This document shows, piece by piece, positions 1 through 64,000 of a DNA stretch of 64,000 nt. Numbering within the stretch: position 1 is the stretch's first letter; each line of letters opens with the position of its first letter. Origin of the DNA: an uncultured Christensenellaceae bacterium (lineage in GTDB: Bacteria; Bacillota; Clostridia; Christensenellales; UBA3700); the NCBI GenBank assembly GCA_944383895.1, contig CALWRH010000001.1, positions 121,199 through 185,198 on the forward strand, written 5' to 3'. The translations under genes and the position numbers were made by a program. The notes below the pieces were generated by a model. It saw nothing but the letters and a program-made list of their open reading frames with translations. It made no database searches and had not been told where the DNA came from.

Positions 1-276
1 AGCCGCCTCGTTCAGAAGGTCATAATCCGTTTTTACTTTGGTTGCGATGCTCAGCGAGTGCAGACCGAAAACCTGTTTCATGCGTCTTACGATTTCGTCT
101 GTCAGCTTTTCGTCGTAGTTCTCGATATAATATCTGTTCTGCGTCCTGACAAACTCGCAGTCTATGCCTTGCAGCTTGTCCTTTATATTGTCGATAAGCA
201 GCTTTTCGAAATAGCTTTTGTTTCTTCCTTTGAGAAATATCTCTCCGTATCTGAGCAATATCACTTTGGTTTTCAT
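1..276 (-). CDS. thiI: tRNA 4-thiouridine synthase ThiI, N-terminal part (gene continues past window start)
   Basis: Manual reverse translation from the ATG at 274-276 gives MKTKVILLRYGEIFLKGRNKSYFEKLLIDNIK..., the ThiI N-terminal signature (RYGEi.lKG.N). The start lies 1 nt after the stop of the upstream cysteine desulfurase. Confidence 0.8.
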   Translation of the reverse strand, partial: MKTKVILLRYGEIFLKGRNKSYFEKLLIDNIKDKLQGIDCEFVRTQNRYYIENYDEKLTDEIVRRMKQVFGLHSLSIATKVKTDYDLLNEAA

Positions 277-277
277 A

Positions 278-1420
278 TCAAACTCTCCTGTATTTTCCGA
301 GCAATTCCGCGCCTTCCTCGAGAGCGCGAACAAGTCTGTTTACGTCTTCTTCGTCCGTGGTTTCGTTAAAGCTTATCCTGAGCGTTCCTTCGGCAAACGC
401 ACCGACGAGTCCGAGTGCCTTCGGTATTCTTTCAGCGGCTTTTTTTGAAGAACACGCGCTGCCCGTACCTACGATAATTCCTTTGCTTTCAAGATAATGC
501 AACATGACTTCTCCGCGTATTCCGTTGAAAGAAAAGCTAACGATATTGCAGCCGCTGTTTTCTAAGTCGGTATTAATCCTGACTAATTTCCCGAACTTTT
601 CTTCAAGCTTTCCGACAAGCAGCGACTGAAGATTTTTCATCTTGTCGAAATTCGTTTCGACTTCATTGTACATGCGTTCGGCAGCATATCCGAAAGCGCA
701 GATTTCCGCTACGTTTTCAGTACCCGAGCGAAGATTTCTCTCCTGTCCTCCGCCGTATATAAAAGGCTGAAGATTGAGCTTTTGAGCAATATACAACGCG
801 CCTATGCCTTTGGGCGCATGTATCTTGTGTCCGCTTACAGAATACAGATCTACGCCGAGATCTTTGACAGAAAAACGTAGTTTGCAAAACGCCTGCACGC
901 CGTCGCTGTGAAATATTGCGTCGTGGCAACGCTTTCTGACCTCACTGCAAAATCGTTTTATGTCGTTAAGTGCTCCCGTTTCGTTGCAGACGTGCATTAT
1001 CGAAACGAAAACGACGTTTTCGTCGAGAAGATTGACGAATTCGTCAAACAAAACTCTGCCGTATACGTCTACGGGCGCGATGATAAGTTCGTATCCTCTG
1101 TCCGCAAGAGCTTTCGCGCTGTTGAATACAGCAGCATGCTCGACAGCAGAAATTATCACTTTTCCCTTTTTACGACGCGGTCCGCAGAAGATGGCAAAAT
1201 TGTCCGCCTCGCTGCCGGATGCGGTGAAAACAATATTGTCAGCATTACAGCCGAGTGCCGCTGCAAGTTTTTCCCTCGCGCTCTTCACCGCTTTTGCCGC
1301 AGTCAGAGCGGGAGCGTACAGAGCCGACGGATTGTAAAATTCGTCAACGGCATATTTTTTTATTATATCCACACACTCGGGAAACATTGCCGTAGTAGCG
1401 GCGTTGTCAAGATAAACCAT
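278..1420 (-). CDS. cysteine desulfurase, class V aminotransferase (NifS/IscS/NifZ-like)
   Basis: 380-aa ORF with the PLP-lysine motif SGHKIHAPKGIGALY and the active-site Cys loop GSACSS. It is tightly coupled to thiI, as in the Bacillus NifZ-ThiI pair. SD AAGGAG lies upstream. Confidence 0.9.
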   Translation of the reverse strand: MVYLDNAATTAMFPECVDIIKKYAVDEFYNPSALYAPALTAAKAVKSAREKLAAALGCNADNIVFTASGSEADNFAIFCGPRRKKGKVIISAVEHAAVFNSAKALADRGYELIIAPVDVYGRVLFDEFVNLLDENVVFVSIMHVCNETGALNDIKRFCSEVRKRCHDAIFHSDGVQAFCKLRFSVKDLGVDLYSVSGHKIHAPKGIGALYIAQKLNLQPFIYGGGQERNLRSGTENVAEICAFGYAAERMYNEVETNFDKMKNLQSLLVGKLEEKFGKLVRINTDLENSGCNIVSFSFNGIRGEVMLHYLESKGIIVGTGSACSSKKAAERIPKALGLVGAFAEGTLRISFNETTDEEDVNRLVRALEEGAELLGKYRRV

Positions 1421-1514
1421 CTCTACTCCTTAAGGCGAAAATTCGCCTACCGCATAATTCTATCACATAAGCTCTTTTGCCGCAAGCGTTACGCGCGTAT
1501 AACGCAAGCGCGTT

Positions 1515-2015
1515 TTATTGTGTATCGACGCGGCTTTCCCTGAGCTCTTTGCCGTAAAAAGAAAGTATGAGCGCAAGCATATAGTCATCGAGCGCAAGCG
1601 CATACTCTGCACCGTCTTCGGTCCTGATCAGATATACGGGAATATCCTGTATGTAACTGTACAGTATTTTTGCGTTATGCGTTTTGAGAGTTTCTTCGGG
1701 ATCTCCGCATGCAGAGATCTCAAAATTGCCGCAAAGGCAGAATATCATTTCTTTTTTGTGCGGATATATACGGTAAACGCTGAGTCCGTCCTTGAAAACG
1801 TATTTTACGGAATACGTCATTTTGAGCGTAGGCACTCTGAGCGCAACGCAAAGAACGATTCCCGCCGCAAGATAAGCAAGTTTTATATAATCGCCGCCTA
1901 TTGCGCTGATAAGCAACGCTAAATTTACTATATCCACCCCTATCGCTACCGCAAGCAGAGCTATTTTGAGCGGCTTTTTCTTATCGAAAAGGTATTCGAG
2001 CGTATATGAATTCAT
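1515..2015 (-). CDS. hypothetical membrane protein (2 predicted TM helices plus a C-terminal domain)
   Basis: 166-aa ORF whose start overlaps the mutS2 stop by 4 nt (ATGA coupling). It has a hydrophobic N-terminal half and no family I recognise. Confidence 0.55.
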   Translation of the reverse strand: MNSYTLEYLFDKKKPLKIALLAVAIGVDIVNLALLISAIGGDYIKLAYLAAGIVLCVALRVPTLKMTYSVKYVFKDGLSVYRIYPHKKEMIFCLCGNFEISACGDPEETLKTHNAKILYSYIQDIPVYLIRTEDGAEYALALDDYMLALILSFYGKELRESRVDTQ

Positions 2016-4363
2016 TTTAGCGTAAGCACGGTCACCCCGTCCTCTCCTTCGCCGTATTTTCCAAGCCTGTACGACTCTATGTGCGGATTTGTTGCAAACC
2101 AGACGTGCAGTCCGTGCCTTAACGCTCCGCTACCTTTACCGTGAACTATCCTTACTTCTTTGAGTCCGCACAATAGCGCGCGGGATATATACGCGTCAAC
2201 GTTGAAGACGGCCTCGTCGACAGTCTGACCTATAACGTTTAGTTCGTGCGGACAGCCTTCGGTGGTATCGGGCAAAACACGCCTTTTGAGCACTTTCTTT
2301 TCTTGCGTTATCCTTATTTTAGAAACGTCGTCAAAGCCGACGACCGTTGTCAGATTACCGCACGATATAGTATATTTACGTTTTCTTTCGTCGATTTTTT
2401 CAACCTTGGCGGTAGCGTTGAGTTTTTTGACGAAGACGTTGTCGCCGACGGATATTTCTCCTCCTGTCTTCTCGTATTTTTCTTCAACGTCCTGTTCTCT
2501 TTTTCCCGCTACTGCGTTTTCAAGCCGTTTTCTCAGTTTTCTTGCATCGAAGAGTGCGCTTTCGTCGCCTTTCTTCAGATCCTCTTTCATACGCTCGATT
2601 ATCTCGTCCGCCTCGCTCATGTAATCGCCGAGCAGTTCGTGCGCTTTTTTAGCGAGTTTCTCTTCTAGCTTTCTGTTCTTCTCCTCGACTTGTTTTGCAA
2701 GCTCTGACGCTCGGCGGTATTCCTGATTCGCGTTCGCCTTTAATTCCTCCGCTTGCGCCTTGTATTCGTCTGCCTCTCTGCGGCTCTTTTCCGCCGCGGC
2801 GATAACGCTGTCAAAGCTCACCTTTTCGTCGCTGAGAAGTTCTGTCGCGCGCTTTGTTATGCTTGACGGTAGTCCAAGTTTGGACGCTATTTTGATCGCG
2901 TTGGAACTGCCCGAAACACCGATAAGCAGTTTGTATACGGGAGCAAAAGTTTCAGGATCGAAATCCATAGACGCGACCGAAACCCCGTCCGCGCGATAAG
3001 AATATTCTTTGAGCTCGTTGTAATGAGTTGTCGTGATACAACGGCAGTTGAGAGCGAGAAGATATTCGATCACCGCAATAGCGAGCGCGCTGCCTTCTGC
3101 GGGATCGGTGCCAGCACCGAGTTCGTCAAGAAGAACCAGACTGTTATAGTCTGCCTCGTTTGTAATTCTTATAAGATTGACCGTATGCGACGAAAAAGTT
3201 GAAAGACTCTGCTCGATACTCTGTTCGTCGCCGATATCGCAGTAAACTCCGTCAAATACGGCAAGACGACTGCCTTCTTCGCAAGGCACAAACATCCCCG
3301 CGCTTGCCATAAGAGAAAACAGTCCCACAAGCTTGAGAGTTACTGTCTTTCCGCCCGTATTGGGTCCCGTTATAAGAAGGACTTTGAAATCGTCGCCGAG
3401 TCTGACGTCTACGGGTACGACCTTTTTAGGATCGATGAGCGGATGACGTCCTTTTCTGATATTTATAATGCCGTCGCCGTTTATCAAAGGTGCAACCGCC
3501 TTGATATCTCTTGCGTAGCGAGCTTTTGCAAAAATGCAGTCGGCTTCGGTAAGCAGATCGAAGGATCTTTCTATGCCGTCGACTATCTGAGCAAGCATAA
3601 ACGACAGAGATTGCAATATCTCTGCGATCTCGTTCTGTTCGTCGCTCAGAAGTCCTCTGAGTTCGTTATTGAGCTCAACTATCGCAAGCGGCTCGATAAA
3701 CACGGTCGCACCCGTAGAAGATCTGTCATGCACAAGACCGGGTATCTGCCCCTGACACTCGCTTTTTACGGGTATAACGTATCTGTCGCCGCGCATCGTG
3801 ACGATGTTGTCCTGAAGATATTTAGAATATCCTCCGCTGATATAGCCGTTGAGCTTTTGGCGTATCTTATCGTTTGTACGACGTATTGCCTGCCGTACCT
3901 CTCTGAGTCTTGCCGACGCGCCGTCGAAAAGCTCGTTTTCGTTCATAACGGATTCTGTGATACGTCTTTCAGCCTCATGGTCGGTAAACATATTCTGAGC
4001 GTATTCTACGATAAGCGGGCACTCGCCGTCAGGTATTTTGGAAAGCGAAAGCTTAAAATTTTTAGCGCACGTAAGTACTCTTGCAACCTGCAAAAGCGCT
4101 TTGCAACTGAGCGTTGCGTCCTTTCTGAGTGCTGCAATATAGTCGGATACGTCGTCGAAAGAAAACGACGGCGTACAGCAGAATTCGTAAGCGACTCTGT
4201 CTGCCTGTATCGTTCGTTCAAGCAGATCGGACACTTTTTCGAGAGTGTTTTCCGGTCTTATCGAAAGTACGCGTTCTCTCGCGGGCGCAGAACAGACGTA
4301 ACCGCTAAGGATTTTTAGTATTTTATCGAATTCGAGTGATTTTAATTCTTTTTCTGATGTCAT
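2012..4363 (-). CDS. mutS2: endonuclease MutS2 (MutS domain V ATPase plus C-terminal Smr domain)
   Basis: Walker A GPNTGGKTVTLK, DELGAGTDP, and a C-terminal Smr domain (VRIVHGKGSGALR). The ORF track starts at a TTG at 4396. I prefer the ATG at 4363 (MTSEKELKSLEFDKI...), which has GGACGG upstream. Confidence 0.9.
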   Translation of the reverse strand: MTSEKELKSLEFDKILKILSGYVCSAPARERVLSIRPENTLEKVSDLLERTIQADRVAYEFCCTPSFSFDDVSDYIAALRKDATLSCKALLQVARVLTCAKNFKLSLSKIPDGECPLIVEYAQNMFTDHEAERRITESVMNENELFDGASARLREVRQAIRRTNDKIRQKLNGYISGGYSKYLQDNIVTMRGDRYVIPVKSECQGQIPGLVHDRSSTGATVFIEPLAIVELNNELRGLLSDEQNEIAEILQSLSFMLAQIVDGIERSFDLLTEADCIFAKARYARDIKAVAPLINGDGIINIRKGRHPLIDPKKVVPVDVRLGDDFKVLLITGPNTGGKTVTLKLVGLFSLMASAGMFVPCEEGSRLAVFDGVYCDIGDEQSIEQSLSTFSSHTVNLIRITNEADYNSLVLLDELGAGTDPAEGSALAIAVIEYLLALNCRCITTTHYNELKEYSYRADGVSVASMDFDPETFAPVYKLLIGVSGSSNAIKIASKLGLPSSITKRATELLSDEKVSFDSVIAAAEKSRREADEYKAQAEELKANANQEYRRASELAKQVEEKNRKLEEKLAKKAHELLGDYMSEADEIIERMKEDLKKGDESALFDARKLRKRLENAVAGKREQDVEEKYEKTGGEISVGDNVFVKKLNATAKVEKIDERKRKYTISCGNLTTVVGFDDVSKIRITQEKKVLKRRVLPDTTEGCPHELNVIGQTVDEAVFNVDAYISRALLCGLKEVRIVHGKGSGALRHGLHVWFATNPHIESYRLGKYGEGEDGVTVLTLK

Positions 4364-4407
4364 AAGCCGTCCGTAGCCGACGGCAGAAAACGACAAACCG
4401 TCGGAAA

Positions 4408-6663
4408 TTATTTTACTCCTCTGAAGAGATGTGCGCAGTTAGAGCCCGATTGAGGCAAACCTCCGCGAGTTACGCTGTCGATAACTTCAAAAGGATCACG
4501 ATTACAGTTTACCATATTTATATACAAATTGTAACGTATTTTATCCGCTTTTGCAGAGATATCGACAATCGCAGGGTTATGCAGCTCGAAATAACAATGC
4601 TTAATCCTTGTCCTCTTTATAAGATAATCGGCTTTCTTGTCCTTGTAGAAAAAGTCTCCGCGGTATGCGCAGTTTGCACAATTGCAACCTGTACTGACCT
4701 GAACGGGACAATGGCAAAGCGTCATTACGGGCAACAACCCGTATGCATAAACGTAGCCGCCGCATTTCATGTCGGATATTTCGTTAAGGGTCAGTTCGGG
4801 CGAAAATATGACGTCGTCGACACGCGAAACTGTTCTGAAACGGGAATTGTACACATTGAGCCTAATACCTGCAAGAGCTTTAAGTCCGTATTTTTTCGCA
4901 AGATATACGCTGTAATAATTCTCACATATAATTCCCGATATTTTTCCGCTTAATTTTGACAGAATATCTTCGACGATCTTCATTTCGCCGCCTCTGACCA
5001 CAGGAGGCAAGTGTAAATACGCTGAAAAAGTGTTCTCAATTAAGGCAGAAAATATATCTATTTGCGAAATAAATTGGCTAAAATTGTATATTTGATAACT
5101 AATAGCGATTTTTTCTCCGCTTAGAGCTCTTATAACGTCAAAGTTATCGGCATTCACTATAATATGCCTTTGATCACTCTCGTTCTTATCGTCAGAACAT
5201 CTTGCGTAGTTTGAAAAATCACACCTTTGCATTTTATCTTCATAAGATCTGATAAGTGCGTTTTTCAAATTTTCAGCAGCATCTCTCCTCACCGCGTTGA
5301 GCAACGATTTGGGCATAAATACGTTTTTACCGTTAAGATCTACGTCTACTTTTTCTGCAACAAACGGTGTATCTCCGAGTTTAGTCAAAGAATTTTTTAT
5401 ATCAGCGTCAAGCATAGGTCTGCCGCTCGCCTCGTAAGCCGTTGTTTCAGCTACGGCGTAAATGTCGCCGAACTTTGCTGTAACTTTTACTTCAAACGAA
5501 TCGTTCACTTCAAATGATATATCTATCGGCAACTTCTTTAACGATATATCCTCTTCAGCCGCTTCGGAGTCGAGTGTTCTTCTCACTTCAGCTCCGACAG
5601 GTACAGCGTTTTTAGCAGCTAAAGTGAACAAGTTTTTGTCCGATTTGATTATCTTTACGCCGAGCCCTCCGACTTCCGAACCTTTATACAAAAATTTCAG
5701 ACCGTCGCCGTCTCTCAAAGGCTCATCTGCACGCACGATTACGCTGTTTTTACCGCTTGCGACGACCCTTCCTACCGCAACGCCTATATTGCTCTGTACT
5801 TTAGGCGACATTATAACTTTTGTATTGTCGTAGATATATCCGCAGGTAAATTCTCCTCTGTTGAAAGCCTTTTTGAGCTCGGTAACGCGTTTATCGTCGG
5901 CTTTTGCACCGTCAAGCACACTTCTGTATTGCGACACTACGGTGGAAACGTAATGCGGCTGCTTGAGTCTGCCTTCGATCTTTAAGCTATCTACACCGAT
6001 AGCGCGCAGATCTTCGAGCTTTGTTATAAGGCATTGTTCGGACGGAGAAAGAAGATATCCGCTTTTGCCGCCAAGGCTGCTTTCATAAGGTAATCTGCAA
6101 GGCTGATTGCATCTGCCGCGGTTACCGCTGTCGCCGCTCATCATTGAAGATAGAAGACACGATCCGCTGTAACTCACGCAAAGCGCGCCGTGAACGAAAT
6201 ATTCAAGCTCTAAATTTGTGTTTTTCTTTATTGCAATGATGTCTTCTCTTGCGGTTTCCCTTGCAACGACAACGCGCGAAAAACCTTTTTCCTGCAAAAA
6301 CAACGCGCCTTCGAGATTATTTACTCCCATCTGCGTACTAGCATGCAAAGGCACGTTGTATTTATAAAACACGTCGAGCGCGCCGAGATCCGCAATTATA
6401 AAAGCGTCAGCGCGAGTGCACGCGCTGACGTACTCGTCAAGGCGTGCAAGCTCTTTTTCTTTTACAGCAGTATTGAAAGCAATATAGACCTTTACCCCGT
6501 GAAGGTGGCAAAGATCTATATATCCGTCTATATTTTCTCTTGTAAATCCGACCGCTTTTGCACGCGCGTTGAATCCGTCGAGTCCGAGATAGACCGCGTC
6601 CGCGCCACTGTTTATAGCCGCGTAAAGCGCGCGTATATTGCCTACGGGAGCAAGAAGTTCCAT
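4408..6663 (-). CDS. peptidase U32 family protein (long, two-module form)
   Basis: 751 aa. The N-terminus MELLAPVGN..AL.AAI.SGADAVYLG is typical of U32 proteins, and there is a Cys-rich C-terminal module. SD AAAGGTG. Confidence 0.85.
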   Translation of the reverse strand: MELLAPVGNIRALYAAINSGADAVYLGLDGFNARAKAVGFTRENIDGYIDLCHLHGVKVYIAFNTAVKEKELARLDEYVSACTRADAFIIADLGALDVFYKYNVPLHASTQMGVNNLEGALFLQEKGFSRVVVARETAREDIIAIKKNTNLELEYFVHGALCVSYSGSCLLSSMMSGDSGNRGRCNQPCRLPYESSLGGKSGYLLSPSEQCLITKLEDLRAIGVDSLKIEGRLKQPHYVSTVVSQYRSVLDGAKADDKRVTELKKAFNRGEFTCGYIYDNTKVIMSPKVQSNIGVAVGRVVASGKNSVIVRADEPLRDGDGLKFLYKGSEVGGLGVKIIKSDKNLFTLAAKNAVPVGAEVRRTLDSEAAEEDISLKKLPIDISFEVNDSFEVKVTAKFGDIYAVAETTAYEASGRPMLDADIKNSLTKLGDTPFVAEKVDVDLNGKNVFMPKSLLNAVRRDAAENLKNALIRSYEDKMQRCDFSNYARCSDDKNESDQRHIIVNADNFDVIRALSGEKIAISYQIYNFSQFISQIDIFSALIENTFSAYLHLPPVVRGGEMKIVEDILSKLSGKISGIICENYYSVYLAKKYGLKALAGIRLNVYNSRFRTVSRVDDVIFSPELTLNEISDMKCGGYVYAYGLLPVMTLCHCPVQVSTGCNCANCAYRGDFFYKDKKADYLIKRTRIKHCYFELHNPAIVDISAKADKIRYNLYINMVNCNRDPFEVIDSVTRGGLPQSGSNCAHLFRGVK

Positions 6664-6695
6664 AATTACACCTTTGGTCGGATTTTTATATAGTT

Positions 6696-6722
6696 GCCGA
6701 AAGGCGCTTAACGCCTTTCGGC
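6696..6722 (-). terminator. strong stem-loop after pheT (GCCGAAAGGCG/CGCCTTTCGGC)
   Basis: An 11-bp perfect inverted repeat with a 5-nt loop lies between the pheT stop and the U32 start. The U-tract is poor on the minus strand, so it may be only a partial terminator. Confidence 0.5.
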
Positions 6723-6736
6723 TTGATCTTTTTTTG

Positions 6737-9133
6737 TTATCTCAGAACAGCGCCGAGCTGAGAAGTAAGTTTTGTCAGTACTCTCTCTACCTTCGCGCTG
6801 ACTTCTTCGTCAGTAAGCGTTCTGTCTGTCAGTCTGAATACCATATTGACCGCGACGCTCTTCTTGCCTGCGCCGATAGCATCGCTGCGATAAATATCGA
6901 ATATTCTCGCGCTCTTCAGCATGGATCCGCCTGCGCTCGTAACGCAAGAAAGCAGTTCTGCTGCGCTTACGTTTTCATCTACTGTTACCGCTATATCTCT
7001 CTCCATAGGAGGATATTTGCCTATCTCTTCAAACTTATATCCCTTTTTGCGGTATTTTTCTATGCTTGCGAGATCGATCTCTGCGATATACAGTCTGTCT
7101 TTTACGTCGAAAGACGCAGCGACTGACGGATGTACTTCTCCGATATAACCGATACTGAACTTGCCGATATAAAGCTCCGCGCTTCTGCCGCTGTGCAGAT
7201 ACGGACGCGAAGAACGTTTGTAGACTACGTTCAGTCCGTACTTGTAGGCAATGCGTCTGACTACCTCGTTTACCGTATAAAAATTTTCGTCCTTGCCGTA
7301 TGCGCCGATGACGAGGCGTTCTTTTTCTTCAGGCTGTTTCTCGAGAGGCAGACTCTCGGGAATATAGACGTTGGCAACTTCGAAGAAACGAGCTGCTTTG
7401 ATGTTTTTGAGAACGTTGGACGCAAGCACGTTCATCATGCTGTACGCAAGCGACGTTCTCATGACAGATACGTCTTCGCCGAGAGGATTGAGTATCGTCA
7501 CGCACTTTCTCGCGGGATCGTCTTCAGCAAGACGCAGAATATCGAAACTCTTAGGCGACGTGAAGGAGTATGTCAGAGTTTCGCTGTAGCCGTCGTTTAC
7601 GCATATATTCTTTACAGAATCGACTATCTTCTGATCCTCGGTCTTTCCTCCAACGGTCTGCTTGCCTTTGTCCATAAGCGTTTCGGTGATGTTGTCGTAT
7701 CCGTAAAGTCTGATGATCTCTTCCGCCAGATCGTTTGCGTTTTCTATATCGTCGCGGAAAAGCGGCGCCTTGCATACGAGAGTGTCGCCGTCAAGAACGG
7801 TATCTATCTGCAGACTGTTGAGTATGGATACCATTTTTTCGCGGGGAACGATTATGCCGAGTATGTCGTCGATTTTACTTGCCTCAACGCGCAACGTTTT
7901 TTGAGTGAGATCTGCATTGCAGCAGTCGACGACTCCTTTTGCGATCTTGCCGTATCCGTATTTATATACAAGCGTCAGAGCGCGCATGAGTCCGAGTCTC
8001 TGGCTTTCGAGATCTATGCCTCTTTCGTATCTGAAAGAAGAATCGGAGTGAAGATTGAGCGTTCTTGCTGTGCGGCGTATGTTATCGCGTGCGAATTTAG
8101 CACTCTCGAAGATAATGTCTTTGGTGTTTTCGTCAACGCAGCTGTTGTTGCCGCCCATTACGCCCGCGATAGCGCAAGGCTTGTCGCTGTCGCAAATAGC
8201 GAGCATTGTGTCGCTCAGCGTATACTCCTTGTTGTCGAGAGCAACGATCTTTTCTCCGTTTACCGCGCGTCTTGCAACGATAGAAGAATTTGCGATCTTG
8301 TCCGCGTCGAACGCGTGCATAGGCTGACCTATCTCGATAAGAACGTAGTTGGTTATATCTACAAAGTTGCTTATAGGTCTGAGCCCGACGCTCTTTAGTC
8401 TTTTCTGTATGATCTCTGCCGAAGGACATATCTTTATGTCGCGTACCGCGGCAGCCATATATCTCGGACAAAGGTCGGTGTCCTCGACTTTTACTTTCAC
8501 ATAATCGTTTACGTCTCCGGCCTCGCACTCAAAGCCGATTTCGGGCATTCTGAGCGGTTTTCCGAGCACAGTCGCAACTTCTCTCGCGATACCGAGAACG
8601 CTGTTGCAATCGCTTCTGTTAGCTGTTACGCCGATGTCGAGAATAACGTCGTCGTTGCCGAGTATCACGTTCATATCGGTGCCGAGCGGATATTTCTCTC
8701 CGTTCATTATAAGGATGCCGTAAACGCTTGCGCCCTTGTATTCAGCCTCGGTAAGCTTGAGTTCTTCGCCCGAGCAAAGCATACCGCACGATTCAACGCC
8801 GCGCAGCTTGCCTTTTTTAATTATCTGACCCGTGGGCAGCAGCGAATTGTCCATAGCAACGGGAACGAGATCGCCTTCTGCAACGTTCTGCGCGCCCGTA
8901 ACTATCTGCACGGTATCTTTCGCACCGACGTCGATGGCGCATATCTGCAGTTTGTCCGCATCGGGGTGTTTGGTAAGTTTTACGATCTTGCCGAGCACGA
9001 CGTTTTTCATTTCAGACGCCTTGTCGATGATCTCTTCCACCTCGAAACCTGCGGAAACGAGTTTATCCGCAAGGGATTGTACGTCTATATCTATATCAAC
9101 GAAATCTTTAAGCCAATTCAACGATACTTTCAT
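6737..9133 (-). CDS. pheT: phenylalanine--tRNA ligase beta subunit
   Basis: 798 aa. The N-terminus MKVSLNWLKDFVDI is the canonical PheT start, the B3/4, B5 and FDX-ACB regions are recognisable, and the gene follows pheS. Confidence 0.97.
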   Translation of the reverse strand: MKVSLNWLKDFVDIDIDVQSLADKLVSAGFEVEEIIDKASEMKNVVLGKIVKLTKHPDADKLQICAIDVGAKDTVQIVTGAQNVAEGDLVPVAMDNSLLPTGQIIKKGKLRGVESCGMLCSGEELKLTEAEYKGASVYGILIMNGEKYPLGTDMNVILGNDDVILDIGVTANRSDCNSVLGIAREVATVLGKPLRMPEIGFECEAGDVNDYVKVKVEDTDLCPRYMAAAVRDIKICPSAEIIQKRLKSVGLRPISNFVDITNYVLIEIGQPMHAFDADKIANSSIVARRAVNGEKIVALDNKEYTLSDTMLAICDSDKPCAIAGVMGGNNSCVDENTKDIIFESAKFARDNIRRTARTLNLHSDSSFRYERGIDLESQRLGLMRALTLVYKYGYGKIAKGVVDCCNADLTQKTLRVEASKIDDILGIIVPREKMVSILNSLQIDTVLDGDTLVCKAPLFRDDIENANDLAEEIIRLYGYDNITETLMDKGKQTVGGKTEDQKIVDSVKNICVNDGYSETLTYSFTSPKSFDILRLAEDDPARKCVTILNPLGEDVSVMRTSLAYSMMNVLASNVLKNIKAARFFEVANVYIPESLPLEKQPEEKERLVIGAYGKDENFYTVNEVVRRIAYKYGLNVVYKRSSRPYLHSGRSAELYIGKFSIGYIGEVHPSVAASFDVKDRLYIAEIDLASIEKYRKKGYKFEEIGKYPPMERDIAVTVDENVSAAELLSCVTSAGGSMLKSARIFDIYRSDAIGAGKKSVAVNMVFRLTDRTLTDEEVSAKVERVLTKLTSQLGAVLR

Positions 9134-9145
9134 GATCCACCTCTC

Positions 9146-10165
9146 TTATCTGAAACTCTTGAGGAATCTTACGTCGTTTTCGAACAGTATCCTCATATCG
9201 GGTACGCCGTACTTTATCATGGCGATACGCTCTATACCCATACCGAAGGCAAAGCCGCTGTATTCGTTGCTGTCGATATTGCAGTTTTCGAGCACCTTGG
9301 GGTTGACGATGCCTGCACCGAGGACCTCTATCCAGCCCGTGCCTTTGCAGAGCCTGCAACCTTTGCCGTGGCAGACAGAACAAGTAACGTCGACCTCTAC
9401 GCTAGGTTCGGTAAACGGGAAATACGAAGGACGGAAACGCGTCTTGGTATTCTTGTCGAAAAGCTCTCTAGCGAACATCGAAAGTATACCCTTGAGATCG
9501 CAGAGCGTGATATGCTTGTCCACTACAAGACCTTCTATCTGCTGGAACATCGGGCTGTGCGTAGCGTCGTCGTCCGGACGGTAAACTTTGCCGGGAACGA
9601 CTATTCTGATAGGCGGCTTTTTATCGAGCATGGTTCTGACCTGAACGGGAGAAGTATGTGTTCTCAAAAGCATTTCGTCGCCGAGGTAAAAAGTGTCCTG
9701 CATATCTCTTGCCGGGTGATCCTTGGGGATATTGAGCGCCTGAAAATTGAAAAAGTCGAGTTCAATTTCAGGTCCCTGCGCGACAGAAAATCCGAGAGAT
9801 GTAAATATGTCGACTATCTCGTTTTTTACGAGCGTGCAGGGATGCAGACTGCCGAGCTTAACGTCTTCGGGCTCGTAAGTAACGTCGATGCTCTCTTTGA
9901 GCATCTTTTCTTCTGCTTCTTTGGCTTTGAGCGACTTTTCTTTGCTTTCTGCCGCGCCCGTTATCACATCTCTTGCCTCGTTTACGTAGCCGCCGATGAT
10001 AGGTCTCTGATCCTGGGGCACGTCTTTCATGCCGCGCAGAAGTGCGGTAAGTTCACCGCTCTTGCCGAGATATTTAACTTTTACTTTGTTAAGATCCGCA
10101 ATGCTGCCGCAAGCATCTACCGCCTGCAGCGCCTCACGGATAAGACTCTCGATCTTCTCTTTCAT
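9146..10165 (-). CDS. pheS: phenylalanine--tRNA ligase alpha subunit
   Basis: Class II aaRS motifs ([25 protein letters not shown]). I chose the ATG at 10165 (MKEKIESL...), which has SD GGAGGA 3 nt upstream. The ORF-track start at 10201 lies inside the T-box terminator. Confidence 0.95.
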
Positions 10166-10175
10166 ATGTCCTCCG

Positions 10176-10408
10176 TTTATAAAAAAAGAACGTCCCTGCA
10201 ATTAGGGCGTTCTCACGCTGTACCACCTAAATTCGTCCGCAAACAGCAGACCTCGTTACGGCTATAACGCGCCACCGCGATCCTCTACTTTGTTTCAAGG
10301 CCGAGCTGACGGGCGAATTCCCCTGCCGCAAACCGAATCGTCCTTTCAGCGTACCGGACGAAATCTCTGTCGGAAGCATTGCAAGGCACGTTCCCGTGTC
10401 GTAGCTTT
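10176..10408 (-). promoter_or_regulatory. T-box riboswitch leader (Phe specifier UUC) controlling pheST
   Basis: The minus-strand sense contains AGAGA and GAAAG stem I elements and a specifier context GGGGAA-UUC-GCCC (codon at 10315-10317). The T-box sequence AAUUUAGGUGGUACAGCG lies at 10216-10233. It is followed by the terminator GAGAACGCCCU-AAUUGC-AGGGACGUUCUUUUUUU. Confidence 0.85.
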
Positions 10409-10414
10409 TATCTC

Positions 10415-10443
10415 ATTTTACAATAAAAATCCCGTTACGGCAA
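10415..10443 (-). promoter_or_regulatory. candidate sigma-A promoter for the pheST leader (TTGCCG-17-TAAAAT)
   Basis: The hexamers are read on the minus strand immediately after the yunB stop, with a 17-nt spacer. Confidence 0.45.
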
Positions 10444-11109
10444 CTATTTTGCAGACGAAATATCGAAAACGCCCTGATTTTGAAGATAAAACTCGGGCAC
10501 ATCGCCCACTATAACGTTTTCGCAAAGCAAAAGCGAGCTTTCGCAGAACACGTCCTTTGCGTAAAGAGGCAGAACGACGTTTGCCGTAGCAACAATGTCG
10601 ATGTACAAGCTGTGTCTTACCTGGTTTATGCCTACGACTTCGAACTGAGAGCGGAAATTGCACTCCGCGATACCAACCGTTTCAACCTCGACTTTTACGT
10701 CCTGACCGCTATCGCCCAAAAGAAGTATGCCGCTGAACGCGCCTAGCGGCACGTCTACTCCGTCCACCGTTATAGCCTGCATTTCGTCTAGCACAGCAGT
10801 GCTTATAAAGCTCATGACGTTGTTGACTTTGAGCATATCGACACTTATAAGATTTATTTCGCCTTGAGAATTGAAAGTTATATTTACAAAATCCGAATAT
10901 CCGAGCGAAGTCATTTCATCGACCGTAGCCTGATAAGCGTTGTTGAGCGCGCGAACCGCCTCACCTCTTATCGAATAATACGCTTTGTCGGTAACGAGCG
11001 GCACGACGTTGGAACGCACGAAAACGCCGAGCCCGACGATCATTGCAAGCAATATGACCGCCGCGACAAAACGTTTTAATTTTTTCCTCTTTCTCTGACA
11101 ATAAGCCAC
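10444..11109 (-). CDS. yunB: sporulation protein YunB family
   Basis: 221 aa with an N-terminal TM anchor and a C-terminal ...VIVGDVPEFYLQ motif, as I remember for YunB. It sits next to the spoVA genes. Confidence 0.65.
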   Translation of the reverse strand: MAYCQRKRKKLKRFVAAVILLAMIVGLGVFVRSNVVPLVTDKAYYSIRGEAVRALNNAYQATVDEMTSLGYSDFVNITFNSQGEINLISVDMLKVNNVMSFISTAVLDEMQAITVDGVDVPLGAFSGILLLGDSGQDVKVEVETVGIAECNFRSQFEVVGINQVRHSLYIDIVATANVVLPLYAKDVFCESSLLLCENVIVGDVPEFYLQNQGVFDISSAK

Positions 11110-11153
11110 GCAATATTATATGCGGGAACCGTCACGATTGTTGCATAAGATTA

Positions 11154-11522
11154 TCAAGTGCTTTTCGGCTTAGACTTAGAAATAAGCGCTATTATAAATC
11201 CGAAAGCTATCGCTGCCGAAAGTCCTGCCGCTACTGCGGCAAGTCCGCCCGTGCACGCCTGATAAAGACCTTGTTTTGCGCCCTCTATCGCGCCTGCAGC
11301 AAGTGATTTGCCGAATCCCGTAATAGGGATTGTTATTCCCGCCTTGCCGAAATCCTCAATATACTTAAAAATACCTACCGCCTCGAGCAACGCTCCTGCA
11401 AGCAGAAAAGTCACCAGCACGCGCGCAGAAGTCATCCTCGTTTTGTTTATAAGGATCTGACCTATCGTACAGACGAGTCCGCCGACGGCAAAAACTTTGA
11501 GATACGTCAAAAATATATCCAT
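11154..11522 (-). CDS. spoVAE: stage V sporulation protein AE (SpoVAEB-type)
   Basis: 122-aa polytopic membrane protein with GITIPITGFG. It is the third gene of a spoVAC-D-E cluster. Confidence 0.88.
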   Translation of the reverse strand: MDIFLTYLKVFAVGGLVCTIGQILINKTRMTSARVLVTFLLAGALLEAVGIFKYIEDFGKAGITIPITGFGKSLAAGAIEGAKQGLYQACTGGLAAVAAGLSAAIAFGFIIALISKSKPKST

Positions 11523-11537
11523 TTTATCACCTTTACA

Positions 11538-12542
11538 CTATATTTCTATCGCTACTGCGTGAGCTATAGCGGGAATACTCTCTCCCTGAAGCGACGAATC
11601 TTTCGATAACATCGCACCCGTGGGTACGAATAATATTCTTTTGAGCCCGCCTTCCATCATAGTCTTATACAGATAACTGCAAAAGACGAGCGAACTGCAT
11701 CCCGCGCCCGAACCGCCTAAACCGCATTTCTGCCTGTCCTTGAATATCATGCAGCCGCAGTCGTTTACTCTGTCTTTCACCGCGCCGCACTCCTGCTCAA
11801 GCATAGTGCAAAGCAGTTCTCTGCCGAGCTTGCCGAGATCGCCCGTTACGATAAGGTCGTAATAATCTGCCCCGACGCCTCTTTCTCTCAGATGTGCGGA
11901 TATGGTGTCGTATGCGGCGGGCGCCATTGCCGCGCCCATGTTGTTAGGATCGTCAAGACCCATATCTATGACTTTTCCCAACGTAAAGCCTGTTATTTTC
12001 GGGCATTTGAATTTGGGTTTTGAGGTAGTCAGCATAGCGCATCCCGCTCCTGTAACCGTCCATTGGGCGGTAGGAGGCGGCTGCGTGCCGAGCTCGAGCG
12101 GATAACGGTATTGCCGCTCTGCCGTCGCAAAGTGTGAACTTGTACAACAAATTACGCGTTCAGCCCCTCCCGAAAGCAATATCGCACCCGTTGCGAGAGC
12201 CTGTCCGAAAGTCGCGCACGCGCTGTACAGCCCGCAAAACGGGATGTCGAACTCTCTTGCAGAAAACCCGGACGGCACAAGCTGATTCAGAAGATCTCCG
12301 CCTAAAATAACGTCGACGTCTGCTGCCGATACCGATGCGGATTTCAAAAGACTTTCTATCGCGTGCTTTCTCAGCTTGATTTCGGCCTTTTCGTGCGATT
12401 TACAGCCGAATTCGCTCTCGTCTATGACATAGTCGAAAAAGTCTCTGAGTCTGCCTTTTCCTTCGTCTACGCCCGCAATAGTCGCCGTGTGGGATATATA
12501 GATCTTTTTATCGAGGATATAAGTCTGTCTGCCTTTCTTCAT
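11538..12542 (-). CDS. spoVAD: stage V sporulation protein AD
   Basis: Thiolase-like SpoVAD sequence (MKKGRQTY...IAGVDEGKG...). The ATG at 12542 overlaps the spoVAC stop (ATGA). The ORF-track start at 12593 would lie inside spoVAC. Confidence 0.9.
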   Translation of the reverse strand: MKKGRQTYILDKKIYISHTATIAGVDEGKGRLRDFFDYVIDESEFGCKSHEKAEIKLRKHAIESLLKSASVSAADVDVILGGDLLNQLVPSGFSAREFDIPFCGLYSACATFGQALATGAILLSGGAERVICCTSSHFATAERQYRYPLELGTQPPPTAQWTVTGAGCAMLTTSKPKFKCPKITGFTLGKVIDMGLDDPNNMGAAMAPAAYDTISAHLRERGVGADYYDLIVTGDLGKLGRELLCTMLEQECGAVKDRVNDCGCMIFKDRQKCGLGGSGAGCSSLVFCSYLYKTMMEGGLKRILFVPTGAMLSKDSSLQGESIPAIAHAVAIEI

Positions 12543-12985
12543 ACGAACAACCCTATAACGTAATATACGATACCTATCACTACCGACGCGCACACGCCCG
12601 AAACTATAACGGGTCCAGCGATAGAAAACATTTTTGCCATAAGTCCGAACACGATGCCTTCTTTGTTGTACTCGATAGCTGGAGAAACTATTGAATTAGC
12701 AAATCCCGTTATCGGCAATACCGATCCGGCTCCCGCGTAGTAGCCTATCTTGTCATAGACGCCGAGTCCCGTAAGAAGACTTCCCAGGAATATCATTACA
12801 ACGCCCGTCAACGCGCCTATTTTCTTTGCATCGAAATCAGGTAAAAGCAAAGCGAGCACGTCGGAAAAAGCTTGTCCTATCATACAGATAAGTCCGCCTA
12901 TCGCAAAAGCGCATAAAATCGTCTTGCCTTCTTTAGTCTTCGGCGACGTCTGTTTTACTAATTCCCCGTATTCCTTCTTGTCCAT
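12539..12985 (-). CDS. spoVAC: stage V sporulation protein AC
   Basis: 148 aa, 4 TM helices, with SVLPITGFANSIVSPA, the SpoVAC/SpoVAEB family motif. SD GGGAGAGGTG. Confidence 0.9.
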   Translation of the reverse strand: MDKKEYGELVKQTSPKTKEGKTILCAFAIGGLICMIGQAFSDVLALLLPDFDAKKIGALTGVVMIFLGSLLTGLGVYDKIGYYAGAGSVLPITGFANSIVSPAIEYNKEGIVFGLMAKMFSIAGPVIVSGVCASVVIGIVYYVIGLFV

Positions 12986-13130
12986 TTTCGTGCACCTCTC
13001 CCAAAGGTCTTTTAAGCGGAAAAACCGATTCTTTGTATTCGTTGAAACCGTCAGCGTGATTTTCTCTCATACATTGACCTCCGTAATTATATATCCGTAT
13101 TATTTGCCGTTTGAGAGAATTTATCCGCAT

Positions 13131-13159
13131 AAAAAAAGCGACGGATAACGCTCCGTCGT
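13131..13159 (-). terminator. rho-independent terminator after the 13185..13892 gene
   Basis: Minus strand: ACGACGGA-GCGTTA-TCCGTCGC followed by T7. Confidence 0.75.
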
Positions 13160-13184
13160 TTTTATTGATTTTTGCACAATGAAA

Positions 13185-13892
13185 TTATATGAAACTGAAC
13201 GACCAATATACAGGCGGCTCTCTGAACAGAACTATCTGCAAACACATGAAAAGCGTATCCAGCACGATCCATAGTCCTAAAGTACAGCATACAGCAACCG
13301 CAGTTTCGTAATTGATCTTTTGTCTGAAATACCTGACAGACGGTCTTAAGACAAACCTGAAAAGCAGATATGCGCCCGTGCCGTACCCTAACGCAGAAAA
13401 CAAACTGACGTACTGAGTCAGATGCAGCGGCTGATTGGAATAATTCCAAAGCCTGACGCCGAACAACTTTTCCCACAGGTTTCCTACGACGAATTCTCCG
13501 ACAAAAACTGCTCCGCATATAACTGCCAGAGAAATTATGTTGGAAAGCACTATGCTATTTTTATTCCTGCGTCTGAAAAGCGTTTTGCCGAATATGCAAA
13601 CGTTGTCGGGATCTTTAAGCATTACATGCAAGGCGATCGGGATAAGCGCATAAGGCGAAATAAACGGCAATAAGTGAAATCTGCTGTCCACAATGCCCGA
13701 CGAAACCAATTTCACCGTATTTTCTGCAATCCAGCCGATAAACGCGGTAAGAATACCCGTCATATAGAGATAGACAAACTCTTCACCGTATATTTTTATA
13801 CGTTTTTTGCCGTATGCGTTCGTGTCCGACAAAACTACGCAACTGATTTTTTTCAAAGCTCTGAAACCGTTTGTTACCGCACTTCCGACCAT
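13185..13892 (-). CDS. polytopic membrane protein (resembles the 'putative ABC-transporter type IV'/CmpB-like family)
   Basis: 235 aa with multiple TM helices and the segment FIGWIAENTV...SRFHLLPF.SPY, which is reminiscent of that family. The family assignment is tentative and the start is uncertain. Confidence 0.5.
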   Translation of the reverse strand: MVGSAVTNGFRALKKISCVVLSDTNAYGKKRIKIYGEEFVYLYMTGILTAFIGWIAENTVKLVSSGIVDSRFHLLPFISPYALIPIALHVMLKDPDNVCIFGKTLFRRRNKNSIVLSNIISLAVICGAVFVGEFVVGNLWEKLFGVRLWNYSNQPLHLTQYVSLFSALGYGTGAYLLFRFVLRPSVRYFRQKINYETAVAVCCTLGLWIVLDTLFMCLQIVLFREPPVYWSFSFI

Positions 13893-14110
13893 GAACTTAC
13901 CTCTTAATCATAATATGTCGTCTCTTCGCAATGCTCCAAAGGCTGCTGATTTTTTGCAGACTTATTCCTTGAGACAACTGTATCATACAATCGTTTTGAG
14001 ATAATTTCAACAGTGCAGAAACCGTATCGGACAACAGGCAAAATTATGTCCGCGGGTTTAAGACAAACGGCAAGGTTTTGTATCGCGTAGAAGTTAATTT
14101 TTGAAATTAT

Positions 14111-14137
14111 AAAAAAATCGGCGGATATTTCCGCCGA
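14111..14137 (-). terminator. rho-independent terminator of the spoIIA operon
   Basis: Minus strand: TCGGCGGA-AATA-TCCGCCGA followed by T7, 17 nt after the sigF stop. Confidence 0.85.
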
Positions 14138-14153
14138 AATAAACTTATCTGTA

Positions 14154-14873
14154 TTATGCCAGAGCTTTTTTCATTTCGTTTATTATCTTGCTTTCTATTC
14201 TCGATACCTGGACTTGCGATACGCCTAATATTTTTGCGATTTCGCTCTGGGTCTTGTCTTTGAAATATCTGAGCACGATAACTGTTTTTTCTCTCTTTGG
14301 CAAAGTTTTGATGAAGTCTTTGATTATCATTTTGTCTATCATTTCGTCGCCGTTTTCTCCCGAGTCGAGCTTGTCTATAACGCTCTGCGAGTTGTCGTCG
14401 TCGTATTTTTCGTAAAGAGATACAGGATATTTGCTGCTGTCCATGGCAAATACGACTTCTTGCGGATCTACACCGAGTTTTTCCGCAAGATAAGCAACGT
14501 CAGGCGCGTCGCCGTGTTCCTGTTTGTACTCGTTTACAGTCTGCTGTATCTTGAGCGAAGTCGCTTTGAGAGCGCGGCTGACTTTTATCGCGCCGTCGTC
14601 GCGTATAAATCTCTTTATTTCGCCCGCTATCATAGGTACGGCGTAAGTAGAAAATTTTACTCCGAAGGATACGTCGAAATTGTTTATCGCCTTCACGAGT
14701 CCCATTGCGCCCAGCTGAAGAAGATCGTCGTATTCTATCATCTTGTTGCGATAACGCGCGACGATCGACTTTATAAGCGGCATATTGTGTACGATGAGTT
14801 GTTCTTTAGCGTTATCGTCCCCTTTCTGTGCGGCGACGATAAGCCCGACAGTCTCAGTGTAATCAAGCATCAA
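14154..14873 (-). CDS. sigF: RNA polymerase sporulation sigma factor SigF
   Basis: 239-aa sigma-70 family protein (regions 2-4, HTH SQSEIAKILGVSQVQVSRIE). It is the third gene after spoIIAA and spoIIAB, and its start overlaps the spoIIAB stop. Confidence 0.93.
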   Translation of the reverse strand: MMLDYTETVGLIVAAQKGDDNAKEQLIVHNMPLIKSIVARYRNKMIEYDDLLQLGAMGLVKAINNFDVSFGVKFSTYAVPMIAGEIKRFIRDDGAIKVSRALKATSLKIQQTVNEYKQEHGDAPDVAYLAEKLGVDPQEVVFAMDSSKYPVSLYEKYDDDNSQSVIDKLDSGENGDEMIDKMIIKDFIKTLPKREKTVIVLRYFKDKTQSEIAKILGVSQVQVSRIESKIINEMKKALA

Positions 14874-15298
14874 GCAACCTCTTTTCCGATATTTTTGACC
14901 ATCGTAACCGTTGTACCTTTGCCCGGCGTAGAATCGACGCGCATCTCGTCCATGAAAGTGCTCATGAGAGTAAATCCCATACCGCTGCGCTCTTCGTCGG
15001 GTTTTGTCGTAAAGAACGGCTCTAAAGCTTGCTGCACGTTTTCAATGCCCTTGCCGCCGTCGCTGATTATTATTGACAATTTTCCGCCGTCTACACATAG
15101 ATCGAGATAAACATAATTGCCGCTTTTGCCCTCATAGCCGTGTATGACGCAGTTGGTAAACGCCTCGGATACTGCCGTTTTGATATCCTCTATCTGTTCT
15201 ACCGTAGGATCGAGCTCTACGCAAAAAGCAGCTACTGTGCTCCTTATAAAAGCGTCGTTTGCCATATCTGCGGAAATTTTTATATAAAGTTTGTTCAT
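14870..15298 (-). CDS. spoIIAB: anti-sigma F factor (serine kinase SpoIIAB)
   Basis: 142-aa HATPase_c-type protein (EAFTNCVIHGY; DGGKGI; GMGFTLM), lying between spoIIAA and sigF. Confidence 0.93.
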   Translation of the reverse strand: MNKLYIKISADMANDAFIRSTVAAFCVELDPTVEQIEDIKTAVSEAFTNCVIHGYEGKSGNYVYLDLCVDGGKLSIIISDGGKGIENVQQALEPFFTTKPDEERSGMGFTLMSTFMDEMRVDSTPGKGTTVTMVKNIGKEVA

Positions 15299-15305
15299 AT
15301 TACCC

Positions 15306-15617
15306 TCACAAATTTATTTTCTGAATTATTCTATAAATGCCCGCCAGCGACAAAATTTTGTCGACGTGCGGATTGGGCGAAGAAATATATATTCCCGCAC
15401 CTGCTCTTTTGAGATTTTTGTATCTGCCGAGCAATATGCCTATGCCCGTGCTGTCCATAAACTTAAGATGAGAAAAATCGAATACGAAATTGCGGAATCC
15501 GCCCACGGAAATCCTCTTATCCAATTTCTCTCGCACAGCTACGGCGGTATGCTCGTCAAGCTCTCCGTCAAGTTTTGCAACAACGGTATCTCCGCTGCTT
15601 ACGATGTCAAGTTGCAT
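15306..15617 (-). CDS. spoIIAA: anti-sigma F factor antagonist SpoIIAA (STAS domain)
   Basis: 103-aa STAS fold with the phosphorylatable Ser context FMDSTGIG. It is the first gene of the operon. SD AAAGGAG. Confidence 0.92.
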   Translation of the reverse strand: MQLDIVSSGDTVVAKLDGELDEHTAVAVREKLDKRISVGGFRNFVFDFSHLKFMDSTGIGILLGRYKNLKRAGAGIYISSPNPHVDKILSLAGIYRIIQKINL

Positions 15618-15703
15618 AGCTTTCTCCTTTTATTCAAGTAAGAATTATTATAAATTATCGTTTGAGTCGAAAAAACGCCGCTTTTGGCGACGTTTGGCGA
15701 ATA

Positions 15704-15730
15704 AAGAAAAATCCGCTTTATAAGCGGATC
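15704..15730 (-). terminator. rho-independent terminator after the 70-aa ORF
   Basis: Minus strand: ATCCGCTT-ATAA-AAGCGGAT followed by TTTTTC. A second weaker hairpin with a T6 run lies at about 15671-15695. Confidence 0.75.
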
Positions 15731-15756
15731 TTGCATAATAGGTACTGAAATAAAAT

Positions 15757-15969
15757 TTACTTTTGCTCTTCGACAGTCAGTCTGAATTTGTTGCCGTCTC
15801 TGAATTCAATGTCAAAAACGTTGTTATCTCTTTTAACATCACATATAAACAATTCCTTAAACGCAACGTTAAGTTCATTGCAGAAATCGTTTAATGTTTC
15901 GTAATCCGACGAATACTGACAATTATCCTGTTCATTGATTTTCATATTTATATTATAGTAATTTTTCAC
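15757..15969 (-). CDS. hypothetical small protein (70 aa)
   Basis: The ORF sits in a low-GC patch, has its own terminator, and is divergent from an XRE regulator. I see no recognisable domain. Confidence 0.45.
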   Translation of the reverse strand: MKNYYNINMKINEQDNCQYSSDYETLNDFCNELNVAFKELFICDVKRDNNVFDIEFRDGNKFRLTVEEQK

Positions 15970-16035
15970 GGGTATGACAAGTATTTTTATATATTAATTG
16001 CAATAATTTTTTTAGAAAAATCAGGACTTAGAGAT

Positions 16036-16473
16036 ATGGATAGATTAAAATATTTTTCAGATTGTCTTAATGACACGCTTGTGGAACGTAATATAACAAT
16101 AAAAAATCTTTCCGCAAAAAGCGGAATCACCGATTCAAGAATTTACGATTTTTTGTCAGGCAAATGCGCTCCGTCTCTCACAAACGCTGTTAAACTCGCC
16201 AACGCTCTCAACTGCACTCTCGACTATTTATTCGGTTTTGAAGAAGTGTACACATTTTGTCAGAATTATACTTTGACATCAGATTGTTCAGAGAGATTGA
16301 GACAAGCAATTGCTACAAGCGGTAAAACTCGATATAAAATTTCAAAGGAAACAAAGGTATCTCAACAGCAACTGCATAACTGGTACAAAAATAAACAAAC
16401 TCCGACCTTGGTATCTCTTGTAAACTTTGCCGAATATTTCAACTGCTCTCTCGATTATCTGGTAGGCAAATAA
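16036..16473 (+). CDS. XRE-family transcriptional regulator with two tandem HTH domains
   Basis: 145 aa with two repeats of the Cro/C1-type HTH pattern (...L.AKSGI..S.IY.F..GK..P.....KLANALNCTLDYLFG and ...ISKETKVS...L..W...K..P.....NFAEYFNCSLDYLVG). Confidence 0.8.
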   Translation: MDRLKYFSDCLNDTLVERNITIKNLSAKSGITDSRIYDFLSGKCAPSLTNAVKLANALNCTLDYLFGFEEVYTFCQNYTLTSDCSERLRQAIATSGKTRYKISKETKVSQQQLHNWYKNKQTPTLVSLVNFAEYFNCSLDYLVGK

Positions 16474-16476
16474 AAT

Positions 16477-16501
16477 AAGCTCCGCATTGCGGAGCTTTCT
16501 T
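16477..16501 (+). terminator. terminator hairpin between the convergent XRE and acetyltransferase genes
   Basis: AAGCTCCGC-ATT-GCGGAGCTT followed by TCTTC, placed 4 nt after the XRE stop and 3 nt before the minus-strand gene's stop. Confidence 0.7.
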
Positions 16502-16503
16502 CA

Positions 16504-17097
16504 TTATTGCGGCTTGTAAAACGGATACGACGTTTTGTCTGCCTCTGTTATTTCTCGCATCACCCTGCAAGGCACGCCGACTGCCACAACGTTTGCGGGT
16601 ATAGCCTTTGTAACCACGCTGCCTGCTCCTATCACGGTATTGTCGCCTATCGTTACTCCGCCGAGGATTATGCTGCCCGTGCCTATCCATACGTTGTTGC
16701 CAACCGTTATGGATTTTGCTATCTCTACGCCTTTTTTCCTGAGCTCGGGATCAACAGGATGTTCTGCCGTCGTAAAGCTGCAATTGGGGCCAATAAATAC
16801 GTTGTCACCGAACTTTACGGGCAAACCGTCCTGTATAAGCATATTATGATTGGCATAAAAACTGTCGCCGACGTGAATATTGTAGCCGTAATCGCACCAG
16901 AACGGCGGCACGATTATCGCGTCTTTTCCCATTGTACCGAGAATATCTTTCAGCATTTTTGCCTGGGTTTCTCTGTCGTTGGGATTGAGTTTGTTATACT
17001 CAAAGCATTTGTCCTTGCATTTTCTTATCTGTTCTTCGTATGCGGGATTGTAGCACCCTTGAAAAAACATGTTTTCAGGTACGAAAGGTCTTTCCAT
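16504..17097 (-). CDS. sugar (maltose/galactoside-type) O-acetyltransferase, hexapeptide-repeat family
   Basis: Left-handed beta-helix hexapeptide repeats (NVWIGTGSIILGGVTIGDNTVIGAGSVV) and a Maa-like N-terminus. I prefer the start MERPF at 17097 over the ORF-track start at 17154. Confidence 0.85.
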   Translation of the reverse strand: MERPFVPENMFFQGCYNPAYEEQIRKCKDKCFEYNKLNPNDRETQAKMLKDILGTMGKDAIIVPPFWCDYGYNIHVGDSFYANHNMLIQDGLPVKFGDNVFIGPNCSFTTAEHPVDPELRKKGVEIAKSITVGNNVWIGTGSIILGGVTIGDNTVIGAGSVVTKAIPANVVAVGVPCRVMREITEADKTSYPFYKPQ

Positions 17098-17184
17098 GAT
17101 CTTACCTCTTATCTGTATTACTGATATTTTATCATAAAAAAGCAATCTTAACAATGCCTGTTTTATCAGAAAGAGTTTGAGTAA

Positions 17185-17230
17185 TTGACATCTGAATAAA
17201 TTAATTCTTTAATATAGATAAACATCTATA
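17185..17230 (+). promoter_or_regulatory. candidate promoter (TTGACA-17-TTTAAT) plus palindromic operator TATAGAT-N4-ATCTATA for the arsR-family operon
   Basis: TTGACA lies at 17185-17190 and the -10-like TTTAAT/TAATAT at 17208-17215. A perfect 7-bp inverted repeat at 17213-17230 overlaps the predicted transcription start. Confidence 0.45.
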
Positions 17231-17247
17231 TGACATTGCGAGGATAT

Positions 17248-17520
17248 ATGCAAAACAACATTACAGACAAACTCAAAGCCTTGTCCGATCCAACGAGGCT
17301 TAAGATCGTAGAAATGCTCGGGAGCGGCAAACTGTGTGCATGCAAGATACTTGACAACTTTTCCATGACGCAACCCACATTATCTTACCACATGAAGATC
17401 TTAGCCGATTGCGGACTTGTAGACGTAGAAAAGGATTGGAAATGGTCGTATTATTCTCTGAATCACGATGCAATCGAAGAAATTATCGTGTTTTTCAATA
17501 CGTTAAAGGAGTATCTCTGA
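17248..17520 (+). CDS. ArsR/SmtB-family metalloregulator (winged HTH)
   Basis: LSDPTRLKIVEML..G.LCACKI......TQPTLSYHMKIL...GLV is the ArsR signature, including the CxC metal-site position. The ATG at 17248 has GAGGA upstream. The ORF-track ATG at 17230 has no SD and sits inside the predicted operator. Confidence 0.85.
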   Translation: MQNNITDKLKALSDPTRLKIVEMLGSGKLCACKILDNFSMTQPTLSYHMKILADCGLVDVEKDWKWSYYSLNHDAIEEIIVFFNTLKEYL

Positions 17521-17521
17521 T

Positions 17522-17815
17522 ATGATATGCGAAAACCAAAATAGCTGTATATGCCCTAAAACATCGTGCAAAAACCACGGACATTGTTGCGCATGCGTCA
17601 ACAAACATAAAAATACAGACAGTCTGCCATATTGTCTTTTCCCTGACAACGGTGGAGATAAAAGCAATCTGAATTGTTATTTTGTTACTTCGGTGGATAT
17701 TTGCTTAGCAGCTTTCTGCGCAAGTTGCAGGTTACTGCATGCCGCAAAAGCTCCCGACTTTCGTCGGAGAGCCGCACCACGCGCTAAAGCGCTGTGGTTG
17801 CGCTACTACATTTAA
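17522..17815 (+). CDS. small Cys-rich protein (CxC..C..HGHCCxC..C; possibly DUF6485-like) whose 3' end runs into the repeat array
   Basis: The ATG lies 1 nt after the arsR-family stop (TGAtATG). The first roughly 45 codons look like a real Cys/His-rich protein. From about 17658 the reading frame is made of repeat sequence, so the true C-terminus is uncertain. Confidence 0.55.
   Translation: MICENQNSCICPKTSCKNHGHCCACVNKHKNTDSLPYCLFPDNGGDKSNLNCYFVTSVDICLAAFCASCRLLHAAKAPDFRRRAAPRAKALWLRYYI
17692..17810 (+). repeat. unit A1
   Basis: GGTGGATATTTGCTTAGCAGCTTTCTGCGCAAGTTGCAGGTTACTGCATGCCGCAAAAGC, then CTCCCGAC-TTTC-GTCGGAGAG, then CGCACCACGCGC-TAAA-GCGCTGTGGTTGCG, then CTACTACA. Confidence 0.85.
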
Positions 17816-17827
17816 TATTGTGGCAGA

Positions 17828-17953
17828 GGTGGATATTTGCTTAGCGGCTTTCTGCGTAGGTTGCAAGTTACTGCATGCCGCAAAAGCAACCGCCTGCGGC
17901 GGATTGCCGAACCTGTTTCCGCTGCGCTACAACGGGTTCGCTTACCACCTCTG
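17828..17953 (+). repeat. unit B1 (closed by CAGAGGTGG...CCACCTCTG)
   Basis: It has the same 58-nt 5' module as A. The distinct 3' half is CAACCGCC-TGC-GGCGGATTG plus GCCGAACC..GGGTTCGC, and it ends TTACCACCTCTG. Confidence 0.85.
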
Positions 17954-17996
17954 ACCGACAAGAAAAAAGCACTCTGAATTGTTATTTTGTTACTTC

Positions 17997-18115
17997 GGTG
18001 GATATTTGCTTAGCAGCTTTCTGCGCAAGTTGCAGGTTACTGCATGCCGCAAAAGCTCCCGACTTTCGTCGGAGAGCCGCACCACGCGCTAAAGCGCTGT
18101 GGTTGCGCTACTACA
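17997..18115 (+). repeat. unit A2
   Basis: Identical to A1 by eye. Confidence 0.85.
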
Positions 18116-18132
18116 TTTAATATTGTGGCAGA

Positions 18133-18258
18133 GGTGGATATTTGCTTAGCGGCTCTCTGCGCAAGTTGCAGGTTACTGCATGCCGCAAAAGCAACCGCCT
18201 CCGGCGGATTGCCGAACCTGTTTCCGCTGCGCTGCAACGGGTTCGCTTACCACCTCTG
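18133..18258 (+). repeat. unit B2
   Basis: Differs from B1 at about 6 positions, for example the loops CTTT>CTCT and TGC>TCC. Confidence 0.85.
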
Positions 18259-18300
18259 ACCGACAAAAAAAAACACTCGGAATTATTATTTTGTTACTTC

Positions 18301-18431
18301 GGTGGATATTTGCTTAGCTGCTTTCTGCGCAGGTTGTAAGTTACTGCATGCCGCAAAAGCTCCCGACTTTCGTCGGAGAGCCGCACCACGCGCTAAAGCG
18401 CTGTGGTTGCGCTATCCACCTCTGTACACCA
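18301..18431 (+). repeat. unit A3 (closed copy ending in a tRNA-Tyr-like ...ATCCACCTCTGTACACCA)
   Basis: It has the A-type body, but its 3' end is GCGCTATCCACCTCTGTACACCA, which pairs with the 5' GGTGGATA and matches the tRNA-Tyr 3' end at 16 of 18 positions. Confidence 0.85.
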
Positions 18432-18465
18432 AAAACAGACGCCCCACTTGAGACGTCTGTTTTTT
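18431..18465. terminator. bidirectional rho-independent terminator shared by tRNA-Tyr (-) and the repeat array/arsR operon (+)
   Basis: A5-CAGACG-(12-nt loop)-CGTCTG-T6, with A-runs and T-runs on both sides. Confidence 0.8.
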
Positions 18466-18549
18466 GGTGGGCAGAGGTGGATTCGAACCACCGAAGACAG
18501 AGTCGGCAGATTTACAGTCTGCTCCCTTTGGCCGCTCGGGAATCTGCCC
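18465..18549 (-). tRNA. tRNA-Tyr (GTA), long variable arm, CCA encoded
   Basis: Hand-folded: acceptor GGGCAGA/TCTGCCC, anticodon arm GCAGA-CTGTAAA-TCTGC, T arm GGTGG-TTCGAAT-CCACC, 85 nt. Confidence 0.93.
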
Positions 18550-18570
18550 GTATTTATATAGTTTAATTGG

Positions 18571-18646
18571 TGGAGCTGGTGATCGGAATCGAACCAACAA
18601 CCTGCTGATTACAAATCAGCTGCTCTGCCAATTGAGCTACACCAGC
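18571..18646 (-). tRNA. tRNA-Thr (TGT), CCA encoded
   Basis: Acceptor GCTGGTG/CACCAGC, anticodon arm GCTGA-TTTGTAA-TCAGC, T loop TTCGATT, 76 nt. Confidence 0.9.
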
Positions 18647-18662
18647 AAGGTACCCTTTCGGG

Positions 18663-18738
18663 TGGTGCCTCGGGGCGGAATCGAACCACCGACACGGGGA
18701 TTTTCAGTCCCCTGCTCTACCGACTGAGCTACCGAGGC
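18663..18738 (-). tRNA. tRNA-Phe (GAA), CCA encoded
   Basis: GCCTCGGTAGCTCAGTCGGTAGAGC..., anticodon arm GGGGA-CTGAAAA-TCCCC, 76 nt. Confidence 0.93.
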
Positions 18739-18781
18739 ATAAATTTGGAGATTTATACAAATCTCCGAAACTTCTATAAAT

Positions 18782-18858
18782 TGGCGACTCGGAAGGGATT
18801 CGAACCCTCGACCTCTAGCGTGACAGGCTAGCGTTCTAACCAACTGAACTACCGAGCC
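18782..18858 (-). tRNA. tRNA-Asp (GTC), CCA encoded
   Basis: GGCTCGGTAGTTCAGTTGGTTAGAAC..., anticodon arm CTAGC-CTGTCAC-GCTAG, 77 nt. Confidence 0.93.
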
Positions 18859-18872
18859 AAATGTATTTTATG

Positions 18873-18949
18873 TGGTGGGCCATCAAGGACTCGAACCTTG
18901 GACCGACCGGTTATGAGCCGGTTGCTCTAACCAACTGAGCTAATGGCCC
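18873..18949 (-). tRNA. tRNA with CAT anticodon; body resembles Firmicute tRNA-Ile2 (lysidine) rather than initiator
   Basis: GGGCCATTAGCTCAGTTGGTTAGAGC, anticodon arm ACCGG-CTCATAA-CCGGT, T loop TTCGAGT. It lacks the three G-C pairs of an initiator anticodon stem. The choice between Ile2 and elongator Met cannot be settled by eye. Confidence 0.85.
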
Positions 18950-18969
18950 CCGGCTTAGCTTGTAATCGC

Positions 18970-19046
18970 TGGTCGGGGTGAAGAGATTCGAACTCCCGGC
19001 CCCATGGTCCCAAACCACGTGCGCTACCAAGCTGCGCTACACCCCG
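18970..19046 (-). tRNA. tRNA-Pro (TGG), CCA encoded
   Basis: CGGGGTGTAGCGCAGCTTGGTAGCGC..., anticodon arm CGTGG-TTTGGGA-CCATG, 77 nt. Confidence 0.93.
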
Positions 19047-19075
19047 AAATTCGTTTCCTTCCGTGCGACTGTTAC

Positions 19076-19105
19076 AATATACTACATCGTGTGGGCTATT
19101 GTCAA
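19076..19105 (-). promoter_or_regulatory. candidate sigma-A promoter of the tRNA operon (TTGACA-18-TATATT)
   Basis: The hexamers are read on the minus strand about 30 nt upstream of the tRNA-Pro 5' end. Confidence 0.55.
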
Positions 19106-19149
19106 CGATTTTCGGCTATTTTTTTTATACTTTTTTTATTTTTACGCGC

Positions 19150-19182
19150 GCTTTATAAGGTAATAGAAAAACCTTATAAAGC
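19150..19182 (-). terminator. 11-bp stem-loop after ispH-rpsA (GCTTTATAAGG/CCTTATAAAGC), no clear U-tract
   Basis: A perfect inverted repeat with an 11-nt loop lies 22 nt after the stop at 19204. Confidence 0.4.
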
Positions 19183-19203
19183 ACGCTTGAAAATCAGATA
19201 AAA

Positions 19204-21558
19204 TTATTCTTCTTTTCCTTCTTCTTCAGCCTTTTCTGCTGCCTTTGCCTTCTTGGAAGAAGTCTTCTTTGCAGGCTTTTCTTCAGCCTCTTCTTCTTTA
19301 GCAAAGTTCATAAGGTTGAACAGATCTCCGAGGGTCGCGCCGGTGCTCTCAGACTGCCAGGAAGTGGTCTCTTCTTCTTCAGCCTTCTTAGCTACCTTCT
19401 TGCGAGGAGCAGCGTTTACAGGCTTTTCAAACTTCTTAGCATTGCGGGACGCTCTCTTCTCTTTTGCCTCCTGATACTCTTCATCGGAAATTTCAACGTC
19501 GTCAGCCTTCTTCTCTTCTTCAGGGAGCAATGCCTTGATAGAAAGAGTGATCTTGTTGTCGTTGAACTTGATGACCTGAGCGGTAACCTCGTCGCCCTCT
19601 TTGTAAAGGTCTGCGGGGTTCTTGACATAGCTGCGAGAAAGCTCGGAAACAGGTACAAGACCGTCTACGTCTCTTTCGATGAGTACGAATATACCGTAGG
19701 GGAACACGCTTCTTACCTTGCCGGTAATGACGGAACCGACGGGATACTTCTCGGCAGCGAGTTCGTAAGGCTTTTTCTGGAGCTGCTTATATCCGAGAGA
19801 AACTCTGTTGGTCTCTCTGTTTGCCTTGAGGATAACGAAGTCGTAAGACTTGCCTATCTCGAGTACGTCGCTGGGATGAGCAACGCTGTAGTGAGAAAGA
19901 TCTGCGATGTGAGCCAGGCAATCGAAACCGTATACGCTTACGAAAGCACCGAAATCGGTCAGTCTTTTAACTTTGCCGTTTACGATAGATCCTACGGTAA
20001 GTTTGCTCCAGAGCTCGTCTTCTTTCTTAGCCTTTTCTTCTTCGAGGATAACTCTCTGAGACGCTACGATAGAACGGCCTCTCTTGAGGGTGATCTCTTT
20101 GGGCTGTTCAGCGACTGCCTCAACGGGAGCCTCGACTGCCTCGGTATTTACTTCTGCAACTTCGCCTTCTGCGGGAGCTGCAACGTTTTCGTCCTTTACT
20201 TCTTCAGCCTTGACAGTTTTCTTGGGCTCGATAGCTCTGAGTCTGAGCGTCTTGCCGACGTACTTCTCGAGATCCGTAACGTAGCCGATCCTGATCTGGG
20301 ATGCGGGAACGAAGATCTTGTAGCTGCCGAGTTTGCCTTCGAGTCCGCCTTTTACTACTCTGTCGATCGTAACTTTGAACTCTCCGCCTCTGATAGCTTC
20401 TTCAGCCTCTTTGTCTTCCTGATTGCGCTTATCAACAGCTTTCTTGGAGAACGCGATGCTTTCATTGCCTTTCTTGTTCTGCTTCTCGATAACCATAGCG
20501 GCTATCTTGTCGCCCGCTTTGTAATTTGCAGGCACATAATCTATACCGTCCAGCTCGGCGTCGGCTTTGTCGATAAAACCGTCTTTCTTGCCGCCGAAAT
20601 TGATAATAATGCCTTCATCGTTCGCGCTGATAACTGTGCACTCTCTGAAAATCTTTCCTGCTTTGATTTCAGTGTTCTTCTTGTCAGACGCTGCTAACAA
20701 TTTACCGAATTCGGTATCCTTGTTGGTGTTTTGAGTGTCGCTCATTTGTTTTACTACCTCCTCAATCAACTCTTTCGGAGTTGACGCCCCGGCTGTTATA
20801 CCGAGGATTTTATAATTATGTTTATTTTCTATCACCGGCTTTAGGTCGGCAATATTTTCAATAAAAAAAGTGTTCTTGCAATTCTTTGCGGAAATCTCGT
20901 AAAGTTTAGTCGTATTTGAGCTCGTTCTGCTGCCTATAACCAGCATGCCGTCGCACTTTTTACTGAGTTCTTCCGTCTCGGATTGCCTATCTGTTGTAGT
21001 ATAGCAAATCGTCCTGAATTTTTCAACTGTTTTACAGCGGTTTTCAATACTTTTTAATAAAATATCGTACTTGTTTTCGCTGTACGTCGTCTGCACTACA
21101 ACGCATAACTTTTCGTGTTCGGGAAGTGCTTTTACGTCCTCTTCTCCGTCGACGATATACGCGCTGTTTCCGCACCAACCGTTTATTCCGACTACCTCGG
21201 GATGGTCTTTAGCTCCTATAATAACGATTTTGTATCCAGCGAGATAATATTTGCGCACTAAGTTGTGAATTTTTTTAACGAAAGGACAAGTCGCGTCGAT
21301 ATAAGGAATATTTTTTTCTTTAAGCGAATTTTCAACAGATTCGGGTACGCCGTGAGAACGGATTATGACCGTTCCGCCGTTGTATTCTTCGGGACTTTCA
21401 ATCACCCCGATCCCCTTTGCCTTGAGTCTGGCGTTTACATAATCGTTGTGGATCAGTTCTCCCAAAGTGCTGACCTTGCCTTCAGTGCTCAGCGCGGTAT
21501 TGACTGCGTTTCTGACACCGAAACAAAATCCTGCGTTTTTCGCAACGAAAATTCTCAT
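19204..21558 (-). CDS. ispH: bifunctional 4-hydroxy-3-methylbut-2-enyl diphosphate reductase (IspH/LytB) / ribosomal protein S1
   Basis: 784 aa. The N-terminus MRIFVAKNAGFCFGVRNAV is IspH. Four S1 (OB) repeats follow (GKVKRLTDFGAFV, GKVRSVFPYGIFV...), then a K/E/A-rich tail. This fusion is common in Clostridia. Confidence 0.93.
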   Translation of the reverse strand: MRIFVAKNAGFCFGVRNAVNTALSTEGKVSTLGELIHNDYVNARLKAKGIGVIESPEEYNGGTVIIRSHGVPESVENSLKEKNIPYIDATCPFVKKIHNLVRKYYLAGYKIVIIGAKDHPEVVGINGWCGNSAYIVDGEEDVKALPEHEKLCVVVQTTYSENKYDILLKSIENRCKTVEKFRTICYTTTDRQSETEELSKKCDGMLVIGSRTSSNTTKLYEISAKNCKNTFFIENIADLKPVIENKHNYKILGITAGASTPKELIEEVVKQMSDTQNTNKDTEFGKLLAASDKKNTEIKAGKIFRECTVISANDEGIIINFGGKKDGFIDKADAELDGIDYVPANYKAGDKIAAMVIEKQNKKGNESIAFSKKAVDKRNQEDKEAEEAIRGGEFKVTIDRVVKGGLEGKLGSYKIFVPASQIRIGYVTDLEKYVGKTLRLRAIEPKKTVKAEEVKDENVAAPAEGEVAEVNTEAVEAPVEAVAEQPKEITLKRGRSIVASQRVILEEEKAKKEDELWSKLTVGSIVNGKVKRLTDFGAFVSVYGFDCLAHIADLSHYSVAHPSDVLEIGKSYDFVILKANRETNRVSLGYKQLQKKPYELAAEKYPVGSVITGKVRSVFPYGIFVLIERDVDGLVPVSELSRSYVKNPADLYKEGDEVTAQVIKFNDNKITLSIKALLPEEEKKADDVEISDEEYQEAKEKRASRNAKKFEKPVNAAPRKKVAKKAEEEETTSWQSESTGATLGDLFNLMNFAKEEEAEEKPAKKTSSKKAKAAEKAEEEGKEE

Positions 21559-21565
21559 TTTACCT

Positions 21566-22294
21566 CTATCTTACTGCCGCCGCATGGGCGCGCTCGTATT
21601 TTTTCAGACTGCCGTGATATTTTTCTACGATCTCGTCTATCTGCTTTCTCATCTCGGTCATCTTGTCGCGTATGAGCTGAGTTACTTCGCTTTTGACGTC
21701 GTGTACTTTTTTGCCGATATATGCGCTGAGATCTATCGGATCTCCTACGATAAGCCTGTTTTTTCTGAAACCGAACGGTTTGAGCGGTCTGTAATACAGA
21801 GTCGGCACGATTACCGCTCCCGACTTTATCGCTATGGCTGAAGGTCCGTCCTTGAACGGCAACAGCGACTTGAAATCCTTTTTCTTATTGCATTGCCCCT
21901 CAGGGAAAATCAGGAGTTTCCCTCCCGAGTTCAGCTCTCCGAGCATAGTCTTTATTGCACCTACGTCGGACTCGTCCCTTTTTACACTGACGGCTCTGCA
22001 CATTGCAGCCATACCTTTATTGACAAACTTGCTTTTGAGCGCCTCGGCTTTTACCGCGATCCTGCCCTTGAAAGCAAACAGTTTACTGTAAATAGCGTTC
22101 GCGTCTATCGCAGAATAATGATTGCAGACGCAGACGACGTTACCTCGGTGCGGGAACTTTTCTTTATAGTAGATTTTAGTCGGCCACCATACAATACGCA
22201 TCAAAAAGCGACCGAAAGCACCGAGCATACGGTAAAATGCGTTGGGTCTTTCGTTTTTCCTGTTCTTATCAGCGGCTTGGTTAAATTTTGTCAT
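21566..22294 (-). CDS. 1-acyl-sn-glycerol-3-phosphate acyltransferase family (PlsC-like), copy 1
   Basis: 242 aa with the acyltransferase motifs CNHYSAIDA (HX4D) and FPEG. Confidence 0.85.
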   Translation of the reverse strand: MTKFNQAADKNRKNERPNAFYRMLGAFGRFLMRIVWWPTKIYYKEKFPHRGNVVCVCNHYSAIDANAIYSKLFAFKGRIAVKAEALKSKFVNKGMAAMCRAVSVKRDESDVGAIKTMLGELNSGGKLLIFPEGQCNKKKDFKSLLPFKDGPSAIAIKSGAVIVPTLYYRPLKPFGFRKNRLIVGDPIDLSAYIGKKVHDVKSEVTQLIRDKMTEMRKQIDEIVEKYHGSLKKYERAHAAAVR

Positions 22295-22463
22295 TTCGCA
22301 CCTCTTACTATGTATCAGCGAACTGACGAGGATGTTATCCTTGTCTTTAACCCCGGACTTTCAGGTAACGTTTTATATCTTCCTTTCAAACACTCCGCAC
22401 GTTGTCTTGAGGACGGCCGTCCCCTATTCAGTTTATATTTTTCAGAGTTGTTTATCTGCGTTT

Positions 22464-23201
22464 TTATTCAGACTTCGTCAGCGACTTCGCGGCTTCGTAT
22501 TTCTGAATATCTCCGTCGTAATTTTCTACAATATCGTCTATCTTCTTTCTGAGCTCGAGCATTTTATCGAAAACGAGCGCAGAGGCCTCATCCTTGACCT
22601 CGTGCAGCTGTTTGCCGTAAAAAGCACTCAGATCTATCGGATCTCCGACGATCAGTCTGTTCTTTCTGAAACCGAACGGTCTCAAAGGTTTATAGTACAG
22701 TGTAGGAACGATCGGAGTTTTCATCTTGAGCGCAATGGTAACGGGTCCTTCCTTGAAAGGCATGAGCTCTTTATAATTCTTGGACTTATTGCGCGTTCCT
22801 TCGGGGAAAATGAGGATCTTACCGCCTGCGGCAAGTTCCTTCATCATCTCTTTTATCGCCTTGATGTCCGACTCTCCTCTTCTTACGCTTATCGCGTTGC
22901 AGAGTGCCGTGAGAAAATTGCCGACAAAACTGTCAGACATTGCCTCTGATTTTACTACGATCCTGCCCTCGAAACCGAAAAGCTGGTGATAGATCGCGCA
23001 CGCGTCTTCTATCGCGTAATGATTGCATATGCAGATGACTTTCTGATCTTTAGGAAACTTCTCTTTATAATAGATCTTTGTCGGCCACCATACGCATTTC
23101 ATCAGGAATCTGCCTATTGATCCCAATATTCTGTAAAACAGACCGGGTTTATTTTCCTTTTTTACTACAGGAGCAACTTCGTTGTTAGTGTGTGTTGACA
23201 T
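22464..23201 (-). CDS. 1-acyl-sn-glycerol-3-phosphate acyltransferase family (PlsC-like), copy 2
   Basis: 245-aa paralog of the downstream gene, with CNHYAIEDA, FPEGTRN and the shared block FGFRKNRLIVGDPIDLSA. Its start overlaps the cmk stop. Confidence 0.85.
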   Translation of the reverse strand: MSTHTNNEVAPVVKKENKPGLFYRILGSIGRFLMKCVWWPTKIYYKEKFPKDQKVICICNHYAIEDACAIYHQLFGFEGRIVVKSEAMSDSFVGNFLTALCNAISVRRGESDIKAIKEMMKELAAGGKILIFPEGTRNKSKNYKELMPFKEGPVTIALKMKTPIVPTLYYKPLRPFGFRKNRLIVGDPIDLSAFYGKQLHEVKDEASALVFDKMLELRKKIDDIVENYDGDIQKYEAAKSLTKSE

Positions 23202-23844
23202 AGCGTAAAATAACCTCTATGACCTCGTCGGTATTAAGATTTGTACTGTCTATCAGAACAGAGTCTTCGGTCTTTACAAGCGGCGCGAAATCTCTGTGCG
23301 TATCGTTGTAGTCGCGGTCGTTTACGTCCGCGAGAATCTTCTCGTAGGATATATCGGAACCTTTGGCTTTTAGTTCTTCAAAACGTCTTCTCGCTCTTTC
23401 TTCTGCAGTCGCGGTAAGATAAAATTTGTATTTGCTGTCAGGCAAAACAAAACTCGTGATGTCTCTGCCGTCGAGCACGATATCGTTTTTTGCCGCAATA
23501 GCGCGCTGCTGCTCAACAAGGAAAAGCCTGACTTCTTTTATCTTGGAAACGTCTGACGCCATTTTGGATATATGATGCTCTCTGATAGCTGATGAAACGT
23601 CTTCTCCGTTGAGATAAATCTTTTTATCGTCACCTTCTCCGCGGAATTCTATCTGTATCTCTCCTAGAAGAGGAATAACGTTTTTTGTGTCGTTGGGATC
23701 GATGCCTTTGCGGTGAACGTAAAGCGCGACGGCACGATACATAGCTCCCGTATCGAGATAAAGTATACCTAGTTTTTTTGCAAGCATTTTGCTTATCGTG
23801 CTTTTTCCTGCGCCGGAAGGACCGTCAATAGCGATATTCAGCAT
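23185..23844 (-). CDS. cmk: (d)CMP kinase
   Basis: 219 aa with the P-loop IAIDGPSGAGKST and the conserved cmk-plsC-ispH/rpsA neighbourhood. Confidence 0.95.
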   Translation of the reverse strand: MLNIAIDGPSGAGKSTISKMLAKKLGILYLDTGAMYRAVALYVHRKGIDPNDTKNVIPLLGEIQIEFRGEGDDKKIYLNGEDVSSAIREHHISKMASDVSKIKEVRLFLVEQQRAIAAKNDIVLDGRDITSFVLPDSKYKFYLTATAEERARRRFEELKAKGSDISYEKILADVNDRDYNDTHRDFAPLVKTEDSVLIDSTNLNTDEVIEVILRYVNTH

Positions 23845-23931
23845 AAATCGCCTCCGAAAATATTATATATGCGGAAAAACCGCTTATATCAAGTTTATCC
23901 CATATCAAGGCAAATATCAAGTAAAATTTAT

Positions 23932-25164
23932 CTAAGATAACGCCCTGACGACCGCCCTTGCAGTGCAAAAAGCCGTCTGAAGATTGAATCCGCCCGTCAA
24001 AGCATCCACGTCGAGCACCTCGCCGATAAAATACAGTCTTTTTATCTTTTTGCTCTGCATGTCTTTAGGATTGACCTCGGATACGTCTATACCGCCTTGC
24101 GTGACTATACCCGCCTCGAGCCTTTCCTTTGATACGAGCGGAAATCTTATATTCTTTATAACGTCGACGAGAGACTCTCTCTGCTTTTTGGACAAAACAG
24201 ACGATTTGACATCTCCGTCGACTCCGCTTTGCGACAAAACGACGGAAATCAGAGATTTTGGCATAAGGGTGCATAGCAAAGTCTTTATCTGCGCTTTGGG
24301 AGCGGCGGAAATTTCTCTGACTATGCGGGCGTCGAGAGTTTCTCTGTCAAGCGCAGGCTTAAGATCTATGCAAACGCAACTGTTTTTCGCGTAAATGCCG
24401 TTTTTATCGCAATATCTGCCCGTCAACGAAGATAATGTGAGTATGACAGGACCGCTCACGCCGTTATGCGTGAAAAGCATTTCACCGAACTGCGAAGCAA
24501 CCGTTTTGCCGTTTACCTCGATGCTTGCCGTTACGTTTTTGAGCGAAAGTCCAGCAAGCCCGTCAACACCCTTTGAAATCAAGGGCACCAGCGCCGCAAC
24601 GGGAGCCACTACATTATGCCCGAGCTTTTGCGCTATTTTGTATCCGTCACCGCAACTTCCCGTAGCAGGATAAGTAACTCCGCCCGTAGCAATTACAGCC
24701 GCGTCGCAGTCATATACGCCCTTGTCCGTTATCACTGAAGACACCGCGCCGTCCTTTACATCAACTGACGTTACGCGTTCTTCAAGTCGGAGATCGACTC
24801 CGTTATGCAGAACGTATCTTTCGAGAGCTTTGACTATATCGTTGGATTTATCCGAAACGGGGAAAACGCGTTCTCCTCTCTCGACTTTGAGTTTTACTCC
24901 GAGAGATTCAAAAAACTGCATGCAATCGGACGGCGTAAAACCGTAGATCGAAGAATTGAGAAATTTAGGATTGGTAACAACATTGTCGAGAAAAGTCCTG
25001 ACGTCGCACGCGTTGGTCACATTGCACCTGCCTTTTCCCGTGATAAAAAGCTTTTTGCCTACTCTTTCGTTTTTCTCTATAAGCGTTACTTCGTGTCCGA
25101 CGGTCGCAAGTCCGCCCGCACATAAAAGTCCCGCCGCGCCTGCCCCGATAACTACGATCTTCAC
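23932..25164 (-). CDS. NAD(P)/FAD-dependent oxidoreductase, HI0933/YhiN (BaiN-like) family
   Basis: 410 aa with the dinucleotide fold MKIVVIGAGAAGL, ITGKGRCNVTN and C-terminal GEVLDVDALTGGFNLQ. Confidence 0.85.
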   Translation of the reverse strand: MKIVVIGAGAAGLLCAGGLATVGHEVTLIEKNERVGKKLFITGKGRCNVTNACDVRTFLDNVVTNPKFLNSSIYGFTPSDCMQFFESLGVKLKVERGERVFPVSDKSNDIVKALERYVLHNGVDLRLEERVTSVDVKDGAVSSVITDKGVYDCDAAVIATGGVTYPATGSCGDGYKIAQKLGHNVVAPVAALVPLISKGVDGLAGLSLKNVTASIEVNGKTVASQFGEMLFTHNGVSGPVILTLSSLTGRYCDKNGIYAKNSCVCIDLKPALDRETLDARIVREISAAPKAQIKTLLCTLMPKSLISVVLSQSGVDGDVKSSVLSKKQRESLVDVIKNIRFPLVSKERLEAGIVTQGGIDVSEVNPKDMQSKKIKRLYFIGEVLDVDALTGGFNLQTAFCTARAVVRALS

Positions 25165-25904
25165 AGTTTCATATCCTTTACCGCATCGAAAAGCGCGCGA
25201 TCGTTGAAATTAAGTCTGACGGGCGACACGGTAGCATAACCTTGCTCTGTCAGAACGACGTCGGTGTCTTCGTCGTTGCCGTCCGCAGCAACGGGATAAC
25301 CCGTGATAAAATATCCTTTGCCGTCGACGTACTGATATTCGTCGTGATATTTTCTGTCACCCGTAGTTGCAAATCTTATCCCTTTGAGCGCGGGCGGAAC
25401 GCAAGGGAAATTGATATTGAATATTGTGTTTTTATCCGTAGGCAACAGACCTATGAGAAATTCGAGATTCTTAGCGACAAAATCGGCAACGTAGGTATAG
25501 TCGTTGTCCTTGCAGTCGTATGACACCGCTATGCCGTAAACTTCGTGCATGCACGCCTCGAACGCGGCGTTTACCGTGCCCGAATACGCAATGTCCGTGC
25601 CTATATTGCAGGTATTGTTTATACCGCTTATCACGACGTCGGGTTTGTCCCCTTTGAGTATCGTATCGATACCGAATTTTGTGCAATCGGCAGGAGTTCC
25701 GCTCAGAATATAGCTTTCGTAATTCTCGGAAATAGCCATCTGCATATAGTTGAGCGCGTTGTGAAAAGTAAGACTCCTGCTGCTGCCGCTCCTTTCCGTG
25801 TCGGGAGCGATGATCGTCACGCTGTGATCTTCAGAAAGTCTGTCGGCTAGCTGTAACAATCCTTTTGCATAAAGTCCGTCGTCATTTACAAGTAAAATTT
25901 TCAT
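25161..25904 (-). CDS. surE: 5'/3'-nucleotidase SurE
   Basis: 247 aa. MKILLVNDDG...SG.NNT.N.G......SGTV.AA are SurE hallmarks. Confidence 0.93.
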   Translation of the reverse strand: MKILLVNDDGLYAKGLLQLADRLSEDHSVTIIAPDTERSGSSRSLTFHNALNYMQMAISENYESYILSGTPADCTKFGIDTILKGDKPDVVISGINNTCNIGTDIAYSGTVNAAFEACMHEVYGIAVSYDCKDNDYTYVADFVAKNLEFLIGLLPTDKNTIFNINFPCVPPALKGIRFATTGDRKYHDEYQYVDGKGYFITGYPVAADGNDEDTDVVLTEQGYATVSPVRLNFNDRALFDAVKDMKL

Positions 25905-25963
25905 AACTCTATATTACACGAAAGAACGTCTTTTGTAAACAGATTAATCCTTTTAGCGAGCAT

Positions 25964-25989
25964 AAAAAAACCACGCCTCTCGACGTGGT
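25964..25989 (-). terminator. rho-independent terminator of the decarboxylase operon
   Basis: Minus strand: ACCACG-(8-nt loop)-CGTGGT followed by T7, about 18 nt after the stop at 26007. Confidence 0.75.
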
Positions 25990-26006
25990 TTTGATCTTAT
26001 TTTTTA

Positions 26007-27398
26007 TCAGACGGGCTGGATACCGTTTACGGTATCGCCTACTTCGCTGTCGACCTTGTATTTGTTTGCCTGACGGTACTTGAAGTAGTTGACGGCAACC
26101 TGCGGGAACAGTGCGTAGGACAATACGTCTTCTTCCTGCTCGATATATTCCTTGATCTCGTCGCGGTACTTTGCAAGCTCAGGCTTGATAAGGTCTGCGG
26201 GACGGCAAGTGATCGGCTTTTCGTCGCCGAGGACCTTCTTGACGACCTCGGGATCGGGGCTTGCAGGCAGTCTGCCGTATTTGCCTCTGAGTACGTCTTT
26301 GGTTTCTGCGGATACCATCTTGTATCTCTCTCCGCTTATAACGTTGAACACTGCCTGAGTGCCGACTATCTGGCTGGTAGGAGTAACGAGCGGCGGATAA
26401 CCGAGATCCTTTCTTACGTTAGGAACTTCTGCGAGAACTTCGTCGTATCTGTCCATTGCGCCGAGTTTCTTGAGCTGACCAACAAGGTTGGAAAGCATGC
26501 CGCCCGGAACCTGGTAAATAAGAGCACGGACGTCGGTCTTGAGAGACTTTTCAGTCAGCCAGCCGTCTTTCTTAAGTCTGTCAGCAACTTTGTCGAAGTA
26601 AGAAGAAAGCTCGTTGAGAGTCTTGAGATCGAGACCCGTGTCGTACTGAGTACCCTGAAGTACTGCAACCATAGGTTCGGTAGCAGGCTGAGAAGTACCG
26701 TTGCCCATTGCGGAAAGCGCGCAGTCGATAATGTCAACGCCTGCCTCGATAGCCTTGAGGTAGGTCAGATTGCCCGTACCCGAAGTCTGGTGAGTATGCA
26801 GATGGATAGGAACTTTTACGACTTTCTTTATGCCTTTAACGAGTTCGTATGCGGTGTACGGCAGCAAAATGCCTGCCATATCCTTGATACAGATAACGTC
26901 AGCGCCCATTTTTTCAAGCTCCTGAGCAAGCTTGATAAAATACTCGTTGGTGTGAACGGGGCTGGTCGTGTAAGAGATCGTAGCCTCGCAGATACCGCCG
27001 TACTTCTTGCAGCTGTCCATAGCCTGTTTCATATTTCTCGTATCGTTGAGCGCGTCGAAAATTCTGATAATGTCGATACCGTTCTTGATAGACATCTTTA
27101 CGAATTCGTCGACAACGTCGTCTGCATAGTGCTTGTAACCGAGAATATTCTGTCCGCGCAGGAGCATCTGCAGCTTGGTGTTGGGCATAGCCTTCTTGAG
27201 CTGACGGAGTCTTTCCCACGGATCCTCGTTGAGGAATCTGAGGCAGGAGTCGAACGTTGCACCGCCCCAGCACTCTATAGAATAATATCCGACTTTGTCC
27301 AGTTTGGACGCGACGGGAAGCATCTCGTCCAGGCGCATACGGGTCGCAGCCTGCGACTGATGCGCATCTCTGAGTATAGTTTCTGTAATTTTAACCAT
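26007..27398 (-). CDS. oxaloacetate decarboxylase alpha / transcarboxylase 5S-type carboxyltransferase subunit (no biotinyl domain)
   Basis: 463 aa. ITETILRDAHQS...ECWGGATFD...LLRGQN..GY is the pyruvate-carboxyltransferase TIM barrel. The protein ends without an EAMKM biotin domain. Confidence 0.88.
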   Translation of the reverse strand: MVKITETILRDAHQSQAATRMRLDEMLPVASKLDKVGYYSIECWGGATFDSCLRFLNEDPWERLRQLKKAMPNTKLQMLLRGQNILGYKHYADDVVDEFVKMSIKNGIDIIRIFDALNDTRNMKQAMDSCKKYGGICEATISYTTSPVHTNEYFIKLAQELEKMGADVICIKDMAGILLPYTAYELVKGIKKVVKVPIHLHTHQTSGTGNLTYLKAIEAGVDIIDCALSAMGNGTSQPATEPMVAVLQGTQYDTGLDLKTLNELSSYFDKVADRLKKDGWLTEKSLKTDVRALIYQVPGGMLSNLVGQLKKLGAMDRYDEVLAEVPNVRKDLGYPPLVTPTSQIVGTQAVFNVISGERYKMVSAETKDVLRGKYGRLPASPDPEVVKKVLGDEKPITCRPADLIKPELAKYRDEIKEYIEQEEDVLSYALFPQVAVNYFKYRQANKYKVDSEVGDTVNGIQPV

Positions 27399-27422
27399 AT
27401 ATTTATACCTCGTGATTCAATC

Positions 27423-28943
27423 TTATTTGCCGAAGAGAGCAAGCAGAACGCCTGCCGCAACGGCACTGCCGATGACGCCTGCGACGTTAGGTCCCATAGC
27501 GTGCATGAGCAGATAGTTTCTCGGATTTTCTTCCTGGCCTACGTTGTGAGAAATTCTCGCCGCCATAGGAACTGCGGAAACGCCTGCCGAACCAATGAGC
27601 GGGTTGACCTTTCCTTTGGTGACCCAGTACATGACCTTGCCGAGCAGCAAGCCGCCTACAGTACCGCCTGCGAACGCGAATACACCGATAACGATGATCT
27701 TGAGCGTCTGAACCGTGATAAATACGTCGGCAGTAGCCTTTGTACCTACGAGCACGCCGAGAAGTATCGTAATGATGTTGATGAGCTCGTTCTTGGACGT
27801 ATTGGTAAGTCTGGGAACGACGTCGGATTCCTTGAACAGGTTACCGAGCATCAGCATACCGAGGAGCGGAACAGCACTCGGAAGAATTACGCCTACGACG
27901 AGAGTAACGACTATCGGGAATACGACTTTTTCCGTCTTGGAAACAGGTCTGAGCTGTTCCATTACGACAGATCTTTCCTTCTTGGTCGTCATGAGTTTCA
28001 TGATAGGCGGCTGAATTATCTTGATGAGCGCCATATACGAATATGCAGCGACCGCGATTGACGGGAGCAAGTGAGCCGCGAGCTTGGTGGTAACGTAGAT
28101 AGCCGTAGGACCGTCTGCACCGCCGATAATAGCGATAGCGGACGCCTCTTCACCCGTAAATCCGATATTGATCGCAATTATGAAGGTAAGGAAGATACCC
28201 AGCTGCGCCGCAGCGCCGAGGATAAGGCTCTTGGGGTTTGCGATAAGCGGACCGAAGTCTGTCATCGCGCCTATGCCGAGGAATATGAGCGGCGGATAAA
28301 TGACCCACTCTACGCCTTTATACAGATAGTAGAATATACCCTGATCTGCAACGACTTCGTGCGATACGCTGATCGCCATGCCCTCAGGCAATACGCCTTT
28401 GACCGCATTGGTTACAGCGTCGATCTTCTCAAGCATGCTCATACCCGTCAGAGAATCCGTCATGCCGAACATTTTAGCAAGTTCGGTTACGGTACCCGAA
28501 ATAGGCGATGCGTAAGCATACTGATAAGTCTCTGCAAGCTTGGACGTAATCGCCTCGAGCTGCTGAGTCGTCGTCATGCCGTCCGCAAAGACGACGCCGA
28601 GCTGCTGAGCGAGCTGCGTGAGCGTGCCTGCATATACCTCTTCTCCTGTGTTGAAGAATAAATACAGTTGATCTCCGCCTGACGTAAAGTTGTATCCCAG
28701 AGTACCGTACAGTACGTTGTAGGTACCGGGTATGTTGATTATGAACATACCGAAACCGATGGCAAGAAGCAGGTTGGGCTCAAACTCCTTATACACCGCG
28801 AGGTAGATCAGAACGCACGCGATAGCAAGCATGATCAGATTCTGCCACAGCGGAGTGAGCGAAGTCATGAAACCCGTGCTCATCCAAAGGTTTTTAAGGG
28901 AATCTACAAGGTCAAGCGACAGAATTGTAGATGAAAACGCCAT
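27423..28943 (-). CDS. sodium ion-translocating decarboxylase beta subunit (OadB/GcdB/MmdB family)
   Basis: 506-aa polytopic protein with GIGAMTDFGPL, IIGGADGPTAIY, AAYSYMAL, NPLIGSAGVSAVPMAAR and MHAMGPNVAGVIGSA, the conserved beta-subunit blocks. Confidence 0.92.
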   Translation of the reverse strand: MAFSSTILSLDLVDSLKNLWMSTGFMTSLTPLWQNLIMLAIACVLIYLAVYKEFEPNLLLAIGFGMFIINIPGTYNVLYGTLGYNFTSGGDQLYLFFNTGEEVYAGTLTQLAQQLGVVFADGMTTTQQLEAITSKLAETYQYAYASPISGTVTELAKMFGMTDSLTGMSMLEKIDAVTNAVKGVLPEGMAISVSHEVVADQGIFYYLYKGVEWVIYPPLIFLGIGAMTDFGPLIANPKSLILGAAAQLGIFLTFIIAINIGFTGEEASAIAIIGGADGPTAIYVTTKLAAHLLPSIAVAAYSYMALIKIIQPPIMKLMTTKKERSVVMEQLRPVSKTEKVVFPIVVTLVVGVILPSAVPLLGMLMLGNLFKESDVVPRLTNTSKNELINIITILLGVLVGTKATADVFITVQTLKIIVIGVFAFAGGTVGGLLLGKVMYWVTKGKVNPLIGSAGVSAVPMAARISHNVGQEENPRNYLLMHAMGPNVAGVIGSAVAAGVLLALFGK

Positions 28944-28958
28944 TGTTTTGCCTCCGTA

Positions 28959-29342
28959 TTACGCTATAGTGCAAAGTACCGCGCCGGTATCGATGTTAGC
29001 GCCTTCGCTGACGGAATAAGTGATAACGCCGTCTTTGGTAGCGACGATCGGGGTGTCCATCTTCATAGCCTCGAGGATAACGATCGTATCGTTCTGCTTT
29101 ACGGTTGCGCCGTTTGCAAAACAGAGTTTCTTTACAAGACCGGGCATCTGGCTCTTTACGGGTTCGCCCTTTCCTGCTGCCGCGGGAGCCGGAGCTGCGG
29201 GTGCAGCTGCGGGAGCTGCAGCTACGGGAGCCGCTACTGCTGCGGGTGCAGCTACGGGAGCAACAACTGCTCCTGCCTCGCCTACTTCTTCGATTTCTAC
29301 GGCATAAGCCTTGCCGTTTACTGTTACATTGAATTTACGCAT
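28959..29342 (-). CDS. biotin carboxyl carrier subunit (BCCP; GcdC/MmdC/1.3S-like)
   Basis: 127 aa with an Ala/Pro-rich linker and the biotinylation motif LEAMKM. Confidence 0.9.
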   Translation of the reverse strand: MRKFNVTVNGKAYAVEIEEVGEAGAVVAPVAAPAAVAAPVAAAPAAAPAAPAPAAAGKGEPVKSQMPGLVKKLCFANGATVKQNDTIVILEAMKMDTPIVATKDGVITYSVSEGANIDTGAVLCTIA

Positions 29343-29360
29343 ATTTTTATCCTCTCTCGA

Positions 29361-29807
29361 TTATTTAATTTCTCTGATGGAGCGGACCCTGAACGGGAGA
29401 TCGCTCATTTCGACAGCCTGAGCGCCGTAGTACGCCGCTATCGCTGCCGTAATTGCCGCAACAACTTCTTCTTCGTCAGAACACTCTATTGCCTGAACAG
29501 GAGCGGGAATTTCCTTTACCTCTTCGACGACAGGTATCTCGTTAGCCTTTTTAGCCGCCAGCATCGCGGGCAGATGTTGCAGATATGCAACCGCCTTGAT
29601 GATAAGGATAAGCAGAATAAGGACAATGAATACCATGCCAAGACCCATGACGAAGACAAGCAGACCCGTAACAAGACGCTCGCCGAAATTCATGTCTCCA
29701 ATGCCGAGCAAGTCGGGGCTGCCCTCGACTTTGCATGCAGTCAGCGCGGAAACCATTATCATGGCAAGCACTATTATCACGGATATCAAAGCCAATCTTT
29801 TCTTCAT
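29361..29807 (-). CDS. OadG-family small membrane subunit of Na+-decarboxylase (with lipoprotein-type N-terminus)
   Basis: 148 aa with a TM helix GLGMVFIVLILL, an acidic stretch plus VVAAITAAIAAYY (the OadG pattern), and an N-terminal ...SALTAC lipobox-like signal. Confidence 0.7.
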   Translation of the reverse strand: MKKRLALISVIIVLAMIMVSALTACKVEGSPDLLGIGDMNFGERLVTGLLVFVMGLGMVFIVLILLILIIKAVAYLQHLPAMLAAKKANEIPVVEEVKEIPAPVQAIECSDEEEVVAAITAAIAAYYGAQAVEMSDLPFRVRSIREIK

Positions 29808-29817
29808 ACCGCTCTCC

Positions 29818-31224
29818 TCAGATACCGAGCAACATCATAAGCGCGGACGCGATGTACGGACGGAGATTCTTCGCTTCGACTACGTTGTCGATATAACCTT
29901 CCTGTGCGCCGAGCATCGGATTTGCCTGGATCTTTGCATATTCTTCGGCAAGTTTAGCTCTCGTAGCCTCGGGATCCTTAGCTTTGCCGAGCTGTTCGCT
30001 CATAAGAGCGTTGACTGCCGCATCGTTGTTGATCGGAGATATCTCCGCGTTCTGCGTAGCGAGCGTATAGTCAAAACCTATGTTCTTGCTCATCAGCACG
30101 CTGTAACCGAAACCGATCGCCTTGCCGCAAGCAACGCCTATCTTGTCGATAGAGCTGTTTGCTATGGTAGCAACGAGATCTGCGGTAACTTTTGCAGCGC
30201 CTGCGAGTTCCTGCTCGAGAGTCGGATTTACGCCGAGCGTATCTACGAGCGTTACGAGCGGAATATCGAAACCGTCGAGTTTCTCAACGAAAGAAGTCAG
30301 CTTTTCTACGCCTGCGAGAGTCATGTATCCGTCGCCGACCTTGCTGTCGGTAGCCGCGATACCTACGCTTATGCCGTTGATTTTAGCAAGAGCGCAAACG
30401 ACTTCGGGAGCGTATTCTCCGCAATACTCGACATAATCGCCGCCGTCTACGACAGCTTTGACTTTTGCAACTGCGGAACACTCTTTGTTGAGAGCCGCGC
30501 TGACGCGGTTGGGATCGTCGGAAGACTCTTCTTCTTCGGCTGCGAGAAGGATACCCGTAAGCTTTACGAGCTGTTTCTTGAGATCAGCCTCGTTTTTGTA
30601 AACGAACTGAGCAAGATCGCTGCCTTTCTTGTGAGCCTTGTAGCCGATCATATCCGCAAACTTGGGATAATCTTTCTCTTTGGACGCGAGATACATCGGC
30701 GAGTTGACCGACATGATCGCGCTTTCCGACATGAATACGAAATCCGCAAGAGCCGCAAACGATGCCATCATGCCGACTGCATTGCCTTTGACAATACAAA
30801 AATGAGGTACCTGTCCGCTTACGATAGCCGCTTCGGAAAGCACCTTCGCAAAGCCTTCAAGTACGCTCACGCCTTCACCCACTCTTGCGCCCGCACAGTC
30901 GATAACGGAAATCAAAGGGGTACCTGTTTTTACGGCTCTCTGCATGCATCTGACGATTTTGTCTGCATGAGCTTTGCCGAGACTTCCCTTCAGAACTTCC
31001 GCATTTTGTGCGAAAACGTGGAACGGGCTTCCGTTTACGGTAGCGTAACCGGTAACAACGCCTTCGCCGAGAGCGCTTGCAGCGTCGTCAAAACCCTTGC
31101 CGGTAACGAATACGTCGGTTTCGACAAAACTGCCTTTGTCGACGATGCCGTCAAGGAAATCTTTGACTTTTGAGCAAGCTTTTTCGATCGCTTTGGCGCT
31201 GACCGTAAGATTGCTGTTCTCCAT
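29818..31224 (-). CDS. acyl-CoA carboxyltransferase-family subunit (MmdA/GcdA/12S-like), divergent
   Basis: 468 aa with a two-domain crotonase-like carboxyltransferase (VVTGYATVNG...VIDCAGARVGEG; ...GISVGIAA...). It is the first gene of the operon. The substrate cannot be inferred by eye. Confidence 0.8.
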   Translation of the reverse strand: MENSNLTVSAKAIEKACSKVKDFLDGIVDKGSFVETDVFVTGKGFDDAASALGEGVVTGYATVNGSPFHVFAQNAEVLKGSLGKAHADKIVRCMQRAVKTGTPLISVIDCAGARVGEGVSVLEGFAKVLSEAAIVSGQVPHFCIVKGNAVGMMASFAALADFVFMSESAIMSVNSPMYLASKEKDYPKFADMIGYKAHKKGSDLAQFVYKNEADLKKQLVKLTGILLAAEEEESSDDPNRVSAALNKECSAVAKVKAVVDGGDYVEYCGEYAPEVVCALAKINGISVGIAATDSKVGDGYMTLAGVEKLTSFVEKLDGFDIPLVTLVDTLGVNPTLEQELAGAAKVTADLVATIANSSIDKIGVACGKAIGFGYSVLMSKNIGFDYTLATQNAEISPINNDAAVNALMSEQLGKAKDPEATRAKLAEEYAKIQANPMLGAQEGYIDNVVEAKNLRPYIASALMMLLGI

Positions 31225-31285
31225 ATTAAACCCTCCAGAATATATAAAGTTTTAATTATCTTGAGAATAATTTACACCATTACAC

Positions 31286-31314
31286 ATTATAAATATTTAT
31301 ACCCCAAAAATCAA
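31286..31314 (-). promoter_or_regulatory. candidate sigma-A promoter of the decarboxylase operon (TTGATT-17-TATAAT)
   Basis: The hexamers are read on the minus strand about 60 nt upstream of the ATG at 31224. Confidence 0.5.
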
Positions 31315-31520
31315 CTAAATTTCATTGAAAAATACCTGCAAATGACAATTTTTTAACATTACTGTTTTGTAATTATTTTTATGATTTTAGTGTTCGGTTA
31401 TATGGATAAAATATATCTACATATGTGTATTTTGCATTACTCTGCCGCCGGATATAACGATGAAAATACTCATTGCAGCTTATGTTTCGCAAGATTTTAT
31501 TGCTGATAAACAATCGGTTA

Positions 31521-31549
31521 TTGACTTTAGCCTGACACTATTATATAAT
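31521..31549 (+). promoter_or_regulatory. near-consensus sigma-A promoter (TTGACT-17-TATAAT) for the lipoprotein gene
   Basis: It is followed by SD GGGGGA (31565-31570) and the ATG at 31577. This argues against the ORF-track start at 31460. Confidence 0.6.
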
Positions 31550-31576
31550 ATTGATATAAATACGGGGGATCATAAA

Positions 31577-32971
31577 ATGAAAAAACTCTTTTTTATAACC
31601 TTTGCAGTAATAATGACGATCGCTATCGCTGCCATTTCTCTTACGGCGTGCGACGTTTCAGGAAAAGGCGGCGGCAGCAATAAAAACGGAGATTCTACCT
31701 ACACTTACGATTTTACGGTTGATAATATCGACTACTCTCTCCGTTATACCGATGACTCGAGTTACAGCAAGCTCAAACTGTACAAGAACGGCGAAGAGCT
31801 TGTGGATTACGCAATATACGAGCCTTCCCTTTCAAGCTCTTCATTGAGCTTAATGCTGTACGACGACATCCTCGAAGTTTCAAGACCGATTATTTTTTCT
31901 GTTAAAGGAAATAAACTTACTCCTGAAAATATTCAGTGTGTAAACAATTTTATCGTCGGTTACGATTATTATGCCGGCAGTTACTCCGATGACGATATAT
32001 CTCTGACGATAGACGATAACGGCAACGGTACTCTTATTTTGGAAGGAACCACATACGATAATGTCGCTTGCTATCCCTATGCAGGCAACGGCATCCTCGT
32101 AAAGACCGATCCGACAAAGTCCGCTTATCTGTATTTCATGACCGATAAAACAGACAGAAGTATTAATATGTACGGATACTTTACCGACGATTCGACGCCC
32201 ACCCTGGTAATGGGCAGACCTCTCCCAAGAACAATAGACGGCAATTCTCTTCACTATTTCGTCAAATACGGATTGATGTGCCTTGAGGATCAGGGCGACA
32301 AAGCTCTGTTTATCAACAATAACGAAGACGGCATGCCCGTTTATTACAGCGGCACAATGCAGAGTACAAGCAACGGAAGCCTGACTAATTACACTTTCAC
32401 GTATTACGACGGCAAATCCGAAAATCAATCAGAATTACTGCTGTCAAGCTCGATTTCTTCCGGACTTGACGTAAAACACACCGCTTACGAACGTGACGAC
32501 AACAAATGCGTTATGTATTACGACGACTACACTGCGATCGTATATGACGGCATCTTTTACGGCGGAAAACTTTTCGACAATAGCGAGGACGAATCATCGA
32601 GATACTGCTCTGTATATAATGAAACTTACGACGAATATATAATCTTTGCGGATACAAATTATTTCTTCGGCGTGACCATGAAGATTAAAGCTGAAAATTA
32701 CAGCGGTATCACCAATATGATGGTTGCGTTAAACGATTACGAGTATGCGTATATGTATGATAAGATAATGCTTAATCTCGAAGAAGGATACGCATATTTA
32801 TCGCAATCTGACGGCTATGGCGTAAAATATAATTTTACCGTATCTGAAAAGAATCCGAAAGTCCTGATTTTCGATCTGACGGATTACGGCTCGAAATTGT
32901 ATCTCGAATTTACGGATTACAGTTATAAACACTTCGTTACCGTCGACAGCGAAAGCGGATCTATGGCATAA
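31577..32971 (+). CDS. orphan lipoprotein, Tyr/Asp/Asn-rich (464 aa)
   Basis: It has a signal peptide plus lipobox (MKKLFFITFAVIMTIAIAAISLTAC). No domain is recognisable to me. GC is lower than in the flanks, and this is one of the few plus-strand genes. Confidence 0.7.
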   Translation: MKKLFFITFAVIMTIAIAAISLTACDVSGKGGGSNKNGDSTYTYDFTVDNIDYSLRYTDDSSYSKLKLYKNGEELVDYAIYEPSLSSSSLSLMLYDDILEVSRPIIFSVKGNKLTPENIQCVNNFIVGYDYYAGSYSDDDISLTIDDNGNGTLILEGTTYDNVACYPYAGNGILVKTDPTKSAYLYFMTDKTDRSINMYGYFTDDSTPTLVMGRPLPRTIDGNSLHYFVKYGLMCLEDQGDKALFINNNEDGMPVYYSGTMQSTSNGSLTNYTFTYYDGKSENQSELLLSSSISSGLDVKHTAYERDDNKCVMYYDDYTAIVYDGIFYGGKLFDNSEDESSRYCSVYNETYDEYIIFADTNYFFGVTMKIKAENYSGITNMMVALNDYEYAYMYDKIMLNLEEGYAYLSQSDGYGVKYNFTVSEKNPKVLIFDLTDYGSKLYLEFTDYSYKHFVTVDSESGSMA

Positions 32972-33006
32972 ATTATCCACACTACATTAATTCGCGTATA
33001 ATCGAA

Positions 33007-33034
33007 ATACCCGCTCGATCGAGCGGGTATTTTT
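33007..33034 (+). terminator. rho-independent terminator (ATACCCGCTC-GATC-GAGCGGGTAT-TTTT)
   Basis: A perfect palindrome lies 36 nt after the lipoprotein stop, between convergent genes. Confidence 0.8.
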
Positions 33035-33061
33035 GACCTTTACCTTTAGATATTTTAACGT

Positions 33062-33775
33062 TTACAGACTCTTCAGATAAGCGATCTCTTCGTCGGAGAG
33101 ATATCTGTACGCGCCTCTCGCAAGTCCGCCGAGTTTCAGATCGCCCACCGCGATGCGCTTAAGAAAGATAACTTCTCTTTCGACCGCCTCGAACATCTTG
33201 CGGATCTGACGGTTTCTGCCTTCGGTTATGGTTACCTTAAGGCGCGAGATGCCGTCCTTGTATTCAATAAGCTTTACTCGGCTTCTGTTGGTTTTTTCTC
33301 CGTCGACGATAACGCCTTTTCTGAGCTGAGCAAGTTTGTGCTCCGGCATTTCTCCGTTTACTTTGACGAGATATGTCTTTTCCACTTCGTGGCTCGGGTG
33401 CGTAAGACTGTACGTCAGATCACCGTCGTTAGTCAGTATAAGCAATCCTTCGGTATCGTAGTCTAGTCTGCCGACAGGCACGAGATGAGGTATATTTACG
33501 TCGGTAAGATAATCAAAAACGGTTTTTCTTCCTTTATCGTCGCTGACAGTTGTAATACAGCCCTTCGGCTTATAAAGCATGATATAACTGTATTCAGCTA
33601 CGGGCTTGACTTTCTGTCCGTCGACCGCAACGCTGTCGTTGGCGGGATTTACGGACTTGCCGAGTTCGGTAACCACCTTGCCGTTTACCTTGACTCTGCC
33701 TTCTTCTATAAGCTTATCCGCACCGCGGCGCGACGCCACTCCGCACGACGCCAAATATTTGTTCAATCTCTCCAT
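33062..33775 (-). CDS. rluB: pseudouridine synthase, RsuA/RluB family (S4 domain plus catalytic domain)
   Basis: 237 aa with an S4 domain (MERLNKYLASCGVASRR..D.LI..GRV.VNG) and the catalytic GRLDYDTEGLL. Confidence 0.9.
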   Translation of the reverse strand: MERLNKYLASCGVASRRGADKLIEEGRVKVNGKVVTELGKSVNPANDSVAVDGQKVKPVAEYSYIMLYKPKGCITTVSDDKGRKTVFDYLTDVNIPHLVPVGRLDYDTEGLLILTNDGDLTYSLTHPSHEVEKTYLVKVNGEMPEHKLAQLRKGVIVDGEKTNRSRVKLIEYKDGISRLKVTITEGRNRQIRKMFEAVEREVIFLKRIAVGDLKLGGLARGAYRYLSDEEIAYLKSL

Positions 33776-34955
33776 TTGAAGAATCTATCTGCCAATCTCC
33801 GACGAGATTCATCAGAGAAAGCAATGCTCCTTTGTGCTTTATCTCATTTATAGTAATGATTTTTCTCGTAAAAATCAAGCGATTGTCGTCATATACGTTC
33901 AAAGTTCCTACTACATCTCCGGCTTTAAGATACTCGGGATATCTCTCAAGAGGTTCGAACTTATAAGTGAAATTCTCTCTTTCTCCTCTCTTGATCGGAT
34001 AATATATATCTTTTTCAAGCCTTAATTCTATATTTTCGCCTCCGATTGAAAAATCTTCGAGATTTTCTGACGAATCGCCGATTTTATAATAAATATAATC
34101 GTTGAATGCTTCGGATAGCAGACTCTTGGTCTTGTTCCACATATCGGAGCAATTGATAACGACGCTGACAAGCTGCATGCCGTTTCTTTCAGCCGCGCCG
34201 ACAAAACATCTGCCCGAATCTGTCGTATAACCTGTCTTTACGCCGTTTGCACCGCTGAAAGACGAAAGAAGTTTGTTTTTATTGTAAAACGATCTTGACT
34301 CTAAGCAGTCGTTGCCTTCTACATAGTGAGATTTACTCGAAACGATCTTTGCAAAGAGGGGGTTCTTGAGAGCGTACGAAGTTATGCATGCAAGATCGTG
34401 AGCTGAAGTATAATGGTTTTCAGAGTGCAATCCGTGAGGATTATCAAAATTAGTGTTTTCAATTCCGAGCTTGCTTGCAAAATTATTCATCATATCAACG
34501 AACCTGTCCATGCTACCACCGACAGAAATTGCGATAGCGGTAGCGGCATCGTTTCCCGACTGGAGCATAAGACCGTACAGAAGATCTTCGAGTTTCCACT
34601 TTTCCCCTACCTTGAGATATATGGATGACCCCTCTATTCCTACCATATCGTCGGTTATCTCAACAACAGTGTCTGGCGATGCGTTTTCTATTGCAACGAT
34701 AGCCGTAGCGATCTTGGTCGTACTTGCCATTTCGAGCCTCATATCTTTGTTGTATGAAGACAGCACTCTGCCGCTTTCTGCGTCTATAACTATATGCGAT
34801 GAACCACTCTGAATAGCATAAGTTTGAGGTGTATAAAGCCATATTGCGGCTAATAGAATAATTATTGTTACAAAAATCAAGCTAATTGATAATAATTTTT
34901 TGCTTATTTTTTGTGTTTGAAAAGATTCATCGCGGCAGAAATCAAGTTTTCCCAT
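33714..34955 (-). CDS. D-alanyl-D-alanine carboxypeptidase (peptidase S11, DacB/DacF-like)
   Basis: 413 aa with SxxK (ASTTKI), SxN (SGND) and KTG (KTGYT). The ORF overlaps ytfJ by 52 nt at its 5' end and rluB by 62 nt at its 3' end, so the start is uncertain. Confidence 0.85.
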   Translation of the reverse strand: MGKLDFCRDESFQTQKISKKLLSISLIFVTIIILLAAIWLYTPQTYAIQSGSSHIVIDAESGRVLSSYNKDMRLEMASTTKIATAIVAIENASPDTVVEITDDMVGIEGSSIYLKVGEKWKLEDLLYGLMLQSGNDAATAIAISVGGSMDRFVDMMNNFASKLGIENTNFDNPHGLHSENHYTSAHDLACITSYALKNPLFAKIVSSKSHYVEGNDCLESRSFYNKNKLLSSFSGANGVKTGYTTDSGRCFVGAAERNGMQLVSVVINCSDMWNKTKSLLSEAFNDYIYYKIGDSSENLEDFSIGGENIELRLEKDIYYPIKRGERENFTYKFEPLERYPEYLKAGDVVGTLNVYDDNRLIFTRKIITINEIKHKGALLSLMNLVGDWQIDSSNGEIEQIFGVVRSGVAPRCG

Positions 34956-35266
34956 TTGCCTTCACTCTCCTTTTTATCGATTTTTATCAGATTCGTATCG
35001 TCTTTATCGCACACGAGAAAGCCTATCGGAGTAATGTTTATTCCGCCTCCGCCGCCTCCCGCAAACGGAAACACAAAAGAGCTTTTCCCTTCTCCTCCGC
35101 CATACTGGCCTCCGCCCGTTACGAATCCTACCGTCACCTTGGATATCGGTATCACAACGTTGCCCTCAGGCATCATGATCGGTTTGCCTACAATATTTTC
35201 GCTGTCCATCATGCTCTTTATGTTATCCATTGTAACGTTTATGAGTTCGTTCATTTCACCTTCCAT
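34904..35266 (-). CDS. ytfJ: sporulation protein YtfJ (GerW family)
   Basis: 120 aa. VGKPIMMPEGNVVIPISKVTVGFVTGGG...FAGGGGGGI is the YtfJ signature. Confidence 0.88.
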   Translation of the reverse strand: MEGEMNELINVTMDNIKSMMDSENIVGKPIMMPEGNVVIPISKVTVGFVTGGGQYGGGEGKSSFVFPFAGGGGGGINITPIGFLVCDKDDTNLIKIDKKESEGKWENLISAAMNLFKHKK

Positions 35267-35386
35267 ACAGCGATATTCTCCTTTTATAATTTGTGAATAT
35301 TATCACACATGAATTATAATTGATTTTGCGATAATTTTTGCTTAGTTTTCTTTGTACGTCCATGCTCTTTCTTTATCAAGCTGCGG

Positions 35387-36067
35387 TCAATCACTGTTCT
35401 GCGCGACTCTTTTCAATTTCTTTATCAGCCCGAATCTCAGCGATAAAATCGCAAACAAAAGTTTTGCAAGACCTGCGCCCGTCGCTATATCAAGCGTCAG
35501 CACAGTGTTTCTGAATCTGAAATTGGGATAAACCGCAATATCAGATTTTTTACATTTGATTTTTTCTTCGCAAGCCAATGCAAGTATGCCAAGCAGTGTC
35601 GCACAAGACGTTGAGATCAACGACGTCGACATGCTGTTTCCCGTACCTATTGTCAAATACGCTTTTATATCTTTGAAATAAAGCGACGGCGCATCCGATA
35701 TCCAACTGCCGAATATGCCTATTATTTCCGTCGTCCTTGCGGCAAAATTCGCTTTTCCCTTATCGGAATCGTTTTGTCTGATATTCGTTTCCTCTTCTGC
35801 ATTTACGCTGTTCGTCTTATATTCACGCTTTTCTTTTATTTCAATCTTTTTCAATTCTTTTGAATTGATCTGATGATAGAATTCTCCTCCGCACTCAAAC
35901 AGTTTGTACTTTAACGCATGAACGTTGCCGAACACGAACGCGTCTGCAATAAACGTGCCGGTATTTAAGTCGAAATACGCCTTTAGTCTTACGCCTCTAA
36001 GCATAAACACGGCAAATACGATTACCAATACAAATAAAACCGTCAAGGCAATTACAGATAAAATCAT
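35387..36067 (-). CDS. DUF2953/YtfI-like sporulation membrane protein
   Basis: 226 aa with an N-terminal TM helix, located directly upstream of ytfJ as in the Bacillus ytfI-ytfJ pair. The call is based mainly on synteny. Confidence 0.5.
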   Translation of the reverse strand: MILSVIALTVLFVLVIVFAVFMLRGVRLKAYFDLNTGTFIADAFVFGNVHALKYKLFECGGEFYHQINSKELKKIEIKEKREYKTNSVNAEEETNIRQNDSDKGKANFAARTTEIIGIFGSWISDAPSLYFKDIKAYLTIGTGNSMSTSLISTSCATLLGILALACEEKIKCKKSDIAVYPNFRFRNTVLTLDIATGAGLAKLLFAILSLRFGLIKKLKRVAQNSD

Positions 36068-36121
36068 ATATCTATCGTGCGCTTATCGGTCGTTTTTATG
36101 TAATTAAAGCTAAGATGCAAT

Positions 36122-36152
36122 AAAAAAAGAACCGAACGCTTTCGTTCAGTCC
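36122..36152 (-). terminator. rho-independent terminator of the LysR-linked redox operon
   Basis: Minus strand: GGACUGAACG-AAAG-CGUUCGGUUC (10 bp including G-U pairs) followed by U7. Confidence 0.8.
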
Positions 36153-36177
36153 GTTTTACGGATATATCGTCTATTGA

Positions 36178-36684
36178 TCAGTTATTTGTATTTTCAGCCG
36201 CACTGATAGTCAGCTTTACGCTGCCGCTACCGAGAGCATTTGCAAGTCCTGCAGTGTTTTGTATCTTACCCAATCTCGTATAGCTGTAAGAAGTTGAAAA
36301 TCCTTCGTAAAAAATAACAAGACAATTATCTCCCCACAGCATTATATCGCCTGCCTCAATACAGTCAACCCGCGATGGATTCACGGGAAACGTGTCGGCA
36401 AAATTGTAATATTTTTCATGCGCCATAGCACTCATGCTGAGCTTTAGCGGCAACATACCGTACAATTTTCTCGCAGACGCGTTATCGTACAGACATGCAC
36501 TAAAAACCGTATTGTTTACCGTGATCAGTATTTCCATATCTCCGTCCGCCTGTTCGTTTCCTGTTTCAGCACCCGTTCCGTCTTTGCCTGTATTATCCAC
36601 TGAATTGCCATTATAGCCGCATGCAGACAAGACAACGAGCGCAACGAGCATTGCCAATATCGGTAAAAGTACCTTCTTATTCAT
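36178..36684 (-). CDS. cyclophilin-like-fold protein with lipoprotein signal
   Basis: 168 aa with the lipobox VVLSAC. The body pattern (...F.A.LYDN..A..L...LPL...M.....EKY......P.......I..GDIMLWG.N.LVIFY) matches my memory of the 'cyclophilin-like fold protein' family. Its start overlaps the ADH stop by 8 nt. Confidence 0.6.
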   Translation of the reverse strand: MNKKVLLPILAMLVALVVLSACGYNGNSVDNTGKDGTGAETGNEQADGDMEILITVNNTVFSACLYDNASARKLYGMLPLKLSMSAMAHEKYYNFADTFPVNPSRVDCIEAGDIMLWGDNCLVIFYEGFSTSYSYTRLGKIQNTAGLANALGSGSVKLTISAAENTNN

Positions 36685-37852
36685 AGTTAAGGCTGTCTTC
36701 GAGCACTTTTATTACGTCGTTGCGAGTCAGCACTTTGTAGCCGCCTTGCATTATCAGCGTACTGTCGGCAATTGCTCCGAGCATATCTTTCTTTACTCCG
36801 AGATCTTTCGCACTCATTACGAGTTTTATCTCTTTCATCCAGACTTCCATAGCCTTAAGACCTTCAAGCGCAACCTCTTTATCTGGCTTGCCTCGGAGCG
36901 AAATTCCCCAGACGTTTACAGCAAACCTTTTGAATTTATCAATCCCGTAAGGCATAATCATTTTATAATAAGGCAAAGACACAGCAGCGAGAGTCATACC
37001 GTGAGTCGCGTTTGTATGCGCGCCTATCGCCTGACCTATCATATGTACTTCCCAATCCGTATCCTTTCCCATGGCTACAAGCGTATTGAGCGCCCACGTC
37101 GCAGTCCACATTATATTGCTTCTCGCTTCGTAATCATGAGGATTTTTAACGGCAATCCTTGAGCTGTGTATCAGAGAGCGCATGAGTCCTTCCATTATAT
37201 AGTCCGACGTATTGTCGTCGCTACCCGAAAAATACTGTTCCATGATATGCGACATTATATCGAAAAATCCCGCAGTCATCTGATATTCAGGAAGCGTAAA
37301 GGTATATTCGGGATTAAGTATCGCAAATTTCGGAAAAACTTCTTCTCCGAACACCTGACCGACTTTCATTTTCTTTTCGGTATTTGTTATAACAGAGCCG
37401 CCGTTCATCTCGCTGCCCGTGCCTACCATTGTCAGCACGCAACCTACGGGGATTATCTTGCAATCGGGCTCTTCGAAACGCTCGTAATACTTTTCCCAGA
37501 CATCTTCTTTACAATATGCTGACACAGAAACGCCTTTGCTGTAATCGCATACAGAACCGCCTCCGACAGCAAGTATAAGATCGGCTCCGAATTCTCTTGC
37601 GACTTTTGCGCCTTCGAGCAGTTTTGCATAAGTCGGATTGGGCATAACTCCCGAAACCTCTGCGATTTCTTTGCCGCACTTTCTGAGTATTGCTATAACG
37701 TCGTCGTATATCCCGTTTTTCTTTATAGAACCTCCGCCGTATACGAGCAATACTTTTTTGCCGTATTTTGCAAGCTCGGTTTCAAGTCCTCCGAGCGCAT
37801 TTTTGCCAAAATAAAGTTTTGTCGGATTACAATACGAAAAATCTCCAAGCAT
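36677..37852 (-). CDS. iron-containing alcohol dehydrogenase (butanol dehydrogenase/YqhD-like)
   Basis: 391 aa with GGGS..D..K and the His-rich metal site (H..EH/..HG) layout typical of the Fe-ADH family. Confidence 0.9.
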   Translation of the reverse strand: MLGDFSYCNPTKLYFGKNALGGLETELAKYGKKVLLVYGGGSIKKNGIYDDVIAILRKCGKEIAEVSGVMPNPTYAKLLEGAKVAREFGADLILAVGGGSVCDYSKGVSVSAYCKEDVWEKYYERFEEPDCKIIPVGCVLTMVGTGSEMNGGSVITNTEKKMKVGQVFGEEVFPKFAILNPEYTFTLPEYQMTAGFFDIMSHIMEQYFSGSDDNTSDYIMEGLMRSLIHSSRIAVKNPHDYEARSNIMWTATWALNTLVAMGKDTDWEVHMIGQAIGAHTNATHGMTLAAVSLPYYKMIMPYGIDKFKRFAVNVWGISLRGKPDKEVALEGLKAMEVWMKEIKLVMSAKDLGVKKDMLGAIADSTLIMQGGYKVLTRNDVIKVLEDSLNYE

Positions 37853-37864
37853 AATTATTTCTCC

Positions 37865-38404
37865 TTATATTTTTCTGCCAAGCTCATATGCCTTTTTCGG
37901 CGCATCGGTATTTCTGACGTCGCCGACATCGGTAACGTTACCGCACAGTACGCTCCCTGCAAGTTTTACGCCTTCAAAGCAATCTATCCAACCTTGGACA
38001 CACTTTCTCGTGCCGTCAAATGCAGAAATATCGTCATCGGCGCACGTCGCGATAAGATATACGTCTTTGAACGTATTTTTTCTGACGTAAAGCGGATTGA
38101 GTCTGTCGAGAAAAGTCTTGAGCTGTCCGCTTACACAGTAATAATAAACAGGCGTAGCAAATACGAGAACGTCAGCGTTCTGCACGGTATCGAGGATTTT
38201 GTTTATTCCGTCGTTGATTATACATCTTTCATGGCTCTGACAGTACAGACAACCTTTGCAGAACTCCATACCGATATCTTTGATTTCTATGACGGACGCC
38301 TTATTGCCTCCGTCTTCTACTCCTCTTGCAAATTCGCGCGCAAGCGTATCCGAATTGCCGTTTATTCTGGGCGAAGAACTGATTATAACTACATTTTTGC
38401 TCAT
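37865..38404 (-). CDS. flavodoxin-like NAD(P)H-dependent FMN reductase / iron-sulfur flavoprotein type
   Basis: 179 aa with the N-terminus VVIISSSPR.NGNS and a compact Cys cluster CKGCLYCQSHERC. Confidence 0.8.
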   Translation of the reverse strand: MSKNVVIISSSPRINGNSDTLAREFARGVEDGGNKASVIEIKDIGMEFCKGCLYCQSHERCIINDGINKILDTVQNADVLVFATPVYYYCVSGQLKTFLDRLNPLYVRKNTFKDVYLIATCADDDISAFDGTRKCVQGWIDCFEGVKLAGSVLCGNVTDVGDVRNTDAPKKAYELGRKI

Positions 38405-38405
38405 T

Positions 38406-38978
38406 TTATACCTCTTTTATATCTTTTATTTTACGCGCAGGAACTCCCGCGACCACCGTGTCTTTTTCTACGTCTTTTGCAACGACTGCTCCCGCCGCTA
38501 TAACCGCATTGTCGCCTATCGTCACGCCCGGCAATATTGTCGCATGCGCTCCTATCCATACGTTTTTGCCTATCTTTACGGGTTTAGGTATCATATCCGC
38601 TCTCTTTGACGGATCCATAACATGATTGAGCGTAGCAATGACTACCTGATGTCCGATAAGACTTCCGTCACCTATCTCTATACCTGCGTGATCCTGAAAA
38701 CAACACCCCGAATTGATAAACACGTTTTTCCCCAATTTTATATTGATACCGCACTCAGTATAAAAAGGCGGAAAGCACCTGAAAGACGAATCCACGTCCG
38801 TGTCTGTCAATTCGGAGAAAATAGCAACTATATCGCTAGGCGCGTATACGCCGTTATTTAGTTTTGCAACTATTTTTTGCGCCCTTTCGGAAAGCTCGTG
38901 CATTTTAATATGAGCGTCGCTTCCCGCAGGGATATGATCTGTGTTTTCTATATAACCGATAAATTGTTTATTATCCAT
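38406..38978 (-). CDS. sugar O-acetyltransferase, hexapeptide-repeat family (second copy in window)
   Basis: 190 aa with hexapeptide repeats (NVWIGAHATILPGVTIGDNAVIAAGAVV). It is the first gene of the operon divergent from lysR. Confidence 0.85.
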   Translation of the reverse strand: MDNKQFIGYIENTDHIPAGSDAHIKMHELSERAQKIVAKLNNGVYAPSDIVAIFSELTDTDVDSSFRCFPPFYTECGINIKLGKNVFINSGCCFQDHAGIEIGDGSLIGHQVVIATLNHVMDPSKRADMIPKPVKIGKNVWIGAHATILPGVTIGDNAVIAAGAVVAKDVEKDTVVAGVPARKIKDIKEV

Positions 38979-39052
38979 AATATCTGCCTCAACTTTATTA
39001 TATTTCGCGGTTGTAGCTATGTCAAATACCTATATTTTATAGATTGCCATAA

Positions 39053-39081
39053 TTGACAAGCATATCAAAACGGCATATGAT
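39053..39081 (+). promoter_or_regulatory. candidate sigma-A promoter of the LysR gene (TTGACA-17-TATGAT)
   Basis: The hexamers lie in the 135-bp divergent intergenic region. A nearby TTAT-N8-ATAA dyad (about 39037-39052) is a possible LysR T-N11-A type site. Confidence 0.5.
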
Positions 39082-39113
39082 ATAAACATAAAACTTTATT
39101 TAAGGTACTGAAT

Positions 39114-39998
39114 ATGGAAATACGGGAACTCAACTATTTTATCGCCGTCGCCGAGTGCGGCAGCATATCAAAAGCGGCTCAAAAACTCTTTATTACACAG
39201 CCCAATCTGTCGCGACAGCTGCAAAAACTCGAAGAAGAACTCGGACAAAAGTTGCTGATACGCAGCAATAAAAGCACAGAACTGTCCGACGCAGGCAAAC
39301 TACTCTACAAACGCGCTAAGGAAATAACCGAGCTTGCAAGCAAAACACGCGAGGAGATATCATCAGACAGCGGAGAGCTTGTCGGCACTGTAAGCATTGG
39401 CGGCGGAGAATCGTATGCCGTAGAACTTATTGCAAGAGCCGCTAAAGAAACGATAAGCTATCACCCGGGCATAAAGTTCGACTTCTTCAGCGGAGATACA
39501 GACGCGGTAACAGATAAACTCGACAAAGGTCTTATAGACTTCGGCATCCTTATCGAACCCTCGGATCTGACTAAATATAACTCGTTAAGACTTCCCTTGA
39601 AGGACACCTGGGGTATTCTTGCAAGAAAAGACTCTCCCGTTGCATACAGATCCTGCGTCACCCCGAAAGATCTGAAAGATCTGCCTCTTATCTTCTCCGT
39701 TCACTCCTTCAAGAAAAACGCAATAACCGAGTGGTTCGGCATAAGCCCGGAAAAACTCAATGTAGTCGCGACGTACAATCTGCTTTACAACGCGTCGCTT
39801 ATGGTAAAACAAGGCATCGGATACGCGGTAGGACTCGACAAAATAGTCGGTACGTCTTCGGACTCGGGTCTGAAATTTATTCCTTTCGAACCAAAACTCG
39901 AAACGCACCTTGACGTTGCGTGGAAAAAATCCACGGTACTGTCAAGGACTTCGGAAACTTTTTTGAAATATCTGAAAAACACGCTTGCCGAATATTGA
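39114..39998 (+). CDS. LysR-family transcriptional regulator
   Basis: 294 aa. MEIRELNYFIAVAECGSISKAAQKLFITQPNLSRQLQKLEEELG is the canonical LysR HTH, followed by a substrate-binding domain. Confidence 0.93.
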   Translation: MEIRELNYFIAVAECGSISKAAQKLFITQPNLSRQLQKLEEELGQKLLIRSNKSTELSDAGKLLYKRAKEITELASKTREEISSDSGELVGTVSIGGGESYAVELIARAAKETISYHPGIKFDFFSGDTDAVTDKLDKGLIDFGILIEPSDLTKYNSLRLPLKDTWGILARKDSPVAYRSCVTPKDLKDLPLIFSVHSFKKNAITEWFGISPEKLNVVATYNLLYNASLMVKQGIGYAVGLDKIVGTSSDSGLKFIPFEPKLETHLDVAWKKSTVLSRTSETFLKYLKNTLAEY

Positions 39999-40006
39999 AA
40001 TCTGAT

Positions 40007-40037
40007 AAAAAAGGACGGGGAAAACCCGTCCTTTTTT
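40007..40037. terminator. bidirectional terminator (A6-GGACGGG-GAAAA-CCCGTCC-T6)
   Basis: It lies between the convergent lysR-family and scpB genes. Confidence 0.85.
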
Positions 40038-40057
40038 GTAATGTTCATAAAATATCC

Positions 40058-40900
40058 TTATTCCTCGTCATCGTCCTGAAAAGCGACCTCTTCTTCGGCA
40101 ACCGCATCTTGTATATCCTCGTCGTCTTCGTCATCCTCGTCTTTTGATGCAGCGGCGTTTTGATAATCGTCGTCGCCTTCAACGAAAGAAATTTCCTCGC
40201 CTTCGAGAAAATCGGGGCTTTCGTTCGGGTCGATAAACTCGTCGAGTTCTCTTGCCATACGCTGACGTTCAAGCTCTCTCTGCTTTGCCTTTTCTTCTGC
40301 CTCTTCGAAACTGTCTGCAATGTCGACGTCGCGGTACAATCCTTCGCTCGGACGGTTGTAATTGCCGAATACGACAAGTCTTTCGAGAATTTCTTTGTAA
40401 TCGGGCAACTCGTCGAGATTGCGCAGTCCGAAACGCTTGAGAAACTGATCGGTCGTGATATAAAGCATAGGTCTGCCCGGAGTATCGCGCCTGCCGTGAG
40501 CCTCTATAAGTCCGACTCTGAGCAGCGTGGTTATCGCATAGTCCGCACTTCTGCCTCCTCTTATATCTTCTATCTCGCCTCTCGTAACGGGCTGTTTATA
40601 AGCGATAATTGCCATTACTTCGAGCAATGCTTTTGACAATTCCCTTTCCTTTACGGGTTTGAGCGCAGCGGCGACTATTTCTCCGTATTCTTTATTTGAC
40701 GCAAACTGAACTTTGTCGCCGATACAAAGAAGTACTATTCCGCACGGATCCTGATATTTCTGTTCCAAGCCTTTTATCGCGTCATTGAGCTCTTTTCTCG
40801 TCACCTCAGGCGGTAATTTGCTCAGAATATCCGAACGTTTGATAGGAACGCCTGCCGCAAAAATCACGGCTTCGACTATATGTATAAGATTGTCAATCAT
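40058..40900 (-). CDS. scpB: segregation and condensation protein B with long acidic C-terminal extension
   Basis: The first roughly 185 aa are ScpB winged-helix repeats (VEAVIFAAG.PI; YKQPVTRGEIEDIRG). About 95 further residues are rich in D/E. Its start overlaps the scpA stop. Confidence 0.9.
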   Translation of the reverse strand: MIDNLIHIVEAVIFAAGVPIKRSDILSKLPPEVTRKELNDAIKGLEQKYQDPCGIVLLCIGDKVQFASNKEYGEIVAAALKPVKERELSKALLEVMAIIAYKQPVTRGEIEDIRGGRSADYAITTLLRVGLIEAHGRRDTPGRPMLYITTDQFLKRFGLRNLDELPDYKEILERLVVFGNYNRPSEGLYRDVDIADSFEEAEEKAKQRELERQRMARELDEFIDPNESPDFLEGEEISFVEGDDDYQNAAASKDEDDEDDEDIQDAVAEEEVAFQDDDEE

Positions 40901-41696
40901 ATTTATCCTCCGTCTTGGTCAACTCTCCGAGATCGAGCGGCTTGCCGTCTACGTCCTCGTTTATCGTAAGTACGATGTCTTCGCAAAAATTCTCCTGAGT
41001 CGCCGTCAGATACTGTTTTTTCATAAGCTCGAGCAGTGCCTGAAATGTCGTGATTATCTCCACTCTCGACGCGTCTTTTTTATAAAGATCCGAAAATTTT
41101 ACCGATTTTTTCTCCTGCAATACGCTGGATATAAGAGATATTTTTTCGCTTACAGTGAATTTGTCCTTTTTTATCTTTTTTATAGCGAGTTTCTGCTCTT
41201 CTTTCGTAAAGCGCAGGAATACCTGACCGTACGAATCAATAAGCTTGTTGAGATCGAAACTCTTTATTACGATATCCGCGTCCTCGTCGGTGTACATAGG
41301 CTCTCTGTAATATTGGTTGAGAACCTCTATCCGCGCCATCTTGTCCGCCTGATCTTTGAACATCGTATACAATATCAGCTGACGTCTGAGCTCTTCTTCC
41401 GGATCGTATTCTTCGTCCTCTTCGTCGTAAGTTTCTTCCTGCGGCAGCAATGCTCTCGATTTGATCTGCAACAGCGTTGCAGCCATTACGAGAAAGTCGC
41501 TTGCAAGATCCATGTCGACTGTGTCTATCTGCTCCATGTATTCCATGTATTGCTGTGTAACGTCGGAAATGCGGCATGTCATTATGTCGAGTTTCTGCTC
41601 GCTTATAAGAGTGCACAAAAGATCAAGCGAACCTTCGAAGTCCGCCAGCTTGAGTTTCAGAACGTCGCTTGCATGATACTCGTAAAATCCTGCCAT
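40893..41696 (-). CDS. scpA: segregation and condensation protein A (kleisin)
   Basis: 267 aa. FEGSLDLLCTLI...KLDI....I..VT.QY is the ScpA N-terminus. It lies upstream of scpB. Confidence 0.9.
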   Translation of the reverse strand: MAGFYEYHASDVLKLKLADFEGSLDLLCTLISEQKLDIMTCRISDVTQQYMEYMEQIDTVDMDLASDFLVMAATLLQIKSRALLPQEETYDEEDEEYDPEEELRRQLILYTMFKDQADKMARIEVLNQYYREPMYTDEDADIVIKSFDLNKLIDSYGQVFLRFTKEEQKLAIKKIKKDKFTVSEKISLISSVLQEKKSVKFSDLYKKDASRVEIITTFQALLELMKKQYLTATQENFCEDIVLTINEDVDGKPLDLGELTKTEDKYD

Positions 41697-41706
41697 TTTT
41701 ACCTCA

Positions 41707-42435
41707 CTATAATCCGAATATCGCGTTGAAAATCGAATTCAGCATACTGACTATCGCGTTCATGTAAAGTCCGAGCACGTCGAGATACGGAGAAATGTAA
41801 CCGAGTACCGTACTGAGAACGAGCAATCCGAGCAACAGAAAAGAACCGTATCTGTAATTGAACGCAACGTATCTGTTGTCGGGTTTCGCAAGCGTTTCTA
41901 TAAGTCTGAAACCGTCAAGAGGATAAACAGGTATCAGGTTGAACGCCATAAGAGTCAGATTTATAAGAACGATATATTGCAGAAGATACGCAAAGTAATA
42001 AAACGCATAGTATCCCGCAGAATATATCTCCATATTCGCTATCGCGCCCTTTGTTGCAAAAAGATACAGCGCAAACAGACCCGTCGCAACGAACGCTATA
42101 AGAAAATTGCATATAACGCCCGCTATCGAAACGGTTATCATGCCCTTTTTGTATTCTCTGAAACGCGTCGGATTTATCGGCACCGGTTTTGCCCAGCCGA
42201 AACCTACTACCGCAAGCATCAAAAATCCTATCGGATCGAAATGTTTGACAGGATTTACATTGAGTCTTCCCGCAAGTTTTGCGGTATCGTCCCCGTTCCA
42301 ATAAGCAACGATGCCGTGAGCAAATTCGTGCATCACGATCGCTATAAGCAATGCGGGCAGATATGCGAGTATTGAAATAAATACAAGCCTTTTATCGTCT
42401 GCTACGGCAAGTTGTCTGATAAGAGAAATCAGCAT
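41707..42435 (-). CDS. site-2 protease family (peptidase M50) membrane protein
   Basis: 242-aa polytopic protein with the HEFAHG zinc motif and the downstream NLIPVYPLDG motif. Confidence 0.88.
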   Translation of the reverse strand: MLISLIRQLAVADDKRLVFISILAYLPALLIAIVMHEFAHGIVAYWNGDDTAKLAGRLNVNPVKHFDPIGFLMLAVVGFGWAKPVPINPTRFREYKKGMITVSIAGVICNFLIAFVATGLFALYLFATKGAIANMEIYSAGYYAFYYFAYLLQYIVLINLTLMAFNLIPVYPLDGFRLIETLAKPDNRYVAFNYRYGSFLLLGLLVLSTVLGYISPYLDVLGLYMNAIVSMLNSIFNAIFGL

Positions 42436-43754
42436 CAGTCTTTATACTCCAAATTAACGTCGTTTCTGACGAGGTCTTCGTATGTCTGAGGCTTTACCGC
42501 ATATGCACTCTTTCCGTCCTTCACGAATACTACGGGCGGAATAAAGTTGCGGTTATAGTTGCTCGACATCGAATAATTGTAAGCTCCCGTTGTAAATACG
42601 GCAACTATATCTCCGCGCTTTGCTTTGGGCATCGCAACGTCTTTCAATATAATATCACCGCTTTCGCAACACTTGCCTGCAACGGTAACGATCTCTTCGG
42701 GTTTGTCGTTGGCGCGGTTTGCAAGGACGGCATCGTATTTAGCGTCGTAAAGCGCGGGACGGATATTGTCCGTCATTCCGCCGTCGATAGCAAGGTATTT
42801 TCTTATGCCTTTTATATCCTTTATCGCTCCCACGGAGTACAACGTAACACCCGCCTCTCCGACTATGGAACGACCCGGCTCAATCATAAAGAACGGCTTT
42901 TTGATGCCTTTTTTCTCAACCGCGGTCTTGAGCGACGACGTGAGCAGCGCAACGTAATCGCAATATTCTTTTACGTCGTATTTAGGATCGTCTCCGCTGT
43001 AATACACTCCGAAACCGCCGCCGAAGTTGAGTTCGTCGACTTGAGCGCCTCTTTCTTTGAGTTTTACGACATAATCGGTCACTACGTCGACAGCCAAAGC
43101 AAAAGCCTGTTTATCGAATATCTGAGAACCGATATGGCAATGAAGTCCTGCAAAGCGCAGATTTTTCTTGGAAAGAACTGCGTCCACCGCCTGATCCGCA
43201 TAGCCGTTTTTAACGCCGAAACCGAATTTTGAATCAACTTTTGCCGTCTGTATGAAAGAGTGCGTATGAGCCTCTACACCCGGATTGACTCTGATAAGAA
43301 CCTTTTGAGTTATTCCCTTTTCGCGGCACATTTCGTCGAGGAGATCTATCTCGTCGAAACTGTCGACCACAAAAGTGCCCACTCCGCAATCGAGCGCGAG
43401 AGAAATTTCCTGCGGCAGTTTGTTGTTGCCGTGGAAATATGCCTTTTTCATATCAAAACCGACGCTGTTTGCGGTATAAATTTCACCGCCCGAAACGACG
43501 TCGATATACATGTTTTCCTGTTTCGCTATCTCGTAGATCGCCTTGCAGGAAAAAGCCTTGGATGCATATGCGACTCCGCCATCTCCGTAAGTATTTTCGA
43601 CCGTCTCTCTGAAAGCACGGCAGACCTGTCTGACATAACTTTCATCCATAATGTAAAGCGGCGTGCCGTATTTTTTTACGAGGTCGACCGCGTCGACTCC
43701 GCCTATCTGCAAATGCCCTACGGCGTTTATATTCATCGTATCTCTGTAATTCAT
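42435..43754 (-). CDS. lysA: diaminopimelate decarboxylase
   Basis: 439-aa PLP fold-III decarboxylase (YASKAF, HCHIGSQ, GGGFGV, EPGRSIVG, CESGD). Confidence 0.93.
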   Translation of the reverse strand: MNYRDTMNINAVGHLQIGGVDAVDLVKKYGTPLYIMDESYVRQVCRAFRETVENTYGDGGVAYASKAFSCKAIYEIAKQENMYIDVVSGGEIYTANSVGFDMKKAYFHGNNKLPQEISLALDCGVGTFVVDSFDEIDLLDEMCREKGITQKVLIRVNPGVEAHTHSFIQTAKVDSKFGFGVKNGYADQAVDAVLSKKNLRFAGLHCHIGSQIFDKQAFALAVDVVTDYVVKLKERGAQVDELNFGGGFGVYYSGDDPKYDVKEYCDYVALLTSSLKTAVEKKGIKKPFFMIEPGRSIVGEAGVTLYSVGAIKDIKGIRKYLAIDGGMTDNIRPALYDAKYDAVLANRANDKPEEIVTVAGKCCESGDIILKDVAMPKAKRGDIVAVFTTGAYNYSMSSNYNRNFIPPVVFVKDGKSAYAVKPQTYEDLVRNDVNLEYKD

Positions 43755-43776
43755 ATTATTTCTCCTATACTATAAA

Positions 43777-43805
43777 ATTTTAGCAAAAACAGGCGGCTAA
43801 GTCAA
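43777..43805 (-). promoter_or_regulatory. candidate sigma-A promoter of lysA (TTGACT-17-TAAAAT)
   Basis: The hexamers are read on the minus strand and the -10 lies about 22 nt upstream of the ATG. That leaves a short leader with no room for an L-box. Confidence 0.5.
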
Positions 43806-44116
43806 TTTATTATTTTATAATTATATCCGCGTATATATAATACATTACGACTATCAAAAATCTTTTAATCCTTATAAAATTCAAAACGGTGCATCTGCAT
43901 CGAAAACGATACCGGAAAAGCTGTCCGATCAAAAATATCCGATCGCGACTGAACTTCATGTCTTTCAAAAATAAATATTTATATTGGTTAGTAATTTTAA
44001 TTACAATTTATTATAATTAAGTATAATCGCATTAATTATTTGTAATCACGGTTAACATAAACTCTGAAGAAATATCTCACTATGTAATACGGAACGCCGA
44101 ACGTTCCGTATTTCTT

Positions 44117-45286
44117 TTACCACTTGCCTGCCATGTCTTTTATGATATCCCACAGCGTAGCACGCGATATATCCTGATCGCTCACGAGATCGAAAGTATA
44201 AATTTTGCCGTTGTGAGTGATTTTGATCTTTCCGACAACGTCTCCTTTTTTGACGGGCGCTTTTATCTTTTCGGGGAGTTCGTATTCTACTTTTATATCG
44301 TCACCCTGTTTTATCAGGACAGACGCGTCTGTCGCAGCGACGGGAGTCATTGTCTTCACTCTGCTGCGCTCGACTGCAACGCTCTCCTCTATCTTTTCGC
44401 CTTTCTTGCAGACTACCTGATTCCTGAAATTGGCAAAAGCGTAATTGAACATTTTGCACGCTCCCGCAAATCTCGTCTTGCTGTCCTCTGCTCCTATTAC
44501 AGTGGCTACCGTCTTTATACCGTTTCTCTCTGCACATGCCGATACGCAGAATTTAGCGCGGTCGGTATATCCCGTCTTTCCTCCAAGACACCCCTGATAC
44601 TGTCTTATCATTTTGTTTGTATTGGTAAGAGTTGTAACTCTGCCCGACGGATGGGTATAATCTTCTGTCCATATCGACGCGTATTCATAATACTTGTCGT
44701 GTTTCATAAGCTCGCGCGTCATGATATTCACGTCTTTTGCAGTGGAATACTGTTCGCTCTCCGACGGCAGACCCGTTGCGTTTGCAAATTTTGTATTTAC
44801 CATACCGAGCGCAGCAGCCTTATCGTTCATCGCGTTTACAAACCCTTCTACGCTACCGCTGACTGTTTCTGCAAGAGCTACCGCGGCGTCGTTGGCAGAC
44901 GCGACTACCACACCCTTGATGAGATCGTCAACGCTGTATTTTTCATGTGCATCGAGGAACATCTGACTGCCTCCCATTGAAGACGCGTTTTCGGATACCG
45001 TTATCATATCGTCATATCCTATCCTGCCCTCGTCTATCGCTTCGAACACAAGCGTTGCCGTCATTATCTTTACCATGCTCGCTATTTCGTGTTTAGCATC
45101 GGCGTTTTGCGAGTAAAGTTCTGCGCCCGTTGCATAATCGGTCAGGTAAGCCGAATAGCACTCAACCGAAAATCCGTCACTCAGTTTATCCGTTGCCGCC
45201 GTCGTTTCGCTTGCAAAAGCAATGCCCGAACACATCGCAACTGCAAGCGCGGACAGCGCGGATATCAATATCAATTTTTTCTTCAT
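44117..45286 (-). CDS. D-alanyl-D-alanine carboxypeptidase (peptidase S11, DacA/PBP5-like)
   Basis: SxxK (ASMVKI), SxN (SAND) and KTG (KTGYT), plus a C-terminal PBP5_C-like domain. I chose the ATG at 45286 (MKKKLILISALSALAVA..., signal peptide, SD GAGGTG) rather than the ORF-track start at 45391. Confidence 0.88.
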   Translation of the reverse strand: MKKKLILISALSALAVAMCSGIAFASETTAATDKLSDGFSVECYSAYLTDYATGAELYSQNADAKHEIASMVKIMTATLVFEAIDEGRIGYDDMITVSENASSMGGSQMFLDAHEKYSVDDLIKGVVVASANDAAVALAETVSGSVEGFVNAMNDKAAALGMVNTKFANATGLPSESEQYSTAKDVNIMTRELMKHDKYYEYASIWTEDYTHPSGRVTTLTNTNKMIRQYQGCLGGKTGYTDRAKFCVSACAERNGIKTVATVIGAEDSKTRFAGACKMFNYAFANFRNQVVCKKGEKIEESVAVERSRVKTMTPVAATDASVLIKQGDDIKVEYELPEKIKAPVKKGDVVGKIKITHNGKIYTFDLVSDQDISRATLWDIIKDMAGKW

Positions 45287-45423
45287 ACTGCACCTCTCAA
45301 TAAAGATTGGCTTTAGTATAAGAAAAAGCGCGGCTATTATACAAAACCGCGCTTTAATGCCTCCAAGCCGCATGCTTTTTATGCAAAGCAACCGAAATTA
45401 TCTATAAAACGGATTGCATTATC

Positions 45424-46578
45424 TCAATTTTCAGGCGCTGCGTCGACCTCGGTCGCCTTGAAATCAACGCCGAAATATTCGGCAATTATCTCTGCGATAT
45501 GGTAAAACCCTTGTATCGTACCGAGATTTCTGCCCTTTCTCCCTTTGCCGTATATCAGCAACGGGACGTTCTCTCTCGAGTGATCTGTAGACGGAGTTGA
45601 GGGATCGCAACCGTGATCTGCCGTTATTATCAGCATATCGTCGTCTTTTATCTTTGATATAACAGAAGGCAGGATTCTATCAAAAGCGTTAAGACACTCA
45701 GCATAACCGACAATGTCGTTCCTGTGCCCGTACAGCATATCGAAATCCACAAAATTGGCAAATACGAGCGAATCTTTTTCTGCTCTGAATTTCAATATCT
45801 GCTCTCCGACCTCTTTATTGCCGTGCGCGACGAGCGACTCAGTAATGCCGTAGCCGCAGAAAATATCGTTTATTTTGCCTACGGATACTACCTCGACTCC
45901 TTGTTCGGACAAAGCGTTGAGAACGGTTTTAGCAGGCGGTTTCAGCGCGTAGTCGCGCCTGTCTGCCGTACGGTAAAAATTCCCCTCTGCGTCTTTTGAG
46001 AACGGACGTGCGATTATTCTGCCTACACTGTCTTTTCCGCACATTATTTTTCTTGCTTTTTCGCAACAGTCGTAAAGTCTGTCAAGCCCGAAAGTATCAA
46101 TGCTTGCGGCTATCTGCAATACGCTGTCGGCTGACGTATAGATTATCGGCAATCCCGTCCTTTCGTGTTCTTCGCCGAGTTCTTTTATTATCTCCGTACC
46201 GCTCGCCGCTTTGTTGCCTAGCACTCGGTCGACGCCCCACGCATTGCACAGTCTGACGACGGTTTCTTCAGGAAAGCCGTCGGGATAAGTAGGATAAGGC
46301 GATTTTACTATAAGCCCAGCGATCTCATAGTGCCCCGTAGTTGTGTCCTTGCCTTGAGAAAGTTCTACTAAACGTGCGTGATCCGCAACGGGATTTTCAA
46401 CGGACATTGCAAAATCGAGTCCGTCTATATTGTTGAACCCGAGCGCGCTGAGATTGGGCACTTTCAGGTACGGATAAATCGCTTTATAGGTGTTGCTGCC
46501 CTCGTCACCGAACTTAGCGGCATCTGCCGCGCCGCCTATGCCCAGACTGTCGAGGACAATGAGATAACATGTTTTCAT
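45424..46578 (-). CDS. deoB: phosphopentomutase
   Basis: 384 aa. IVLDS.GIG...DA..FGD.G.NT and TADHG.DP are DeoB metal-site motifs. Confidence 0.93.
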   Translation of the reverse strand: MKTCYLIVLDSLGIGGAADAAKFGDEGSNTYKAIYPYLKVPNLSALGFNNIDGLDFAMSVENPVADHARLVELSQGKDTTTGHYEIAGLIVKSPYPTYPDGFPEETVVRLCNAWGVDRVLGNKAASGTEIIKELGEEHERTGLPIIYTSADSVLQIAASIDTFGLDRLYDCCEKARKIMCGKDSVGRIIARPFSKDAEGNFYRTADRRDYALKPPAKTVLNALSEQGVEVVSVGKINDIFCGYGITESLVAHGNKEVGEQILKFRAEKDSLVFANFVDFDMLYGHRNDIVGYAECLNAFDRILPSVISKIKDDDMLIITADHGCDPSTPSTDHSRENVPLLIYGKGRKGRNLGTIQGFYHIAEIIAEYFGVDFKATEVDAAPEN

Positions 46579-46703
46579 AATTAAATTATACTATTTTTAT
46601 TTTGCCCGTTCAATGCTTTTTCTTATTCTGCAATAATTATTATTTGCGTAAATGCGACAATTTCTGACAATTTCAGCCTTTGCAGAGGTTGTATAATGAT
46701 TTC

Positions 46704-47048
46704 ATGAATATCAAAAAAGAAATATCCGATTATCTGTTATACCTCGGCGTCAAACCTTCGAGCAAAGGATACAGATATCTGTCGGAACTGATTTTCGTCA
46801 GTTTGTCAGGCACTGAGATATTGCCGCTGAAATACGTCGGATACAGAATAATATCCGCAAAATTCGATTCCACCGAAGATTGCGTGGATAAAAATATACA
46901 GAATTGTATTTCCAAAGCGTGGCTTGACGGCGATCTCGACGTACTGTATCGTGAATTCGGCAATACGATAGATCTCGACAAGGGAAAACCTACTGCCAAA
47001 CAGTTTATTATGCAGGCGTGCGAAAAACTGCGCTGCATTTGCGGCTGA
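46704..47048 (+). CDS. stand-alone Spo0A C-terminal (DNA-binding) domain protein, no receiver domain
   Basis: It aligns by eye to the Bacillus Spo0A C-domain (KGY.YL.E.I...; Y..IS.KF..T...V...I...I..AW..G....L...FG.T......KPT...FI......KL). The start is uncertain, either the ATG at 46704 or the TTG at 46680. Confidence 0.7.
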   Translation: MNIKKEISDYLLYLGVKPSSKGYRYLSELIFVSLSGTEILPLKYVGYRIISAKFDSTEDCVDKNIQNCISKAWLDGDLDVLYREFGNTIDLDKGKPTAKQFIMQACEKLRCICG

Positions 47049-47103
47049 AAAATTTGCAATTTTTTGTCGAATATTCAGGAAGGCTGCCGCATAAAACTGT
47101 ACT

Positions 47104-47721
47104 ATGCGGACTAAGAAAAGACGTTTTTGTTTTAATACGATATATATCCGCAACCGTATTGCGGCATTTTTCGACGAGCACTCTGCGCTCATTGCGATAG
47201 CGTGCGCCGCATGTCTTATAGGAATAGTTATCGGCATCGTCGTTGCGATAAAATTCGGCGAAAAGTATTATAAGCTCAACGTTTTCGCAGCGTTAAAAAC
47301 TCAGGAATACGGAAAATTCTCAACTTTCATCAGGTTTTTTCTTCTCGCTTTGGCTACGCTTGCGATAGACTTTACAAGCGTATTCAAAAAGCATTTCGCG
47401 GCAATAGGATTTTTGTGGACGGGATTTCTCGGATACCGATTCGGGCTGTGTTTTGTCGGAGCGGCAAACGTCGCGTTGGTCGACGGAATATTTTGCGCGG
47501 TATTCTTTTATCTGCCTCTTTGCGTAGGACTCGTAGCCTTGACCTGCATAGCCATTGCCTGCGCGAGCAAATATTGGATAGCAAAAGGCGCGACTATGAC
47601 CTGTACGCGCTCCGTAACTGAACTCTTGTCATTGTATGCGGCTATTCTTCTATGGTTTGCTCTTCTCGCGCTTTTGTGCTGCGTGATAATGCCGTGGCTC
47701 GTTGCACTTATTTTACTGTAA
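47104..47721 (+). CDS. polytopic membrane protein (SpoIIM-like size and topology; tentative)
   Basis: 205 aa with about 5 TM helices. It lies downstream of the Spo0A_C gene on the same strand. I am not confident of any family motif. Confidence 0.5.
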   Translation: MRTKKRRFCFNTIYIRNRIAAFFDEHSALIAIACAACLIGIVIGIVVAIKFGEKYYKLNVFAALKTQEYGKFSTFIRFFLLALATLAIDFTSVFKKHFAAIGFLWTGFLGYRFGLCFVGAANVALVDGIFCAVFFYLPLCVGLVALTCIAIACASKYWIAKGATMTCTRSVTELLSLYAAILLWFALLALLCCVIMPWLVALILL

Positions 47722-47789
47722 AACCGTTTATCCTCTCTGAACACATCTGAATTTGTAAAAAAGCATCGCTTACCGGTCAAATCTGCAAA

Positions 47790-47816
47790 CAAAAAGCGGA
47801 CGGGGGTACCGTCCGC
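47790..47816 (-). terminator. rho-independent terminator of rny
   Basis: Minus strand: GCGGACGG-(5-nt loop)-CCGTCCGC followed by TTTTTG. Confidence 0.8.
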
Positions 47817-47837
47817 GTTCTTGCAGGATAAGATTTA

Positions 47838-49445
47838 TTATTTTGCGTATTCGACGCGTCTTACTTCTCTTATCACGTTTACTTTGATCTGTCCCGGATA
47901 TTCGAGTTCCGCCTCGAGTTTCTTTGCGATCTCTTTTGCCATAAACATGGTCTTGGAGTCGTCTATTTCCTCAGGTTTGACGATAACTCTTATCTCTCTG
48001 CCTGCCTGTATAGCATAGGACTGTTCAACGCCGTCGAAAGAATTGGCAAGGCTTTCGAGTTTTTCAAGACGTTTGACGTAATTCTCAAGCGACTCGCGTC
48101 TTGCACCGGGTCTTGCTCCGGATACCGAGTCAGCCGCCTGCACTATGATAGCCTCGAGCGTCTGCGGTTCAACGTCGCCGTGGTGAGCCTCGATAGCGTG
48201 GATGACTGCGCGGCTTTCCTTGAATTTCTTCGCAAGTTCAACGCCTATCGTAACGTGCGTACCCTCGAATTCGTGGTCAACGGATTTGCCTATATCGTGC
48301 AACAGACCGGCTCTCTTTGCGACTTTTACGTCTGCGCCGAGCTCTGCCGCCATCATGCCCGCGAGATAACAAACCTCGAGCGAGTGATTGAGCACGTTCT
48401 GTCCGTAGCTGGTACGGTATTTCAGTCTGCCGAGGAGCTTAATAAGCTCGGGATGCAAACCGTATATATTTGCGTCGAACGCCGCCGTTTCGCCTGCCTC
48501 TTTTATCTGGGCATCCATCTCTTTCTTTACTTTTTCAACGGTTTCTTCTATCCTTGCGGGATGGATTCTGCCGTCGGACACGAGTTTTTCGATCGTAAGT
48601 CTTGCGATCTCTCTCCTTACGGGATCGAATCCCGAGATGGTAACGACGTCGGGTGTATCGTCGATTATGAGGTCTACGCCTGTACAATTCTCTATCGAGC
48701 GGATATTTCTTCCTACTCTGCCGATAAGCCTTCCTTTCATATCCTCGTTGGGAAGGGACACAACCGAAACCGCAATCTCCGACGCGTGATCGACAGCGCA
48801 TCTCTGGAGCGCCATGCCGACGATATTTCTCGCCTTTTTGTCAGCGTCTTCTTTGGCTTGCTGTTCTATCTCTCTTACCTTTACTTCTGCGTCTTTTCTC
48901 GCCTCGTCGAGCATCTCCTGAATCAAAACGTCTTTTGCCTCCGCCTGGGTCATGCCTGAAACTTTCTCAAGTTCTGCCACCATTGCGGAGTGAGCGTTTT
49001 TGACTTCGTCCTCGAGCTTTTCGACTTCTGCTTCTTTCTGCTCGACCTGCTTTTTCTTCTCGTCTACGAGATCGGATTTTTTATCGATAGCGAGTTCTCT
49101 TTTGACAAGCTGATCTTCGCGCTGAGAAAGTCTTTGTTCCGTTCTCGAAAGCTCCGCTTTCTTTTCGCGCGTTTCTCTGTCGAGTTCCTGACGCAATCTT
49201 TGCTGCTCTTCCTTTGCTTCAACCTTTGCCTCTTTGAGGAACGTCTTTGCCTCGTTTTGAGATGCTTCTTTGAGCTTTTCGCATTCAAGCTTTACGCTGC
49301 CGACTGCGCGGCGAGCATAGAATCTGTACACTATCAAACCGATTGCAACTCCGACGATCGCGGTAGCTATCGCTATGACCGCTATTATACCGCCGGAAAT
49401 TTCCGCCCCGAGGAGTAAGTTGAAGCCTATGTTATTGCTTAACAT
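47838..49445 (-). CDS. rny: ribonuclease Y
   Basis: 535 aa with an N-terminal TM helix, a coiled-coil, a KH domain (GR.IGR.GRNIR..E) and an HD domain (LLHDIGK). Confidence 0.95.
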
Positions 49446-49507
49446 TAAAACCTCCTGATATTCAATTTTTAAGTTTCATTTACCCGAACACGTCGGGGTA
49501 TTGTCTT

Positions 49508-49537
49508 ATTATAACGTTATTTTGCGCGCGTTGTCAA
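49508..49537 (-). promoter_or_regulatory. candidate sigma-A promoter of rny (TTGACA-18-TATAAT)
   Basis: Consensus hexamers are read on the minus strand in the recA-rny intergenic region. Confidence 0.6.
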
Positions 49538-49579
49538 TGCAAAAGCCGATTTTTGACGCACATAACGGGTTTTTTTTGC

Positions 49580-50590
49580 TTATTGCGCGTTGGAGCTTAA
49601 AATTTTCTCCTTTATCTCTGCAATAAGCTCGGGATTGTCTTCGAGATACTTTATCGTATTATCTCTGCCCTGACCGATTTTTTCATCGTTATAGCTGAAC
49701 CATGATCCGCTCTTGACAATTATCTTTTTCTCGATAGCTACGTCGAGAACGCAGCCGCTCTGAGATATTCCCTTGCCGAAAATAATATCGAATTCTGCGG
49801 TGCGGAACGGGGGTGCGAGTTTGTTTTTCACTACTTTCGCTTTCGTGTGATTACCTATAAATTCCGTGCCGTCCTTGAGGGTATCTCCCTTTCTGACCTC
49901 CACTCTGATGCTTGCGCCGAATCTGAGTGCTCTGCCACCGGGCGTGGTTTCGGGATTGCCGAACATAACGCCCACTTTCTCCCTTATCTGGTTGATAAAG
50001 ATTATGCAGGTGTTGCTCTTGCTTATGATACCCGTAAGTTTACGAAGTGCCTGCGACATAAGTCTTGCCTGTACGCCGACCGTGCTTTGTCCCATCTCTC
50101 CGTCGATTTCCGCTCTCGGAGTCAATGCAGCGACAGAGTCGATAACGATAAGATCGATCGAATTGCTCCTCACGAGCGTTTCGGCTATATTGAGAGCCTG
50201 CTCGCCGTCGTCAGGCTGTGAAACGTAAAGATTTTTTACGTCGACGCCGAGATTTTCCGCATAAACGGGATCGAGCGCGTGTTCTGCGTCTATAAACGCC
50301 GCAACGCCGCCCGTCTGCTGACACGACGCTATAGCGTGCAAAGCGACTGTGGTTTTACCAGAAGATTCGGGGCCGTATATCTCTATGATCCTTCCGCGCG
50401 GCCAACCGCCTATTCCGAGAGCCATATCGAGCGTAAGGCAGCCTGAACTGAACGTATCTACTTTCATGACTCTGTCGTCGCCGAGTTTCATGATAGAACC
50501 TTTGCCGTACTGTTTTTCGATTTTAGCGATGGCGTCTTCAATAAGCGCGGATTTTTCCTTTGCTTTATTGTCGTCAATCTTTTTTTCCAT
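49580..50590 (-). CDS. recA: recombinase RecA
   Basis: 336 aa with GPESSGKTT (Walker A), FIDAEHALD and [24 protein letters not shown]. Confidence 0.98.
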
Positions 50591-50592
50591 AA

Positions 50593-51336
50593 TTACCTCG
50601 TATGTATATTTCTTTTTATAGTCTGCCCGACGGCGGTTTCGCCGCGGATAACTCCGATAAATGTAAACAATGCGCAGTTGGTTGCAAATTCACGGATATA
50701 TTTTCTGTCGCCGTCGATAAGCATTTCGATAACAAGAATTCCTTCTGCGTCTGCTATTGCGACGTAGCACAGACCGACGGGTGTATCGTATTCGTCGCTG
50801 TCGGGTCCCGCGCATCCCGTAGTGGATATCGCATAATCCGTAATGCGGTTGGCAAGAAGTCCCTGTGCCATTTCGCGCACTACCTCTTCGCTGACCACGC
50901 CGTATTTTTCTATGGTCTGCACTTTAACGTGCAGTCTTCTGATTTTCGCGCTGCTGCCGTAAGTCACGAGTCCTTCGTAAAACACGCTGCTCGCGCCGCC
51001 TACGTTTACCGTTCTCGCGCTGATAAGTCCGCCCGTAAACGATTCCGCAACGCTGAAAGTCTTTCCGTTTTCTTTGAGCTCTTTGACGACGACTTCTTCA
51101 AGCGTTTCGCCGTCTTCTGAATAAAGGCTGCCGCCGAGCACGCGTTTGAGCTCTATAACGACGCCGTTGAAAGACACTTCATCCGCGCTGTAATTTATTA
51201 CGGCAAACGTATAATCGCCGTATTTTTCGCTGATTTCGACCTCTACGCCGTCAGCTTTGACTTCGCGCGCCGCCTCAAGTTTTTCTTCGGGCACGTCAAA
51301 CGCTTTGAGCGTACACAGATTTTTGCAATTTATCAT
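50593..51336 (-). CDS. cinA: CinA-family protein (PncC-type nicotinamide-nucleotide amidase domain; no MoCF-binding N-domain)
   Basis: The C-terminal roughly 160 aa match the CinA_C pattern (AESFTGGL......V.G.S.VF.G..V.Y...AK...L.V). It sits directly upstream of recA as in many Firmicutes. The N-terminal roughly 85 aa are unassigned. Confidence 0.8.
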
Positions 51337-51365
51337 ACAATTCCCCTTTCAGATATTAAGACAGC

Positions 51366-51995
51366 TTATTCTCCGTCTTTCTGCTCTTTCTCTTTATTGT
51401 CTTTATCAGAGAAAAGAGCTTTGTTTTTTATTATATAATTGAGTCCGGAAAATACGGTGAGCACCGTCGCTGCGATCAGCATGATGCCTCCTGCCCACAT
51501 AGTGGATTCTCCGAAAGATCCGCCTATCGGCACGAAAAGCGTCGTACCTATCGCCGCAAGAGTAAGCACTGTTTTTGCCTTGCCCCATATATCTGCCGCA
51601 AGTATAAACTTCTTGGACGCGGCTATCTGTCTGAACAGTCCGATGATCAGTTCTCTTGCAATGATGACTATCGTGCATATCATAGCGACGTAAGGCATGC
51701 CGTACACGAAGTTTCCTTCCATAATAAAAGCAAGTCCCGTCAGGACGCAGACTTTGTCAGCGATAGGATCGAGAAATTTGCCGAGCGTAGTGACCTGGTT
51801 GTATTTTCTCGCAAGATATCCGTCAAGAAAGTCCGTAAGTGCGGTGGCGATATACAAAAGCGATGTGACAAAACAAAGTATGTTGCCATGCTCAGTCATG
51901 CCGTTTCTGTAACAATACATCTCGCAGCAGAACAGCGCTATCAGTATCGGCAGCATTACTATTCTCGTAACGGTTATTTTTGTAGGTAAATTCAT
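51366..51995 (-). CDS. pgsA: CDP-diacylglycerol--glycerol-3-phosphate 3-phosphatidyltransferase
   Basis: CDP-alcohol phosphotransferase motif D.LDG..AR......LGKFLDP.ADK. The ATG at 51995 (MNLPTKITV...) overlaps the rimO stop (ATGA), so the ORF-track start at 52091 is rejected. Confidence 0.92.
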   Translation of the reverse strand: MNLPTKITVTRIVMLPILIALFCCEMYCYRNGMTEHGNILCFVTSLLYIATALTDFLDGYLARKYNQVTTLGKFLDPIADKVCVLTGLAFIMEGNFVYGMPYVAMICTIVIIARELIIGLFRQIAASKKFILAADIWGKAKTVLTLAAIGTTLFVPIGGSFGESTMWAGGIMLIAATVLTVFSGLNYIIKNKALFSDKDNKEKEQKDGE

Positions 51996-53308
51996 ATTTC
52001 GGTTTCCCCTATAAGATCGCAGCCTTCGCTTGCGATAAAACGCACCGGATAGAAATTGCCTATCTCGAGGCACTTGTCCGATCCGAACCATATCTTTGTA
52101 TCCACGTCGGGAGCGTCGTATTGAGTGCGCCCCACAAAAGCCTCAGCCTCTTCGTCGATACCTTCGTAAAGCACCTTTTCGACATTTCCTATCCTGCGTT
52201 TTGTTTTTTCGCACATTATGGATTCCTGCAACGAATACAGTCTGTCGTATCTCGCCTGCTTTACGTCTTCGTCTATCTGTCCGTCAAGACGCGCGGCTGC
52301 GGTGTTGTCTTCCTGAGAATATTTGAAGAAACCGCATCTGTCAAGTTCTGCGAATTTCAAAAATTCTTCGAGCTCGTCAACGTCCTTCCCTTCTTCTGTC
52401 GGAAAACCTACGATAAACGTACTTCTTATGCAGAAATCTCCTTTTGACCGTATCTTTTCAAACAGAGAAACTATCCCCTGTTTTGTGATACGTCTGTTCA
52501 TCTTCTTTAATATTCTGTCAGATATATGTTGACACGGTATGTCAAGATATTTGCAAATTTTATCATTGTTTGCAATATAATCGAGAAGTTCGTCGCTTAT
52601 GCCTTCGGGGTAAAGATAAAGCAGCCTTATCCACTCAACGTCGAGTTCAGAGAGCTCTTTGAGGAGATCTATAAGAAGGCTCTTTCCCGCAATATCGTAT
52701 CCGTATCTCGTCACGTCCTGGGCAACAATGATAAATTCTTTTATCGGATACTGTTTAAGAAGTTCTTTTGCCTCGTCAACGACGTCTTCTACGGGTACCG
52801 ACGTATATCTGCCTCTTATCTGCGGTATCGCGCAATATGTGCAGTGATTGTCGCAGCCCTCCGCTATCTTCAAATAAGCGTAATGCGGCGGCGTAGTGAG
52901 CACGCGAGCTTTCGTATGCAGTCTGAAATCCTTGTCGTTGGGCACGCAGACCGTATGTTTGCCGTCAAGATCTTTTATCAGCCTCGGCAACAGATGATAA
53001 CTGCCCGTGCCGAGAAAAGCGTCTACCTCGGGGAATCCGTCTTTGAGCTCGTTCATATAGCGTTGCGGAAGACAGCCCGTAACGATAAGATACCTGCAGT
53101 TCTTCTTTTTGTATTCCGCCATCTCGAGAATCGTCGAGATCGCTTCTTTTTTCGCCTCGTCTATAAACGCGCAGGTGTTGACGATTATGATCTCAGCGTC
53201 TGCGGGATCGGGCGTAAATTCATAGCCTGCTTCGGAAAGATATGCAAGCATATTTTCCGAATCTATTCTGTTTTTGTCGCAACCGAGCGACACGACTCCT
53301 ATTTTCAA
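51992..53308 (-). CDS. rimO: ribosomal protein S12 methylthiotransferase RimO (radical SAM, MiaB family)
   Basis: 438 aa with an N-terminal UPF0004 Cys triad (LGC..N..DSE...NTCAF), a radical-SAM CxxxCxxC (CDNHCTYC) and a C-terminal TRAM domain. Confidence 0.9.
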   Translation of the reverse strand: MKIGVVSLGCDKNRIDSENMLAYLSEAGYEFTPDPADAEIIIVNTCAFIDEAKKEAISTILEMAEYKKKNCRYLIVTGCLPQRYMNELKDGFPEVDAFLGTGSYHLLPRLIKDLDGKHTVCVPNDKDFRLHTKARVLTTPPHYAYLKIAEGCDNHCTYCAIPQIRGRYTSVPVEDVVDEAKELLKQYPIKEFIIVAQDVTRYGYDIAGKSLLIDLLKELSELDVEWIRLLYLYPEGISDELLDYIANNDKICKYLDIPCQHISDRILKKMNRRITKQGIVSLFEKIRSKGDFCIRSTFIVGFPTEEGKDVDELEEFLKFAELDRCGFFKYSQEDNTAAARLDGQIDEDVKQARYDRLYSLQESIMCEKTKRRIGNVEKVLYEGIDEEAEAFVGRTQYDAPDVDTKIWFGSDKCLEIGNFYPVRFIASEGCDLIGETEI

Positions 53309-53355
53309 TTATTCCTCACTTTGTCCCGATGCGGCATCGCCGCGCATGACGTTTT

Positions 53356-56300
53356 TTATTCTTCGCCGCTGCCGTCGTCCGAGAACAGTCTGTCGTATTC
53401 TTCCTGCGTTATGAGTATTTCTCTCTGCTTATTGCCGGGTGCGGGTTTGGATATAAATCCGCGCGCCTCCATCATATCGAGAAGTTTAGCCGCTCTCGGG
53501 AAACCGAGATAAAGTCTTCTCTGCAACATCGATATGGATATCGATCCGTTGTCTATCGCAAGTTTTACAGCCTGAGCGAACATCGGGTCGTGATTGCCGC
53601 TGCCGCCGCTCTCTCCCGAGTCGCCCGTCACTGCCGCCTGATCGGGCTCTTCCTGTACAAAATCGATAGCCTTCTGGATATCTTCGTCGAAGTAAGCATC
53701 GTTGTTTTCCTTTACCTGCTCTACTACGGAAAGAACTTCTCCGCCCGTGATAAACGCGCATTGCAGACGCACGGGAAGAGGTTTAGTGCTCAGCTTATAC
53801 AGCATGTCGCCCTTTCTAAGCAGCTTTTCTGCACCCGAATAGTCGAGTATCGTCTTGCTGTCTACGTTGGAAACGACCGCGAAAGCTATTCTCGTAGGCA
53901 GATTTGCCTTTATCGTACCCGTAATGACGTCGACTGAAGGTCTTTGCGTCGCAACTATGATATGAATACCCGCTGCACGCGCCTTTGCCGTAAGACGTTT
54001 GACGAGAGCCTCGAATTCTTTTGCCGACGGCGACTGCATTATATCCGCCGCCTCGTCGATGATTATGAGAATATAAGGCATCTTCTGCATTTCTTTGTTG
54101 CTCCTGCAGAAAGAGTTGTATTCTTCTATGTTGGACAACTTATGCAGTTTGATCTCCGAATAACGTCTTTCCATTTCGTCTATCGCCCATTTGAGCGCAT
54201 TGATAATCTTGGCGTTATCGCTGAGTATCTCGGGCACGAGCAAGTGAGGCAGACCTTCGTATTTATTGAATTCAACCTCTTTGGGGTCGATAAGGATAAG
54301 TCTGAGATCCTCTGGAGAATACTTGTAAAGCATACTCACGAGCATACAGTTAAGACATACCGACTTACCTGCACCGGACGCACCTGCAACGAGAGCATGC
54401 GGGAACTCTGTTATATCTCCGACGTAACACTCGCCGTCGATGTCTTTGCCGAGTGCAAAGAACAGTCCGCTCGACTTGCCGTTGTTGAACTCTTTGGAAT
54501 TGATTATAGGCTTGAGTCCTACGGTACCTCTGTTTTCGTTAGGTATTTCTATACCGACAAAACGCTTTTTGGGAATAGGCGCCTCTATACGGATGCTCTC
54601 CGCAGCAAGACACATCGCGAGGTCGTTGTAATGCTGCGGTATCTTGTTTACGCTTATTCCGGGCGGAACTTCGAGCTCGAGTCTGCTGAAAGTCGGACCT
54701 TTGACGACGTTCACGACCTTTGCGTCTATACCGAAGTTTGCAAGACAGGTTTCTACGCTCTCGATCTTCTCCGCAAAATCCGTACCCGAATCCACTTCTT
54801 CTCTGTAATCCTTCAGACAGTCGACTCTCGGAGGCACGTAGGGTTTGCGCTTGATCGGCTTTTTCGGCTTGGGTTGTTCGCTCTGCTCGCAAGTCGGTTT
54901 CGACGTTGTCTTTGCAGTATCCGCTGCCGAGGTAAGATCGCTCGTAATGCCTATTATCGGCTTTACGGGTTTAGGCTGCTCGAATACTTTAGGCTGAACA
55001 GGCTTGGGTTGCTCAAAAGACTTGGGGCTTTCCTTCTGAGTATAATCGGTCTCATTGCTCCTCTTATAATCGTCAGCGGTACCCGTAAATCCTTTGAGCG
55101 GATCTCCGCTGTGCTCCGTCTTGTCTTCTGCCTCACCGAAGTCGTCCATAGAACCGCTAAGAAGAGATTTGCCTTTTTTGTCCTCTTCTTCTCCGTCGTC
55201 GAGAAGTTTGTCTATATTGCTGAACAGATTGCGCGTAACGTCGTCCTCTGTCTTATCGACAGGTTTGTCGAAAGATACCGAAGAAACGTCGCTCTGATCC
55301 GCGCTGTCGTCGCTGACAACGTTATCGTTATCCGAACTGTCTGCGTTCTCCGCATTTTCGCGCTCCTGCTGTTCTCTCATGCGACGCAGATTTTCTTCCA
55401 TATTCCTGAGGCGGGAGTTGTTGCTGTATCCGTCGTAAACGTCTTTTTCTTCTTCTTTGGGTTTGACAGGCTGCGAAGTCTGCGTTTTCTTCTGCTCTCC
55501 GTACAGAATATCCCAGGAGCTTCTCGAATCCGCTCTGTTGTCGTCTGACAATACGGATTTTTTAACGTCACGGTTATAAAGCTTGTCCATCGCCTCTTGC
55601 TTGCGGCGGCGGTTGTATACGTCGAGCGCGTCGTCTACCACCTTGTCGCTTATCGCGTCGGACTCGTATTTTGCGTTGTAATACGAAGAATAATCTTCTG
55701 TATCTTCGGCTCCTCCGATATTTTCCATATCGTCGTATTCGACAGGCTTTTTGCCGAAACGTCTTGACATTCGTTTCGAGTGCTGTCTGCCGTCCACGTC
55801 CCCGTTGTATATATCTCTGGCGTCCTGCTGCACGACATAATCCGCATTGTCTTCTGCGCTGTACTCACTGTTGTAAGACTGTGTGCGTACGGTGCTTTCG
55901 CTCGCGCGTTTTTTGGATTTTCCGAAACCGAACTGACGCGCTCTGAACGTGATCTCATTATTGAGCTGAGAAACGATAAGCAAAGCAATTACGCCTATGA
56001 GCACAAGACCTGCAAGCACTTCGGATACGACGTAAATTTTCGTGGGGAAATACAATATAAGCGCGCCTATCCAGCCGCCGGCGGTGTCGGCATTAGAATA
56101 GCAAGCCTTCATATAATCACCGTAAGAGCCGTCTGCGTACTGTTTTGAAGAATAAAGATGGATCATTACAATAACAAGCGCGATCAAAGCGACGTAAAGC
56201 AACGTTACGCCTGTCGTAACGCTCCTTTTACGCTTAAGCATTATCGCAAGACCCACAATCATGCCGCTTACCGAATAAGCGTAAATCGCATAACCGAAGA

Positions 56301-56451
56301 CCCCGTTAAGGAATTTCGTGACAACGGCACCTGCCTTGCCGAAAACACCGAACAAAATCAGGCTCAGCACCAAAAAGACGCTGAACACTGCCAAGCCGTT
56401 GGCGAACCCCGACGATCCTCTGCGTTCTTTATATTCCGCTTTTCTTCTCAA
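53356..56451 (-). CDS. ftsK: DNA translocase FtsK/SpoIIIE
   Basis: 1031 aa with N-terminal TM helices, a long low-complexity linker, a motor domain (GASGAGKS Walker A, IIIDE Walker B) and a C-terminal gamma winged-helix domain. Confidence 0.95.
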   Translation of the reverse strand: MRRKAEYKERRGSSGFANGLAVFSVFLVLSLILFGVFGKAGAVVTKFLNGVFGYAIYAYSVSGMIVGLAIMLKRKRSVTTGVTLLYVALIALVIVMIHLYSSKQYADGSYGDYMKACYSNADTAGGWIGALILYFPTKIYVVSEVLAGLVLIGVIALLIVSQLNNEITFRARQFGFGKSKKRASESTVRTQSYNSEYSAEDNADYVVQQDARDIYNGDVDGRQHSKRMSRRFGKKPVEYDDMENIGGAEDTEDYSSYYNAKYESDAISDKVVDDALDVYNRRRKQEAMDKLYNRDVKKSVLSDDNRADSRSSWDILYGEQKKTQTSQPVKPKEEEKDVYDGYSNNSRLRNMEENLRRMREQQERENAENADSSDNDNVVSDDSADQSDVSSVSFDKPVDKTEDDVTRNLFSNIDKLLDDGEEEDKKGKSLLSGSMDDFGEAEDKTEHSGDPLKGFTGTADDYKRSNETDYTQKESPKSFEQPKPVQPKVFEQPKPVKPIIGITSDLTSAADTAKTTSKPTCEQSEQPKPKKPIKRKPYVPPRVDCLKDYREEVDSGTDFAEKIESVETCLANFGIDAKVVNVVKGPTFSRLELEVPPGISVNKIPQHYNDLAMCLAAESIRIEAPIPKKRFVGIEIPNENRGTVGLKPIINSKEFNNGKSSGLFFALGKDIDGECYVGDITEFPHALVAGASGAGKSVCLNCMLVSMLYKYSPEDLRLILIDPKEVEFNKYEGLPHLLVPEILSDNAKIINALKWAIDEMERRYSEIKLHKLSNIEEYNSFCRSNKEMQKMPYILIIIDEAADIMQSPSAKEFEALVKRLTAKARAAGIHIIVATQRPSVDVITGTIKANLPTRIAFAVVSNVDSKTILDYSGAEKLLRKGDMLYKLSTKPLPVRLQCAFITGGEVLSVVEQVKENNDAYFDEDIQKAIDFVQEEPDQAAVTGDSGESGGSGNHDPMFAQAVKLAIDNGSISISMLQRRLYLGFPRAAKLLDMMEARGFISKPAPGNKQREILITQEEYDRLFSDDGSGEE

Positions 56452-56750
56452 TTTGAACTCCTTTACCCGGATGCACGCATATTTCCCGTATGCCTGATCA
56501 CACTGAAGTCATTATAACATATCAGGCGCGATATTTCAATTATAATAATAAAATTATTGCCCGCAAATATTTTGCGAAACGATATGCGACTATAATTCTG
56601 ATTTGCAGATCGCACACCCCCCTAAAAAGCAAACCGTAAACAAAATATCCGTTTTATCCATATGTTTCCAGCAGCGCGGAAAATATAAAAAACGGCGCGC
56701 CTTAATAAGACGCGTCACGATATTTATTTATTGCCGTCAAGATAAGATCA

Positions 56751-57083
56751 TTAATGACGAACAATATATTTCTGATCTTTTTCGGGTACGGATCCGCTGC
56801 CGTCAAATCTTTCTACCGTCATACCTAAAGCATACTTTTCTCTCAAAGACGCTATCCTGTCCATAAGCGGCAACGAGTGATGCACGTCGAGCGCCGCCTG
56901 ATCTCTCCAGCGGTCTATAAGAAGTACGGTTTCAGGATCTTCGTCTGAAAAGAAATATTCGTATTTCTCGTTGCCTTCCTCTCTGCGTATTTCGTCCACA
57001 ATGCCGCTTTCCTTCATTTCCTTTACAAAAGCGCGCGCAGAACCGTCCTTTCCTTTATAATAAATGTTTACCGTTATACTCAT
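56751..57083 (-). CDS. antibiotic-biosynthesis-monooxygenase (ABM) domain protein
   Basis: 110 aa with a ferredoxin-like ABM pattern (...Y.FF.S.EDP..V.L...W.DQ.ALD.H....). Confidence 0.7.
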   Translation of the reverse strand: MSITVNIYYKGKDGSARAFVKEMKESGIVDEIRREEGNEKYEYFFSDEDPETVLLIDRWRDQAALDVHHSLPLMDRIASLREKYALGMTVERFDGSGSVPEKDQKYIVRH

Positions 57084-57089
57084 TGCAGT

Positions 57090-57491
57090 TTACTGCTTTT
57101 TATCGCATTTATAACCTGGCTTAGCGCTCAGCCCGTTCTGGCGGTCGAAGTTCTCCTTGTTTTTATTCAGATAAAGCTCGAAGAGCTCTTCAGAATCCAT
57201 GCCCGAAGTAAGACACATGCTGACGAAGAAATGAAGTATATCCACTATTTCGTATTTTATCTTCTCGTCGTCAAGCGGCTTGGGGTTTTTCCACCATTTG
57301 AAATTCACTTCGTCGATGAGCTCTGCCATTTCGCTCATCATTGCGAGAGTCTGGCGTTGCAACCACTCCGCCTTGTCGCTCCTGTCAAGGTTTCTGCGCT
57401 CTGCTATATCGTCGTTGAGAGCTTTCTGCATAAGAAAAATTTTATCCAATTTGTCCATATTCTTGTCTTCAAGTATTTCTTTTATATTCAT
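57090..57491 (-). CDS. all-alpha (MazG/dimeric-dUTPase-like) nucleotide pyrophosphatase
   Basis: 133 aa. E.AEL.DE..FKWWK and E.VD.LHF are motifs characteristic of the dimeric dUTPase/MazG-like family. Confidence 0.65.
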   Translation of the reverse strand: MNIKEILEDKNMDKLDKIFLMQKALNDDIAERRNLDRSDKAEWLQRQTLAMMSEMAELIDEVNFKWWKNPKPLDDEKIKYEIVDILHFFVSMCLTSGMDSEELFELYLNKNKENFDRQNGLSAKPGYKCDKKQ

Positions 57492-57504
57492 CTGTATCTC
57501 TCCT

Positions 57505-58767
57505 CTATTGTTTTATAGCGGCGAACAAGTCGTCCTTTATCTCTTTTCCGACGTATGCAAGACTTACTCTGCTCCTGTCGAATTCTTTTTTGTATATTTC
57601 GTTGAAATCGTCGTATTTTATCTGTTCAAGCTCAGCTATGAGCGCATCGAAGTCCTGAACCGCGTCAGCCATAAGCAGCCATTTTGCATAAAATCTCATC
57701 AATGCTCCGTTGCTGTCCTGCCCGAGTATATAAGCCGCCTTCGCCTGCTGTATGCTGCGACGGAATTCTTCTTCTGTAAATCCGTTAGCACGCACGTCGT
57801 CTATTATATTCGCGACTATTTCAACCGCCTGCAATGCCGATTTAGGGTTGGTACCGATATAAACGCCCGAATAACCGTTGTTTGCATAACATGTATTGTA
57901 AGAATATACGCTGTACGCTAAGCCGTGTTTTTCTCTGACTTCACTGAAAAGCCTGCTCGACATGCCGCCGCCGAAGACGTAACCGCCTGCGTTTACCGCA
58001 ACGTAGTTCTTATCCGTCATGCTCACGCTGGGGAACGCAAGCGCGATGTTTGCCTGCTCTATCGGCTTGAATATGTTTTTGCACGCCCCGACCGTAATGT
58101 GCGGTTCATCATGCCAGAGTCTTGCGGGGTTAGACCTGAATTTTCCTTCAAAATACTTTTCTACAAGCTTTTTCGCCTTATCCGCGCTTATATTGCCTAC
58201 AATGGAAATCACGGTATTTTCAGCGCAGTAATTTTTATCTATATAATCGACGAGGTCTTCTCTCGAAAGAGCTTTTACGGTTTCTCTCGTGCCCAGAATA
58301 GGACGAGAGAGAGCGTTTTCTCCGAAATAAAGAGATGCGACTGTATCGAGGCTCACGTCCGCGTTGTCGTCGTCGCTCATGGATATCTCTTCGAGCACGA
58401 CCTTGCGTTCTCTCTCGAGTTCTTCTTTGTCGAAGACAGATTCAAAAAGAAGATCGGACAATATCTCTGCGCATCTTTCGCTGTCTTCGTCTATGCTGAA
58501 AGTATAAAAACATGTGCTCGTCTTGCTCGTAAACGCGTTGATCTGCGCGCCCAGGGCGTCTATTTCTTTGACAATGTCAAGCGAACTGCGCGTCTTCGTA
58601 CCTTTGAAAAACATGTGCTCGAGAAAATGCGACACTCCGTTGTTGTCCGCATTTTCGTTTTCGCTGCCGGCGCCCGTGAGTATGCCTATCGCTACCGCGC
58701 GCGTTGATTTTCTCTCAAGATGTACGAGTCTGAGTCCGTCGGCAAATTGATAAACCTTAGCTTTCAT
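57505..58767 (-). CDS. M16-family (pitrilysin/insulinase-like) zinc peptidase
   Basis: It has the inverted zinc motif HFLEHM...E. I chose the ATG at 58767 (MKAKVYQF...) with SD GGAGGA over the ORF-track start at 58836. Confidence 0.88.
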   Translation of the reverse strand: MKAKVYQFADGLRLVHLERKSTRAVAIGILTGAGSENENADNNGVSHFLEHMFFKGTKTRSSLDIVKEIDALGAQINAFTSKTSTCFYTFSIDEDSERCAEILSDLLFESVFDKEELERERKVVLEEISMSDDDNADVSLDTVASLYFGENALSRPILGTRETVKALSREDLVDYIDKNYCAENTVISIVGNISADKAKKLVEKYFEGKFRSNPARLWHDEPHITVGACKNIFKPIEQANIALAFPSVSMTDKNYVAVNAGGYVFGGGMSSRLFSEVREKHGLAYSVYSYNTCYANNGYSGVYIGTNPKSALQAVEIVANIIDDVRANGFTEEEFRRSIQQAKAAYILGQDSNGALMRFYAKWLLMADAVQDFDALIAELEQIKYDDFNEIYKKEFDRSRVSLAYVGKEIKDDLFAAIKQ

Positions 58768-58877
58768 CTTTCCTCCGTTATATTTATCAGTATAAAATAT
58801 TATACGCTTTTTGTAAAGTATTAACCCCTCTTTCATAGCCGCCGTTACCCCTTCATATACTCTAAAAGGAGGTGTTT

Positions 58878-59645
58878 ATGGACTCTTTTAACGACAGCGG
58901 GGCAAATACGGTAAAAAAGGATAAAAAAAAGCGCGTTCTCATTGAAATTTTATCCAACTGCGCTATCGTAGTAATGCTCGTATCTCTGTGTATTATAGGT
59001 TTCAGCGGCAGCGGCGCATACAATACGGTATTCTCTCAAGGAGGGGAAAATTCTCCTATATACCGCGGCGAAAACACGCGTTCCGAAGTAGCTTTGATGA
59101 TAAACGTATATCAGGGCAACGAATATCTCGAGAGCATGCTCGACACGATGAAAGCATACGGAGTGCATTGCACTTTCTTTGTCGGCGGATGCTGGGCTGA
59201 CGACAACAACGAACTCATAAAACGTATAGTTGACGAAGGACACGAAATAGGCAACCACGGATATTTTCACAAAGACGCTAAAAACCTGTCATACGCGCAG
59301 AATAAAAGCGAAATAGTCGCAAATAACGACCTTATAAAAGCTATATGCGGCAAAACGCCCGTACTGTTCGCTCCCCCGTCGGGAAGTTACGGCAAAGACG
59401 TGCTCAAAGTCTGCGAAGACCTCAACATGAAAGTCATAATGTGGAGTCGGGATACGATAGACTGGCGCGACAAAAACACTCAGACTATCTATACGCGGGC
59501 AACCGACAAGATAGAGGCGGGAGATATGATACTCGCCCACCCGACTTACAATACAGCCGAGGCTTTGCCAGACATACTCAGATATTATAAAGAGCACGGA
59601 CTCAACGCTGTGACCGTTTCGCAGATAATAAGCAAGACAGTATAA
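58878..59645 (+). CDS. polysaccharide deacetylase family protein (NodB domain; PdaB-like, membrane-anchored)
   Basis: It has an N-terminal TM anchor and a NodB core (TFFVGG.W......L...V..GHEIGNHGY.H). The ATG at 58878 is preceded by AAAGGAGG. The ORF-track GTG at 58872 lies inside the SD. Confidence 0.85.
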   Translation: MDSFNDSGANTVKKDKKKRVLIEILSNCAIVVMLVSLCIIGFSGSGAYNTVFSQGGENSPIYRGENTRSEVALMINVYQGNEYLESMLDTMKAYGVHCTFFVGGCWADDNNELIKRIVDEGHEIGNHGYFHKDAKNLSYAQNKSEIVANNDLIKAICGKTPVLFAPPSGSYGKDVLKVCEDLNMKVIMWSRDTIDWRDKNTQTIYTRATDKIEAGDMILAHPTYNTAEALPDILRYYKEHGLNAVTVSQIISKTV

Positions 59646-59907
59646 GCAAACAAATTCTTCTCTGTCAAGGAATATAAGACGTATTATCAAGGCATTTAAC
59701 GCAGTAGTTACATAAATTTATCGTCCGTATTATTCTGCTCCGATATACGTCTGCTACTCTGATAAATAAAGGGGAAATTTATAAAACTCGTCTTTTGGCA
59801 ACGCGCATACATGTTGTATGGCAAAGCATAAGACAAGTAACTAAAATTATGTTTGTACAGACAATGCAAAAATTATTATATATATGAAATTTGAGTCTTG
59901 AATAAAA

Positions 59908-59932
59908 AACGCGTCGGATAATCCGACGCGTT
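59908..59932. terminator. bidirectional terminator after pnp (A6-ACGCGTCGGA-TAA-TCCGACGCGT-TTT)
   Basis: An 11-bp perfect stem lies 22 nt beyond the pnp stop. Confidence 0.85.
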
Positions 59933-59954
59933 TTGATTATTGTCTTGTGTAAGA

Positions 59955-62033
59955 TTACAGTTTCTTCACGAGGCTGAGCGAAATGCCTTTCTCGGAGATA
60001 CCGTCAACCTTTACGAGAACTTTGTCGCCTACGTTTACGACGTCTTCGACTTTCTCGACTCTCTTCTTGTCAAGCTTGGAGATATGAATCATACCGTCCT
60101 TGCCGGGAGCGATCTCGACAAATGCGCCGAAACTTGCGGTGCGGACAACGGTACCTTCGATCTCTAGACCGACTTCGGGATCGTTGACGATAAGTTCTAT
60201 CGTCTGACGAGCCTTGGAGATCATGTCTTCGTCAGGGCTTGCGATATATACGTCGCCGAAATCGTTGATGTCGATCTTTACGCCCGTTTCGTCGATGATC
60301 TTATTGATCGTCTTGCCGCCACTGCCGATAACGTCTCTTATCTTGTCGGGGTTGATGTTGAAGGATATGATCTTGGGAGCGTACTTGGACAGATTAGCTC
60401 TCGGCGCGGGCAATACTGCGAGCATTTTGCCGAGGATCTCGAGTCTGCCGACCTTAGCCTGTGCAAGCGCTTTGCGCAGGATCTCTTCGTTGATACCCTT
60501 GATCTTAATATCCATCTGTATTGCGGTGATACCTTCGGTGGTACCTGCAACCTTGAAGTCCATATCGCCGAGGAAGTCTTCAAGTCCCTGAATATCGGTA
60601 AGAACGCTTACCTTGCTCTTGTCCTCGTTGGAGATAAGTCCCATAGCTACGCCTGCAACGGGTCTCTTGAGCGGAACACCTGCGTCCATAAGAGCGAGAG
60701 TGCTGCCGCAGACGCTTGCCTGAGAAGTGCTGCCGTTACTGCTGAGAACTTCGGATACAGTTCTGATAGCATACGGGAAGCTGTCCTCGCTGGGGAGCAT
60801 CGGCTCGAGAGCGCGTTCTGCAAGAGCGCCGTGTCCGATCTCACGTCTGCCCGGGCTCTTCATCGGTTTAGCCTCGCCGGTGCTGTACGGCGGGAAGTTG
60901 TAGTGATGGATATATCTCTTGCATACTTCGTCGTCAAGACCTTCGAGTTTCTGAACTTCGCTTATGCTGCCGAGCGTAGCGCAAGTGAGAACCTGCGTCT
61001 GACCTCTGGTGAACACGCCGCTGCCGTGAACTCTCGGAAGAACGCCGACTTCGCACCATATAGGTCTGATCTCGGTGAGCTTTCTGCCGTCGGGACGGAT
61101 GCCTTCGTCAAGAATCTTAGCTCTGACTTTAGCTTTCTTCATAGCGTAAAGCACTTCGCCCATGTCTTTCTTACCTTCGGGGAACTGCTCTGCGAAATGG
61201 CTGTAAACGTCGTTGTCGAGCTCTTCTTCAGCCTTTTCTCTTTCCTGTCTGTCGAAATGGTTGAGCACTTCGTCCATCTTCTTGTCGGCATACTCTTTGA
61301 CAGCCGCCTCGATCTCGGGAGCAGGATGATAAAGTTCGGGAACGATTTTTTCTTTGCCGATCTCTTTCTGGATACCTTCGATGAACGCAACGATCTTCTT
61401 GATCTCTTCGTGTCCGAACAGGATAGCGCCGATCATTTCTTCTTCGGTCACTTCGTTAGCACCAGCCTCGACCATGAGGATAGCCTCTTTGGTACCGCTG
61501 AGCGAAAGGTGGAGTTTGCTCTTATCTCTCTGCGCGGTGTTGGGGTTGATGACGTATTCGCCGTCAACGTAACCGACAACTACCGAGCCCGTAGGTCCTG
61601 CAAACGGAATATCGGAAATGCTGAGCGCGATAGAGCTGCCGAGCATTGCGTAAACCTCGGGCGGAATATCCGTATCAACGGAAAGACATGTAGCGACTAC
61701 CGCGACGTCGTTGTAGAAACCCTTGGGGAACAACGGTCTGAGCGGACGGTCGATAAGTCTCGACGTAAGGATAGCCTTGTCGCTGGGACGTCCTTCGCGC
61801 TTTTTGAAACCGCCGGGGATCTTGCCGACGGAATACATCTTTTCTTCGAAATCGACGCCGAGGGGGAAGAAATCCACGCCTTCTCTCGGGGTCTTTGCCA
61901 TGGTCGCGTTTACCATAACGACGGTGTCGCCGCATCTTACGATACAACTGCCGTTAGCTTGTCCGCAATACGCGCCCGTTTCGACGGTTACTTCTCTGCC
62001 GCCGATCTGAGTGGAAAAAATCTTTCTTTCCAT
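59955..62033 (-). CDS. pnp: polyribonucleotide nucleotidyltransferase (PNPase)
   Basis: 692 aa with two RNase PH domains plus KH (GGK.I..I...TG..I.I) and S1 (G.V.....FGAFVE) domains. Confidence 0.97.
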   Translation of the reverse strand: MERKIFSTQIGGREVTVETGAYCGQANGSCIVRCGDTVVMVNATMAKTPREGVDFFPLGVDFEEKMYSVGKIPGGFKKREGRPSDKAILTSRLIDRPLRPLFPKGFYNDVAVVATCLSVDTDIPPEVYAMLGSSIALSISDIPFAGPTGSVVVGYVDGEYVINPNTAQRDKSKLHLSLSGTKEAILMVEAGANEVTEEEMIGAILFGHEEIKKIVAFIEGIQKEIGKEKIVPELYHPAPEIEAAVKEYADKKMDEVLNHFDRQEREKAEEELDNDVYSHFAEQFPEGKKDMGEVLYAMKKAKVRAKILDEGIRPDGRKLTEIRPIWCEVGVLPRVHGSGVFTRGQTQVLTCATLGSISEVQKLEGLDDEVCKRYIHHYNFPPYSTGEAKPMKSPGRREIGHGALAERALEPMLPSEDSFPYAIRTVSEVLSSNGSTSQASVCGSTLALMDAGVPLKRPVAGVAMGLISNEDKSKVSVLTDIQGLEDFLGDMDFKVAGTTEGITAIQMDIKIKGINEEILRKALAQAKVGRLEILGKMLAVLPAPRANLSKYAPKIISFNINPDKIRDVIGSGGKTINKIIDETGVKIDINDFGDVYIASPDEDMISKARQTIELIVNDPEVGLEIEGTVVRTASFGAFVEIAPGKDGMIHISKLDKKRVEKVEDVVNVGDKVLVKVDGISEKGISLSLVKKL

Positions 62034-62117
62034 TACTAACCTCCAATTAGTACGTTATATATACCTTTATTTTTAACGATTTGAGCCGTGCTTAGCCGCA
62101 CGGAAGGCTGTACGCAT

Positions 62118-62152
62118 AGAAAAACGGGGTTGCCGAAAACGACACCCCCGTT
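62118..62152 (-). terminator. rpsO terminator/attenuator hairpin (AACGGGG...CCCCGTT plus U5) in the rpsO-pnp spacer
   Basis: It is read on the minus strand right after the rpsO stop. A second hairpin, CCGTGC-GGCTAA-GCACGG (about 62086-62103), follows. This is the usual layout of the pnp leader, which is processed by RNase III in other bacteria. Confidence 0.7.
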
Positions 62153-62157
62153 GCCTT

Positions 62158-62424
62158 TTACTTTCTCAGACCGAGTTTAGCGACCAACGCGCGGTAACGC
62201 TCGATATCGCTCTCCTTGAGATAGTTGAGCATGTTGCGTCTTTTACCGACCATCTGTTTCAGACCTCTCATGCTGTGGAAGTCTTTCTTGTGAACCGCGA
62301 AGTGCTCGTTGAGCTGCTCGATTCTTGCGGTAAGAAGTGCGATCTGAACTTCAGGTGAACCCGTGTCGCCTTCATGTTGTGCGTACTGAGCAATGATCTG
62401 CTCTTTGGTAAGATTCTTTTCCAT
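62158..62424 (-). CDS. rpsO: 30S ribosomal protein S15
   Basis: 88 aa with [18 protein letters not shown]...HKKD.HS.RGL. SD AAGGAGG. Confidence 0.98.
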
Positions 62425-62513
62425 TGTTTTGCCTCCTTTCTTTGGAAAATTAATTTGCCTGCGACTGAGAAAGACATCGGAGTTTTTGACTATCCCGGTC
62501 GAGGTACATTAAG

Positions 62514-62542
62514 ATATTAGCATAAATAAATATAATAAGCAA
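62514..62542 (-). promoter_or_regulatory. candidate sigma-A promoter of rpsO (TTGCTT-17-TAATAT), leaving a leader of about 85 nt
   Basis: The hexamers are read on the minus strand. The leader could hold an S15 autoregulatory structure, but I could not fold one convincingly. Confidence 0.4.
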
Positions 62543-62703
62543 CCAAAAACGATATGATTTTTATTTTTCTCTGCATCGTTTTTCAGCTCTGAAAACAACG
62601 TTTCCCGTTGCGGTTTTCTGCGTAAAACAAGCATTGATCTGCATTGTTTTGCTTTACTCGGCAAGGTCAGAACTTCTGCCCCGCATATCAGTGCCGCAGA
62701 ATT

Positions 62704-64000
62704 TTACAGGTTTTCAGACATGTTCTCTGCAAAGAATTTCCTTTTCTTTTCGGCAACTTCTTCTCCTCTCGCGAGATATACGTCAAGACCTTTAGGATTG
62801 GCACAGCGTTCGAGCGCGTTTTTGGCAATATCGAGCTTTTTGGATATACCGCCAGCTCCGTTTGCTACGATAGTGGTTGTTTCTTCCATTATGTCAACGT
62901 TGTAAACGCAGTATTTACCGGGCTTTGCGTATCCTACGTTCTCGAGATTGCCGCTGATGTATTTCTGTCTGTACATATAATAAGGAGAATATCCTGCTCT
63001 TCCAACTGCATTTCTCGCATAATCGACCATATCCGACGCAAGCGTGTCCGACGCGTTGTCGTACCCTCCGACCTTGAGCACAGATCCTTTCTTCAAAGCA
63101 AGCGTATGCACGGTAATGTTTTCGGGCTGAAGAGCTATCGCGCTGTCAACGGAGCGTCTGAACATTTCGAAGTCTTCCCCCGGCAGCATAGCTATGAGAT
63201 CCATATTGATGTCAAAAGCATATTTCCTCGCGGTTTCGTATGCACTGTAAATGTCGTCAACGGTATGTCTTCTGCCTATCGCCGCAAGGGTTTCCTCATT
63301 GAACGACTGCGGATTTATAGAAATTCTCGTCACTCCCGTTTCGTCCATAATTTTCAGTTTGTTTTCAGTTATCGTATCGGGTCTTCCCGCCTCAACGGTA
63401 AACTCGCTCTGACCGAAATCGAGAAGAGAAAGTATGCTTTTGAAATCTTCGTCGGATATGCAGGTAGGAGTTCCTCCGCCCACATAAACGCTTCTTATCT
63501 TATATCCCGTTTCAGCAACAAGACGCTTGCAGTCGACAATCTCATTTCTCAAAAGATCGCAATACAAAGGCACGGACTTTTTTACTTTAGAAATCTCTGC
63601 CGAGATGAAGGAGCAGTAAACGCACCTCGTAGGACATATCGGAATATTGACAAAGACGTCAGCAACTACGTCTTTTTTGAGATAGACGTCGGACTGATTT
63701 TCCACTATCTGTTTTACCAGAGACGTCTTGCTCTCGCTGACTCTCAAGTCGTCTTTGAAAATTTTCTCGGCGTCAAGCCCTTGCGACAAAAGGTCGTGAA
63801 AAAGCTTGGTCGGTCGGATACCCGTAAGAGATCCGTAAGGGAGCGTGACGTTTGTAAGCTTTACGAGCACGTCATACAGCGCAACCTTGGAAATTCGCTT
63901 AATTTTTGCAATTTTAGCCAAATTATTTCTTGATATATCTATTTTTTGCTTTATTTCATAATACTTTTCAGGCAACAAATTGCATTTTATAATAACAGAA
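62704..64000 (-). CDS. radical SAM protein, HemN/HemZ (oxygen-independent coproporphyrinogen oxidase-like) family; probably 5'-truncated by window end
   Basis: It has the CxxxCxxC motif (CPTRCVYCSF) followed by a GGGTPT-like VGGGTPT. The ORF track starts at a TTG at 63978, but the frame stays open to base 64000. Confidence 0.75.
   Translation of the reverse strand, partial: SVIIKCNLLPEKYYEIKQKIDISRNNLAKIAKIKRISKVALYDVLVKLTNVTLPYGSLTGIRPTKLFHDLLSQGLDAEKIFKDDLRVSESKTSLVKQIVENQSDVYLKKDVVADVFVNIPICPTRCVYCSFISAEISKVKKSVPLYCDLLRNEIVDCKRLVAETGYKIRSVYVGGGTPTCISDEDFKSILSLLDFGQSEFTVEAGRPDTITENKLKIMDETGVTRISINPQSFNEETLAAIGRRHTVDDIYSAYETARKYAFDINMDLIAMLPGEDFEMFRRSVDSAIALQPENITVHTLALKKGSVLKVGGYDNASDTLASDMVDYARNAVGRAGYSPYYMYRQKYISGNLENVGYAKPGKYCVYNVDIMEETTTIVANGAGGISKKLDIAKNALERCANPKGLDVYLARGEEVAEKKRKFFAENMSENL

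Follow-up and report, generated by a model that had tools for sequence, protein, structure and literature searches.

Candidate tRNA-linked repeats beside tRNA-Tyr in Christensenellales-like Clostridia: a tandem array of hairpin-dense units whose ends follow the local tRNA

Introduction

What kind of element is a tandem array of five hairpin-dense units that lies directly beside the tRNA-Tyr gene of an uncultured Christensenellaceae bacterium? The array occupies positions 17656-18431 of the 64-kb stretch of DNA that was analyzed as a whole (hereafter, the window), with its units in the order A-B-A-B-A. The original prediction took the units for a candidate structured-RNA family, or a satellite, of an undescribed kind. 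That novelty does not stand: the 3′ end of the adjacent tRNA-Tyr is copied in the closing helix of the units and in its flanks, and such copies are the hallmark of the tRNA-linked repeats (TLRs) of E. coli.

[quoted passage not shown] The prototype is RtT (RF00391), which follows tyrT/tyrV as 3.14 repeats of a 178-bp unit (Egan & Landy 1978; Rudd 1999; PMC8144298). The E. coli TLRs that follow tRNAs have no known function (PMC8144298). Others, named rrA, rrB, and rrF, are located downstream of 5S rRNA between terminators T1 and T2 of rrnA/B/D, and these are expressed through read-through of T1, processed, and bound by Hfq and CsrA (PMC8144298). We found no discussion of TLRs beyond enterobacteria in the literature that was searched.

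Results

Organization of the array

Tandem Repeats Finder reported a tandem repeat at 17656-18414 with a period of 305, 2.5 copies, 96% matches, and a score of 1406. The opening motif of the units, GGTGGATATTTGCTTAGC, recurs exactly at 17692, 17828, 17997, 18133, and 18301, and GTTACTGCATGCCGCAAAAGC is present in five exact copies; for both, the chance expectation is approximately zero. A covariance model trained on nine homologous units, which recovers all units of the window and all units of the other species, identified exactly five units in the 64-kb window and none outside the array, and no further copies in approximately 110 kb of the other loci. Repeat finding, exact motif positions, and the covariance model are all in agreement with the 2.5 copies of a 305-bp period and the A-B-A-B-A order that had been proposed, and a five-way alignment likewise bears out a common module of about 58 nt joined to one of two type-specific halves. 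The substitutions reported between the two B units amount to six to seven differences in the alignment, including CTTT>CTCT and TGC>TCC. A compensatory pair (C-G versus A-T) between the A and B halves was not demonstrable, as the halves are not alignable at that place, and genuine compensatory changes were seen only in comparisons between species.

The units differ in how completely they are closed, and none was assigned a strand. Unit A3 (18292..18430) is the sole complete A-type unit, with a covariance-model match of 146.5 bits; its closing helix is formed by GGTGGATA and TATCCACC, and on the + strand it terminates in ATCCACCTCTGTACACCA. Units B2 (18124..18264, 89.3 bits) and B1 (17819..17959, 95.3 bits) are both closed by CAGAGGTGG pairing with CCACCTCTG, a helix that in B2 spans 9 bp and is equivalent to the T-stem and acceptor-stem sequence of tRNA-Tyr. 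The CCACCTCTG arm is found at 18129 (-) and 18250 (+) in B2 and at 17824 (-) and 17945 (+) in B1. Units A2 (18003..18110, model positions 17-124 only) and A1 (17698..17805) each match the model at 106.5 bits and each is without one closing arm, A2 being fused to B2 and A1 lying within the 3′ end of a Cys-rich open reading frame (ORF). The GGTGG...CCACC helix that was predicted to close every unit holds for A3, B1, and B2 and is absent from A1 and A2. Each unit is followed by a terminator-like spacer. As read from the sequence, the spacer at 17656..17691 and its equivalents at 17960-17996 and 18265-18300 (no strand assigned) retain A-run and T-run remnants reminiscent of degenerate tRNA-Tyr terminators; the first of these spacers is also the junction with the Cys-rich ORF.

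On its other side, the array starts 34 nt from the 3′ end of tRNA-Tyr, with one terminator hairpin between them. The final 18 nt of tRNA-Tyr recur in inverted form at 18414..18431 on the + strand (16/18 match). This copy is followed by a bidirectional intrinsic terminator hairpin at 18436..18462, identified by sequence reading, assigned to no strand, and flanked by an A-run and a T-run, which separates the array from tRNA-Tyr (GTA; 18465..18549, minus strand; called by ARAGORN and Rfam). The inverted copy, the terminator, and the tRNA 3′ end (18465-18482, minus strand) together constitute one long palindrome, the arms of which reach approximately 30 nt in locus L040 of another species. tRNA-Tyr is the last gene of a Pro-Met-Asp-Phe-Thr-Tyr tRNA operon (18465..19105, minus strand) with a promoter-like TTGACA-18-TATATT at 19105-19076, and the six tRNA genes themselves (Tyr, Thr, Phe, Asp, Met, and Pro) occupy 18465-19046 on that strand. 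The same operon is found at loci L034, L040, and L050.

The Cys-rich ORF (17522..17815, + strand, with a weak DUF6485 match) had been thought to end before the array; in fact, it extends into unit A1. In L006, a contig that encodes the identical ArsR and so comes from the same species, the end of this ORF is different and intact; next come a DUF5714 gene and a membrane-protein gene, and only then repeats, so that the arrangement in the window is the product of a deletion. The deletion junction falls in AAAAGCA(A/C)TCTGAA, which is common to the ORF and the repeat spacer. Judged by this comparison of gene orders, the Cys-rich ORF of the window is a deletion-made chimera, and its last ~45 codons derive from the repeat.

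The prediction that the array is non-coding was upheld. ORFs within it are no longer than 81 aa and repeat one another, none has a credible Pfam match, and a coding role was rejected also because the reading frame is not preserved, the two types of the unit's X hairpin differing in length by one base. A search of Rfam yielded only the six tRNAs at the gathering score and nothing relevant to E=10; no Rfam model matches the units. On either strand, the units fold more stably than shuffled sequence (z-scores of -3.2 to -4.7).

Unit anatomy and the tRNA-Tyr 3′ end

A unit of approximately 125 nt contains three conserved helices, namely a Y hairpin, an X hairpin, and a TTTKC/GMAAA helix around a variable insert. 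The X module occurs as X_A (CTCCGAC-GAAA-GTCGGGAG) or as X_B (AATCCGCC-GCA-GGCGGTT), and the Y module as Y_A or Y_B. An 8-nt match in the Y hairpin, GTGGTTCG, has a T-arm-like appearance, and it was set aside as being within chance expectation.

The ends of the units are what ties them to the neighboring gene. The last 18 nt of tRNA-Tyr, ATCCACCTCTGCCCACCA, comprise two T-loop bases, the 3′ strand of the T-stem, the 3′ strand of the acceptor stem, the discriminator A, and CCA. Every unit is closed by one or both of two sequences, a copy of these 18 nt as they stand in the local tRNA-Tyr and the complement of that copy. Every species with an array has copies of its own tRNA-Tyr 18-mer with 0-4 mismatches, most of them inverted and some direct; direct copies with 1-2 mismatches are found in L001, L007, and L040, and the direct copies of the window, in B1 and B2, are exact over 13 nt only. 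In some species, the closing helix spans 12 bp and is then followed by ACCA, as in L040-type units. The 9-mer CCACCTCTG occurs six times in the 64-kb window, always at the array locus, against an expectation of 0.09. That the ends follow the local tRNA is seen in L040, where the acceptor stem of tRNA-Tyr is GGGAAGA/TCTTCCC versus GGGCAGA/TCTGCCC, and where the unit copies (4/4) carry the TCTTCCC variant.

Read on the tRNA strand, one period runs from a terminator-like T-run through an antisense 18-mer and the body to ATCCACC, after which comes either a sense copy of the acceptor strand (in B-type and L040-type units) or GAAGTA (in A-type units). In L040 and L034, whole or half terminator hairpins are still present in the spacers, from which it follows that the repeated period is “tRNA 3′ end plus terminator plus body.” The sequence shared between units and tRNA is limited to the 3′-terminal 18 nt, plus CTTCGGTGG in A-type units. 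No tRNA cloverleaf was found in the units, as ARAGORN and the Rfam tRNA model call only the six true tRNAs. The idea that the antisense copy of 18 nt might serve as a primer-binding site was also rejected: nothing was found to support such priming of reverse transcription, and among the loci examined we noted no gene for a reverse transcriptase.

Distribution among strains and species

A pattern scan of 185,579 species-representative genomes, in which the positives were metagenome-assembled, recovered two genomes with true homologues, one of Ca. Ornithoclostridium faecavium (L011) and one of an uncultured “Christensenella sp.” (L022). Both have a single locus per genome, directly beside tRNA-Tyr. 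Two further loci, L034 and L040, were reached through homologues of the neighboring IspH-S1 fusion protein; most contigs with an IspH homologue stop inside the tRNA cluster and so yield no array sequence. In L034 (IspH 83% identical) and L040 (66%), arrays are present at the same place after the tRNA-Tyr terminator. In L050 (IspH 52%), the six-tRNA operon is followed only by a terminator and a gene, without an array. In all, five species were sampled, four of which are closely related. Patterns built on the X hairpin and the tRNA-end palindrome had no match in JGI metagenomes, and there was no match in phage, plasmid, or IMG/VR collections.

The original prediction placed the array in the 3′ UTR of an arsR-family operon. 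Across species this placement fails: beyond the array lie arsR in the window, a TIR-domain NTPase gene in L034, and FtsX/ABC genes in L040, and in L022, L011, L034, and L040 the neighbors on that side are others than arsR and point away from the array. The constant neighbor is tRNA-Tyr, to which the arrays are anchored.

The number of units changes readily. There are five in the window, four in L001, two in L007, three in L034, five to six in L022, two to three in L011, and three in L040. Turnover is fast even within a species, as strains with an identical ArsR have five (the window strain), four (L001), or two (L007) units, with hybrid X/Y module combinations (one of the four units of L001 is a hybrid) and with different terminator sequences at the equivalent of 18436..18462. 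Unit identity is 83.5% to L034 and 63-69% to L040 and tracks that of the flanking DNA and ispH, which argues that the array is old and vertically inherited and not recently acquired.

Structural constraint

We compared the units of the species with arrays for retention of base pairing. In an alignment of related sequences that had been fitted to the structure, standard pairs make up 88.7% of the pair cells, compared with 82.9% in shuffles (0/500 reach the observed value) and 33-48% with slid partners. Both sides have changed at nine pairs. The X, Y, and M1 (TTTKC/GMAAA) helices are 96-98% paired, and RNAalifold agrees with them. Between the window clade and L040, the stem columns of the unit body are 80-88% identical and the unpaired columns 44-51%, and of the 3-5 pairs that have changed, 3-4 are still paired; for comparison, nearby inter-tRNA spacers are approximately 61% identical between the same two. 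The order of the helices and their orientation relative to the tRNA are fixed in all species with an array. These alignments show that the stems are under constraint. The claim that hairpins are maintained by compensatory changes thus holds between species. It does not extend to the two small hairpins of the common module, the pairing register of which is not conserved beyond the species of the window and L034.

Strand and expression

Neither strand stands out from the sequence. Folding energy prefers each strand in 8/16 units, and, counted for the tRNA strand, the body helices have a G.U to A.C ratio of 6:1 and the closing helix one of 3:5. A preference for GNRA/GNA loops on the tRNA strand (GAAA, GCAA, GCA, GTA, and GGA) was entertained and abandoned, as it is broken by the GACG and GATA loops of L040. 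A strong intrinsic terminator lies between tRNA-Tyr and the array, so that co-transcription with the tRNA operon requires read-through of the kind described for rrnB T1 (PMC8144298). On the far side of the array, L022, L034, and L040 have no convincing consensus promoter directed toward it, which leaves terminator read-through as the only transcription route available in every species. In the window strain, judging from the gene arrangement, the + strand must also be transcribed, as the tail of the arsR/Cys-rich-ORF message, because the stop codon of the ORF lies inside unit A1.

Discussion

The closest counterpart of the array is RtT. In both, tandem units of approximately 125-180 nt, one to five per locus, come right after tRNA-Tyr, and in both, a hairpin-rich body is closed by a copy of the 18 nt that end the neighboring tRNA, paired with a complement upstream, although the copies in the arrays studied here have 0-4 mismatches. 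At the tyrT-tyrV locus of E. coli K-12, the Rfam model identifies four RtT units of 133-137 bits each. The E. coli tyrT unit runs from GGGGAAGGAT through a hairpin body of approximately 100 nt to ATCCTTCCCCCACCACCA, and folds with a closing helix of 10-12 bp around internal hairpins, leaving the tail CACCACCA free. There are also differences. The TLR hallmark is shared only in part, as most 18-mer copies in the arrays studied here are inverted relative to the tRNA, whereas those of E. coli are all direct and perfect. Unlike RtT, the array is preceded by a full intrinsic terminator, copies of which belong to the repeat period, and it is built from two interchangeable module types (X_A/X_B and Y_A/Y_B) that have been shuffled. 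Its host belongs to the Clostridia, not the Enterobacteria, and there is no detectable similarity in sequence or covariance model. The RtT covariance model (gathering score 45 bits) had no match in 17450-18600 at the gathering score or to E=10, and the covariance model of the array had no match at the E. coli tyrT locus. With the same design and no match between the models in either direction, we regard the array as the same kind of element as RtT and not as a member of the same family. With rrA, rrB, and rrF, the array shares the position of a unit after the first terminator of a stable-RNA operon and the 18-bp copy of the upstream gene's 3′ end. However, those are single units with GGA motifs for CsrA/Hfq binding, and no such pattern or chaperone context is evident in the array.

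We interpret the array as a set of lineage-specific tRNA-linked repeats anchored to tRNA-Tyr, a variant of Clostridia that are Christensenellales-like, and give this interpretation a probability of roughly 0.6. Its origin would lie in the duplication, for the most part in inverted orientation, of a segment comprising the tRNA-Tyr 3′ end and the terminator. Later expansion, contraction, and reshuffling would have followed, likely by unequal crossover and gene conversion among the tRNA-end copies and among the common modules; exchange between tRNA-end copies would have kept the unit ends matched to the local tRNA. In the window strain only, the deletion has in addition put the opposite strand of the array into the 3′ end of the arsR/Cys-rich-ORF transcript. 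By analogy with E. coli RtT and rrA/B/F, the units may be expressed by read-through of the tRNA-operon terminator, a proposal to which we give somewhat less than an even chance. The closing helix approximates an acceptor plus T-arm minihelix of a tRNA, and tRNA-processing RNases may free RNAs of approximately 125-140 nt. It is conceivable, and on balance unlikely, that such RNAs are excised in this way, given the proposed mimicry of the tRNA-Tyr acceptor and T-arm minihelix by the closing helix, and act in trans, with a role as decoys or sponges of factors binding the 3′ end of tRNA-Tyr as one example.

The strongest challenge to an RNA role is that the array could be a self-perpetuating by-product at the level of DNA, with its units serving at most as back-up terminators or insulators that separate the highly transcribed tRNA operon from adjacent genes. 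Template switching would extend the terminator palindrome by copying the complement of the tRNA 3′ end, slippage or unequal crossover would alter the copy number, and quasipalindrome correction would keep the hairpins perfect. The long palindrome that runs from the tRNA 3′ end across the terminator into the inverted copy, with its long arms in L040, is what such a process would leave behind, as are the high variability in copy number and module make-up within one species and an overall divergence of the units equal to that of neutral spacers. The lack of a preferred strand, by folding energy or by G.U versus A.C, and of a promoter into the array in L022, L034, and L040 can be read in the same way, and the X hairpin together with the TTGCTTTTGC after it is scored as terminator-like on the tRNA strand. 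However, stems are more conserved than loops and flanking spacers at the divergence of IspH 66%, all species keep the three helices in one order and one orientation with respect to the tRNA, and transcripts of RtT and rrA/B/F are made and processed in E. coli (PMC8144298). We hold this by-product explanation to be doubtful; it is the main rival.

Far less probable is that the units are an independent structured ncRNA family or a cis-regulatory 3′-UTR element, transcribed on the + strand from the arsR/Cys-rich-ORF operon to the terminator. The stop codon inside A1 does put the + strand into the operon transcript of the window strain, the + strand units of relatives mostly end with the sense 18-mer including ACCA, in the TLR-like orientation, and some wobble pairs favor this strand (for example, GACGG/CCACC in L022). 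However, the link to arsR is species-specific and deletion-made, as the DUF5714 and membrane-protein genes that intervene in L006 reveal, and the far-side gene points away in L022, L011, L034, and L040, with no consensus promoter facing the array. Mobile DNA is another conceivable source. The 3′ ends of tRNA genes are classical integration sites, and the units could be scars of att sites at this tRNA gene or, alternatively, a MITE bounded by terminal inverted repeats and targeted to the 3′ end of tRNA-Tyr. Unit ends that are inverted repeats identical to the tRNA 3′ end fit this picture, and so does the variable gene islet beside the array, which includes the TIR-domain NTPase of L034. We give it hardly any credence, as there is no integrase or transposase in any locus, each genome has one locus with a divergence that tracks the host, no phage, plasmid, or IMG/VR match was obtained, and no target-site duplications were seen. 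The original prediction had also allowed that the units might prove to be elements of the REP/MITE type dispersed through the genome. REP, BIME, and MITE sequences are likewise hairpin-dense, mosaic, sometimes tandem, and intergenic near terminators, but they are dispersed in tens to hundreds, whereas the array is present as one locus per genome, tied to one tRNA. With a single locus in both positive, metagenome-assembled genomes of the scan and no other covariance-model copy in the window or in the other loci, this alternative was rejected.

The interpretation as tRNA-linked repeats has practical and broader consequences. The array explains why assemblies of these gut bacteria break after the tRNA cluster, and it carries a warning for annotation, as the chimeric Cys-rich ORF and the short ORFs of the repeats are not to be called genes. 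The array in Clostridia would represent a second, unrelated family with the design of the E. coli TLRs, which have been unexplained since 1978. Two unrelated families with one design argue either for a general mechanism that makes it repeatedly or for repeated usefulness. Unit ends that follow the local tRNA, together with conserved stems, offer a comparative handle on the role of TLR-like elements. If the units are indeed excised as trans-acting RNAs, TLRs would be a widespread, independently evolved class of RNAs derived from tRNA operons.

Assembly of the locus and its relatives

The gene immediately upstream of the tRNA operon, on the minus strand at window 19204-21558, encodes a 784-aa protein in which IspH (LytB) is fused to ribosomal-protein-S1 domains, an arrangement kept in all relatives examined. 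The fusion is ordinary for the group, and it served well as a synteny anchor. The majority of the metagenome contigs that carry ispH-S1 stop either among the clustered tRNA genes or on reaching the array (L033, L035-L039, L041-L046, L048 and L052-L054), and another fault, a small misassembled duplication within tRNA-Pro/Met, is found in L035. Assembly of this locus from short reads fails systematically.

A loose search pattern also matched several Chitinophagales/Sphingobacteriales genomes (L012, L019, L020, L023 and L025). Because four of these matches have an identical 60-nt span (50 nt in L023), they suggest a conserved gene segment and not chance. They are unrelated to the array by BLAST.

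In a more distant relative, L047 (IspH 56% identical), the sequence past the tRNA-Tyr terminator (6890-6973) includes CTCTGTCTACGATG, a direct 14-nt copy of the variable-arm/T-stem segment of tRNA-Tyr. Beyond this copy the sequence is unrelated, and then the contig ends. The stretch may represent a tRNA-linked unit in direct orientation, with a different body.

Apparent sequence exchange along the array and its flank

The terminator that separates tRNA-Tyr from the array was compared by sequence in the window (18436-18462), in L001 (7020-7055) and in L034, from another species (8150-8240). Within the window species alone there are at least two unrelated versions: CAGACG...CGTCTG in the window, and TGACACC...GGTGTCA in the strains L001 and L007. 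One half of the latter is found within an inter-unit spacer of L034. Shuffling along the array appears, from these comparisons, to involve terminators as well as units.

At the opposite end of the array, the Cys-rich ORF of the window (17522-17815, plus strand; weak DUF6485 match) is a chimera whose final ~45 codons come from repeat unit A1. Its counterpart in strain L006 (6293-6493) ends in ...SNLNYFNKLKKRFQSEDDKQ; next to it come a DUF5714 gene and a minus-strand membrane-protein gene, both missing from the window. The deletion junction in the window is a 14-nt near-identity, AAAAGCA(A/C)TCTGAA.

This ORF belongs to a variable islet within a conserved order, in which the array is followed by the islet, a maa-like hexapeptide acetyltransferase and an HTH_3 regulator (compared over window 16036-17154, L022 1613-2743, L011 2684-3767 and L034 8566-12132). 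The islet holds arsR and the Cys-rich ORF in the window, with DUF5714 in addition in L006; it is empty in L022, an uncultured "Christensenella sp.", and in L011, Ca. Ornithoclostridium faecavium, it holds two ORFs, one of 147 aa that is uncharacterised and one of 236 aa whose N-terminus resembles a signal peptide. The array of L034 is adjoined by a gene for a TIR-domain NTPase of 1188 aa, which resembles a defence gene. The islet looks like a small hotspot of gene gain and loss.

What the first reader, a model, noticed from the sequence alone, without database searches (positions are those of the whole stretch)
17822..18549. Repeat units mimic the acceptor/T-arm minihelix and CCA end of the neighbouring tRNA-Tyr, in inverted orientation
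The 3' part of tRNA-Tyr (minus strand) reads CTTCGGTGG-TTCGAAT-CCACC-TCTGCCC-A-CCA. On the plus strand, unit A3 reads CTTCGGTGG-ATA-[~105-nt structured insert]-TAT-CCACC-TCTGTAC-A-CCA (18297-18431). It therefore has the same T-stem, acceptor 3' strand, discriminator and CCA, with the 7-nt T-loop replaced by the insert. The B units read (T)GGCAGA-GGTGG-ATA-[insert]-TTA-CCACC-TCTGACC-GACA. This fuses an acceptor 5' strand (GGGCAGA in the tRNA) directly to the T-stem, giving an acceptor/T 'minihelix' of about 12 bp that lacks D and anticodon arms. Positions 18414-18431 and 18465-18482 form a 16/18 inverted repeat flanking the shared terminator, so a genuine tRNA and a tRNA-like 3' module converge head to head. 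There are two readings. (i) The units are RNAs scaffolded or processed by tRNA-maturation enzymes (RNase P, RNase Z, CCA-adding enzyme), in the way tRNA-like modules serve tmRNA, bacterial Y RNAs and eukaryotic mascRNA. The tandem arrangement would then be a processing cassette. (ii) They are decayed, amplified att-type duplications left by an element that targeted the tRNA-Tyr 3' end. I cannot discriminate between these from sequence alone.
Basis: partly seen in the sequence, partly recalled or inferred. Interest (0 to 1): 0.7.

Follow-up and report, generated by a model that had tools for sequence, protein, structure and literature searches.

The report
tRNA-Tyr-derived structured repeat array
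Next to a tyrosine tRNA gene lies a variable tandem array of about 140-base repeats that fold into a conserved four-armed structure, carry copies of the tRNA's own 3' end, match no described RNA or mobile-element family, and have an unknown function.

Summary
Window 17680-18432 (+) holds five units (A1-B1-A2-B2-A3) ending at a bidirectional terminator shared with tRNA-Tyr. Their flanks copy the tRNA-Tyr 3' end well beyond GGTGG/CCACC.

Homologous units follow tRNA-Tyr, in the same relative orientation, in three further related uncultured Clostridia lineages. Where the tRNA-Tyr acceptor stem differs (GGGCAGA versus GGGAAGA), the unit flanks differ in the same way.

The conserved part is not the 'minihelix'. 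It is a four-way junction (H1, H2, P3, closed by GGTGG/CCACC), supported by compensatory changes, plus an inverted copy of the tRNA 3' end beside the terminator. The 12-bp acceptor/T helix exists only in some units, and CCA only in a few.

No Rfam, ARAGORN, phage, plasmid or IMG/VR match was found, and no other copy in 272 kb from this lineage. No integrase lies within 4-8 kb in any context. A genuine integrase-made duplication at a tRNA-Tyr gene with the same 3' end (a viral contig) looks different: direct orientation, T-loop intact.

My reading is a locally born, tRNA-Tyr-derived structured repeat that evolves in concert with the tRNA and is reshuffled by homologous recombination. It is probably active as RNA from transcription through the terminator. 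The strand and the function are unresolved.

The parts
17680..17815 (.). Unit A1: core with helices P3, H2, H1. It has the 5' GGTGG (17692-17696) but no closing CCACC. It overlaps the 3' end of the DUF6485-like ORF.
   Evidence: Covariance-model hit of 104 bits; alignment; motif coordinates.
17816..17961 (.). Unit B1: closed by GGCAGAGGTGG (17822-17832) pairing with CCACCTCTGaCC (17945-17956). H2 lies at 17886-17907 and H1 at 17908-17940.
   Evidence: Covariance-model hit of 151 bits; fold z -4.3; coordinates.
17962..17984 (.). Inter-unit spacer (A-run on the plus strand, T-run on the minus strand). It resembles the flank of the terminator's right arm.
17985..18120 (.). Unit A2 (99% identical to A1).
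18121..18266 (.). Unit B2 (97% identical to B1).
18289..18432 (.). Unit A3: CTTCGGTGG-ATA-core-TAT-CCACC-TCTGTAC-A-CCA. Its tail (18414-18435) is the left arm of the palindrome with the tRNA-Tyr 3' end.
   Evidence: Covariance-model hit of 144 bits; inverted repeat I1.
18431..18464 (.). Bidirectional terminator-type hairpin (A-run, 16-nt arms, T-run) shared by tRNA-Tyr and unit A3. It is the centre of the palindrome.
   Evidence: Inverted repeat I4. The same arrangement occurs in L031, L036 and L046.
18465..18549 (-). tRNA-Tyr (GUA), the last gene of the Pro-Met-Asp-Phe-Thr-Tyr operon (18465-19046). Its last 16-28 nt are the source of the unit flanks.
   Evidence: ARAGORN; Rfam 52 bits. The covariance model of the unit matches its antisense T-arm with the 107-nt interior deleted.
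19076..19105 (-). Promoter-like site (TTGACA-18-TATATT, 11/12) in front of the tRNA operon. It is the only strong promoter-like site near the array and would drive the minus strand.
   Evidence: The sequence is conserved in L031 and L036.
17522..17815 (+). DUF6485-like Cys-rich ORF, running into unit A1. Its C-terminus has been replaced by repeat sequence in this strain.
   Evidence: The gene ends differently in conspecific contigs.

Best explanation
**What it is (shown).** A lineage-restricted structured repeat.
- Each full unit has a core of about 107-115 nt that folds into a four-way junction: hairpins H1 and H2, helix P3 closing a variable domain, and the 5-bp clamp GGTGG/CCACC.
- Units sit directly beyond the bidirectional terminator of the tRNA operon that ends in tRNA-Tyr. 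Orientation relative to the tRNA is the same in four related lineages; copy number is 1 to 5.

**Why it looks like tRNA-Tyr (largely shown).**
- The flanks are copies of the last 16-28 nt of the neighbouring tRNA-Tyr gene.
- An inverted copy lies on the tRNA-proximal side of nearly every full unit (A1/A2 and truncated copies lack it). For the unit next to the terminator, this copy forms with the tRNA's 3' end a palindrome of about 2 x 35 nt centred on the terminator loop.
- In some units a second copy lies on the far side and pairs with the first. That is the 'minihelix'.
- The resemblance is therefore common descent from a local inverted duplication. It is kept in step with the tRNA gene by concerted evolution, since the flanks follow a lineage-specific acceptor-stem change. 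It is not an independent tRNA-like gene.

**How the array changes (shown).** Units are gained, lost, truncated and made chimeric between conspecific strains, with breakpoints inside the cores. This points to homologous or unequal recombination and microhomology deletions.

**What it does (inferred).**
- The core fold is kept by compensatory changes, while neighbouring spacers have become unalignable. The fold is therefore under constraint.
- I think it most likely acts as a structured RNA made by transcription that passes the shared terminator.
- The simplest source is read-through from the strong tRNA-operon promoter, which is the minus strand of the window. On that strand every unit begins with a stretch antisense to the tRNA-Tyr 3' end.
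- The role would be of a trailer, insulator or RNA-stabilising type, not that of a minihelix substrate of tRNA enzymes.
- The strand and the molecular role are not established.
For: **Conserved position and orientation.** Units follow tRNA-Tyr in the window, L031 (IspH-S1 83% aa identity), L036 (66%) and L046.

**Flanks follow the tRNA.** The window and L031 have CCACCTCTGCCCACCA; L036 and L046 have CCACCTCTTCCCACCA, with 0-1 mismatch in the unit flanks. Each count exceeds every shuffle.

**Palindrome with the terminator.** Window 22 nt at 91% plus 16-nt hairpin arms. L046 has perfect 34-nt arms.

**Fold.**
- RNAalifold gives 31 pairs, 7 of them with double changes.
- On 15 distinct units, 92.6% of cells are paired and 8 pairs have changes on both sides. 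Slid controls give 35-44% paired and 1-3 such pairs; 0 of 500 shuffles reach the observed covariation score.
- The clearest case is TTTGC/GCAAA changing to TTCGC/GCGAA.

**Constraint.** Between the window and L036, tRNA spacers and the upstream intergenic region are essentially unalignable and ispH DNA is 74% identical. Unit blocks such as GGTTCGGC, TCCGCCG..GGCGG, GCTTTYGCG and AAGCRAA persist.

**Homology of the flanks to the tRNA.** The unit's covariance model aligns to antisense tRNA-Tyr (CCA to variable arm) with the 107-position interior deleted, at 14.5-17.8 bits in every lineage.

**Recombination dynamics.** Conspecific contigs carry A3-B2-A2-B1-A1 (window), B-A-B-chimera (L003) or B-truncated A (L009). 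Chimeras have breakpoints in H2 or between H1 and H2.

**Not a dispersed repeat.** No other copy was found in 272 kb of this lineage.

**Transcription argument.**
- The only strong promoter-like site is that of the tRNA operon.
- No promoter-like site for the opposite strand is conserved.
- In L046 the unit is followed by a second terminator-like hairpin on the tRNA-sense strand.
Against: - There is no expression data.
- The G.U versus A.C count over the helices is 13 versus 9, with 90% Watson-Crick pairs. Neither strand is favoured, and a DNA-level hairpin is equally compatible.
- Folding energies are similar on both strands.
- B-type H1 has a U.G on the plus strand that becomes a C.A mismatch on the minus strand. 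Several P3-domain pairs show the reverse.
- Many copies are truncated or internally deleted (L031 u1 and u3, L036 u3 and u4, the distal-most truncated unit of L003, the L009 A unit). This is unusual for an RNA gene under selection.
- Only about four independent lineages support the covariation, and the alignment used was fitted to the model.
- Loops are not conserved, and no unpaired nucleotide is strongly conserved apart from junction linkers.
- Compensatory changes in hairpins can also arise without selection, by templated correction of quasi-palindromes.
Confidence: 0.4

Rival explanations
1. DNA-level recombination module. The units are non-autonomous cassette- or att-like elements of the tRNA-Tyr integration hotspot. 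In single-stranded or cruciform form, the paired flanks reproduce the duplex of the tRNA-Tyr gene's 3' end (an attB mimic, as integron attC or CTX-phage attP mimic their partners). A recombinase encoded elsewhere inserts them, alone or with cargo, next to the tRNA. Arrays arise by tandem accretion.
For: - tRNA-Tyr with this very 3' end is a genuine integrase target with tandem accretion (L054: two integrase-bearing elements, 31-nt direct repeat).
- L036 has direct copies of the tRNA 3' end on the far side of its units (16/16 at 8570-8585, 15/16 at 8436-8451).
- L036 has a 3.6-kb block (small ORF, FtsX, ABC ATPase) bracketed by units u3 and u4.
- The locus borders strain- and species-variable gene content.
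- Pairs are almost purely Watson-Crick with no strand bias.
- Copy number varies, and many copies are decayed.
Against: - No integrase, transposase or reverse transcriptase was found in five contexts or among the 64-kb window ORFs scanned.
- Differences between strains have breakpoints inside cores or at microhomologies, not at the tRNA-like blocks.
- The far-side copy is absent in the A units, L031 and L046.
- The T-loop, which is part of the identity block in the genuine att repeat of L054, is missing.
- No match was found in phages, plasmids or IMG/VR.
- In L046 the single unit lies in core-genome context (SNF2 helicase, sigma factor, RuvX, S2, EF-Ts).
Confidence: 0.22
2. By-product without function. 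The tRNA-Tyr 3' end was inverted-duplicated at the terminator palindrome by snap-back or template switching. It was then tandemly amplified, and its hairpins are kept paired by templated quasi-palindrome correction and gene conversion rather than by selection.
For: - The duplication module starts in the terminator loop or right arm: remnants of the right arm plus T-run precede internal units.
- The palindrome arms are perfect or near-perfect.
- Hints that H1 and H2 derive from the T-arm: GTGGTTCGGCAATCCGCC versus GTGGTTCG--AATCCACC, and CGAACCAC directly after GGTGGAT in L046.
- No strand bias.
- Many defective copies.
- Very narrow distribution: one true hit in the metagenome scan.
Against: - It persists at the same place, with the same fold, in lineages whose neutral intergenic DNA is unalignable.
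- Compensatory changes occur in P3 and in the outer H2 stem, which have no tRNA template.
- An intact solitary unit is kept in L046.
- Core-versus-tRNA similarity beyond the flanks is mostly not significant (p 0.03-0.5).
Confidence: 0.2
3. The units are RNAs whose acceptor/T-type minihelix and (A)CCA end make them substrates of RNase P, RNase Z or exonucleases, the CCA-adding enzyme or even TyrRS. The array is a processing cassette.
For: - B units have an 11-bp closing helix identical in sequence to the tRNA-Tyr acceptor/T stack.
- On the tRNA-sense strand, L036 u3 has a perfect 12-bp helix followed by A-CCA; u2 has the same with one G.U.
- A3 and the L046 unit end in ...A-CCA followed by the same trailer and terminator as tRNA-Tyr.
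- The flanks stay tRNA-identical instead of drifting as a free helix would.
Against: - The long helix is absent in the A units, all L031 units and L046.
- B ends in GACA.
- No T-loop or elbow exists in any unit.
- ARAGORN and the Rfam tRNA, tmRNA and YrlA-type models give nothing.
- The 'best' minihelices lie on opposite strands in different lineages.
- No promoter is conserved for the plus strand.
Confidence: 0.12

Closest known systems
att-site duplications and tandem accretion of integrative elements at tRNA 3' ends (for example ICE/CIME arrays; seen here in L054)
   Same: - Copies of the tRNA 3' end next to the tRNA gene.
- Tandem arrangement.
- Location at the edge of variable gene content.
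- Some direct copies in L036.
   Different: - The copy present in every unit is inverted.
- The T-loop is replaced by a 107-115-nt structured core.
- Units are 135-150 bp with no cargo.
- No integrase is present.
- Junctions between strains are not at the repeats.
- For comparison, L054 shows a direct 31-nt repeat with an intact T-loop and integrase genes.
tRNA-like modules in other RNAs (tmRNA, bacterial Y RNA YrlA, mascRNA, plant-virus TLS-Tyr)
   Same: - In some units, an acceptor/T-type helix with a discriminator and CCA.
- A large structured domain attached to it.
   Different: - No T-loop, D-loop analogue or elbow.
- The insert sits where the T-loop should be.
- The helix is not conserved across the family.
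- No hit to the Rfam models.
- No partner gene such as rsr or smpB nearby.
REP/BIME clusters and structured MITEs (Correia, bcr1, RUP)
   Same: - Extragenic, hairpin-rich units of 100-150 nt, placed after transcription units and often at terminators.
- Copy number varies between strains.
- The structure is kept by paired changes.
   Different: - A single locus only: no other copy in 272 kb and none in the rest of the 154-kb contig of L046 with the scan pattern.
- No terminal inverted repeats of its own apart from the tRNA copies.
- No target-site duplication.
sRNAs cut from tRNA-operon external transcribed spacers (for example E. coli 3'ETS-leuZ; recalled from the literature, not tested here)
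   Same: Lies directly downstream of the last tRNA of an operon and could be made from the same promoter.
   Different: It lies after the terminator hairpin, not before it. It is much larger, structured and repeated. No target is known.
Folded single-strand recombination sites (integron attC, CTX-phage attP)
   Same: - Two inverted half-sites separated by a variable, sometimes branched, structured spacer.
- Structure rather than sequence is conserved.
- Arrays lie next to a fixed chromosomal site.
- The recombinase is not necessarily adjacent.
   Different: - No IntI or Xer-type signature sequences.
- No cassette ORFs in most units.
- No recombinase has been identified.
- This analogy is only an inference.

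Membership tests
tRNA / tmRNA / tRNA-like RNA genes | Cloverleaf or tRNA-like domain with a T-loop, recognised by ARAGORN or the Rfam tRNA clan models | tested here: not met
   ARAGORN finds only the six minus-strand tRNAs. Rfam at E<=10 gives no tRNA-clan hit to the units on either strand. No unit contains a T-loop.
Acceptor/T minihelix substrates (RNase P, CCA-adding enzyme) | About 12 bp of coaxial acceptor + T stem followed by discriminator and CCA, conserved in the family | tested here: not met
   - B has 11 bp with a bulge but ends in GACA.
- A3 has ACCA but only 5 (+3) bp.
- A1 and A2 have no closing strand.
- L031 and L046 units have 5 bp only.
- Only L036 u2 and u3 have 12 bp + ACCA, and those are on the opposite strand.
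att duplications of tRNA-targeting integrative elements | Direct repeats of the tRNA 3' segment bracketing an element | tested here: inconclusive
   Direct copies exist in L036 and as partial copies in B units. However, the copy shared by all units is inverted and the T-loop is missing. Compare L054.
att duplications of tRNA-targeting integrative elements | Integrase gene at or near the junction | tested here: not met
   - No integrase domain in the window island or in the L046 or L036 ORFs tested.
- None in the called genes of L003-L012 or L031.
- None among the 20 further ORFs of >=200 aa scanned across the 64-kb window.
att duplications of tRNA-targeting integrative elements | Empty versus occupied alleles with junctions at the repeat | tested here: not met
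   Conspecific contigs differ by junctions inside cores or at a 13-nt microhomology. No empty site was seen in any lineage for which sequence past the tRNA was available.
MITE / REP-type dispersed repeats | Many dispersed copies in the genome | tested here: not met
   The covariance model finds only the tRNA-Tyr-linked units (plus L036 u4, 3.6 kb downstream) in 272,711 bases of this lineage. Whole genomes could not be scanned.
Described RNA families (Rfam 15, including riboswitches, T-box, self-cleaving ribozymes, Y RNA, OLE/GOLLD/ROOL) | Match to a curated covariance model | tested here: not met
   There is no hit at gathering score. The only matches below it are chance-level, to hairpin-like models.
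Structured RNA under selection (generic) | Conserved secondary structure with compensatory changes | tested here: met
   92.6% of cells are paired and 8 pairs have double changes, against 35-44% paired and 1-3 pairs when the partners are slid. The caveat is that there are few independent lineages.
Structured RNA under selection (generic) | Strand asymmetry (G.U tolerated, A.C avoided) and evidence of transcription | tested here: inconclusive
   G.U 13 versus A.C 9. Transcription cannot be tested with these tools.

The most novel reading that the evidence does not exclude
The units are true molecular mimics of the tRNA-Tyr acceptor/T arm, kept identical to the resident tRNA by selection. On this reading a folded strand (RNA, or single-stranded DNA) presents the tRNA-Tyr 3'-end duplex to an enzyme that normally reads tRNA-Tyr or its gene. 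Candidate enzymes are a tRNA-Tyr-specific recombinase, RNase P, the CCA-adding enzyme, TyrRS, or a tRNA-Tyr-directed nuclease. The units would then act as a recombination site, a decoy or a scaffold. That would be a new class of tRNA-mimicking element attached to a four-way-junction domain.
Probability: 0.15. Interest if true: 0.85.

Novelty: new variant of a known kind. Interest (0 to 1): 0.5.

Why it matters
If the fold is functional, this is an undescribed structured RNA (or DNA) family. It is tied to a single tRNA gene and co-evolves with that tRNA's acceptor stem.

That would be a compact natural case for asking how tRNA 3'-end sequences are reused outside translation. It would also show how palindromes at terminators seed new structured elements.

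If it is only a by-product, it still documents a mechanism that makes tRNA flanks unstable and breaks assemblies. The steps are inverted duplication of a tRNA end around its terminator, then tandem amplification and concerted evolution. In this strain the array has rewritten the 3' end of a neighbouring gene.

Tried and rejected
**Database searches**
- Rfam at gathering score and at E<=10 on the window units and on the L036 units gave nothing. This argues against known riboswitches, T-box, ribozymes, Y RNA, and GOLLD/ROOL/OLE.
- ARAGORN on both strands found only the real tRNAs.
- BLAST against phages and plasmids, using the window array and the L036 array, gave no match.
- IMG/VR pattern scans for the unit gave only chance coding hits or nothing.
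- The GTDB genome scan with GGTGGATATTN{30,50}GCCGCAAAAGC gave 17 hits, all chance.
- The metagenome scan with a cross-lineage pattern gave one true hit (L046) among 7.
- Most relatives' contigs end inside the tRNA cluster, so only L031, L036, L046 and part of L052 were informative.

**Ideas considered and dropped**
- Primer-binding-site idea. The inverted copy is exactly the last 18 nt of the tRNA, as in retroviral PBS. I dropped it because the homology runs on into the T-loop and the T-stem 5' strand (CGAACCAC) after a small indel, and no reverse transcriptase is present.
- 'Core made of nested T-arm copies'. This is suggestive but mostly not significant (p 0.03-0.5).
- Type III antitoxin or CRISPR-like arrays. 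The unit size and the absence of partner genes argue against them.
- Coding potential. ORFs cross the units, but the P3 domain is not conserved between lineages.

**Inconclusive tests**
- Strand call from G.U versus A.C counts and from folding energies.
- Promoter scans found no conserved promoter for the plus strand.
- A literature search for tRNA-like minihelix RNAs in Clostridia found nothing relevant.
Full report
**1. What is in the window**

Positions 17656-18414 are a tandem repeat of period 305 (2.5 copies, 96% matches). It resolves into five units of two kinds, A1-B1-A2-B2-A3.

All five units share an almost invariant 5' half on the plus strand: GGTGGATATTTGCTTAGC...GTTACTGCATGCCGCAAAAGC. 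These motifs occur five times and nowhere else in the 64 kb. A and B differ in the 3' half, where each has two different hairpins at equivalent places.

A3 ends at a hairpin with an A-run before it and a T-run after it (18431-18464). On the other side of that hairpin, tRNA-Tyr ends on the minus strand (18465-18549). tRNA-Tyr is the last gene of a Pro-Met-Asp-Phe-Thr-Tyr operon.

The resemblance to the tRNA 3' end is far above chance: 4 occurrences of the 16-mer with up to 3 mismatches, against 0.11 expected.

Two clarifications are needed:
- GGCAGAGGTGG at the 5' end of B is just the reverse complement of the tRNA's 3' strand. B is therefore a core flanked by an inverted repeat of the tRNA-Tyr 3' end, and any such hairpin must look like an acceptor/T minihelix on either strand.
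- The features never coincide in one unit. A1 and A2 have no closing strand. A3 has ACCA but only a 5-bp clamp. B has an 11-bp stem but ends in GACA.

**2. Context**

The window is core chromosome of an uncultured spore-forming Clostridia bacterium. It carries MutS2, PheST, spoVA, the spoIIA operon, an ispH-S1 fusion, RNase Y, FtsK and PNPase. Nearly all genes are on the minus strand.

Between spoIIAA and the tRNAs lies a small plus-strand block: an HTH protein, an acetyltransferase, ArsR and a DUF6485-like ORF. No integrase, transposase or reverse transcriptase was found.

The only strong promoter-like site near the array is that of the tRNA operon.

**3. Is it a known thing?**

No.
- Rfam gives nothing at gathering score or at E<=10, on either strand.
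- ARAGORN sees only the six tRNAs.
- Phage and plasmid collections and IMG/VR hold nothing similar.

**4. Conspecific variation**

Contigs that encode the identical ArsR protein show that the array is unstable.
- L003 has B-A-B plus a truncated chimeric unit.
- L009 has B plus a truncated A.
- L008 has two extra genes between the DUF6485 gene and the array.
- The terminator next to the tRNA also differs: CAGACG type in the window, ATGACACC type in L003 and L009.

The chimeras have breakpoints inside the cores. Examples are B-type H2 joined to A-type H1, and a half-and-half H2 in L009. In the window, the array is joined to the DUF6485 gene at a 13-nt microhomology.

This is the signature of homologous or unequal recombination and microhomology deletion. 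It is not the signature of site-specific exchange at the tRNA-like blocks.

**5. Other lineages**

I used the neighbouring IspH-S1 protein to reach relatives. Most contigs break inside the tRNA cluster. Three gave sequence past tRNA-Tyr, and a metagenome pattern scan added a fourth.

| Locus | IspH-S1 identity | What follows tRNA-Tyr |
|---|---|---|
| L031 | 83% | Three units |
| L036 | 66% | Three units, then a 3.6-kb block, then a degenerate fourth unit |
| L046 | not measured | One intact unit between tRNA-Tyr and an SNF2 helicase, in core context |
| L052 | 56% | A 14-nt direct copy of the tRNA-Tyr variable arm/T-stem, then the contig ends |

In L031, L036 and L046 the units have the same orientation relative to the tRNA as in the window. 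In each, the unit nearest the tRNA begins, right after the terminator's T-run, with an inverted copy of the tRNA's 3' end. tRNA end, terminator and inverted copy together form a palindrome, which has perfect 34-nt arms in L046.

The tRNA-Tyr acceptor stem differs between lineages: GGGCAGA/TCTGCCC in the window and L031, and GGGAAGA/TCTTCCC in L036, L046 and L034. The unit flanks carry the same difference.

**6. What is conserved and what is not**

Aligning nine distinct units gives a four-way junction: a clamp P1 (GGTGG/CCACC), hairpin H1, hairpin H2, and helix P3 closing a variable domain.

I built a covariance model from this alignment. It recovers every unit at 68-152 bits and nothing else in 272,711 bases of this lineage.

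On 15 distinct units:
- 92.6% of cells are paired, and 8 pairs show changes on both sides.
- Sliding the partners gives 35-44% paired and 1-3 such pairs.
- No shuffle out of 500 reaches the observed covariation score.

The clearest cases are:
- P3: TTTGC/GCAAA changing to TTCGC/GCGAA.
- The outer H2 stem: GCTC/GAGC, GCAA/TTGC and GCTG/CAGC.
- The inner H1 stem.

Between the window and L036, the tRNA spacers and the upstream intergenic DNA are unalignable, yet blocks of the unit persist. The fold is therefore constrained, or the element has moved between lineages.

By contrast, the extension of P1 into an acceptor-like helix is present only in the B units and in L036 u2 and u3. It is absent in the A units, in L031 and in L046. 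The minihelix is thus not the family's defining feature.

The model also aligns to antisense tRNA-Tyr (CCA to variable arm) with its 107-position interior deleted. This is a formal statement that an A-type unit looks like an inverted tRNA-Tyr 3' part with the T-loop replaced by the core.

**7. Which strand?**

Undecided.
- Folding energies are similar on both strands.
- Over the model's helices I count 13 G.U against 9 A.C, with 90% Watson-Crick pairs.
- B-type H1 favours the plus strand (U.G versus C.A), while several P3-domain pairs favour the minus strand.
- No promoter-like site is conserved for the plus strand.
- The minus strand would be fed by read-through from the tRNA promoter. In L046 the unit is followed by a second terminator-like hairpin on that strand.

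**8. The att reading**

I scanned IMG/VR for the tRNA-Tyr 3' end itself. This found L054, where two integrase-bearing elements sit in tandem at a tRNA-Tyr with the same 3' end.

There the duplication is a direct 31-nt repeat (CGGTGGTTCGAATCCACCTCTGCCCACCAAA) with the T-loop intact. It is about 6 kb from the tRNA and adjacent to integrase genes. So this tRNA end is a genuine integration site in related bacteria.

The window's units differ from that pattern in orientation, in lacking the T-loop, in size, and in lacking any recombinase.

Two things keep a DNA-level recombination model alive:
- L036 has direct copies of the tRNA end on the far side of units (16/16 and 15/16).
- L036 has a gene block bracketed by units.

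An att-mimicking folded strand, as in integron attC or CTX attP, is possible. It is a rival, not the best-supported view, because the junctions between strains are not at those blocks.

**9. Verdict**

*Shown:*
- A lineage-restricted, single-locus repeat with a conserved four-way-junction core.
- Flanks that are copies of the neighbouring tRNA-Tyr 3' end.
- Concerted evolution with that tRNA.
- Rapid turnover by homologous recombination.

*Inferred:*
- Origin by inverted duplication around the terminator.
- Constraint on the fold.
- Most likely activity as RNA made by transcription through the terminator.

*Not shown:*
- Any transcript, any processing, or any function.

I rate the tRNA-enzyme scaffold idea at about 0.12. 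I rate a DNA recombination module at about 0.22 and a functionless by-product at about 0.20.

The element is not described in any library I could search. In kind, it lies between known classes: tRNA-derived duplications, structured extragenic repeats and tRNA-operon trailer RNAs.

Noticed in passing
window 17522-17815 (+): A DUF6485-like Cys-rich ORF (weak Pfam match, E 0.0076) has its C-terminus replaced by sequence of unit A1 in this strain. Conspecific contigs end the gene in two other ways. The join is at AAAGCAATCTGAA, a microhomology with the inter-unit spacer.
   Followed up: partly
L008 6493-7684: A conspecific contig carries an extra DUF5714 gene and a membrane-protein gene between the DUF6485 gene and the array. 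This is a strain-level gene-content difference at the edge of the array.
   Followed up: partly
L031 8566-12132: In the 83%-identity relative, the gene next to the units encodes a 1188-aa protein with TIR_2 and NPHP3_N (NACHT-like) domains, a defence-type protein. The flank of tRNA-Tyr therefore holds different cargo in each lineage.
   Followed up: no
L054 1-9505 (IMG/VR contig): Two tandem elements, each with a tyrosine-integrase-like gene, are integrated at a tRNA-Tyr with the same 3' end. They are bounded by a 31-nt direct repeat. The cargo includes a PTH2 peptidyl-tRNA hydrolase (7130-7588).
   Followed up: partly
L055 2616-4644 and L056 4216-4704 (IMG/VR contigs of 181 and 158 kb): Large viral contigs carry tRNA arrays. 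These include a tRNA with anticodon CUA (called Pyl by ARAGORN, possibly an amber suppressor) and a tRNA-Tyr whose 3' end is identical to the host-type sequence.
   Followed up: no
window 18739-18781 (-), spacer between tRNA-Asp and tRNA-Phe: The spacer holds an 8-bp hairpin (GGAGATTT/AAATCTCC). L036 has a different hairpin at the same position, and L031 has only a 10-nt spacer.
   Followed up: no
L052 6891-6973: In a more distant relative (IspH-S1 56%), a 14-nt direct copy of the tRNA-Tyr variable arm/T-stem 5' strand (CTCTGTCTACGATG) lies 45 nt after the terminator. It is followed by GTTCGC..., and then the contig ends. This may be a unit in the opposite orientation relative to the tRNA.
   Followed up: partly
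L036 12140-12290: A degenerate fourth unit lacks H1 and H2. It is preceded by a terminator whose outer stem and flanks (CCACGCAAAAGC...GCTTTTGCGTGG) match the tRNA-Tyr terminator but whose inner stem is different. It sits after an ABC-transporter block.
   Followed up: partly
many loci (L030, L032-L035, L037-L040, L048-L051): Assemblies of this clade almost always break inside or just after this tRNA cluster. This limited the comparison and suggests repeated sequence at the locus.
   Followed up: no
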